DNA of 32,000 nt from an uncultured Chloroflexia bacterium (lineage in GTDB: Bacteria > Chloroflexota > Ktedonobacteria > Ktedonobacterales > JADMIN01): positions 450,001 through 482,000 of the forward strand of contig CAVRAI010000004.1 of NCBI GenBank assembly GCA_963718915.1, written 5' to 3'. The notes below the pieces were generated by a model. The model was not told the DNA's origin, ran no database searches, and saw only the letters and a program-made list of their open reading frames with translations. Position numbers and translations under genes: made by a program. Of the stretch, positions 1 to 32,000 are shown one piece after another. Numbering within the stretch: the first letter of the stretch is position 1; every line of letters begins with the position of its first letter.

Positions 1-789
1 ACGGTACAGGTATGGGATGCGACAACAGGCGTCAAACAGAACACCTTTTTGGGTAGCCCTGGCGCGGTATTGACGGTGGCGTGGTCACGTGATGGGTCTC
101 TCATCGCAGCGGCGGGCGATGATGATTTTGTAGAGGTGTGGCAGGCAGGCAGTAATATCTTTGCCCCTTTGCTTATCTATCGTGGTCACACGAGTGCGGT
201 GAACTCGGTTGCCTGGGCGCCACACGGGGCGCGTATCGCCTCGGCAAGCAGTGACAAGATTGTGGAGGTGTGGGACGCGGTGACAGGCTCGCGCATCTGC
301 ACCTGTATCGGACACGCGAACGCGGTGAACGGCGTGGCCTGGTCGCCTGACGGAACACGCATTGCCTCGGCCAGCGCCGACAAATCGGCGCAGGTGTGGG
401 ATGCGTCAAGGGGAAGCCATGTCTATACCTATCATGGTCACACGGACTGGGTGAATGCGGTGGTCTGGTCACCGGACAGGACGCGCATTGCCTCGGCGAG
501 CAATGATAAAACCGCGCAGGTGTGGGATGCGACGACGGGAGCCAACCCCTACGTCTACCGTGGACACCTGGATTATGTGCTTTCGGTCGCCTGGTCGCCC
601 GACGGTCGGCGCATTGCCTCGGCCAGCTATGACACGACGGTGCAGGTATGGGATGCGTCTGATGGCGCCCACGTCTATACCTACAATGGACACTCAGCGC
701 CAGTGAATTACGTTGCCTGGTCGCCCGATGGGACACGCATTGCCTCGGCCAGCGCTGACAATACCGTACGGATATGGAGTCCCCAATAG
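1..789 (+). CDS. WD40-repeat beta-propeller protein, 5'-truncated by the window edge
   Basis: Frame +1 is open from base 1 (TVQVWDATTG...), so the ORF-track start at 49 is an internal TTG. There are six 42-44 aa units of the form xQVWDAxxGxxxxxYxGHxxxVNxVAWSPDGTRIASASxDxT, the GH...WD signature of WD40 blades. A closing strand VRIWSPQ precedes the stop at 787-789. Confidence 0.85.
   Translation, partial: TVQVWDATTGVKQNTFLGSPGAVLTVAWSRDGSLIAAAGDDDFVEVWQAGSNIFAPLLIYRGHTSAVNSVAWAPHGARIASASSDKIVEVWDAVTGSRICTCIGHANAVNGVAWSPDGTRIASASADKSAQVWDASRGSHVYTYHGHTDWVNAVVWSPDRTRIASASNDKTAQVWDATTGANPYVYRGHLDYVLSVAWSPDGRRIASASYDTTVQVWDASDGAHVYTYNGHSAPVNYVAWSPDGTRIASASADNTVRIWSPQ
130..789 (+). repeat. Tandem coding repeats (WD40 blades), with a 126-nt period for the units starting at 262, 388, 514 and 640
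   Basis: Unit starts (V/A-Q/E-V-W codons) fall at 130, 262, 388, 514, 640 and 766. Long shared nucleotide strings recur once per unit, for example cgcattgcctcggc(c/g)agc and caggt(g/a)tgggatgcg. Confidence 0.85.
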
Positions 790-816
790 AGGCTAGGGAC
801 CCTTCTCTACCACGTA

Positions 817-900
817 CTACTCAAACACTTCGAGAATCCCGTAGCGGGCGTTGCGGACGGCGGGACGAATGTTAGCCGACTCGAATGACACCAATGCTGA
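817..900 (-). pseudogene. Remnant of the 3' end of an mqnC-like radical SAM gene
   Basis: The reverse-strand translation reads ...FESANIRPAVRNARYGILEVFE* with the stop at 817-819. The intact mqnC ends ...KAGFRPAVRNSRYEILQVFE* with the stop at 3187-3189. The last 18 codons match at about three quarters of nucleotides by eye. Similarity decays by about 900 and there is no upstream ORF continuity. Confidence 0.6.
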
Positions 901-901
901 T

Positions 902-1357
902 TCATTGGTACCGCTCTGAGAGCGTGAGTCCGGGCCGTTCGTCATCCCAGGCCATCGAGCTGATTTTCCAGCCGGTGGGCGTCGCGATGAACTGTATTAC
1001 GATCACGCCACGACCCTCGATCGTCGTCCCCGCACTGAGGCCATGTTTCTCATATATGCTAAAGCGGTGGGCAACGTTGCCAAATATTTCTGTGATCTCC
1101 GCCGTTTCAGATTCTCGCAAGCTTTTGAGTTCGCCCGACTCAACCATGCGTTGGCGTGGCTCGATGAACTGGCGGACGGTATAGATCTCTGGCGAGGACG
1201 AACTGTTCTTGATGATCTGTCCGCTCTCGATAAAGATGTCGTACAGATTTACGTACGGTGGAGTCTCACCGTCATCGAACGAGACGGCCCGGTAGAACGC
1301 AGCCGTCAGGGTATCTATCTCGGCCTTACTGCCTGATTCGTCGTCGTCAATTTTCAT
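902..1357 (-). CDS. NTF2-like / SnoaL-like (DUF4440-type) small protein
   Basis: I place the start at the ATG at 1355-1357 (MKIDDDESGSKAEIDTLTAAFYRAV...). The upstream part of the track ORF is Cys/Arg-rich junk. The size (151 aa) and pattern (helix IDTLTAAFYRA, then beta-rich C-terminal half ending ...VIVIQFIATPTGWKISSMAW) fit an NTF2-like cone fold. This is a family-level call only. Confidence 0.6.
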   Translation of the reverse strand: MKIDDDESGSKAEIDTLTAAFYRAVSFDDGETPPYVNLYDIFIESGQIIKNSSSSPEIYTVRQFIEPRQRMVESGELKSLRESETAEITEIFGNVAHRFSIYEKHGLSAGTTIEGRGVIVIQFIATPTGWKISSMAWDDERPGLTLSERYQ

Positions 1358-1555
1358 ATAACATCCCTTACCTGCCAGCACCAGCCTCGTCGAAGCTGTC
1401 AGTCTGTCTTGTGAAGGCCTCGCCGTTGCGCACCTAAATGCCCAAAGTCGCTCCGTTGCATCTATACAAGTAGCAGCATCTCCTATATGATTACAACACG
1501 GAACCATTGTTCGCCAGATCAAGATGCGCTATCAAGCCGCTGAGGATGTAACGCA

Positions 1556-3166
1556 ATGCTGTATAAAACTGCGTTCATGAGCCATGCACATGCTGATAAC
1601 GCCAAGTGCGATCCCTATGCGGATGTTTTGCAGAAACGTGGCATCAGCCTTTATTATGACCGCGCTAATCCACAGGTTGGCCGTGACCTCGGCATAACGC
1701 TGGAGCGTGAAATCCAGCAGGCCAACGCTTTGATCGTGATGGTGACTCCTTCAGCGCTCAAATCTTTTTGGGTAACTGAAGAAATCAGCATGTTCTTCTC
1801 ACTCATGGCACAGGATCCGTCGCGATTGCTGATCCCGGTGAAGCTGGAGCCTTGCCAATTGCCGCCCCGCCTTGCTGCCCGATGGTGGATTGATGCGACA
1901 ACTCTGCCAATGCCGCAGGTGGTGGATCAATTGGCCAAAGCGCTCGAAGTGGCAGGCCCACCGTTCGTTTCATCGCCTGCACCGTCGCCTTCTGTGCGCC
2001 CTCCGGACGTCGGTGCTACACCCGCGACGACCAGCACCCCATCGTCGGCTCCCGTTCGGCCAACGGAGCAGCCAAAGCCAGCGCCTTCATCTCCTCAGCA
2101 GACGATACCCACGCCCAGGCCACCTCTGGTATCTCAACCCGCTCCTGGCGGCAACCCTAATATGGGCATCTCCCGCCGCGCGCTCATCGTGACAGGAGCA
2201 GTCGGTGTAGCCGCAATCGGCACAGGGATCATTTGGTGGTCGCGCACTAACTATATATCAGGTGTATCCAACATTCCCAGGGCGACGTCGACGCCAGCCA
2301 CTCTCTTCACCTACCGCGGCCATACAGGAGATGTACTGTCTGTTTCGTGGTCACCAGATGGGACACGAGTTGCCTCGGCTGATGCTAATGGAACTGTACG
2401 AGTGTGGGATGCAGCGGATGGCGGCCATCCCTATGGTGTCGACGCAAGTAGTGTAACTTCCGTTGCTTGGTCGCCTAAAGGGAATCGGATCGCTTCTGCT
2501 GGTGCAACGATGCAGATATGGGATGCGGCGGATGGTGGCAACTTAGCAACCTTTCAAGGATTTGGCGGGTTTGCCGCTTGGTCGCCTAGCGGGGTACATA
2601 TTGCGTCGGGCAAGGGAGATTCTAATGGTCCGTTCATACAAGTATGGAATGCAGCCGACGGTCGCGATGTGGTTGCTTATCATGGTGACTTCGCCCGACC
2701 GACATGCTCGGCCTGGTCGCCAAGTGGTATGTTCATTGCTTCCGGTGATGGATTTTTGAGGACTGTGCAGGTGTGGAACGCAGCCAGCGGCGGGCATGCG
2801 TTTACCTACAGCGGCCACTCTGCCGCCGTGCATTATGTTGCCTGGTCGCCAAATGGGATCCGAATAGCCTCTTGTAGTGGCGACGGGACGGTGCAGGTGT
2901 GGGATGCGGTCAATGGTGACAACCCATATACACATAGCGGTCACTCAGGGCAGGTATATTGTGTCTCATGGAATCCAAACGGTACGCGAGTAGTTTCTTG
3001 TTGCGATGATGGAACTGTGCAGGTGTGGGATGCGATCGATGGCGGCCATCCCTATATCTATCGTGGCCACTCGGATATAGTGTGGTCCGTGGCGTGGTCG
3101 CCTAATGGCACGCATATCGCTTCAGCGAGTCGAGACGGCACTGTACAGATCTGGCAACCGCAATAG
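1556..3166 (+). CDS. TIR domain, Pro-rich linker, single TM (twin-arginine-like) and WD40 propeller protein
   Basis: Residues 4-125 look like TIR_2: AFMSHAHAD (betaA), ISLYYD, ALIVMVTP, SFWVTEE (W72-x3-E76) and LLIPVKL. Residues 135-200 are a P/S/T-rich linker. Residues 205-228 read ISRRALIVTGAVGVAAIGTGIIWW (nt 2174-2239). About seven WD40 blades follow, and the protein ends TVQIWQPQ* like the gene at 1-789. A GAGGA sits about 10 nt upstream of the ATG. Confidence 0.9.
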   Translation: MLYKTAFMSHAHADNAKCDPYADVLQKRGISLYYDRANPQVGRDLGITLEREIQQANALIVMVTPSALKSFWVTEEISMFFSLMAQDPSRLLIPVKLEPCQLPPRLAARWWIDATTLPMPQVVDQLAKALEVAGPPFVSSPAPSPSVRPPDVGATPATTSTPSSAPVRPTEQPKPAPSSPQQTIPTPRPPLVSQPAPGGNPNMGISRRALIVTGAVGVAAIGTGIIWWSRTNYISGVSNIPRATSTPATLFTYRGHTGDVLSVSWSPDGTRVASADANGTVRVWDAADGGHPYGVDASSVTSVAWSPKGNRIASAGATMQIWDAADGGNLATFQGFGGFAAWSPSGVHIASGKGDSNGPFIQVWNAADGRDVVAYHGDFARPTCSAWSPSGMFIASGDGFLRTVQVWNAASGGHAFTYSGHSAAVHYVAWSPNGIRIASCSGDGTVQVWDAVNGDNPYTHSGHSGQVYCVSWNPNGTRVVSCCDDGTVQVWDAIDGGHPYIYRGHSDIVWSVAWSPNGTHIASASRDGTVQIWQPQ

Positions 3167-3186
3167 ATAGCAAGAAGTTGCTGTTG

Positions 3187-4308
3187 TTACTCGAACACCT
3201 GCAGAATCTCATAGCGGCTGTTGCGGACGGCGGGGCGGAAGCCAGCCTTGCGAATCTGCGCCTGAATCTGCTCGACCGTCATGCAGGTGCCGACGTCGGC
3301 CCCGGCGGCGCTGACCACGTTTTCCTCCATCATCGTGCTGCCAAAGTCGTTCGCGCCACAGTGCAGCGCCTCGCGCGCCAGGTCGGCCCCCTGCGAGGGC
3401 CACGACGCGCTGATGTTCTCGAAGTTATCCAGCATGATGCGGGCAAACGCGACCATCCGCAGATACTCGTCGCCGCTGGCGCGCGTGCCGCCCATCGCGG
3501 TGTGCTCCGGCTGGTAGCTCCAGACGATAAAGCTGGTGAAGCCGTTGCCATTGTAGGCATGGCTCTCGTCTTGCAGGTCGCGCAGCCGTGTCAGGTGTAG
3601 CACGCGCTCTTCGATCTCCTCGTCAAAGCCAAAGACCATCGTTGCTGAGGTCGTCATCCCCTCGCGCTGGGCCAGCCGCTCCGCCTCGATCCAGCTTTCC
3701 CATGTCCCCTTATGCGGCGCGATGCGGTTGCGCGTGTGGTTATCCAGAATCTCCGCGCCGCCGCCGGGCAGACCGTCCATCCCCGCCTCATGCAGCCGGT
3801 GCAGCACCTCGTCCAGCGGCATCTTCATGATGCGGGCGATATTCCAGACCTCAACCGGGGAGAAGCCGTCGATCTGAATCTCCGGGAAATGCTCTTTGAG
3901 GTAACGCAGCAGCCCTTCGTAGTAGTCGATCTTGAGGTAGGGATTGACGCCGCCCTGCAAGAGCACGCGCGAGCCGCCCCAGGCGCGTAGCTCTGCCATC
4001 TTCGCGCTAATCTGCTCATTGGTCAGCAGGTAGGCCTCGGAGCTGGCGGGCTTGCGATAGAACGCGCAGAAGCCGCAGTCCACGATGCAGACGTTGGTGT
4101 AGTTGATGTTGCGATCCACCAGATAAGTGACGATCCCCTCAGGATGCCGCTTCTGGCGGATGGCGTCGGCGGCTCGTTTCAACTCGTCGGTCGTCGCCGT
4201 CTGATAGAGATGGATGCCCTCATCGAGACTAATGCGGCCACCGTTGATGGCGCGTTCTAGCAACTCACTCGGCGTTGTCGTGATCGTTTGCATCGTTCCA
4301 TACCTCAA
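3187..4308 (-). CDS. mqnC: Cyclic dehypoxanthinyl futalosine synthase (radical SAM, MqnC type)
   Basis: The motif NINYTNVCIVDCGFCAFY gives CxxxCxxC. GFTSFIVWSYQPEHT, FGSTMMEENVVSAAGA and the C-terminus AGFRPAVRNSRYEILQVFE are also present. These motifs match MqnC as I recall it better than MqnE (MqnE: NMTNVCxxxCxYCSF, FIPLRYQ). Confidence 0.8.
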   Translation of the reverse strand: MRYGTMQTITTTPSELLERAINGGRISLDEGIHLYQTATTDELKRAADAIRQKRHPEGIVTYLVDRNINYTNVCIVDCGFCAFYRKPASSEAYLLTNEQISAKMAELRAWGGSRVLLQGGVNPYLKIDYYEGLLRYLKEHFPEIQIDGFSPVEVWNIARIMKMPLDEVLHRLHEAGMDGLPGGGAEILDNHTRNRIAPHKGTWESWIEAERLAQREGMTTSATMVFGFDEEIEERVLHLTRLRDLQDESHAYNGNGFTSFIVWSYQPEHTAMGGTRASGDEYLRMVAFARIMLDNFENISASWPSQGADLAREALHCGANDFGSTMMEENVVSAAGADVGTCMTVEQIQAQIRKAGFRPAVRNSRYEILQVFE

Positions 4309-4319
4309 TTCAGCGGCGG

Positions 4320-4751
4320 CTAATCATAACCAGCGATATCCGCCCGCGCGATAATCTTACTCGGCCTCACCCGCACCAGATATTCGCCGGGGACGCCGTT
4401 GCGTTTACCAAACTCCTCGGCGCGATCAGCGCCCATATAGCGCCTGCCAATCACTGTCGCCCAGCGTACCAGATCACCCAGGTCGTCCGAGAGCGTGACA
4501 GTTCCCTCGACGATGACGAAGCTGTAGGGCGGTTCCTGATCGTCGACAACGAGCGTCACGCGCGGATCGCGATGCAGATGGCGCGTCATGACGTAGCTCT
4601 CGTGCGTCGTGAAGAGCAGGTCGTCACCGTCAAGTACGAACCAGACCGGCTTGACGTGCGGCAGCCCATTGGCGCGCACGGTGGCTACCTTGGCGGTGCG
4701 CGTGCCTGTCAGCAGGAACGCTTTATATTCGGTCTCGGTCATTGTATGCAT
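4320..4751 (-). CDS. PPOX-class (pyridoxamine 5'-phosphate oxidase-like) probable F420/FMN-dependent protein
   Basis: The protein is 143 aa. Motifs are TRTAKVATVRANGLPHVKPVWFVLDGDDLLFTT, RHLHRDPRVTLVVDD and SFVIVEGTV, typical of the split-barrel PPOX family. It starts 15 nt after the upstream stop and ends 11 nt before the mqnC start. Confidence 0.7.
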   Translation of the reverse strand: MHTMTETEYKAFLLTGTRTAKVATVRANGLPHVKPVWFVLDGDDLLFTTHESYVMTRHLHRDPRVTLVVDDQEPPYSFVIVEGTVTLSDDLGDLVRWATVIGRRYMGADRAEEFGKRNGVPGEYLVRVRPSKIIARADIAGYD

Positions 4752-4766
4752 GACGGCGCATCTCCT

Positions 4767-6089
4767 CTAGGCAGGCGCGGCGACCTCTTCGAGCACGTCC
4801 ATGAACGGGCTGACCGAGAAGACGGCTTTACCTGGCCCTGCCTCACCATAGCCCGGTGGCGGCGCGAGGCGGTGGCGGCGCATGGTCTCGCGGTAGACCT
4901 CGAGCAGCCGCAGGTGATATTCCAGCGGCGCGCCCTCCGGGTTCGCATCGCCCAGTGGTGTCATCGGCTCCGGACACCACGTCGTAAACCGGGGCGTGAT
5001 GCCCTTCGACATGAAGAACTCTAGCCCCTCGGCGGTCGAACGAATCGCGTCCTCCACCTCAGTATACCCGTACGGTTGCGCCATCTCGACGCCCGCGACA
5101 AAGTTCGGGATGACGCGCGCCGGGCCGAAGACCTCGCCCGCCTCCACGATGCGCCGAATCCATTCGTCGCGGCCAATGTAGCGCGTCTTGCCGGGGCAGA
5201 TCTTCGGGAAGAGGTCAGGATCCCAGACCTCATAGTTCGGGTGATATATCTGTGCGCCCGCCTCTTTCAGCCGCCGGACATCCGCGACTGGCCACGCCTG
5301 CGTCACCACTTTGCTGATCCAGCGGCCAGGGAAGCGGCGCTCGATGGCCTCGACGTACTGGGCATAGAACTCGACCTCGTTTTTGCCCTGCAACGTGGAG
5401 GTGACGCTGCCGCCAGTGATAGTGTACGCCTGGCTCTCGCTGCCGCTAGCGTCAATCGCTTCGAGCGCGGCGATGATATCCGCCACCGACTTGACGCCAG
5501 TATAGGGCCGACCCTCCTGGATTTGCTGGCGATAATTGTTGTTGATGTCGCAGAACTGGCACTCTTCTTTCGCGCCGAAATACTGGCAGACGCGGAAGAC
5601 AGTCAGATAGAGCAGATAGCCCCACTCGATAGTGGGCGCGATCTCGGCAACGGGGCGGCTATCCGGCAGCTTCGCCCGATAGTAGGGTGGCAGGTCGTGT
5701 AGCCCAACCTCGGCCACCGGCTCGCCGTCGATATGCAGCCAGAGCGCGCCGTCATGCGGAGCGACATGGTACGGCGAGGCGGGATTCAGCCGGGTGGAGA
5801 CGATGGTGCGGCGCAGATTCCAGCGGCCACCTGTCAGCGCGATCTCTTCGGGAGCATGCCACTTCTGCGTCTCGTCAAGCTGCTTCTGGCGCACCATGTC
5901 GAACGAGAAGATGAAGTAGGACTTCGGCTGATGCTCGCGCGCCGCATGCTCGCCATCCCCGGCGGGGAGAATGAGCGCGCCTTCATCGAAGGAAATGCCC
6001 ACACGCAGCAGGTCGGCCTTCAGCACTGCCTCGCGCGGCAGCGTCTTGTGGCGGGCGAATTGCCCTTCCAGCAAATCCAGTTGTCGCAT
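4767..6089 (-). CDS. Radical-SAM-like enzyme with a non-canonical Cys cluster (C-x8-C-x2-C), function unknown
   Basis: The preferred start is the ATG at 6087-6089 (MRQLDLLEG), with GAGGA about 9 nt upstream. The track start at 6113 is a GTG. The only Cys cluster is VCQYFGAKEECQFCD. Downstream YTITGGS (GGE-like) and TIM-barrel-like periodicity are present. I recognise no named family. Confidence 0.6.
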   Translation of the reverse strand: MRQLDLLEGQFARHKTLPREAVLKADLLRVGISFDEGALILPAGDGEHAAREHQPKSYFIFSFDMVRQKQLDETQKWHAPEEIALTGGRWNLRRTIVSTRLNPASPYHVAPHDGALWLHIDGEPVAEVGLHDLPPYYRAKLPDSRPVAEIAPTIEWGYLLYLTVFRVCQYFGAKEECQFCDINNNYRQQIQEGRPYTGVKSVADIIAALEAIDASGSESQAYTITGGSVTSTLQGKNEVEFYAQYVEAIERRFPGRWISKVVTQAWPVADVRRLKEAGAQIYHPNYEVWDPDLFPKICPGKTRYIGRDEWIRRIVEAGEVFGPARVIPNFVAGVEMAQPYGYTEVEDAIRSTAEGLEFFMSKGITPRFTTWCPEPMTPLGDANPEGAPLEYHLRLLEVYRETMRRHRLAPPPGYGEAGPGKAVFSVSPFMDVLEEVAAPA

Positions 6090-6175
6090 AGTCTTGTCCT
6101 CTATTCTGAGCACTGCGCTACGGTGCGCGGGCGGTTAAAACCGCGCCTGAACTGCCTCACTGCGCTCCGCCACAA

Positions 6176-6193
6176 AGTCCGCCTACGCGGACT
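6176..6193. repeat. GC-rich hairpin unit (REP-like): agtccgc-ctac-gcggact
   Basis: A perfect 7-bp stem with a 4-nt loop lies in the 82-nt mqnA/rSAM spacer. With its flanks (c[a/g]caaag[t/g]ccgcctacgcgg[a/c]ctc) it matches the reverse complement of 22775-22805. Confidence 0.6.
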
Positions 6194-6195
6194 CC

Positions 6196-7086
6196 TTAAG
6201 ATTCGCCAATGAAACGCGCATCCGACCAGCGAAAATCGGGCACGGCCATCTCCAGGAAGTGGCGCAGGCCCGCCAGGTCGCGCGTCCCCAGGTCATAATC
6301 TAGCAGCCGCAGGTAGCGCGCGCAGACCGCTATTGGCAGATCAAGCCGCGCTGCTGCCTCTTGCGCCAGCCGATCCAGGTCGGCGATACCGCGCTCACGG
6401 GATAGGTGGAGAAGCCTCACCACCTCGCTGGCGGCGATGGCTTCCGCCCGCTCGGCACGCGCCGCCCAGACCGAGAAACAGAACGGCAGCCCCGTCCACG
6501 CCCGCCACTCGGTCGCCAGATCGAAGACATGCGGCTGGCCTTGGCCCGCGATGGTACGCCGCAGGTGGCCCTCGCGCAAGGCGATATCGCCAATCAAGAG
6601 CGCGGCGTCATGCTCGGCTAGCATCGCGTCGAGGTCGGGAGGCTGTGTCACATAGCGCGGCTGGATGCCGTAGCGCCGCTCCGCGAGTAGCCTGACCAGC
6701 GCCACCGAGGTCGCCGAATGGTCGGTCAGGGCGATGCTGCGGCCGTCGAGCGCGCGCCAGTCGTCGCGCCACGAGAAGAGCAGCACACTCTCAACCGCGC
6801 CATGAGCCGCGACTGAGAGATGTGGTATCAGCAGCCACTCGCGCGCATGTTCGCCAAAAGCAACACTCGAGACGTTCGAGACGTCAATCGCCCCTGAAAG
6901 CAGCGCCTGATTCATCTGCGCGGGCGTGCCCGCAACCGTCTCGATACTGGGGAGGCCGCTCGTCGCCATCTGGCCCAGCAGCCAGTCGTAGACCGGCACG
7001 CAGTTCAGGTAGTCGATCACGCCAAGGCGCGCGGGCAGTGTCTGGCGTGCGTCTCCAGTCGTGGCGATGGCTGCCTCATGCGTCAT
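6196..7086 (-). CDS. mqnA: Chorismate dehydratase (futalosine pathway MqnA)
   Basis: I place the start at the ATG at 7084-7086 (MTHEAAIATTG...). The motif RLGVIDYLNCVPVY is the MqnA-type YLN..P motif, not the MqnD-type SPCPND. The periplasmic-binding-like fold family VitK2_biosynth fits. The upstream 60 codons of the track ORF overlap the TetR gene and are Arg/Cys-rich. Confidence 0.8.
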   Translation of the reverse strand: MTHEAAIATTGDARQTLPARLGVIDYLNCVPVYDWLLGQMATSGLPSIETVAGTPAQMNQALLSGAIDVSNVSSVAFGEHAREWLLIPHLSVAAHGAVESVLLFSWRDDWRALDGRSIALTDHSATSVALVRLLAERRYGIQPRYVTQPPDLDAMLAEHDAALLIGDIALREGHLRRTIAGQGQPHVFDLATEWRAWTGLPFCFSVWAARAERAEAIAASEVVRLLHLSRERGIADLDRLAQEAAARLDLPIAVCARYLRLLDYDLGTRDLAGLRHFLEMAVPDFRWSDARFIGES

Positions 7087-7750
7087 GGCGCCCGCTCCTC
7101 TCCGCGATGGGTAGCTCAACGCCCACGGAGCGCAAGAGCATCGTCCGCAGCGTGGGCAATGTGTCTTCGAGCCGTTCAGGTTCACCCATCGCCAGCCAGC
7201 GCACGACGATCTCATTGATCGCGCCGAACCATGCCCAGGAGATGAGCGTCGTATCCTGCGGCGCAATCGCGCCCGCCGCGACGGCGCGGTCGAGGTGCGT
7301 CTGTATCATGCCCGCGAAGCGCCCACGAGTATGCATCAGTTTCTCGTCGAAGCCATGACCAAGGCCCACCGCCTCGATGAGCAGGATTTTGCTGAGCTGA
7401 CGATGGCGTCCAAACGTTTCAAGGACGGTTCGCAGCGCCGAGTCCAGTTGGGCCACTGGATCGGTTTCTCCGGCGATGGCGCGATCGATGGCGGCGGCAA
7501 GTTTCGGCACCAGCTTATCTACCAGCGCAAGGAAGATGGCCTGTTTATTGAGAAAGTGGAAGTAGAAGCCGCCCTTGGAACTGTCCGACGCGCGGATGAT
7601 ATCATCCACAACGGTGCCATGATAGCCCTTCTCAGCAAAGACCTGTTCCGCCGCATCGAGCAGGCGCTGGCGGGTGGCGTCTTTGTCGCGGGTAGCGTGC
7701 TGGCCTGCCGTGCGCGCATGCCCGCTCGTCGGGGTCTCGTGCTCGTCCAT
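7076..7750 (-). CDS. TetR/AcrR family transcriptional regulator
   Basis: The N-terminal HTH reads RQRLLDAAEQVFAEKGYHGTVVDDIIRASDSSKGGFYFHFLNKQAIF. The stop at 7076-7078 overlaps the mqnA start by 11 nt. Confidence 0.9.
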   Translation of the reverse strand: MDEHETPTSGHARTAGQHATRDKDATRQRLLDAAEQVFAEKGYHGTVVDDIIRASDSSKGGFYFHFLNKQAIFLALVDKLVPKLAAAIDRAIAGETDPVAQLDSALRTVLETFGRHRQLSKILLIEAVGLGHGFDEKLMHTRGRFAGMIQTHLDRAVAAGAIAPQDTTLISWAWFGAINEIVVRWLAMGEPERLEDTLPTLRTMLLRSVGVELPIAERSGRHDA

Positions 7751-7768
7751 AGCGCATCTCCGTTGGCG

Positions 7769-7788
7769 CGTCGGATTACGTACCGACG
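7769..7788. promoter_or_regulatory. Candidate TetR operator (inverted repeat cgtcgg-N8-ccgacg)
   Basis: A perfect 6-bp inverted repeat flanks attacgta (with a tacgta core palindrome), 19-38 nt upstream of the TetR start codon. Confidence 0.35.
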
Positions 7789-7931
7789 TGCCGGTCTGTT
7801 AGCATCTATCCTTGATTGTAGGAGGCGGTGTGAAGCGGCGTCAAGCGATATGGAGCGCAAAAGAACTCAGGTAGTCGATGCACGCACGATGAGGCGATGC
7901 TGGCGGGGGTGGGAAGTGGCTGGAAAACACA

Positions 7932-7983
7932 CAGAACCAGAGAGGGCAGCGTTCAATGAATGAGACTGCCATTTCTGGTTCTG
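7932..7983 (-). terminator. Candidate intrinsic terminator for the 8736->8026 gene pair
   Basis: A 10-bp outer stem (cagaaccaga / tctggttctg) plus an inner ggcag/ctgcc stem. On the minus strand the hairpin is followed by tgtgtgttttcc. Confidence 0.5.
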
Positions 7984-8025
7984 GTGCGCAAGCTCGCACG
8001 TGGCTGCTGGTGCGGTCGTACCGCG

Positions 8026-8487
8026 CTAATGCCAGATCGAGCGTGGAAAGTGATTCGCTGTGTGAAGGTAGCCTTCTTCATCAGCCTCGATCAGCAACTT
8101 GTGGATCAGCACAACATCCGCCTCTGGTAACCCGCCACTGGCAGGCTGCACGCAGAGCCGTTCGCTCACACGGTCGTGTTCGATCACCAGCACCTGGCCC
8201 GGCCCGCGTGGAACGCGATAGGTTCTACCTGGATGCTTTGCGCTGCTGAGATCCAGGTAGCCGGAGTCGCAGAGTTGGTGATACTGTGCTGGTGAGAGCT
8301 GATCGTGTAACAGCATCTCCGCCGTGCGCTCAGCGGGCACAGGCCACCATTTCTGCATCCGCAGCCAGGGCCACATGCGCGCGCTAAGCGTAGGCCACGA
8401 CCAGAGCATCAGCACGAACTTACCCACCAGAATCAGGATAATGGTGGTCACTGCGACTGCGCCAAGTGTGTCACTAAGCGAGTTCAT
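8026..8487 (-). CDS. Hypothetical N-terminally membrane-anchored protein
   Basis: The N-terminal hydrophobic segment is LGAVAVTTIILILVGKFVLMLW. The C-terminal soluble domain (...GRTYRVPRGPGQVLVIEHDRVSERLCVQP...LIHKLLIEADEEGYLHTANHF) has no family I can name. Its start lies 3 nt after the upstream stop. Confidence 0.6.
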   Translation of the reverse strand: MNSLSDTLGAVAVTTIILILVGKFVLMLWSWPTLSARMWPWLRMQKWWPVPAERTAEMLLHDQLSPAQYHQLCDSGYLDLSSAKHPGRTYRVPRGPGQVLVIEHDRVSERLCVQPASGGLPEADVVLIHKLLIEADEEGYLHTANHFPRSIWH

Positions 8488-8490
8488 ACG

Positions 8491-8736
8491 TCAGCCGCCG
8501 ACGACTCGCGGAATCATGACGATTTCCTGAGCCTCGGGGTCAAATCGGTCAATTCGCTCGGCTGGCTTGCCTGGCGCCACCTTGACGGCTGTGGCGCCTT
8601 TTTCTCGCTGCTCCGCGAAGATGCGCTCGGCCTCCCTGACGGCGGCGACAGCCTCGGGATCTCCGACCTCTACCGCGTTTCGCTCCCACGTGTACCGATC
8701 ATCTCCACGGTGTGAGAGCACTCGTAACACTCCCAT
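8491..8736 (-). CDS. 81-aa protein with a MoaD/ThiS/ubiquitin-like C-terminal Gly-Gly (possible beta-grasp)
   Basis: A strong AGGAGG lies about 8 nt upstream of the ATG. The protein ends ...DPEAQEIVMIPRVVGG*, resembling the (D/E)E(V/I)xxxPPV(S/T)GG tail of MoaD-type sulfur carriers. The predicted beta-alpha-beta layout (VLRVLSH / PEAVAAVREAERIFAEQ / TAVKVAP) is compatible with a beta-grasp fold. Confidence 0.55.
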   Translation of the reverse strand: MGVLRVLSHRGDDRYTWERNAVEVGDPEAVAAVREAERIFAEQREKGATAVKVAPGKPAERIDRFDPEAQEIVMIPRVVGG

Positions 8737-9164
8737 GACACATACCTCCTCATTGCTCTAGCAAAGGCAAAGCGCCTGAGCTATTCCAAACTGAGTGGCT
8801 GGTCCGGTGGCGGGCCATCTGATGATTCCGTGGTCAGCAAGCAGAGCCTGGGCAATATTCAGCCCAACTACCTACGATGGCCGTGTGTACAGATGATGGG
8901 AAATGATAACGCTTCAACACAACGCGATGCGCTGTGATCCTTGCGAATCCTCACAATTCGAGTATGGCACGTCAGATGCCATTGTGCAAGGCCCAGCAAT
9001 ATGATACACCGCGATAATGCGCATGACGCCGACACAACACGGCCAACGTCAGATCTCCACCAGCTGGCGCATTATTCTGCTCAAGCTGGTCTCTATAGAG
9101 CTATACTTTGCAGGATACGTACCACATACCGTGGGTTTGCTCTACGGTGTCTGAAAGTGGGGGG

Positions 9165-10301
9165 TTACTTACCGCGCCCGGGCATGCCGCGGCGGGCCAT
9201 TGCATGTACGTCACGCTCGAATCCACGCGCCACAAGCCACTCGCGCGTCATCCCGGTGACGACGACCGGGCGCTGCCGCATCTCGTCGATGGTGGCTGCT
9301 CCGGTCAGTTGCATTGCCACGCGCAACTCCGCCAGGAACTGGTTCAGGAAGGCGCGCACCGCTTCTAGCCCCTCGCTCGCCGCCTTCAGGAAGGGGAAAC
9401 CCATGCCGATGAGCGTGGCCCCGAGCGCCAACGCCCGCGCGGCATCCAGACCCGAACGTACGCCGCCGGTGGATATCACTGGCAGGCCCGGCGCGCCCAG
9501 GCGTGTCTCGACCACGGCAATAGGTGTGGCGATGCCCCAGGCGCGGAAGAGCTGGCCGATACGGGCCGTTGTGTCATCACCGCGAGACTGCGCGCGGACA
9601 CTTTCCATCGCGGCCATGCTGCTGCCTCCGGCGCCACCCACATCGATTCCCGCGACGCCCGCCGCTCGGAGCGTGTGGGCCTGCTCGTAGCTGATGCCCG
9701 CGCCCGTCTCTTTGGCGATGACAGGAACGCCAACCTCCGCCGCGATCTTGCGCAACGCTTCGAGACTGCCACGAGCTCGACGGTCGCCTTCCGGCTGCGC
9801 CGCCTCTTGCAGATAGTTGAGGTGGATGGCCAACGCGCGCGCGCCGATCATCTCGACCGCACGGCGAGCGTCTGTGACCGTGAAGGCTGGATGCCGCTTC
9901 TGCGCGATGAGCTGCGGCGCGCCGACATTGGCAATCAGAAATGCGCTGGAGGCGGCGGTACGAACGACCTCATAGGTCGCGGCGAGTTCAGGCGTGACGA
10001 GCGCCGCCCGCTGGCTGCCAACACCCATTGCCAGACCGTATTCGCCCGCGATGGTCGCCAGCCGCTCGTTGATGGTGGCGACATCGGGATGACCGCCGGT
10101 GAGCGAGGAGATGAAGATGGGGTAGCGCAGGCGGCTCCCCAGGAAATCGACCGAGGTATCAATGTCGTCCAGGTCAACCTCAGGCAGCGCTCGATGCACC
10201 AGCCGCACGTCAGCCCACGTCGCCTGCTGCGGCGCGGCGATGTCGTTTTCGAGCGCGATGGTGACATGTTCGATTTTGCGTTGCCTGACCTCGTCTGACA
10301 T
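9165..10301 (-). CDS. fni: Type 2 (FMN-dependent) isopentenyl-diphosphate delta-isomerase
   Basis: Motifs are RKIEHVTIALEN, PIFISSLTGG, GLAMGVGSQRAAL, IAKETGAGIS and ISTGGVRSGLD. The gene starts 21 nt after the FAD-subunit stop. Confidence 0.9.
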   Translation of the reverse strand: MSDEVRQRKIEHVTIALENDIAAPQQATWADVRLVHRALPEVDLDDIDTSVDFLGSRLRYPIFISSLTGGHPDVATINERLATIAGEYGLAMGVGSQRAALVTPELAATYEVVRTAASSAFLIANVGAPQLIAQKRHPAFTVTDARRAVEMIGARALAIHLNYLQEAAQPEGDRRARGSLEALRKIAAEVGVPVIAKETGAGISYEQAHTLRAAGVAGIDVGGAGGSSMAAMESVRAQSRGDDTTARIGQLFRAWGIATPIAVVETRLGAPGLPVISTGGVRSGLDAARALALGATLIGMGFPFLKAASEGLEAVRAFLNQFLAELRVAMQLTGAATIDEMRQRPVVVTGMTREWLVARGFERDVHAMARRGMPGRGK

Positions 10302-10322
10302 AGGACGCTCACTACTCCGATA

Positions 10323-11321
10323 TCATCCTTCTTCGGGCCACATGCGCGCAGCCATCAAGAGCGCCCGTCGTGCCAGTTCGCGAGCCAGTGGTACTTTGTA
10401 GCGGTTGTGCGCCAGCGGCGTCGCGCTCTGAACAGCCAGTTCCGCCGCCTGAGCGGCCAGCTCTGATGTGAGTGGCTGCCCTGCGAGCAGCGCCTCGGCT
10501 TCCGTGACCCGCCACGGGACGTTGGCGACGCTGCCCAACACCAGCCGTGTGTGGGTTACTATGCCGCCATCCAGCGTCAGTTGCGCCGCCGCGCTGACCA
10601 GCGCGAATGCCCAGGCGCGCCTATCCATCGCCTTGAGATACACTCCGTGAGCGTTTTGGGATTGCGCCGGAACGCGAATTTCGGTGAGCAATTCACCGGG
10701 GCGCAGGCGATACTCGATCCGCTCGTCAGCCGTGGGCGGCGCCAGCAGCTCAGCTACGGGAAGTGTGCGCGCGCCAGATGCGCTCTCCAGGGTGACAGTG
10801 GCGTCAAGCGCGACCAGCGCCGGAGCCAGGTCGGAGGGGTGCGCCGAGCGGCACGGCCCCTGCTCGAAGATGGCGGCGTACTTGTTCTCGCCGTTGCGCA
10901 TGTAACACGTCTCACCACCCTTGAGCCAGCAGTCGAAGGGGCCGCGAAAATACCAGCAACGGCTGCGTTGGAGTAGGTTGCCGCCCACGGTCGCCATCGC
11001 GCGGAGCTGTGGTGTGGCAGCGTCGGCTACCGCTTGCGTCAGAATTGGCAACCGCTCGGCCACGTCGGCGCTCCGCTCAAGCTCGGCAAGAGTCGTCAGC
11101 GCGCCGATGCGCAGGCTACCATCGTCCTCGAAGGCGAGATGGCGCAATGCCCGTGCGGGCTTGATGTCGATCAGCCGATCTACTGTCAGCAGGCCGTCTT
11201 TGAGCAGGGGCAGGAGGTCAGTGCCCCCAGCGATCAGGCGTGTCGTGTCGCCAGCAGACGCGGCGAGTGTGGAGATGGCGTCGTCGCTGGCTTGCACGGT
11301 GAGATGTTCGAATGGGCGCAT
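10323..11321 (-). CDS. Xanthine dehydrogenase / CoxM-family FAD-binding subunit
   Basis: RLIAGGTDLLPLLKDGL and the CO-dehydrogenase flavoprotein-like C-terminal part are present. The gene starts 3 nt after the large-subunit stop. Confidence 0.85.
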   Translation of the reverse strand: MRPFEHLTVQASDDAISTLAASAGDTTRLIAGGTDLLPLLKDGLLTVDRLIDIKPARALRHLAFEDDGSLRIGALTTLAELERSADVAERLPILTQAVADAATPQLRAMATVGGNLLQRSRCWYFRGPFDCWLKGGETCYMRNGENKYAAIFEQGPCRSAHPSDLAPALVALDATVTLESASGARTLPVAELLAPPTADERIEYRLRPGELLTEIRVPAQSQNAHGVYLKAMDRRAWAFALVSAAAQLTLDGGIVTHTRLVLGSVANVPWRVTEAEALLAGQPLTSELAAQAAELAVQSATPLAHNRYKVPLARELARRALLMAARMWPEEG

Positions 11322-11324
11322 AGA

Positions 11325-13658
11325 TTACTCGTCCTCTCCAGCTTCAGAGAGCATATCCAGCACGCGGTCAGGCGTCAGCGGCAGCCGTGTGATGGAGCGC
11401 CCCAGCGCATGGCCGACGGCGTTGGCGATGGCGCCGGGCGTTGGTATGATGGGCGGCTCGCCCGCGCCTAGCACGCCTAGCGTATTGGCGACCACGAGCG
11501 GTTCGTCGAGCAGCACGATATCGATCTCCGGGATATCGCGGATGGTTGGCGCCTTGTAGTCGCCCAGGTTTGGATTCATCACCATCCCCAGCCGCTCGTC
11601 TACGACGCGCTGCTCGGTGAGGGCGAATCCTATCCCCTGAATGATGCCGCCCTCGATCTGGCTGCTGAAGGTCAGCGGGTTGACGATGCGCCCGCAGTCA
11701 TGCGCCGCGACGATGCGCAGCACGCGCACCGCGCCCGTGCCGACATCCACCTCAACCTCGGCAAACTGCGCGCCGAAGGTTCGCACGGTCACATCTTCCG
11801 CGTTGGGGCCGCGCATGCCTTTCGCCGTAATCTCGTGGCCATCCAGTTGTTCGAGAAAGGCGCTTACGCTGCCCATCTCGCTGCCAGTCTCGCGATTGAA
11901 GACGGTCGCGTTGCGGATTTCGAGCGCGTCCGCTGGCGCCTCGGCAAGATGACCGATGATTTCCAACATCTCTTTGCGCGCCTCGGTCGCGGCCATGCGA
12001 ACGGCCGGACCAACCGAGGCCAGGGTCATACTTCCGCCACTGCCAGGGGAGAAGACGCCGTACGCCGTCTCGCCCAGTTCGACGCGCACCCGTTCGAGCG
12101 GATAGCCCAGTTCTTCGGCGGCAATCTGCGCCAGCACGGTTCGGGTGCCAGTGCCGATATCCTGAGTCCCGGTGATGATGACCGCAGTGCCATCGGGCAG
12201 GAGCTTTGCGATAGCCTGCGCTGGCGGCCCACCATCGCCACCCCAGAACTGGCTGGCCATGCCGATGCCACGGCGCAGGTGGCCACTGCGGCCAGCGGGG
12301 AAGTGTCGGTCCTCGTCGTTGCGCGTCGTCCAACCGATACGCTCCGCGCCGATGCGGTAGCATTCATGCAGCAGATTGCGCGCATAGGGACGGTCGAGCA
12401 ATTGATAGCGCGCCGCGAAGTTCTTGCGCCGCAGCTCCAGCGGATCCATGCCCAATTTTGCGGCGAGGGCATCCATCGCCACCTCCAGCCCGGCCATCCC
12501 TTCCACGACTCCCGGCGCGCGGAATGCGGCGAGCGTACCGAGATTGGTGCGGGCAGGGCGGTCGGTGGTTCGGACATTGGCGCACTGGTAGAGTTCTTTC
12601 GCGGGCAGTGTCACTGGCGAGGCCCATTCGCCGTTTGCGCCAACATTGTGTACGACATCGACGTCGAGCGCGGTCAGCGTGCCGTCCTGCTCAGCGCCGA
12701 GCCGGTAGGCCTGGATGCTGGGAGGGCGATTGCCCGCATCAAGATTCTCCTCGGTGCGGTCGAGCAGGTATTTTACCGGCAGCCCCAGTTGTCGTGAGGC
12801 ATATGCGGCCAGCAGTCCCGTCCGGTGCGCGCCAAACTTGCTGCCGAAGCCACCGCCCATGAACTGAGTAATGACCTGAACCGCGGTGAGCGGTAGCCCT
12901 AACGCTTGCGCGACCTGCTGGCGCGAGCCATAGACTGCCTGCGTGGAGAGCCAGACGGTCAGGCGCGAGCCATCCCAGGACGCGACGCCACCATGCGTCT
13001 CAAGCGAGTTATGCATTGCGGCGGGCGTTTCCAGCCGGGTCTCCACAGTGACGGCGGCCTGGGCGAGCGCGGCCTCGGCGTCGCCACGCTGGTAGACGCT
13101 GGGGAACTCGTCCGAGATGGTGTTCGACGGTCGCGCCGTGTTGACCTGGGGGGCGTCGTCGGCCAGGGCAGCTTCTGGATGGGTGACGAAGGGCAGCGGC
13201 TCATATGTCACGTCAATCGCGCGAACGGCCTCGCGCGCCTGCTCCGGCGTCTCGGCGACCACCAGCGCCACCAGATCGCCATGATAGAGCATCTCTGTGC
13301 CAAAGATAGGCTGTTTGGTGGAAGGATTGACGAACTCGCCCGCGTTACGATGCGAGAATATCGCGCGCACCCCAGGGAGCCTCTCGGCGCGTGTGGTATC
13401 CAGCCCGGTGATGCGCGCGTGCGGGTGTGGCGAGCGCAGGCCAGCCGCGGTCAGCAGGCCGGGCAGCGCAACGTCGATGCTGTATTCGGCGGCTCCCGTA
13501 ACGCGCTCGCGGGCATCTACGCGCGGCGTGGGCTTGCCGACAACCTGAAGCTGCGCCTCTGGTCCCCAGACGGGCGGCTCCTCGCCCTCCAGCACAACCC
13601 GCTTCTCTTCGACCTGTCCCTCGAATTCGAGATGCGTGGTGACAATGCGAATTGGCAT
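11325..13658 (-). CDS. Xanthine dehydrogenase / aldehyde oxidase family molybdopterin-binding large subunit
   Basis: The protein is 777 aa. Motifs are GKPTPRVDARERVTG, FMGGGFGSKF and LAAFRAPGVVEG. The substrate is not assignable from sequence. Confidence 0.9.
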   Translation of the reverse strand: MPIRIVTTHLEFEGQVEEKRVVLEGEEPPVWGPEAQLQVVGKPTPRVDARERVTGAAEYSIDVALPGLLTAAGLRSPHPHARITGLDTTRAERLPGVRAIFSHRNAGEFVNPSTKQPIFGTEMLYHGDLVALVVAETPEQAREAVRAIDVTYEPLPFVTHPEAALADDAPQVNTARPSNTISDEFPSVYQRGDAEAALAQAAVTVETRLETPAAMHNSLETHGGVASWDGSRLTVWLSTQAVYGSRQQVAQALGLPLTAVQVITQFMGGGFGSKFGAHRTGLLAAYASRQLGLPVKYLLDRTEENLDAGNRPPSIQAYRLGAEQDGTLTALDVDVVHNVGANGEWASPVTLPAKELYQCANVRTTDRPARTNLGTLAAFRAPGVVEGMAGLEVAMDALAAKLGMDPLELRRKNFAARYQLLDRPYARNLLHECYRIGAERIGWTTRNDEDRHFPAGRSGHLRRGIGMASQFWGGDGGPPAQAIAKLLPDGTAVIITGTQDIGTGTRTVLAQIAAEELGYPLERVRVELGETAYGVFSPGSGGSMTLASVGPAVRMAATEARKEMLEIIGHLAEAPADALEIRNATVFNRETGSEMGSVSAFLEQLDGHEITAKGMRGPNAEDVTVRTFGAQFAEVEVDVGTGAVRVLRIVAAHDCGRIVNPLTFSSQIEGGIIQGIGFALTEQRVVDERLGMVMNPNLGDYKAPTIRDIPEIDIVLLDEPLVVANTLGVLGAGEPPIIPTPGAIANAVGHALGRSITRLPLTPDRVLDMLSEAGEDE

Positions 13659-13734
13659 GTAGAAGCCCTCTCCCTCGGCCCCTCCCCGTGCTCGGGAGGG
13701 GAGCCAGACCTGGTGTCGATGTTATGATGGGCGG

Positions 13735-14247
13735 TTATGATGGGCGGCCCGCCAGCGCGCGTGCGGCGGCAAGAATTTTGGGGTACGCGCCGCAACGGCA
13801 GAGATTCCCTGACATCGCGCGCTCGATCTCCTCATCGGAGGGTTGCGCGTTGCGCAGCAGAAGCGCCTTGAGCGCGAGCACCTGCCCCGGCGTGCAGAAG
13901 CCGCATTGCAGCGCGTCGTGTTCGATGAACGCCTGTTGCACCGGGTCAAGCGCGTCGCCGTGCGCCAGGCCCTCGATGGTGGTGATGGCGCGCCCCTGAC
14001 ACTCGACGGCGAGCAGCAGGCAACTGTAGACAGCCTCGCCATCCAGCAAGACGGTGCATGCGCCGCATTGGCCCATGTTGCATCCTGGCTTGGCGCCTGT
14101 CAGATGCAAATCTTCGCGCAGGGCGTCCAGCAGTGTGCGGCGCGGTTCCACACTCAGCGCGCGGACTCGTCCATTGATCGTCAGCTCTATCGGTGTTCGC
14201 GGCATGGCGGAAGGTGATTGCGAAGAAGGCGAGGTCATCGAAGTCAT
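13735..14247 (-). CDS. (2Fe-2S)-binding small subunit of the molybdenum hydroxylase
   Basis: LTINGRV...GAKPGCNMGQCGACTV (plant-type ferredoxin cluster) and QCGFCTPG...LCRCGAY (second cluster) are both present. Confidence 0.9.
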   Translation of the reverse strand: MTSMTSPSSQSPSAMPRTPIELTINGRVRALSVEPRRTLLDALREDLHLTGAKPGCNMGQCGACTVLLDGEAVYSCLLLAVECQGRAITTIEGLAHGDALDPVQQAFIEHDALQCGFCTPGQVLALKALLLRNAQPSDEEIERAMSGNLCRCGAYPKILAAARALAGRPS

Positions 14248-14306
14248 CGAATGCCAGCCTGCCTTTCATGGGTGAATCTGGGCTTGTCGCGAGGACGTCG
14301 GCGTTT

Positions 14307-14338
14307 GTCGCCTGAGTCGCCTGAGTCGCCTGAGTCGC
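14307..14338. repeat. 9-bp tandem repeat (gtcgcctga x3.5)
   Basis: Directly visible as gtcgcctga gtcgcctga gtcgcctga gtcgc, in the divergent intergenic region between the hydroxylase operon and the gene at 14531. Confidence 0.9.
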
Positions 14339-14417
14339 ATAGGTTGTTTCGCGCGACGCTTCAGGGAATGTAGCACAGGGCGGCGGTGTTCCGCAAACAG
14401 CCTATTCTCCCACGCGC

Positions 14418-14447
14418 TTGACGTTCCCGGACGCGCGCCAGTATAGT
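14418..14447 (+). promoter_or_regulatory. Candidate sigma70-type promoter (TTGACG-N18-TATAGT)
   Basis: The -35 ttgacg lies at 14418-14423 and the -10 tatagt at 14442-14447, about 85 nt upstream of the 14531 ORF. Confidence 0.45.
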
Positions 14448-14530
14448 GCCAGCGCGGCTGCCCGACAGTGCGTTCGCTAGAGTGGGGCATGGATGCCGCG
14501 GGCAAGTAGACGCGCAAGAAGATGTGAGGA

Positions 14531-15346
14531 GTGGACGTGCGGGAGTTTAATCGCCGAGAGATGGCCGCCGCGAAGAGCCGCCGCGCAACCCCGGCGGAGC
14601 TGCGAGAGGCGCGCGAACGGCTGAAGGAAATTGACGCGGAACTTCAGCAGATGGAGCTGCTTCCCGAGACCAAAAATGGCGAGGAACGCGAGCAGCGCTA
14701 CGAGCGGGTCTTGCGGCTGCGCGCCATGCGTGATGATTTCTCGCGCAAAGTCCCGCCGCTCAAGGCGAACCATCCCAATAGCATTCTGCTCTCGCTCTTC
14801 ATGATTGTCGCCTCAGTGCTCATCTGTGGCGTCTGTGGTGGCGGTTCGTTCTATCTGCTCCGATACATCACACAAAAGCCGGATCCCACGGCGACCAGCA
14901 GTGGCTTCTGGGATGACATGAAGACTCAGAATTACATCGATCTTCATGATAACCTGCTGTCCTCCACATTGCGTGTGCAGCGGACCCCCGACGTGTTTGT
15001 GAACGATGCGAAAACCGCCGACGACGTCTACGGCAACGTGACCGATGCGCAGCTTATCGGTGCGCCAGACAACGCGGCGCAGGCGGACGATGTTAAGCTG
15101 ACGTACGCGGTGACGCGCGGCTCGAAGGTGAAATACAACGTGACGCTCGAATTGCAGTATCGCGCCACGCCAACGCCGTCCTGGGGGGTGAGCGATTTCG
15201 GCGATACCTTCGCGCCAACTGGCCCGGGCGTGCCGAATATCCAGCCGACGCCAACGGTGAACCCGAATGAGACGCCAACGTCTACGCCAGTCTCCAGCAT
15301 TGGCAACGGGCCGCTCATGTGGGTTGCGCGCCGCTCAGGGAGTTGA
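14531..15346 (+). CDS. Hypothetical single-pass membrane protein (charged N-terminal helix, TM, extracytoplasmic domain, P/T-rich tail)
   Basis: The start is a GTG at 14531; alternatives are a GTG at 14537 and an ATG about 14561. GAGGAG sits at 14526-14531. The TM segment is ILLSLFMIVASVLICGVCGGGSFYLL. I recognise no named family. Confidence 0.6.
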   Translation: MDVREFNRREMAAAKSRRATPAELREARERLKEIDAELQQMELLPETKNGEEREQRYERVLRLRAMRDDFSRKVPPLKANHPNSILLSLFMIVASVLICGVCGGGSFYLLRYITQKPDPTATSSGFWDDMKTQNYIDLHDNLLSSTLRVQRTPDVFVNDAKTADDVYGNVTDAQLIGAPDNAAQADDVKLTYAVTRGSKVKYNVTLELQYRATPTPSWGVSDFGDTFAPTGPGVPNIQPTPTVNPNETPTSTPVSSIGNGPLMWVARRSGS

Positions 15347-15355
15347 GAGGTTCAC

Positions 15356-16273
15356 TCAGAGCAGGTGGGCCATTCGCTCGGCCCACACCATCATCGGCTC
15401 CCAGCCAGAACCGTGCATCTTGTATGACCACCATGCGGAGAGCACTGCCTGCGCCATGCTCCACGCCAGGATACGCTGACAATCGAATCCCAGCGCTTCA
15501 GCCAGGATCGTTGCGCGCCGAAGCAGCAACTGCTCGGGGTGTGGCCACGAAAACATCTCTGGCGCTGGGTTGCGCATCAACGAGCCAACCTCGTAGACAG
15601 GTTCGCCCGCGACGCCTTTGGGATCAAGCGCCAGCCAGGGTATGCGCTCGGCTGAGAGAATATTCCGGTGGTGCAGGTCGCCATGGAGTAACACAGGTGG
15701 AGCCGACGACACCACCAGGTCGTCGAATAGACGCTCTGCCTGCTCGACGAGATGCGCCTTGAAAGGGCCAGTGGCGCCGTCGAACGTTGCGCGCAATTGT
15801 TCGAAATCCCTCCCCCAGTCTGTGACAGTCTGAAATGGATGATCAACTGGTAGAGGGCGCCAGAGTGCGGACATCACCTGCGCGGCAATGCTGGTCGCCT
15901 CGTCGTCATCCGCGACATCATCCAGCGGCCTTCCCGGATAGAGTCGCTCGATCAGCATCACGCCCCGATCCGTGTCGGCTTGCAGGAGACCGACGATGCC
16001 ACGGCCACCGTAAAATCGCAGGGAATTCTCCTCGTGCTGGCGTTCCATGCTGGGCACGCCAGCCTTGAGCACGGCGTGTTGGCCGTTGCCAAGGATAACT
16101 GGGGCGACGTAGTTGTAGTTGAGTGGCGTGAAATGCGGCTCAAGCGTAAGTTCCCATCGCTGGGCGCAGTCATCTAGCAGCGAGGGCAGGTTTGCCAGCC
16201 ACTCGACGCCCTTCTCGCCGTTGACATCGATAATGGCCTTGATGAAGTCTTCAGGAAGATTGAGCTCGGACAA
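15356..16273 (-). CDS. APH(6)-like aminoglycoside/streptomycin phosphotransferase family kinase
   Basis: The catalytic loop LLHGDLHHRNIL, followed by LDPKGVAGEPVYEVG, and the overall length and pattern match the APH(6)/StrB-type kinase family. The gene starts 44 nt after the ABC gene stop. Confidence 0.75.
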   Translation of the reverse strand: MSELNLPEDFIKAIIDVNGEKGVEWLANLPSLLDDCAQRWELTLEPHFTPLNYNYVAPVILGNGQHAVLKAGVPSMERQHEENSLRFYGGRGIVGLLQADTDRGVMLIERLYPGRPLDDVADDDEATSIAAQVMSALWRPLPVDHPFQTVTDWGRDFEQLRATFDGATGPFKAHLVEQAERLFDDLVVSSAPPVLLHGDLHHRNILSAERIPWLALDPKGVAGEPVYEVGSLMRNPAPEMFSWPHPEQLLLRRATILAEALGFDCQRILAWSMAQAVLSAWWSYKMHGSGWEPMMVWAERMAHLL

Positions 16274-16317
16274 AGTGTCCTCCCTTTCACGTCCCCTTAG
16301 CCCACTTTTCGCATAGC

Positions 16318-18153
16318 CTACGCCTGTGCTGACGCTGATCCGCGGGCGAGCGACTCGACGTATTGCAGCTCGTAGAGGCGTTTGTAGTAGCCGTTGCGCG
16401 CCAGCAGCGACTCATGCGTGCCCTCTTCGACGATGCGCCCTTTGTGCAGCACAACGATACGGTCCACGTTGCGGATGGTGGAGAGGCGGTGCGCTATGAT
16501 GACCGACGTGCGCCCGCGCATCAGCTTTTCGAGCGCGTCCTGGATCAGCGCCTCGGTTTCGGTATCCACGCTGCTGGTCGCCTCATCCAGAATCAGCAAA
16601 ATCTCGGGATTGAAGGCGATGGCGCGCGCGAAGGCAAGGAGCTGGCGCTGGCCCGCCGAGAAGCCCGCCCCCCGCTCCAGCACCGGCTCATCATATTGCA
16701 GGGGCAGCCGCTCGATGAACTTCGCCGCGTTGACGAAACGCGCCGCCTCGCGGATACGCTCATCGCTGATGCCCGTCTCGTGCAGGCGGATGTTGCTGGC
16801 GACGGTGCCCGAGAAGATAAAGGGATCCTGGAGTACCGCACCGACGTGTCGCCGCAGGTCGGCCTGAGACAGATCGCGCACGTTGTGGCCGTCCACCAGC
16901 ACCTCGCCACGCTGCACATCGTAAAAGCGCGAGATGAGGCTGATGAGCGAGGTCTTGCCCGCGCCGGTCGCGCCGACGAAGGCGACGCTCTCGCCCGAGA
17001 GAATCTTGAACGAGATGCCTTTGAGCACCCACTCACCGGGATTGTAGGCGAACCAGACGTCGCGGAACTCCACCTCGCCGCGCACATGCGCCAGCGGCAT
17101 CGGCTCCTCAGGGTCGCGCACCGTCACCGGCTCGTCGAGGACGCGGAAGATGCGCTCGGAGCTGGCCATTGCCGATTGGAGCACGGTGTACTTGTCCGCC
17201 ATGTCGCGCAGTGGCAGGAAGAAGCGATCGACGTACTGCAAGAAGGCGACGAGCGCGCCAAGCGTCAGCGCACTCGCCAGTACCTGTCCGCCGCCCACAC
17301 GGATGATGAGCGCGGTGGCTATCGAGGCAAAGAGTCCGACGACGGGAAAGAAGAGGGAGAAATAGAAGAGCGACCGCAGGGATGCGCGGCGATAGTCCAG
17401 GTTGAGCGTGTCGAAATACTGAAAGTTGCGCTGCTCGCGATTGAATAACTGGACAATCTGTGTGCCGGAGATATTCTCGGCGATGTTGGCGTTGATACGC
17501 GCCAGCCGCACCCGAATCGCGCGGAAGTTATCGCGCATGGCCCGTTGGAAGTACGCGGTCACCAGCAAGAGCGGCGGGATGACGACGAAGACGACCAGCG
17601 CCAGCAGCCAATTCTCGAAGAGCAGGATGATGACAATGCCCATCAGCGAGAAGACGTCGCCGATGAGTGAGATGGCCCCAGAGGTGAAGAGATCGTTGAG
17701 GGCATCGACGTCGTTGGTGATGCGGGTCATCAATCGCCCCACGGGATTGTGATCGAAGAACGAGAGAGACAGGTTTTGCAGATGCTCGAACATGTTCGAG
17801 CGCATATCGTACATAATCCGCTGGCCGACGATGCTCAGCAGCAGGTTCTGGTAGTAACGCAGCCCGAAACCGGCGACAAGCACCAGCAGATAGACCAGGC
17901 TCATCTCGAAGACGCCATTGGCGCGATCGGTGAGCGAGAGCGCGGAATTCGAGGGCGGCACGATGAAGCGGTCGATGGCGACCTGCGTGATGAATGGCGC
18001 GAGCAGATCGACGCTCGATGCAAGCAGGATGAGCGCCAGGGTGAACAGGAAGGTAAAGCGGTACGGGCGTATGAACGCCCAGAGGCGCCGGACCAGCCGG
18101 GCGTCATACGCTTTACCGAGTATCTCATCCTCTTGAAAGAATGCCTGCGCCAT
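16318..18153 (-). CDS. ABC exporter, fused TMD-NBD half-transporter (canonical Walker B, degenerate signature)
   Basis: The Walker A is GATGAGKTS and the Walker B is LLILDEATSSVD. The signature is FSAGQRQ instead of LSGGQ. The N-terminal half is a six-helix type I exporter TMD. Confidence 0.9.
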   Translation of the reverse strand: MAQAFFQEDEILGKAYDARLVRRLWAFIRPYRFTFLFTLALILLASSVDLLAPFITQVAIDRFIVPPSNSALSLTDRANGVFEMSLVYLLVLVAGFGLRYYQNLLLSIVGQRIMYDMRSNMFEHLQNLSLSFFDHNPVGRLMTRITNDVDALNDLFTSGAISLIGDVFSLMGIVIILLFENWLLALVVFVVIPPLLLVTAYFQRAMRDNFRAIRVRLARINANIAENISGTQIVQLFNREQRNFQYFDTLNLDYRRASLRSLFYFSLFFPVVGLFASIATALIIRVGGGQVLASALTLGALVAFLQYVDRFFLPLRDMADKYTVLQSAMASSERIFRVLDEPVTVRDPEEPMPLAHVRGEVEFRDVWFAYNPGEWVLKGISFKILSGESVAFVGATGAGKTSLISLISRFYDVQRGEVLVDGHNVRDLSQADLRRHVGAVLQDPFIFSGTVASNIRLHETGISDERIREAARFVNAAKFIERLPLQYDEPVLERGAGFSAGQRQLLAFARAIAFNPEILLILDEATSSVDTETEALIQDALEKLMRGRTSVIIAHRLSTIRNVDRIVVLHKGRIVEEGTHESLLARNGYYKRLYELQYVESLARGSASAQA

Positions 18154-18260
18154 CTACCCTCTCCCTCAGGTCGGCCATCAATCGCCGTCTCGTTTTACGG
18201 GGTATTTGTCCCCGCCCTTTGTCCCCTTCCCCTGCGAGGCGAGGGCCACCTGGAACGGTC

Positions 18261-20084
18261 TCAATCCCCGCCCGCCTGCTGTACCGCGCTGCTATTGGGG
18301 ACATCCACTATCTCCTCGCCCTCTTCGCTGCTCAGGTCTGGCCCGTCGCCCGCATCCAGTTCCTCGCCAAGCAACTGCTGCCGATACATGTCGGCATAGA
18401 GGCCGTCTCGGGCAAGTAGTTGCTCATGGGGGCCGCGTTCGATGATCCGCCCGTCGTCCAGCACGATAATCTGATCGAGATCTTTGACGGTTGAGATGCG
18501 ATGCGCGATAACCACTGATGTCCGCCCCTCCATCACCTTGCGCAACCCACGCAGGATCGCCGCCTCGGTATTGGTATCCACGCTCGACATCGCGTCATCC
18601 AGAATCAAGATGAGCGGATTCTTGGCGACGGCGCGGGCGATGCCTGCGCGCTGTTTCTGGCCACCGGAAAGCGTGACACCACGCTCGCCCAGCAGCGTCT
18701 GCGTCCCCTGGGGGAAGTCCACGACATCTTTGCCCAATTGTGAGATATCAAGAGCGAACTCTAACTGCTGCTCGTCGAGTTGTTCGAGGCCGAAACCGAT
18801 GTTCTCTTCGATGGTCAGCGAGAAGAGGAAATTATCCTGTGGCACGTAGCCAATGGCCGCGCGCAGCTTCGTCAACGGGATATGGCGAATGTCTTCGCCG
18901 TCGATCAAAATCGCGCCGTCAGTTACATCGAAGACACGGGCCAGCGCACTGACCAGACTCGACTTCCCGGCGCCGGTCGGCCCGACGATGCCGAGCGATG
19001 AGCCAGCGGGCACATGCAGGTTGATATCGTGGAGCACCTCGACATCCTGATAGGCCAGTGCGACGTGGCGGAACTCGATCTCTCCGTGAGCGGGCGAGGC
19101 GTTGGGATCGGTTGCCTCGGTGTCGCGAATAGCAGGCACGGCGGTACGCACCTCCTGGATGCGGGCTGTTGAGGCGGCGCCCTGCTGCAGCAGATTGACC
19201 GTCCAGCCGAGCGCGATCATCGGCCAGGCAAGCGCGGCGAGATACGTATTGAAGCGCACCAGCGTGCCTAGCGTGATGCGACCTTCGATGACGTCAATGC
19301 CACCGCGCCAGAGCAGGATGGCGACCGCCAACCCGGCGAGGAAGTACATGGCGGGCCAGAGCAGCGAGTCGATCCGCGCGAAGCTGATACTGCGGCGAAC
19401 ATATTCTTCATTGACCGCGTTGAATGCGGCCAGTTCGTGTGGCTCTTGCGCGTAGGCCTTGACGACCCGGATACCCGAGAAGTTTTCCTGCGCCCGCGCC
19501 GATACCTCACCAAACTGATCCTGCACCTGGCGGAAGCGGACACGGATGACGCGCCCGACGAAGAAGAAGAAGACCGAGAGCAGCGGCATGACAGTCAGCG
19601 AGTAGAGGGTGAGCTGCCCATCAATGCTGAACATGGCAATGGCGGTCACTGTGAACGCGACAGTAGTGTTGCAGAGGTTGCTGATGCCGGGGCCGAGCAT
19701 CATGCGCACGGCGCTGAGGTCATTGGTGGCGCGGGCTACCAGATCGCCAATCTTGCGTTGCTGGAAGTAGGCGAGATCGAGTTGCTGAAAATGTTTGAAG
19801 AGGTCGCCGCGCATCTCGTACTCGATGTGGCGCGAGACACTGTTGATTACGTAACGACTGGCGAACTGAAACACTCCCGCAAGGATGCCCAGACAAATGA
19901 TGAGCAGCGCGTAGCGCGTGAGAGCCGCGGCATCCTCGTGCTGGCTCAGGCTATCGATGGCCTCTTGCAGCAGCAGCGGCGGCAGCAGAATGATCAGATT
20001 GGCGATGATGATAAGTACGCCACCTGCCAGGAGCACGTACTTGTGACGGAGGAGGTAGACCGAGACGGCACGCAGAGTTGACAT
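18261..20084 (-). CDS. ABC exporter, fused TMD-NBD half-transporter (degenerate Walker B, canonical signature)
   Basis: I place the start at the ATG at 20082-20084 (MSTLRAV...); the track start at 20102 is a TTG. The Walker A is GPTGAGKSS and the signature is LSGGQKQR. The Walker B is ILILDDAMSSVD, with Asp in place of the catalytic Glu. Confidence 0.9.
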   Translation of the reverse strand: MSTLRAVSVYLLRHKYVLLAGGVLIIIANLIILLPPLLLQEAIDSLSQHEDAAALTRYALLIICLGILAGVFQFASRYVINSVSRHIEYEMRGDLFKHFQQLDLAYFQQRKIGDLVARATNDLSAVRMMLGPGISNLCNTTVAFTVTAIAMFSIDGQLTLYSLTVMPLLSVFFFFVGRVIRVRFRQVQDQFGEVSARAQENFSGIRVVKAYAQEPHELAAFNAVNEEYVRRSISFARIDSLLWPAMYFLAGLAVAILLWRGGIDVIEGRITLGTLVRFNTYLAALAWPMIALGWTVNLLQQGAASTARIQEVRTAVPAIRDTEATDPNASPAHGEIEFRHVALAYQDVEVLHDINLHVPAGSSLGIVGPTGAGKSSLVSALARVFDVTDGAILIDGEDIRHIPLTKLRAAIGYVPQDNFLFSLTIEENIGFGLEQLDEQQLEFALDISQLGKDVVDFPQGTQTLLGERGVTLSGGQKQRAGIARAVAKNPLILILDDAMSSVDTNTEAAILRGLRKVMEGRTSVVIAHRISTVKDLDQIIVLDDGRIIERGPHEQLLARDGLYADMYRQQLLGEELDAGDGPDLSSEEGEEIVDVPNSSAVQQAGGD

Positions 20085-20251
20085 GCTATCAGCGTAACAC
20101 AAAACGCCGGGTGGCGAAAAGGCTTATGACCTATGCGTATGATGGACGTCTAACACGTGGCCAAGTAGCCGCCGAGCCAGATGAGATGCGTCGTGAGGAC
20201 TTCAGCGCGTGTCAGTCTGGCGCAGGATTTCTGGCAGAAATCTCCACAATC

Positions 20252-20831
20252 TTAGCGCTGTGTGATCGTCATCAGCAGATGGTGCGTCGTCGTGCTGAGG
20301 CCAGTGACGGTGGAACCCGATGGTAGCAGATTGGCCATCGTGTGGGCTAGCTGATTGTTGATAGGCCGTTCGAGCGCTGTCGTGATGGCGGCTGGCAATG
20401 GCAGCCCGCCGACCTGGGCGCTGAGGAAGTGGATGGTCGGCTGCCCTGACTGCAATCGCAGTTGCGCGGTGGCGACAAGCGGAGCGCTTATGGGAAACTG
20501 CCCGCTGGTTGTCCCCGAGAGCTTTATCCGATTGTTTGGCAGAATCTCCGCCTGTATGTTACTGATGTGAATGGGTAAGGTACTGCTACTCATGGCGTCG
20601 GCCAGAACCTGTGTGAGATAGACGTCATCGATGGAGATGCCAATCTCGCCGCTCGTCTTGCCCGTACTCAGGCGATGCGGGCGATGGACCCGATGCCAGC
20701 GCAAAGAGGCCAAACAGCGTCACCAGCCCGCCGATCACCAGACCGATCAGCAGCCCACCACAGCCCCAGACCGTCGCGCGTGATGTGCGTGGAACTGTAT
20801 CGCTGCGTGTTCGTCGCGGATAGTCGACCAT
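20252..20831 (-). pseudogene. Possible frameshifted gene for a membrane-anchored DUF2993/LmeA-like protein
   Basis: The 68-aa ORF (20625-20831) encodes only a basic N-terminus, a TM segment (GLLIGLVIGGLVTLFGLFALA) and an SGPSPASP linker. The 153-aa ORF (20252-20713) is in another frame, lacks a good start (TTG) and encodes the soluble domain (GEIGISIDDVYLTQ...VGGLPLPAAI...). A 1-nt shift near 20660-20700 would join them. Confidence 0.4.
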
Positions 20832-20935
20832 ACTCGATCCTATTCAACGGTTGCGAGATGAGCCTCATGAGCATATCCCGCAAATCCGTGGCCACGAGTC
20901 GAACTGCCACGGTGGCCGGGATGTTTTTTGGTTGT

Positions 20936-20954
20936 ATTGTGCAACATGCACAAT
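20936..20954. promoter_or_regulatory. Perfect palindrome ATTGTGCA-N3-TGCACAAT, candidate operator inside a TTGTAT-N18-ATTAAT promoter-like spacer
   Basis: attgtgca aca tgcacaat has perfect 8-bp arms. It is flanked by ttgtat (20932-20937) and attaat (20956-20961), and lies about 170 nt upstream of the glnA ATG. Confidence 0.45.
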
Positions 20955-21031
20955 GATTAATACGATACTTCTGGCGCATCGTCGTTCCGCTCTCACCTAC
21001 CATGGCGCTATACTGACTACATTGAGATTGT

Positions 21032-21050
21032 TTTGTGCAGTGTGCGCAAT
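21032..21050. promoter_or_regulatory. Second, imperfect copy of the same palindrome (TTTGTGCA-N3-TGCGCAAT)
   Basis: tttgtgca gtg tgcgcaat differs at 2 arm positions from the copy at 20936. The centres are 96 bp apart. It lies about 70 nt upstream of the glnA ATG. Confidence 0.4.
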
Positions 21051-21120
21051 GTAGGTGCGGTGGGGCGCGTGGAACCCCATCAAGTCGTACCGCTACGTCA
21101 TAGAGCATGCGGAGAAACAG

Positions 21121-22554
21121 ATGACGAGAACGCCGGAAGATGTGCTGCGCATGGCCCACGAGCATGGGGCCCGCATGATTGACCTGAAGTTCACCGATGT
21201 CCCTGGCACGTGGCAGCATTTCAGCATCCCCACCCGTGCGATTGATGCCTCCTCCTTCACCGAGGGCATTGGATTCGACGGCTCCAGCATCCGGGGTTTT
21301 CAGGAGATCAACGAGAGCGATATGCTCCTTCTCCCTGATCCTACCACCGCTATCATGGATCCCTTCACCGCCGAGCCAACCTTGAGCCTGGTCTGTGATG
21401 TGACCCAGCCGGGCGCGTCGCGCGAGCCGTATTCCCGCGATCCCCGCTACATCGCGCGTAAGGCGGAAGCGTATTTGAAGTCGTCCGGTATTGCTGATAC
21501 CGCGTATTTTGGCCCTGAAGCCGAGTTCTTTATCTTTGACGATGTCAAGTATCGCTCGACGCAGAACGAGCAATGGGCCGTGGTAGATAGCGATGAGGCT
21601 CACTGGAATTCTGGTCGCAATGGCACGGCGAACCTCGGCCACCGCAACCGCCCCAAGGAGGGCTACTTCCCGGTCGCGCCCAACGATACGCTGCAAGACC
21701 TGCGCACGGCGATGGTGCTGCTGATGGAAGACTGCGGCATCGATGTCGAGGCGCAGCATCACGAGGTTGCCGCCGGCGGGCAATGCGAGATTGACATGCG
21801 CTTCGACTCGCTGCTGACGATGGCCGACCGCGTCATGCTCTACAAGTACATCGTCAAGAATGTGGCGCGGCGCGCGGGTAAGTCGGCGACCTTCATGCCG
21901 AAGCCGATCTTCGGCGATAACGGCTCCGGGATGCACGTGCATATGAGCCTGTGGAGGGACGAGCGACCGCTCTTCGCCGATGCCGAGGGTTACGCGGGCG
22001 TCTCTGAGATGGCGCGCATGTTCATCGGTGGGCTACTGACCCATGCCCCGGCAGTATTAGCGCTGGCGGCGCCCAGCACGAACAGCTACCGTCGCCTGGT
22101 GCCCGGCTATGAGGCGCCCGTCAACCTGGTCTACTCGCAGCGCAATCGCTCGGCGGCGGTGCGCATCCCGATGTATTCGGATAGTCCGAAGGCGAAGCGT
22201 GTCGAGTTCCGGCCTCCAGACCCAACCTGCAATCCCTACCTGACCTTCTCGGCGCTGCTGATGGCAGGCCTGGATGGCATCAAGCGCGGCATTCTGCCCG
22301 AGGAGAACGGTCTGGGGCCGGTTGATCGCAACATCTATGAGATGTGCGCGGAAGAGAAACAGGACATCAAGTCGGTGCCCGGTTCGCTGGACGACGCGCT
22401 GGACGCCCTGGAGCGCGACCACGAGTTCTTGCTGGTGGGCGACGTCTTCACGACGGACCTGATCGGCAAGTATGTGGCCCTCAAGCGCGAGCAGGCCGCC
22501 GAGGTGCGCCTGCGCCCGTCACCGCTGGAGTTCGCGCTCTACTACGACGCCTAG
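21121..22554 (+). CDS. glnA: Glutamine synthetase, type I
   Basis: I place the start at the ATG at 21121 ([26 protein letters not shown]...). Motifs are [40 protein letters not shown] and [13 protein letters not shown]. The insertion around [23 protein letters not shown] and a Tyr in DRNIYEM (the position of the adenylylation Tyr) suggest the GSI-beta type. Confidence 0.95.
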
Positions 22555-22585
22555 CCACTTCGGGAATAGCCACCCATTCGCAGCA

Positions 22586-22618
22586 CCCCGATATCGGTGA
22601 GCAATCGCCGGTTCGGGG
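22586..22618 (+). terminator. Candidate glnA terminator hairpin
   Basis: The sequence is ccccga-tat-cggtga-GCAA-tcgccg-gt-tcgggg, a two-part stem with a GNRA-type loop. It starts 32 nt after the glnA stop and is followed only by a weak T tract (atgttt). Confidence 0.35.
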
Positions 22619-22704
22619 CGCCTATGTTTCCGGGATTGGCATGGTAGCGGAGAAATCACTCGGAACAGGTGATGATGGCGCGCCTCCATAGGCTGACAGC
22701 TGAA

Positions 22705-22834
22705 GCCGCGCCTAAGGGTCGCGCTTGCGCGACCGCGAAGCCTGCCTGCGCAGGCTCCAGAGCGTGTATGCTGGATGTACTGAGGCCGCGTAGGCGGCCT
22801 TTGCGGCGTAGCCCTTAGCCGCGCGTTTACGCGC
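22705..22834. repeat. Cluster of four GC-rich hairpin units (REP/BIME-like) bracketed by ctaaggg...cccttag
   Basis: The perfect stems are ggtcgcgc/gcgcgacc (22717-22734), agcctgc/gcaggct (22739-22756), aggccgc/gcggcct (22783-22800) and gcgcg/cgcgc (22821-22834). An outer complementarity joins 22712-22718 with 22812-22818. Confidence 0.6.
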
Positions 22835-22877
22835 CTGGCATATTGCTGGCGTCTTATCGAACAAAGAGCGTGAATCG

Positions 22878-23342
22878 ATGGATGACACCGCCCCGCTGTT
22901 GCGCCTGACCATCGAACTGGTACCGGAGCCGTGCTGGTTTGCTAACCTGCGCGATGTGCTGCCACGTCCTGCATGGGATAAGCTGCGGCGCGAGGTCTAC
23001 CAGCTATCCGGCAATCGCTGCGGTATCTGCAGCGCGGGCGGCATGCTGCACTGCCACGAGGTCTGGCGCTACGATGACGTGGCGCACATCCAGCACCTGG
23101 AGGGCTTTCGCGCGCTCTGCGTCCTCTGCCACCACGTCAAACATATCGGGATGGCCGGGAAGCTTGCAAGCGAGGGCAAGCTCGACTATGAGGCGGTCGT
23201 CGCGCACTTCATGCGCGTCAACGGCTGTAGCCGCGCCGATTTCCAGCGGCACTACCAGCACAGCTTCGCCCAGTGGCGGGAGCGCTCGCGCTACGAGTGG
23301 CAGACCGACCTGGGCGACTATACACCGCTGACCCCGTCCTGA
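22878..23342 (+). CDS. HNH-like (Cys/His zinc-ribbon, beta-beta-alpha-metal type) protein
   Basis: The pattern C-G-I-C ...LHCHEVWRYDD... LCVLCHHVKH gives CxxC...H...CxxCH spacing, characteristic of HNH/EndoVII-type nucleases. It is 154 aa and I can name no family more precisely. Confidence 0.5.
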   Translation: MDDTAPLLRLTIELVPEPCWFANLRDVLPRPAWDKLRREVYQLSGNRCGICSAGGMLHCHEVWRYDDVAHIQHLEGFRALCVLCHHVKHIGMAGKLASEGKLDYEAVVAHFMRVNGCSRADFQRHYQHSFAQWRERSRYEWQTDLGDYTPLTPS

Positions 23343-23390
23343 TACCGAGGGGTAGTTACGTCTTGGGCCTGTGAATGCTACAATGCCTGC

Positions 23391-25061
23391 ATGGAGACGA
23401 AGTGTGTGAAACGTGTGGTACTCATAGGCCCAACGGGAAGTGGGAAGTCCGCAACTGGCCGACTTCTCGCGATGCTACTTCATTGGCAATTTATCGACCT
23501 TGACGAAGAAATCGCCCGCATCTCCGGCATGGCTGTGCCGGAGATTTTCGCGCGTGAGGGGGAACGCGGCTTTCGCGACCGCGAGACGGCGGCGCTCAAA
23601 GCTGTTGCCGAGCGGCGCTGCGTGGTGATCGCGACGGGCGCGGGGGTCGTCGAGCGTGCGGCAAACCGGGCGCTGCTCCACAAGCACAGCCGTGTTGTTG
23701 CCCTGCTCGCCTCGCCGGAGACCATCTGGCGTCGCCTGCTGGAGCATGCCGCCTCTCCCACGGAGTTAGGTCGCCAGCGGCCGATGCTGGCAGGCAGCGA
23801 TCCATTGCAGCGACTGGGCAGCCTCTACACGCGCCGCGCGCCGCTCTATGCCGAGGCAGACGAGACGCTGGTGGTCGAGAATCTGACCCCTGCCGATGCG
23901 GCGGCGCGTATCGCGGCGAGTCTGGTGGGGCGCGGACTGCTACCCGACGACGGCGCGGAGACGGCCTGCTGGCTAACCAGGACGCAGCACGGGCCTGACT
24001 ATGAGATCGTCGTCGGCTGGAACGCGATCACCAGTCTGTCTGGACGCCTCAAAGAACTGCGGCTGCCGAAGCGTCTCCACGTCATTACAGATGAGGCAGT
24101 CGGAGCGCTCTACGAACCACCGTTGATGACCGCATTGCAGGATGCGGGGTTCGCACCGCAGGTCTTTCGTGTGCCGGTGGGCGAGGGCAGCAAGTCCGCC
24201 GTCCAGCTTGGAGCAATCTACGATTGGCTGGCGGCCCGACGCGCTGAACGGTCGGAGGCGATTCTCGCGCTCGGCGGCGGCGTTGTCGGCGATCTGGCGG
24301 GCTATGCGGCGGCGACCTGGCTGCGGGGCGTGCCGCTCGTCCAGATTCCCACTTCATTGCTGGCGCAGGTGGATGCCTCTATCGGCGGCAAAGTGGCCAT
24401 CAACCATCCGCAGGGCAAGAACCTGATTGGCGCGTTCTATCCGCCACTGCTGGTGCTGAGCGATCCGGCGCTGCTAATGACCCTTCCCGAACGTCAATAT
24501 ATCGAGGGACTGGCCGAGATGGTCAAGCATGGCGTCGCGCTGGATGGAGGCTACTTCATCAGGCTGGAGCTGAACGCGAGCGACCTGCTGCGGCGCGAGC
24601 CAGTTGCGTTGACGAAGGCAATCGTCGAATCGGCGTCGATCAAATCGGTGGTTGTGCAGATCGACGAACGCGAAGGCGCGCACGATGAGCGCATTCGGCT
24701 CAACTACGGTCACACTATCGGGCATGCGCTCGAAGCGGTCGCGGGCTATGGCCAGTGGCTACACGGCGAGGCAGTCGCCGCCGGGATGAACGTCGCGGCG
24801 CGCATCGGCGCCAGCCTGGGTATCACCCCGGTAGAGGTCGTGGAGCGGCAGGAAAAGCTGCTGACGTATCTAGGTCTGCCGACCAGCCTGGAGGGCGTCT
24901 CCGCCAGCGCGCTGATGGGCGCGGCGCTCTGGGATAAGAAGGTGCGCGGCGGCGCGGTGCGCTGGATATTGCCGACGACGCTGGGCCGTTCCGCAGTGGT
25001 CAGCGATGTGCCGCTCGAAGCCGTCCGCGAAGCGCTGCTGGCGGTGGGCGCTGAGGCGTAG
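23391..25061 (+). CDS. aroK-aroB: Bifunctional shikimate kinase / 3-dehydroquinate synthase fusion
   Basis: The N-terminal 170 aa are VVLIGPTGSGKSATGRLLA...FIDLDEEI...FRDRE (AroK). The C-terminal part is LGGGVVGDLAGYAAATWLRGVPLVQIPTSLLAQVDASIGGKVAINHPQGKNLIGAFYPP...NYGHTIGHALE (AroB). Confidence 0.9.
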   Translation: METKCVKRVVLIGPTGSGKSATGRLLAMLLHWQFIDLDEEIARISGMAVPEIFAREGERGFRDRETAALKAVAERRCVVIATGAGVVERAANRALLHKHSRVVALLASPETIWRRLLEHAASPTELGRQRPMLAGSDPLQRLGSLYTRRAPLYAEADETLVVENLTPADAAARIAASLVGRGLLPDDGAETACWLTRTQHGPDYEIVVGWNAITSLSGRLKELRLPKRLHVITDEAVGALYEPPLMTALQDAGFAPQVFRVPVGEGSKSAVQLGAIYDWLAARRAERSEAILALGGGVVGDLAGYAAATWLRGVPLVQIPTSLLAQVDASIGGKVAINHPQGKNLIGAFYPPLLVLSDPALLMTLPERQYIEGLAEMVKHGVALDGGYFIRLELNASDLLRREPVALTKAIVESASIKSVVVQIDEREGAHDERIRLNYGHTIGHALEAVAGYGQWLHGEAVAAGMNVAARIGASLGITPVEVVERQEKLLTYLGLPTSLEGVSASALMGAALWDKKVRGGAVRWILPTTLGRSAVVSDVPLEAVREALLAVGAEA

Positions 25062-25090
25062 TGAGATGCTGATAGTCTGGAGCGACGCGC

Positions 25091-25555
25091 ATGAGTCACG
25101 GCGAGACGACCGAACAGCGGCCACGTATCCTGGTGGCGCATGGGCCGAACCTCAATACACTGGGGAAGCGCGAGCCAGAGATCTATGGGTCGATGACGCT
25201 CGACGAGATCAACCAGCGGATTCACGAACGGGCGGCGGCGCTAGGTTGCGAGACCCACGCCTTCCAGTCGAATCACGAGGGCGCGCTGATCGATTTCCTC
25301 CAGGCGGAGGCGGGCAGCGCGCAGGGGATCGTCATCAATCCGGGCGGGCTGACCCATACCAGTGTCTCGCTGCGGGATGCGCTGGTGGGGACTGGCCTGC
25401 CAGTGGTCGAGGTGCATCTCTCGAACATCTATGCGCGCGAGCCGTTCCGCCATACCTCGCTGCTTGCGCCAGTCTGCAAGGGTCAGATTACGGGGCTGGG
25501 CTGGCGAGGCTATCTCTATGCGCTCGAAGCGCTCGTATCGCTCGTGACTGCGTGA
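25091..25555 (+). CDS. aroQ: Type II 3-dehydroquinate dehydratase
   Basis: Motifs are [43 protein letters not shown] and [15 protein letters not shown]. Confidence 0.95.
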
Positions 25556-25734
25556 CTGGGCGGTTGGCGGCAATCCGGTGATAGAATAGGTTGGCGCAAT
25601 TCCGTGTGTGGGCAATGGAACGGTCGCATTGACCGTGCGGCTTGCATACGCAGATACAGAAAAGCGACGCTGCCTCAATGCGCGCGTCGATGAGGACCGA
25701 CAGGGTCGGCTCCGGGAGGATACAAGCAGATTCT

Positions 25735-26298
25735 ATGATTTCGACAGGTGATTTGAAAAAAGGAATATCGCTGGAGCTGGACGGTCAGCTCTTTACGATT
25801 GTTGACTGGCAGCACATCAAGATGGGGCGCGGCGGCGCCATCGTGCGGATCAAGCTGCGCAACCTGCGGACCGGCGCGAACTTCGAGCGCACCTATGACG
25901 CGGGCGAGCGTTTCCAGCGCGCATTCCTTGAACACCGTCCCGTGCAGTACTCGTACAATGACGGTGATACGTACTATTTCATGGACAACGAGACCTTCGA
26001 GACTATACCATTGACGGGCGAGCAGCTTGGCGATGCGAAGAACTACCTGCTCGATGGTATGCAGATCGAGATTGTGACCTACAACGACGAGGCGCTCAGC
26101 GTTGAATTGCCGCCATCGGTTGATCTGGAAGTGACCTACACCGAGCCGGGATTCAAGGGCGACACCGCCACTGGGGGCACCAAGCCCGCCACCGTCGAGA
26201 CGGGACTGATCGTTCAGGTGCCGCTCTTCGTCACGACTGGCGATAAGATTCGCGTCAAGACGGATACCGGTGGCTACGTCGAGCGGGTCAACTCATAA
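25735..26298 (+). CDS. efp: Elongation factor P (Arg32 type)
   Basis: I place the start at the ATG at 25735 (MISTGDLKKGISLELDGQLFTIVDWQHIKMGRGGAIVRIKLRNL...). The tip loop KMGRGGA has Arg where E. coli has the modified Lys34, as in Thermus-type KLGRGGA. The upstream 31 codons of the track ORF were rejected. Confidence 0.9.
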   Translation: MISTGDLKKGISLELDGQLFTIVDWQHIKMGRGGAIVRIKLRNLRTGANFERTYDAGERFQRAFLEHRPVQYSYNDGDTYYFMDNETFETIPLTGEQLGDAKNYLLDGMQIEIVTYNDEALSVELPPSVDLEVTYTEPGFKGDTATGGTKPATVETGLIVQVPLFVTTGDKIRVKTDTGGYVERVNS

Positions 26299-26359
26299 AG
26301 AGAACTTTGGCTCGTGCGCTCCGGGGTCGTCGGAGCTTGCGGGAGGAGGCGCAGTCACC

Positions 26360-26884
26360 ATGGTACGCGAACGCGCGGATCGCAACAACGGATCGGCCCC
26401 GGTACCGACATCCACCAGTCTCAGTGTCGCCGAATTGCGTCAGCTTATCACGTTGATGGAGAAGAGCGACATCGAAGAGATTACCATCGAGCATGAGCGT
26501 GATGGACTGCATCTCACACTCCGCAAGCCCGCGCCGGTGGAGCTTGATCCATCCGTGCTGCTGGGCGCTGGCGAACTGCTGGAGGGCGCGGCGTTTTCTG
26601 CCTCTGAGCCTGAGGCCGAGGCTGAGGATGATGCGGCGAATGCTCTCGACATCCGCTCAACGCTGGTCGGTTTCTATCGCGCGGTTGCCAGGCGTGGCGC
26701 GAAGCCCCTCGCGCCGGGAGATAGCGTCAAGGAGGGGCAGATCATCGGGGCCGTCGAGGCGCTCAACGTGCTGAACGAGGTCGAATCGCCAGCGGCCGGG
26801 CGCGTCCGCAAGATTCTGGTGGACGACGGCCAGCCGGTTCAGTATGGCCAGGTGCTGATGATGGTCGAGCCGCTCAAAGCCTGA
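26360..26884 (+). CDS. accB: AccB-like biotin carboxyl carrier protein homolog lacking the biotinyl-lysine
   Basis: I place the start at the ATG at 26360, with GGGAGGAGG about 10 nt upstream. The N-terminal part reads LSVAELRQLITLMEKSDIEEITIE and is followed by an Ala/Glu-rich linker. RSTLVGFYRA and VKEGQIIGAVEALNVLNEVESPAAGRVRKILVDDGQPVQYGQVLMMVEP follow. The canonical EAMKMMN is EALNVLN here, with Asn136 encoded by aac at 26765-26767. Confidence 0.8.
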   Translation: MVRERADRNNGSAPVPTSTSLSVAELRQLITLMEKSDIEEITIEHERDGLHLTLRKPAPVELDPSVLLGAGELLEGAAFSASEPEAEAEDDAANALDIRSTLVGFYRAVARRGAKPLAPGDSVKEGQIIGAVEALNVLNEVESPAAGRVRKILVDDGQPVQYGQVLMMVEPLKA

Positions 26885-26977
26885 CCTCTCCCAGATGGTC
26901 GGTCAGTGGGGCGCTAACTGGCACTCGCGAAGGATGTGTCAGGCTACCTTCGCGGCATTTATGCCGCGGCTAACCCC

Positions 26978-27010
26978 GCCTGTACCATCTTTTCGACAGG
27001 CACGTTTTTT
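26978..27010 (+). terminator. Candidate intrinsic terminator after the accB-like gene
   Basis: The gcctgt/acaggc stem (6 bp, 12-nt loop) is followed by acgTTTTTTgg. The stem is weak. A tighter GC hairpin (cgcggcat/atgccgcg, 26951-26968) lies just upstream. Confidence 0.4.
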
Positions 27011-27125
27011 GGCTCTCCTCCCCGCGTCGGAGGCAGACGTGCGAGCCGTGAGGCTCGGAGTGTGCGTAATGCACGCATAACGCCTGCGTCCCATCGGGAG
27101 GGGCTGGGGGAGAGGTCCGGCAGTA

Positions 27126-28343
27126 ATGCGCATTGTCGGTGTGAGTGAACTGACGAGCTACCTCAAGAGCCTGCTCGAAGAAGACTACTATCTGCAGGAC
27201 ACCTGGGTGCGCGGCGAGATTACCAACTATGTGCAATCTGGCGCCGGGCACCGCTACTTCTCGGTCAAGGATGAACGCGCTTCGCTTCGCTGCGTGCTGT
27301 TTCGTGGTAATGGGTCCAGCACGCCGCCATTGCGTAACGGGATGGCGGTGTTCGTCCATGGGCGTCTGAGTGTCTATGAGGCGCGGGGCGATGTACAGTT
27401 TTACGTGGATGTCGTGGAAGATGCGGGTATCGGCGAGCTGCATCTGCGCTTTGAGGCGCTGAAGGCGCGGCTGGAGGCCGAGGGGCTCTTCGCGGCGGAA
27501 CGCAAACGTGACCTGCCACGCTCACCCTCAGTCATTGGCGTCGTGACGTCGTCATCGGCCGCCGCCCTGCGCGACATTGTGCGGACGCTGCGGCTGCGCT
27601 GCCCACTGGTGCGGGTGGTGGTGGCGCCGACGCTGGTGCAGGGAGATGGCGCCGCGGAACAGGTGGCCTCGGCCATCGCGCTGCTGAACGCTCATGCGCG
27701 GGCGGAGGTTATCATCGTCGCGCGCGGTGGCGGCTCGCTCGAAGAATTATGGGCCTTCAATGAGGAGGTGGTCGCGCGGGCCATCGTGGCGTCGGCGATT
27801 CCCGTGGTGACGGGCATCGGCCACGAGACGGATTTCACCATCGCCGATTTCGTCGCCGACCTGCGCGCCTCGACTCCCACCGCCGCCGCCACAGCCGCCG
27901 TACCAGACCTGCGGACCTGGCGTGAGTCGCTCTTCCAGCAGCGCGAGCGGCTCGATCAGGCGGTTAGCGTCTACCTGTATACCCAGCGGGCGACGCTGGG
28001 CATCCGCCAGCACGCGCTGGATCGCGCCAGCCCATTGGGGCGCATTGCGCAGGCGCGCCAGCGAGTTGACGAGGCGCGCGAGCGGCTACGCGCGCGGATG
28101 CAGGGTCAGCTAGACCTTCGACGCGAGCGACTGCGCGGGCGGGCACAGCAGCTTCACGCGCTCAGCCCGCTGCTGACATTGAGCCGGGGCTTTGCCGTGG
28201 TACGGCGCGCGGATGATGATACATTGGTGATGAGCGTCGGACAGGTTGCGCCAGGCGATGCGTTGCGGGTGCGCGTGTCCGACGGAACGTTTGACGCCGT
28301 GGCTGGCGAGCGGGTAACGCCATCCGAGGTGGAGAGGAAGTAG
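27126..28343 (+). CDS. xseA: Exodeoxyribonuclease VII large subunit
   Basis: The N-terminal OB fold reads VSELTSYLKSLLEEDYYLQDTWVRGEITNYVQSGAGHRYFSVKD. Further motifs are VIGVVTSSSAAALRDI and IIVARGGGSLEELWAFNEE, and the C-terminus is a coiled coil. Confidence 0.95.
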   Translation: MRIVGVSELTSYLKSLLEEDYYLQDTWVRGEITNYVQSGAGHRYFSVKDERASLRCVLFRGNGSSTPPLRNGMAVFVHGRLSVYEARGDVQFYVDVVEDAGIGELHLRFEALKARLEAEGLFAAERKRDLPRSPSVIGVVTSSSAAALRDIVRTLRLRCPLVRVVVAPTLVQGDGAAEQVASAIALLNAHARAEVIIVARGGGSLEELWAFNEEVVARAIVASAIPVVTGIGHETDFTIADFVADLRASTPTAAATAAVPDLRTWRESLFQQRERLDQAVSVYLYTQRATLGIRQHALDRASPLGRIAQARQRVDEARERLRARMQGQLDLRRERLRGRAQQLHALSPLLTLSRGFAVVRRADDDTLVMSVGQVAPGDALRVRVSDGTFDAVAGERVTPSEVERK

Positions 28344-28347
28344 CGTT

Positions 28348-28665
28348 ATGCAGCGTGAGCGACGTGGGCGTCGCGCAAACGGGTCTGATCCATCACGTTC
28401 GCCCTCACCAGCGGACATTTCGCTGGACGGGCTGGCCGACTATGATAAGGCAATGACCGAGATCGATGATATTATCGCGCAGCTTGAGGATGGCCAGCAT
28501 TCGCTCGACGAAGAGATGCAGCTCTACGAGCGCGCGATGCGGCTGGCGCACGCCTGCGACCAGCTGCTCCAGAACGCCGAGCTGCGGGTGGAGAAGCTGC
28601 GTTCCGATCTCAGCGCTGGGCAGGCCTCCTTTGCGCTGGAAAACTTCGACATCGACGACGAATAA
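28348..28665 (+). CDS. xseB: Exodeoxyribonuclease VII small subunit (with a basic, Ser/Pro-rich N-terminal extension)
   Basis: The motif is YDKAMTEIDDIIAQLEDGQHSLDEEMQLYERAMRLAHACDQLLQNAELRVEKL. The gene starts 4 nt after the xseA stop. Confidence 0.9.
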   Translation: MQRERRGRRANGSDPSRSPSPADISLDGLADYDKAMTEIDDIIAQLEDGQHSLDEEMQLYERAMRLAHACDQLLQNAELRVEKLRSDLSAGQASFALENFDIDDE

Positions 28666-28676
28666 CGAGGAGCGAC

Positions 28677-29126
28677 ATGCATTCGCCACTGACCGATTTG
28701 TTAGGGAATCGTGTGTTGTGGGCCGCTGTGGCGGGATGGCTGGTGGCGCAGGGCATCAAGGTGCTGCTGGCGTTGATCGCGACCCATAAGTTCGAGCCGA
28801 GCTATCTCTTTGCCTCCGGTGGGATGCCCAGTTCGCATTCGGCGCTGGTGATGGCGCTGGCGACCGGGGTGGCGCGCGTGGATGGTTTGGGGTCGGTCTA
28901 CTTTGCGCTAGCGGCGGTCTTCGCCGGGGTGGTGATGTATGACGCGGCGGGCGTGCGGCGCGCGGTCAGCAAGCAGGCGCGCATCCTCAACCTGATGATG
29001 GAGGACTTCTTCCACGAGCGCGGACTCGACGTGCATCGCCTTGGCGAGCTGATAGGTCATACGCCGGTAGAAGTCTTCGCCGGTGGCGCGCTGGGCATTC
29101 TCCTGGGCCTCCTGTTTACAGCATAG
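28677..29126 (+). CDS. Divergent PAP2 family membrane protein (DUF212/YuiD-like)
   Basis: Motifs are WLVAQGIKVLL, SGGMPSSHSALVMALA, YDAAGVRR and GHTPVEVFAGGALGI. Confidence 0.85.
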   Translation: MHSPLTDLLGNRVLWAAVAGWLVAQGIKVLLALIATHKFEPSYLFASGGMPSSHSALVMALATGVARVDGLGSVYFALAAVFAGVVMYDAAGVRRAVSKQARILNLMMEDFFHERGLDVHRLGELIGHTPVEVFAGGALGILLGLLFTA

Positions 29127-29240
29127 CGCTCTCTTCCACGACCCGACAGACCCTTCTTCCCATCTCGCAAGCAGAGGCTCGTTCCATGTGGTACCTTGCT
29201 GATGGGTTGATGTCGTTCACATATCTCGGGAGTTTGCAGG

Positions 29241-30272
29241 GTGCGCAAGAAGTCGAAGTTCCTACCAGATGCCAAGCGGAGGTCGCGCACCGACGACAAG
29301 TATGGCGATGCGTTTGACGCGGACGATTCCCGTCCATCACAATCGAGTGAGTGGCTCAACCATGCCACAGGCAGCAAGACCACTGATATCTTCGTCGGCG
29401 GCCAGCGGAGCCGAAAACGACGCGCTCTGCGGCTGGTTGGGAGCGGTGTCGCGTTGGGCGGCAAAGGGTTGGTCCGCGCGGGCAAGTTCGGCTACCGTCA
29501 GATGCACCCGATGCGCGCGCGTGACTGGGTCTCACTGGGCGCGGTGGCCGCGGTATTTGTCGCGCTAGGAGTCTACGCGACATTCGAACGCGGCGCTGGC
29601 CTGCCGCGTTCGCAATTGGGCTGTCGCTGGCACACGGTGGACGTTCGAGACTCGCTGATTTCGCTTGCGCGTCTCGATGGTGTGAGTGTCGAAGATATCG
29701 CGCAGGCGAATGGCATCTACGATGTCAAAGACCCACCGATAGGGATGCAACTCTGCATCCCGTCGAAGTCGGATGTGGCGCAGGCAGCGGATAGTACCCC
29801 GTTTGCCTCGGCGACCGATGGCCCGGTAATCCAGGGAGAGGCGGAGTATGTGCGTTTCGCGCTGCCCTATGCCCAGCAGGCGCACGAGGCGACGGGCTGG
29901 CCCACCAGCATGATTCTGGCGCAATGGGGACTGGAACAGGGATGGGAGGCGCCCACCTTTACCGGCTATAACTTTGGCAACTGCGGCGGCCTGACGGATG
30001 AGCCTTTCGTTCCCGGTACGTCGGCCCCTGGCTCGCCCTCGACGTTCGCCTACGCCGATTCGCCCGCGGATGGCCTGCGCTTCTACGTCCATGTCGCCAA
30101 ACTGAGCTACTATGCCCAGGTCGCGTCCGCCGCGCGTAGTGGAGGGCCGGAGGCGGCGGCGAAGGCGCTCGGCGCGTCTCCCTGGGACGCGGGCCACTAT
30201 ACCGGCGACAACGATCCTGGCTCCTCGCTAATCGCGCTGATGCGGCAGTACAACCTCACCCAGTACGATTGA
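29241..30272 (+). CDS. Membrane-anchored LysM + GH73-like (glucosaminidase) peptidoglycan hydrolase
   Basis: The start is a GTG. A basic N-terminus is followed by the TM segment WVSLGAVAAVFVALGVYATF. The LysM reads HTVDVRDSLISLARLDGVSVEDIAQANGI...LCIP. The GH73-like motif is MILAQWGLEQGWEAP...GYNFGN. Confidence 0.75.
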   Translation: MRKKSKFLPDAKRRSRTDDKYGDAFDADDSRPSQSSEWLNHATGSKTTDIFVGGQRSRKRRALRLVGSGVALGGKGLVRAGKFGYRQMHPMRARDWVSLGAVAAVFVALGVYATFERGAGLPRSQLGCRWHTVDVRDSLISLARLDGVSVEDIAQANGIYDVKDPPIGMQLCIPSKSDVAQAADSTPFASATDGPVIQGEAEYVRFALPYAQQAHEATGWPTSMILAQWGLEQGWEAPTFTGYNFGNCGGLTDEPFVPGTSAPGSPSTFAYADSPADGLRFYVHVAKLSYYAQVASAARSGGPEAAAKALGASPWDAGHYTGDNDPGSSLIALMRQYNLTQYD

Positions 30273-30286
30273 AGCGACCTTACCCC

Positions 30287-30317
30287 TAGTCCCCTCTCCC
30301 GGTAGGAGGGGGGACTA
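30287..30317. terminator. Strong hairpin between convergent genes (possible bidirectional terminator, no U tract)
   Basis: tagtcccctctcc-cggta-ggaggggggacta forms a 13-bp stem (one G.U pair) with a 5-nt loop. It lies between the stop at 30272 (+) and the stop at 30338 (-). Confidence 0.4.
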
Positions 30318-30337
30318 CGCCCATGACGCTGGTAACA

Positions 30338-31639
30338 CTACCCTGTCCACCCCAACTCCCTAGCGCGTTTCTCCGCTGCATCAGCCTCGGCGATCCGCCC
30401 CAGCATGCGCAACGTGATGCTCATGTTGCTCCAAGCAGTGATATTGTTCGGGTCGAGAGCCAGTGCCCGGCTGTAGGCGGTCAACTCCTCCTCATAGTTC
30501 CCCAGCGCGAACAGACCGACTGCTTTACCATTCCAGGCATTAGCATCATAGGGGGTCAGGGCTAGCACTCGTTCGTATGCATTCATTGCCTCTTGATAGC
30601 GCCCTATGTTATTGAGTAAGAATCCCTTATTACTCCATGTGAGGGCATCGTTCGGATCCAAGTCAAGCGCCTGGTCAAAAGCGGCCAAGGCCTCCTCAAG
30701 GCGTCCCAAGTTGCCGAGCGCTGCACCTTTGCCGATCCAGGCGGCGCGAAAATTTGGATTAAGTTCCAAGGCACGGTTGCATGCAGCCAGCGCCTCCTCA
30801 GGGCGTCCAAGACGACCGAGTGCATTGCCCATGTTGCTCCAAGCGGCAGCGAAGTCAGGGGCGAGAGCCACCGTCCTGTCGTAAGCAGCTAACGCTTCCT
30901 CACGGAGTCCCAGAGCACTGAGCGCTTTGGCTTTGTTGTTCCAGACCCATGCCTGCTTATCGTCAAGGGCGAGGGCTTGGTCGTACGCTTGGAGGTCGTC
31001 TCCGTGCCGCCCCGTTTCATTGCGTGCAAGTCCAAGATTGGCCCAGGCGTCGGACGAGCCAGGAGCGAGTTGGGTGGCGCGCTCGAAGAGAGGCAGCGCC
31101 TCGGCGTATTGCTTCTGCGCAATCAGCGCCTTGCCGCGAGTCAGCAAGTCATCTGCGTCCTCACTGGGCTGCGGGGCGACGGGAGTGGGGGCCGCACCAA
31201 CCGGGGTCAGGCCGAGGGCGCGCAGCAGGCGGTTGGCCGCCTCCATCACGGCGTAGGGCGTGAAGCCGGGAGCCTCGATACGCTTGTAGTTGTAGTATGC
31301 AAGCCAGCCGTTATCTGCCCCAAAGTCATTGCGCTCGATCCGTTCTGCCGTCACCGGTAGGAAGACCCGCGAGGGATCGCGGTCGCCTAACTCCTCCGCC
31401 CAGTCCGCCTCGCGCTTCACCCATTTTGAGCTAATGGCGTGTTTCGAGAGGATTAGCACAAAGATCGGTCGGCTGCCCAGCTCGCGCAGGATCACATCCT
31501 GCAATCGGCCATTGCCCATGTTGTGCTCGTCATACCAGACGTCCGCGCCCGCATCGCGCAACGCCGTTACGACGGCATGACAGAAGGCATTGTCCTCGGT
31601 GGCATGGCTGACAAATACCCGCAGTTGCTGCGCTGCCAT
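30338..31639 (-). CDS. TIR domain + 8x TPR repeat protein
   Basis: I place the start at the ATG at 31637-31639 (MAAQQLRVFVSHATEDNAFC...), with AAGGAGGG about 7 nt upstream. The TIR_2-like features are VFVSHATED, ADVWYD, IFVLILS, SSKWVKRE (W73-x3-E77) and VFLPV. Eight regular 34-aa TPRs follow (W.N.G.AL..LGR.EEALAA.D.AL.L.P....A). Confidence 0.9.
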   Translation of the reverse strand: MAAQQLRVFVSHATEDNAFCHAVVTALRDAGADVWYDEHNMGNGRLQDVILRELGSRPIFVLILSKHAISSKWVKREADWAEELGDRDPSRVFLPVTAERIERNDFGADNGWLAYYNYKRIEAPGFTPYAVMEAANRLLRALGLTPVGAAPTPVAPQPSEDADDLLTRGKALIAQKQYAEALPLFERATQLAPGSSDAWANLGLARNETGRHGDDLQAYDQALALDDKQAWVWNNKAKALSALGLREEALAAYDRTVALAPDFAAAWSNMGNALGRLGRPEEALAACNRALELNPNFRAAWIGKGAALGNLGRLEEALAAFDQALDLDPNDALTWSNKGFLLNNIGRYQEAMNAYERVLALTPYDANAWNGKAVGLFALGNYEEELTAYSRALALDPNNITAWSNMSITLRMLGRIAEADAAEKRARELGWTG

Positions 31640-31849
31640 GAGTGGTCCCTCCTTTGCGCGCATGCTGGCTTACCGACGATACCGTTTGCTCCCTCATTCT
31701 AGCACGTCTGGCATCTGTGACTGGCTGGTCTTTCACGTGGCATCGCAAAACGGTGCAGTCAGTACACCGGTCGGCGGTAGATGTCTGAGGGACGCTTGCC
31801 GGAGCAAAAATGCCCCGGCGAATATCCCCGCTCTATCCTACAGTCATTC

Positions 31850-31871
31850 GCCGTAGCGTTGACGCTACGGC
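31850..31871 (-). terminator. Hairpin just downstream of serS (possible terminator, no U tract)
   Basis: gccgtagcg-ttga-cgctacggc forms a perfect 9-bp stem, 16 nt past the serS stop on the minus strand. Confidence 0.3.
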
Positions 31872-31886
31872 CAGACTCACCTCCCT

Positions 31887-32000
31887 CTACCGCCACGGTT
31901 TGCCTAGCGTCGCGTGGCCGCCGAGGAAGGGACGCAGCGCCTCTGGGATGGCAATCGTACCGTCCGCCTGCTGGTGGTTCTCCAGCAGCGCGATGATCGT
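31887..32000 (-). CDS. serS: Seryl-tRNA synthetase, C-terminal 37 codons (5' part lies outside the window)
   Basis: The reverse-strand translation from base 32000 reads [37 protein letters not shown]. The ALLEN(Y/H)QQ.DG...IPE.LRP(Y/F).GG motif is the conserved SerS C-terminus. This ORF is not in the track because it has no start in the window. Confidence 0.75.

Follow-up and report, generated by a model that had tools for sequence, protein, structure and literature searches.

Organization of the TIR-WD40 gene and its surroundings

A plus-strand gene at 1556..3166 of the 32 kb window (the whole stretch of DNA that was analysed) combines matches to Pfam TIR_2 and WD40 in one reading frame. Its host is a soil Ktedonobacterales bacterium. 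According to the ORF listing it encodes 536 aa plus stop; the ATG start matches that of the orthologue, MPYKSAFMSHAHAD, and a protein identical to its product (P0015) is found on a Logan contig. From the N- to the C-terminus the product carries a TIR domain, a linker, a hydrophobic segment behind an SRR motif and a WD40 propeller of seven blades. Each of these parts, including the Tat-like character of the anchor, had been proposed in a first-pass annotation and was recovered with Pfam, HMMER, TIGR01409, AF2 and Foldseek. The same annotation saw no NTPase module, and none was detected: the best 25 of 51 Pfam matches are all to TIR or propeller families, with no NTPase family among them, and residues 132-246, between TIR and WD40, consist of low-complexity linker and anchor without a P-loop NTPase. 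An artefactual fusion of two genes was rejected, since the two halves are joined in frame in L005, P0042 and P0104 as well. The architecture is thus real, and the product is probably a functional single-chain receptor resembling Toll-like receptors.

The gene is surrounded by housekeeping genes and does not lie in a defence island. No known TIR partner was found in the 32 kb window, in agreement with the earlier annotation as far as the ORFs scanned are concerned, and these ORFs contain no ThsA, SIR2, SLOG or Macro domain. In PADLOC the TIR-WD40 protein obtained only generic TIR matches, besides weak ones to ThsB models (E ~5e-7, 27 bits). Among the seven other window ORFs scanned, nothing was seen beyond the generic TIR and TPR matches of a TIR-TPR gene. 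Membership in Thoeris, CBASS/SAVED, SPARTA or STAND systems was rejected, since the PADLOC matches are those of a generic TIR.

The adjoining gene (902..1381, minus strand) is transcribed divergently; its product, of about 150 aa, is uncharacterised. The gene is kept beside the TIR-WD40 gene in the window, in L005 and in L013. It is 66% identical with a dS of 1.17, the flanking genes being 97% identical with a dS of about 0.4. An NTF2/SnoaL-like identity, suggested by eye, was dropped when no significant Pfam, PDB or PADLOC match was obtained. From its conserved position, this neighbour may be associated with the TIR gene.

The TIR head

The TIR domain (residues 4-131; 1565..1948, plus strand) was delimited from the TIR_2 match, the AF2 model, Foldseek and the invariant columns of its subfamily. 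The match to TIR_2 (PF13676) covers residues 7-116 with E=6.4e-18 and 65.9 bits against a cut-off of 28. AF2 modelled residues 1-135 with a pLDDT of 92.9. The best PDB match of this model in Foldseek is the AbTir TIR filament 7uxu_A (TM 0.82/0.83), and TIR domains occupy the top 50 throughout. Score and AbTir-like fold thus confirm the TIR_2 domain initially read from the sequence.

The HMMER alignment to AbTir pairs W72 with W and E76 with the Glu of 'WTNYE', which we take to be the catalytic Glu; in the alignment to PdTIR, E76 falls on the Glu of 'WPQKE'. Both alignments bear out the correspondence previously claimed for E76 (W72-x3-E76; codon 1781..1783, plus strand). W72 and E76 are invariant in the TIR subfamily, E76 being present in all 17 members aligned, and alignments of the subfamily contain between 17 and 43 invariant columns. 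With a dN/dS of 0.08, the TIR is under purifying selection. The conserved residues suggest that the TIR is an NADase.

Linker, SRR motif and hydrophobic segment

The TIR is followed by a linker rich in Pro, Ser and Thr (residues 132-203; 1949..2164, plus strand), which is predicted to be disordered and cytoplasmic. Residues 131-203 include 22 Pro, 10 Ser and 7 Thr among 73 positions, and the AF2 pLDDT of the linker is below 50; its length of 72 aa agrees with the roughly 65 aa first estimated. Identity to the orthologue is 35% in the linker and 68% in the hydrophobic segment behind it. This segment, A209-W228 (2180..2239, plus strand), is Gly/Ala-rich, is followed by S-R and is predicted to be a signal anchor; the stretch originally placed at nt 2174-2239 corresponds to R207-W228. 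It forms the sole Kyte-Doolittle peak of the protein (1.98, residues 209-227), with GISRR just before it and 21 uncharged residues. In the AF2 model it is not helical (pLDDT 30-37).

The twin-arginine motif S206-R207-R208 (2171..2179, plus strand) was identified by TIGR01409 and by family conservation. Its resemblance to the Tat consensus S-R-R-x-F-L-K, pointed out in the first-pass annotation, goes beyond a visual likeness. The isolated segment scores 18.4 bits with TIGR01409 (TAT_signal_seq), above the cut-off of 16.7. The motif reads S-R-R-A-L-I-V, with L, I and V where the consensus has F, L and K, so that Phe and Lys are missing. The Rieske TAT-signal family PF10399 gives 19.6 bits (E=6e-4), under its cut-off of 24; for PF10518 no match is listed for this segment, and relatives reach 13-17 bits, under the cut-off of 22.7. 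The TIGR01409 cut-off is attained by 3 of the 7 family segments tested. The simple Hessa sum of the segment is marginal (+0.86; family median +1.3), that of the ordinary non-RR anchors of TIR paralogues strongly hydrophobic (-1.8 to -3.8). Marginal hydrophobicity and a basic residue after the segment, both present here, are features of Tat-dependent TM domains (PMC5449189).

The family logo of the anchor reads [RK][GR][IVL]-S-R-R-x-[VLI]-[LVI]-x-G-L-A-G...GGG. Ser stands at position -1 of the arginine pair in 85 of 94 relatives. In about 93 relatives, neither Arg is ever exchanged for Lys, which in the five positions before the pair accounts for 35 of 138 K+R residues (25%). A requirement for the arginine pair is therefore indicated by comparison of relatives. 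The motif starts at residue 206, behind TIR and linker, and not at the N-terminus as in standard Tat signals; at 205 residues from the N-terminus it lies where standard Tat predictors do not look. Experimentally established exceptions to the N-terminal location are R79-R80 of FecR and TMD3 of the Rieske protein (PMC12036975, PMC5449189), and a Ktedonobacter protein is among the predicted Sec-Tat substrates (PMC5449189), an indirect pointer to TatA/TatC in this genome. Taken together, the sequence features of the segment and its family point to a Tat-dependent anchor.

The WD40 propeller

The C-terminal propeller (residues 247-536; 2294..3163, plus strand) matches Pfam WD40 with E=2.9e-55. Its AF2 model has 28 strands in 7 blades, with pLDDT mostly above 90, and its best PDB matches in Foldseek are also 7-bladed (7big and the PkwA WD40 domain 5yzv, TMt 0.93). 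The count of about seven blades made by eye was therefore correct.

The propeller of the syntenic orthologue (L005, 10001-11536) is 66, 25 and 18% identical to that of the window protein at scaffold, intermediate and variable columns, respectively; for the propellers of paralogues the values are 69, 23 and 15%. The orthologue's propeller is thus no closer than those of paralogues, while the flanking proteins are 97% identical. The dS of the TIR-WD40 gene (1.4-2.8) is 3-7x that of the flanks (0.36-0.42), a difference for which ordinary orthologous divergence was rejected as an explanation. Turnover of the propeller sensor is very fast.

Recurrence of the architecture and relatives of the anchor-propeller cassette

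The full architecture recurs in L005/P0022, P0042 and L013. P0042 has a degenerate TIR, and P0104 shows the same architecture with a TIR from an unrelated subfamily. The contigs of P0015, P0022, P0042 and P0104 (1.9-3.4 kb) are too small to show neighbours. A full-length search of 1.84 billion representatives returned 336,686 matches, swamped by long multi-propeller WD40 proteins; P0022 was the only match with the TIR as its best stretch. Scanning metagenomes with the TIR alignment yielded only two further loci, both TIR-beta-helix.

The TIR of the window protein belongs to a small subfamily confined to Ktedonobacterales, whose members carry a range of directly fused tails (WD40, FKBP, FGE-sulfatase or beta-helix). 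Most of these fusions (FGE-sulfatase, beta-helix) have no membrane anchor, so the TIR head does not by itself imply a sensor on the outside.

The second half of the protein has a different set of relatives. About 90 Ktedonobacteria proteins carry the SRR-anchor-WD40 cassette behind a Ser/Thr kinase domain. These kinase relatives (e.g. P0016-P0134) are 40-53% identical to the query over 53-86% of its length, and the motif ISRRxVVxGLxG is common to both. The TIR-WD40 protein is a member of this family, having the homologous [IVL]SRR Gly/Ala-rich anchor directly upstream of a 7-blade WD40 propeller. By sequence homology, Ktedonobacteria receptor kinases commonly carry the cassette as a module, and the TIR gene is best described as a head swap.

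The kinase relatives also bear on topology. A kinase domain must be cytoplasmic. Because the same cassette follows such a domain in about 90 relatives, an N-in/C-out topology is supported for the TIR-WD40 protein. Across the family, K+R residues number 3.7 before the anchor vs 1.1 after it. The topology predicted in the first-pass annotation, with the TIR inside and the propeller outside, has thereby gained independent support as a prediction.

Proposed receptor model and alternatives

In the model that we propose, the N-terminal TIR and the flexible 72-aa linker would be kept in the cytoplasm, and ISRR with the weakly hydrophobic Gly/Ala-rich segment would form the single membrane pass, a twin-arginine signal anchor that is internal and stays uncleaved. 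The propeller of seven blades would fold in the cytoplasm and be exported by the Tat translocase to the side of the cell envelope, where it would act as a variable ligand-binding sensor. Signalling would most likely work by proximity, because the linker is long and disordered. A ligand would cluster the propellers outside and bring the TIR domains together inside; these would build a composite active site and cleave NAD+, leading to its depletion or to a nucleotide signal. The receptor would have originated from a Ktedonobacteria 'kinase-SRR-anchor-WD40' protein whose kinase head gave way to a lineage-specific TIR head. Activation by clustering, and a role in defence or self/non-self sensing, are what we infer from this layout. 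Towards the reading as a whole (a Tat-anchored N-in/C-out receptor, a WD40 sensor outside, a clustering-activated TIR NADase and a kinase-to-TIR head swap) we lean modestly.

A wider claim may be built on it. Ktedonobacterales may export pre-folded WD40 propellers family-wide, in dozens of receptor kinases per lineage, by internal uncleaved Tat anchors placed behind large folded cytoplasmic heads. The TIR version would then be a true bacterial counterpart of Toll-like receptors, in which ligand clustering of a rapidly diversifying extracellular sensor activates a TIR NADase inside the cell without help from an NTPase or a partner protein. This extension is tentative, and our confidence in it falls short of even.

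With the topology unchanged, the TIR could be a signalling or scaffolding head and not a death effector. The protein would then belong, like its kinase paralogues, to a large set of envelope-sensing receptors of the organism and respond to developmental, cell-wall or neighbour-cell cues, acting through TIR-TIR assembly with other TIR proteins of the genome or through a diffusible NAD-derived signal and not through abortive infection. Such a role would suit the filamentous multicellular Ktedonobacteria, a locus of housekeeping genes where defence neighbours are absent, and a sensor half whose nearest relatives are receptor kinases; several other TIR-X proteins per genome, the TIR-TPR protein of the window among them, count in the same direction. 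Against these stand the invariance of the catalytic-position Glu and of the whole NADase-type motif set and a best structural match to an NAD-cleaving TIR; nor did a receiver of TIR signals turn up in the vicinity. We regard this role as doubtful rather than improbable.

The remaining alternatives concern the anchor. It could be an ordinary signal anchor inserted by Sec/YidC, the arginines reflecting the positive-inside rule and descent of the cassette, with the propeller threaded unfolded and folding outside. The internal motif without the consensus Phe and Lys, and the several family members under Tat HMM cut-offs, would fit such an anchor; as all members are homologous, conservation could in part be inheritance. 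This route is nevertheless unlikely, given that Lys is never found at the arginine pair while making up 25% of neighbouring basic positions, that Ser at -1 is retained in all but a few relatives, that the Gly/Ala-rich h-region has a positive free energy of insertion while the non-RR anchors of TIR paralogues are strongly hydrophobic, and that the window protein itself exceeds the TIGR01409 cut-off. If the stretch did not span the membrane at all, the whole protein would be cytoplasmic and its propeller would sense an intracellular ligand, as in the many TIR-repeat and STAND-WD40 proteins that are soluble. Solubility is the rule among bacterial WD40 proteins and among the fusions of this TIR subfamily, and the missing AF2 helix and marginal Hessa sum agree with a cytoplasmic location. 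The Kyte-Doolittle value of 1.98 over 19 residues, the 21 uncharged residues, the conservation of the segment relative to the surrounding linker, its match to a Tat-signal profile and the family-wide charge asymmetry make a cytoplasmic protein very unlikely. Finally, a second start at M203 (ATG 2162), two residues before ISRR, would yield a 334-aa exported WD40 protein whose N-terminus, MGISRRALIV..., would be that of a textbook Tat signal, the TIR fusion being incidental. Neither the orthologue nor the family logo has this Met, no more than a weak purine stretch precedes it, and the fusion is in frame in four or more independent sequences, which leaves two products with hardly any likelihood.

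Comparison with known systems

The bacterial TIR immune proteins known so far are either soluble or coupled to intracellular sensors (STAND NTPases, SAVED, Argonaute, ThsA). If the preferred model of a Tat-anchored receptor is true, surface-receptor-to-TIR signalling arose independently in bacteria, with a TIR wired to an outside-facing, fast-evolving propeller, and the protein would offer a minimal system, made of one protein, in which to study how proximity activates a TIR across a membrane. Animal Toll-like receptors likewise have an extracellular sensor built of repeats, a single TM and a TIR in the cytoplasm, and ligand-induced approximation of TIRs is likely, by analogy, to be the logic common to both. 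Toll-like receptors have a type I order and an LRR sensor, whereas the Ktedonobacterales protein is predicted to be type II, with an N-terminal TIR and a WD40 sensor, and its TIR is of the bacterial enzymatic TIR_2 type with a Glu at the catalytic position. It is an analogue of Toll-like receptors and not a member; the architecture was assembled independently, by convergence.

STAND/NLR-like TIR-NTPase-WD40 proteins also pair a TIR effector with a WD40 sensor; the protein described here differs in having no P-loop NTPase (NACHT/NB-ARC) and in being predicted to be membrane-anchored. To Thoeris ThsB it is linked by weak matches only, and the scanned ORFs of the window include no ThsA (SIR2 or Macro/SLOG) gene. 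Among bacterial TIR defence systems, those with a single protein (AbTir and SpbK-type; E. coli survey, PMC11350192) have a stand-alone TIR_2 fused to an accessory domain (TM, TPR or AAA) and lack a separate sensor gene. The catalytic Glu is needed for function in these systems. None of them has a TM together with an extracytoplasmic repeat sensor, and TM plus repeat features like those of Toll-like receptors seem absent from the bacterial TIR systems surveyed (E. coli survey, PMC11350192).

There are, on the other hand, earlier descriptions both of internal Tat anchors (in FecR and the Rieske protein) and of receptors of the kinase-TM-WD40 type. FecR and the actinobacterial Rieske/Sco3746 family have an internal uncleaved twin-arginine anchor behind a cytoplasmic N-terminal part and export a folded C-terminal domain (PMC12036975, PMC5449189); E. 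coli FecR is Tat-inserted through its internal R79-R80 motif (PMC12036975). Their TM has low hydrophobicity and is followed by positive charge, as in the present segment. The cytoplasmic part of FecR is an anti-sigma domain of about 80 aa, and in the Rieske protein Sec-inserted TMs precede the Tat anchor, unlike here. Neither has a TIR or WD40, and their Tat dependence is experimental, whereas for the TIR-WD40 protein we infer it. If this holds, an internal twin-arginine anchor, formerly a rarity (FecR, a few Sec-Tat proteins), would be a common biogenesis route shared by about 90 receptor kinases, and would explain how a WD40 propeller reaches the exterior of a bacterial cell.

Among kinases, PknD of M. 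tuberculosis has a kinase-TM-beta-propeller layout, with an NHL propeller and not WD40. Its order of head, TM and extracytoplasmic propeller is like the one predicted here; it comes from another phylum, its head is a kinase, and a twin-arginine anchor is not reported for it. In Planctomycetota, membrane Ser/Thr kinases with WD40/TPR arrays at the C-terminus share the cytoplasmic catalytic head, single TM and extracytoplasmic propeller predicted for the TIR-WD40 protein, the WD40 of the kinase-TM-WD40 forms being predicted to be periplasmic (PMC11032199); they belong to another phylum, carry a kinase head and have no reported twin-arginine anchor. The uncharacterised Ktedonobacteria receptor kinases share the homologous cassette of linker, SRR anchor and seven-blade WD40, and differ in a kinase head of about 270 aa in place of the 130-aa TIR. 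With the kinase replaced by a TIR, the output would therefore be NAD+ chemistry rather than phosphorylation.

Domain organization of the TIR-WD40 protein

The ORF at 1556..3166 (+) is intact in the ORF listing of the window and encodes 536 aa, with a start that agrees with that of its closest relative, MPYKSAFMSHAHAD. Pfam searches placed TIR_2 at residues 7-116 (E=6.4e-18, 65.9 bits against a cut-off of 28), followed by WD40 repeats (E=2.9e-55); among the best 25 of 51 matches, none places an NTPase or any other domain between TIR and propeller. The linker (residues 131-203) is 53% Pro, Ser and Thr, and the sole hydrophobic peak (209-227, Kyte-Doolittle 1.98) is directly preceded by G-I-S-R-R. 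In the full-length AF2 model (pLDDT 82), residues 1-131 and 247-536 are confident, pLDDT falls below 50 at residues 134-242, and no helix is modelled in the hydrophobic segment. The propeller (247-536) comprises 28 strands in seven blades, and 7-bladed WD40 structures superpose on it, among them that of PkwA, a Thermomonospora kinase (5yzv, TMt 0.93). The first-pass annotation had described, at accurate coordinates, a TIR_2 domain, a Pro/Ser/Thr-rich linker, a single hydrophobic segment after ISRR and about seven WD40 blades with no NTPase module, and each of these is borne out, the first also by the TIR fold of the AF2 model. The architecture, as well as the evolutionary setting described below, is solid.

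The TIR head belongs to a small lineage-specific subfamily

When compared with PDB sequences by phmmer, the N-terminal 134 aa aligned to the TIR protein 7uxr, AbTir, PdTIR and the plant L6/L7 TIRs. W72 corresponds to the conserved Trp and E76 to the Glu that ends 'WTNYE' and 'WPQKE', which we take to be the catalytic position of NAD-cleaving TIRs (cf. AbTir E208); the alignment to the AbTir/PdTIR Glu confirms the earlier assignment of E76. With residues 1-135 modelled alone (AF2 pLDDT 92.9), all 50 best PDB structural matches were TIR domains, headed by the AbTir filament 7uxu_A, which contains 3AD, an NAD analogue (TM 0.82/0.83, rmsd 2.7 Å).

About 25 proteins of the subfamily were retrieved when the TIR plus linker, or a TIR alignment, served as query; the source-named members are labelled Ktedonobacterales. 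Genome and metagenome scans yielded 12 loci, several paralogues occurring per genome, and all 10 genome loci came from Ktedonobacterales or Chloroflexia MAGs. W72, E76 and 15 or more further positions are invariant in the subfamily alignments. The tails are diverse: SRR-anchor-WD40, TM-FKBP, TM only and, without a TM, an FGE-sulfatase/C-lectin-like domain or a right-handed beta-helix. The subfamily of the TIR head is small, promiscuous and lineage-specific. The subfamily genes at L012, L013 and L014 (MFD00031 MAGs) are frameshifted, being either pseudogenes or assembly/sequencing errors.

A second TIR gene of the window (30338-31663 (-)) encodes a 441-aa protein with TIR_2 (residues 16-113) and TPR repeats, no hydrophobic segment/TM and no NTPase; its PADLOC matches are generic TIR and TPR models only. 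Together with the varied tails, this gene indicates that the general design in this lineage couples a TIR head straight to a binding domain and dispenses with an NTPase; the membrane-anchored TIR-WD40 is one variant of it.

The architecture, whose recurrence the first-pass annotation had left as a question, does recur. Whole-protein searches retrieved an identical copy (P0015) and further TIR-anchor-WD40 proteins at 51% (P0022), 44% (P0042) and 35% (P0104) identity. In P0104 the same anchor-WD40 cassette follows a TIR of another subfamily, which gives this architecture at least two origins. The TIR of P0042 is degenerate (W72 replaced by R, ~25 aa deleted in the BB-loop region), with anchor and propeller intact.

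A conserved twin-arginine anchor shared with kinases

The same searches showed that ~100 Ktedonobacteria Ser/Thr kinase-WD40 proteins align over linker, anchor and propeller. The protein is a head-swapped member of the Ktedonobacteria SRR-anchor-WD40 receptor family, and belongs also to the single-chain bacterial TIR proteins. RR directly precedes the hydrophobic segment in 94 of the 120 best matches, with Ser at position -1 in 85 of these 94, and every apparent exception carrying the homologous module keeps RR (e.g. SRRK). The anchor logo reads [RK]-[GR]-[IVL]-S-R-R-x-[VLI]-[LVI]-x-G-L-A-G-...-G-G-G. Lys replaces neither Arg of the pair in the family, whereas it accounts for 35 of 138 Lys+Arg at the five preceding positions; there is thus a specific constraint on the Arg pair, beyond what the positive-inside rule would predict by itself.

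Against TIGR01409 TAT_signal_seq the isolated segment reached 18.4 bits, above the cut-off of 16.7 and in keeping with the Tat-like signal anchor proposed earlier; against PF10399, which models the uncleaved Tat signal anchor found in Rieske proteins, it reached 19.6 bits, below the cut-off of 24. Segments of relatives score around the Tat profile cut-offs, TIGR01409 being exceeded in 3 of 7. The consensus Tat Phe and Lys are missing from the motif. The segment is Gly/Ala-rich, with a position-independent Hessa sum of +0.86 kcal/mol (family median +1.3), and the non-RR anchors of the TIR paralogues P0001, P0003 and P0009 give -1.8 to -3.8. In actinobacterial Rieske proteins and Sco3746-type proteins, an internal TM is passed from Sec to Tat by low hydrophobicity and a basic residue just after it; the present anchor resembles these Tat-dependent TMs in both respects (W-W-S-R) (PMC5449189). 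FecR, whose internal R79-R80 anchor comes after an N-terminal domain in the cytoplasm, is inserted by Tat (PMC12036975, citing Passmore 2020). In ~90 of the kinases (P0016-P0134), [IVL]SRR and a Gly/Ala-rich anchor precede the WD40 propeller at 330-410 residues from the N-terminus, which looks like an internal Tat signal anchor used family-wide. No description of such an anchor in Ktedonobacteria kinases was found in the literature searched.

An in-frame ATG at 2162-2164 (M203), two codons ahead of ISRR, would yield a textbook N-terminal Tat signal (MGISRRALIV...) and a 334-aa WD40 protein; upstream of it is only a weak purine stretch, and M203 is not kept in relatives.

Predicted topology and mode of action

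A kinase domain needs access to ATP, from which the kinase paralogues predict an N-in/C-out orientation of the cassette. Basic residues (K+R) are unevenly spread across the family, averaging 3.7 over the 12 positions ahead of the anchor against 1.1 after it. Both observations favour the TIR-inside/propeller-outside topology put forward in the first-pass annotation: by homology to the kinase paralogues, the TIR, which needs NAD+, would be cytoplasmic and the propeller extracytoplasmic. In kinase-TM-WD40 proteins described from Planctomycetota, the WD40 arrays are predicted to be periplasmic (PMC11032199).

The protein is most likely a type II single-pass receptor, with its TIR and flexible tether (72 aa) inside the cell, an uncleaved internal Tat anchor that would cross the membrane, and a WD40 sensor that would be folded before export. 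Because a disordered tether cannot pass on a conformational change, ligand-induced clustering is the economical model of activation. It is favoured since enzymatic TIRs form their active site by self-association, as AbTir, SARM1 and plant TNLs are known to do. Activation would then either deplete NAD+ or yield a signal derived from NAD. The topology, the dependence on Tat and the activity are predictions.

Such a receptor would work like a TLR without being one: it has WD40 in place of LRR as sensor, runs in the inverted order, carries an enzymatic-type TIR and was assembled independently. STAND, Thoeris, CBASS and SPARTA assignments were each rejected, as the defining partner was looked for in the protein and the scanned window ORFs and was absent. 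No TIR-TM-propeller protein was found described in the literature searched, and according to a 2024 survey TM and repeat features as in TLRs seem missing from bacterial TIR systems (PMC11350192).

Divergence and propeller turnover

The window was compared with L005, a syntenic locus of the Ktedonobacterales MAG SMAG_U3883 carrying the positional orthologue P0022. The two downstream radical-SAM proteins are 97% identical (dS 0.36-0.42). Amino acid identity is 80% in the TIR (dS 1.4, dN/dS 0.08), 35% in the linker (dS 1.9), 68% in the anchor (dS 1.6) and 51% in the propeller (dS 2.8, dN/dS 0.14). The coding sequence is thus under purifying selection. An upstream 150-aa protein shows a similar excess (66%, dS 1.17). 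Window ~900-3170 (L005 9360-11540) is therefore a hyper-divergent islet in conserved flanks, its synonymous divergence being 3-7 times that of the adjoining futalosine-pathway genes, and the TIR-WD40 gene is either far older than its flanks or was replaced independently of them. Replacement of an allele, exchange with a paralogue or an old polymorphism is suggested as the origin of the islet.

Propeller identity at scaffold/intermediate/variable columns is 66/25/18% for the L005 orthologue and 69/23/15% for the average kinase paralogue; the orthologue's propeller is no closer to that of the window than the average kinase paralogue's. The binding surface is thus completely renewed between the two genomes, possibly by divergence, paralogue exchange or old polymorphism. 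Such fast sensor turnover points to a role in conflict or recognition, whereas ordinary signalling is what the kinase paralogues and the housekeeping surroundings speak for; anti-phage action, allorecognition between filaments and envelope sensing are candidate roles.

Genomic neighbourhood

The rest of the window consists of housekeeping genes: futalosine-pathway menaquinone genes, xanthine-dehydrogenase-type subunits, ABC exporters, aroK-aroB, efp and xseA. In the futalosine cluster, between a PNPOx-like gene and MqnA, a 448-aa protein (4767-6113 (-)) with no Pfam match at E<=1e-5 is 97% identical in L005. PADLOC, run on the TIR-WD40 gene, its 150-aa neighbour and seven other window ORFs, gave no partner for the TIR gene. 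The ~150-aa protein gene (window 902-1381 (-); L005 9361-9843 (-)) has no Pfam, PDB or PADLOC match and adjoins the TIR-WD40 gene in all 3 syntenic genomes; its product may be a functional partner.

Another WD40 propeller gene (1-789 (+)), with at least 6.5 blades, is cut by the left edge of the window, its frame open from base 1. The syntenic locus L013 has no TIR-WD40 gene at the focal position; its TIR-ISRR-WD40 gene, which contains a frameshift in this long-read MAG, lies on the opposite side of the 150-aa gene, at the site of the left-edge WD40 gene. The window thus probably holds two tandem paralogues flanking the 150-aa gene. As L013 differs in the presence and place of the gene, the TIR-WD40 gene is accessory, variable in copy and position.
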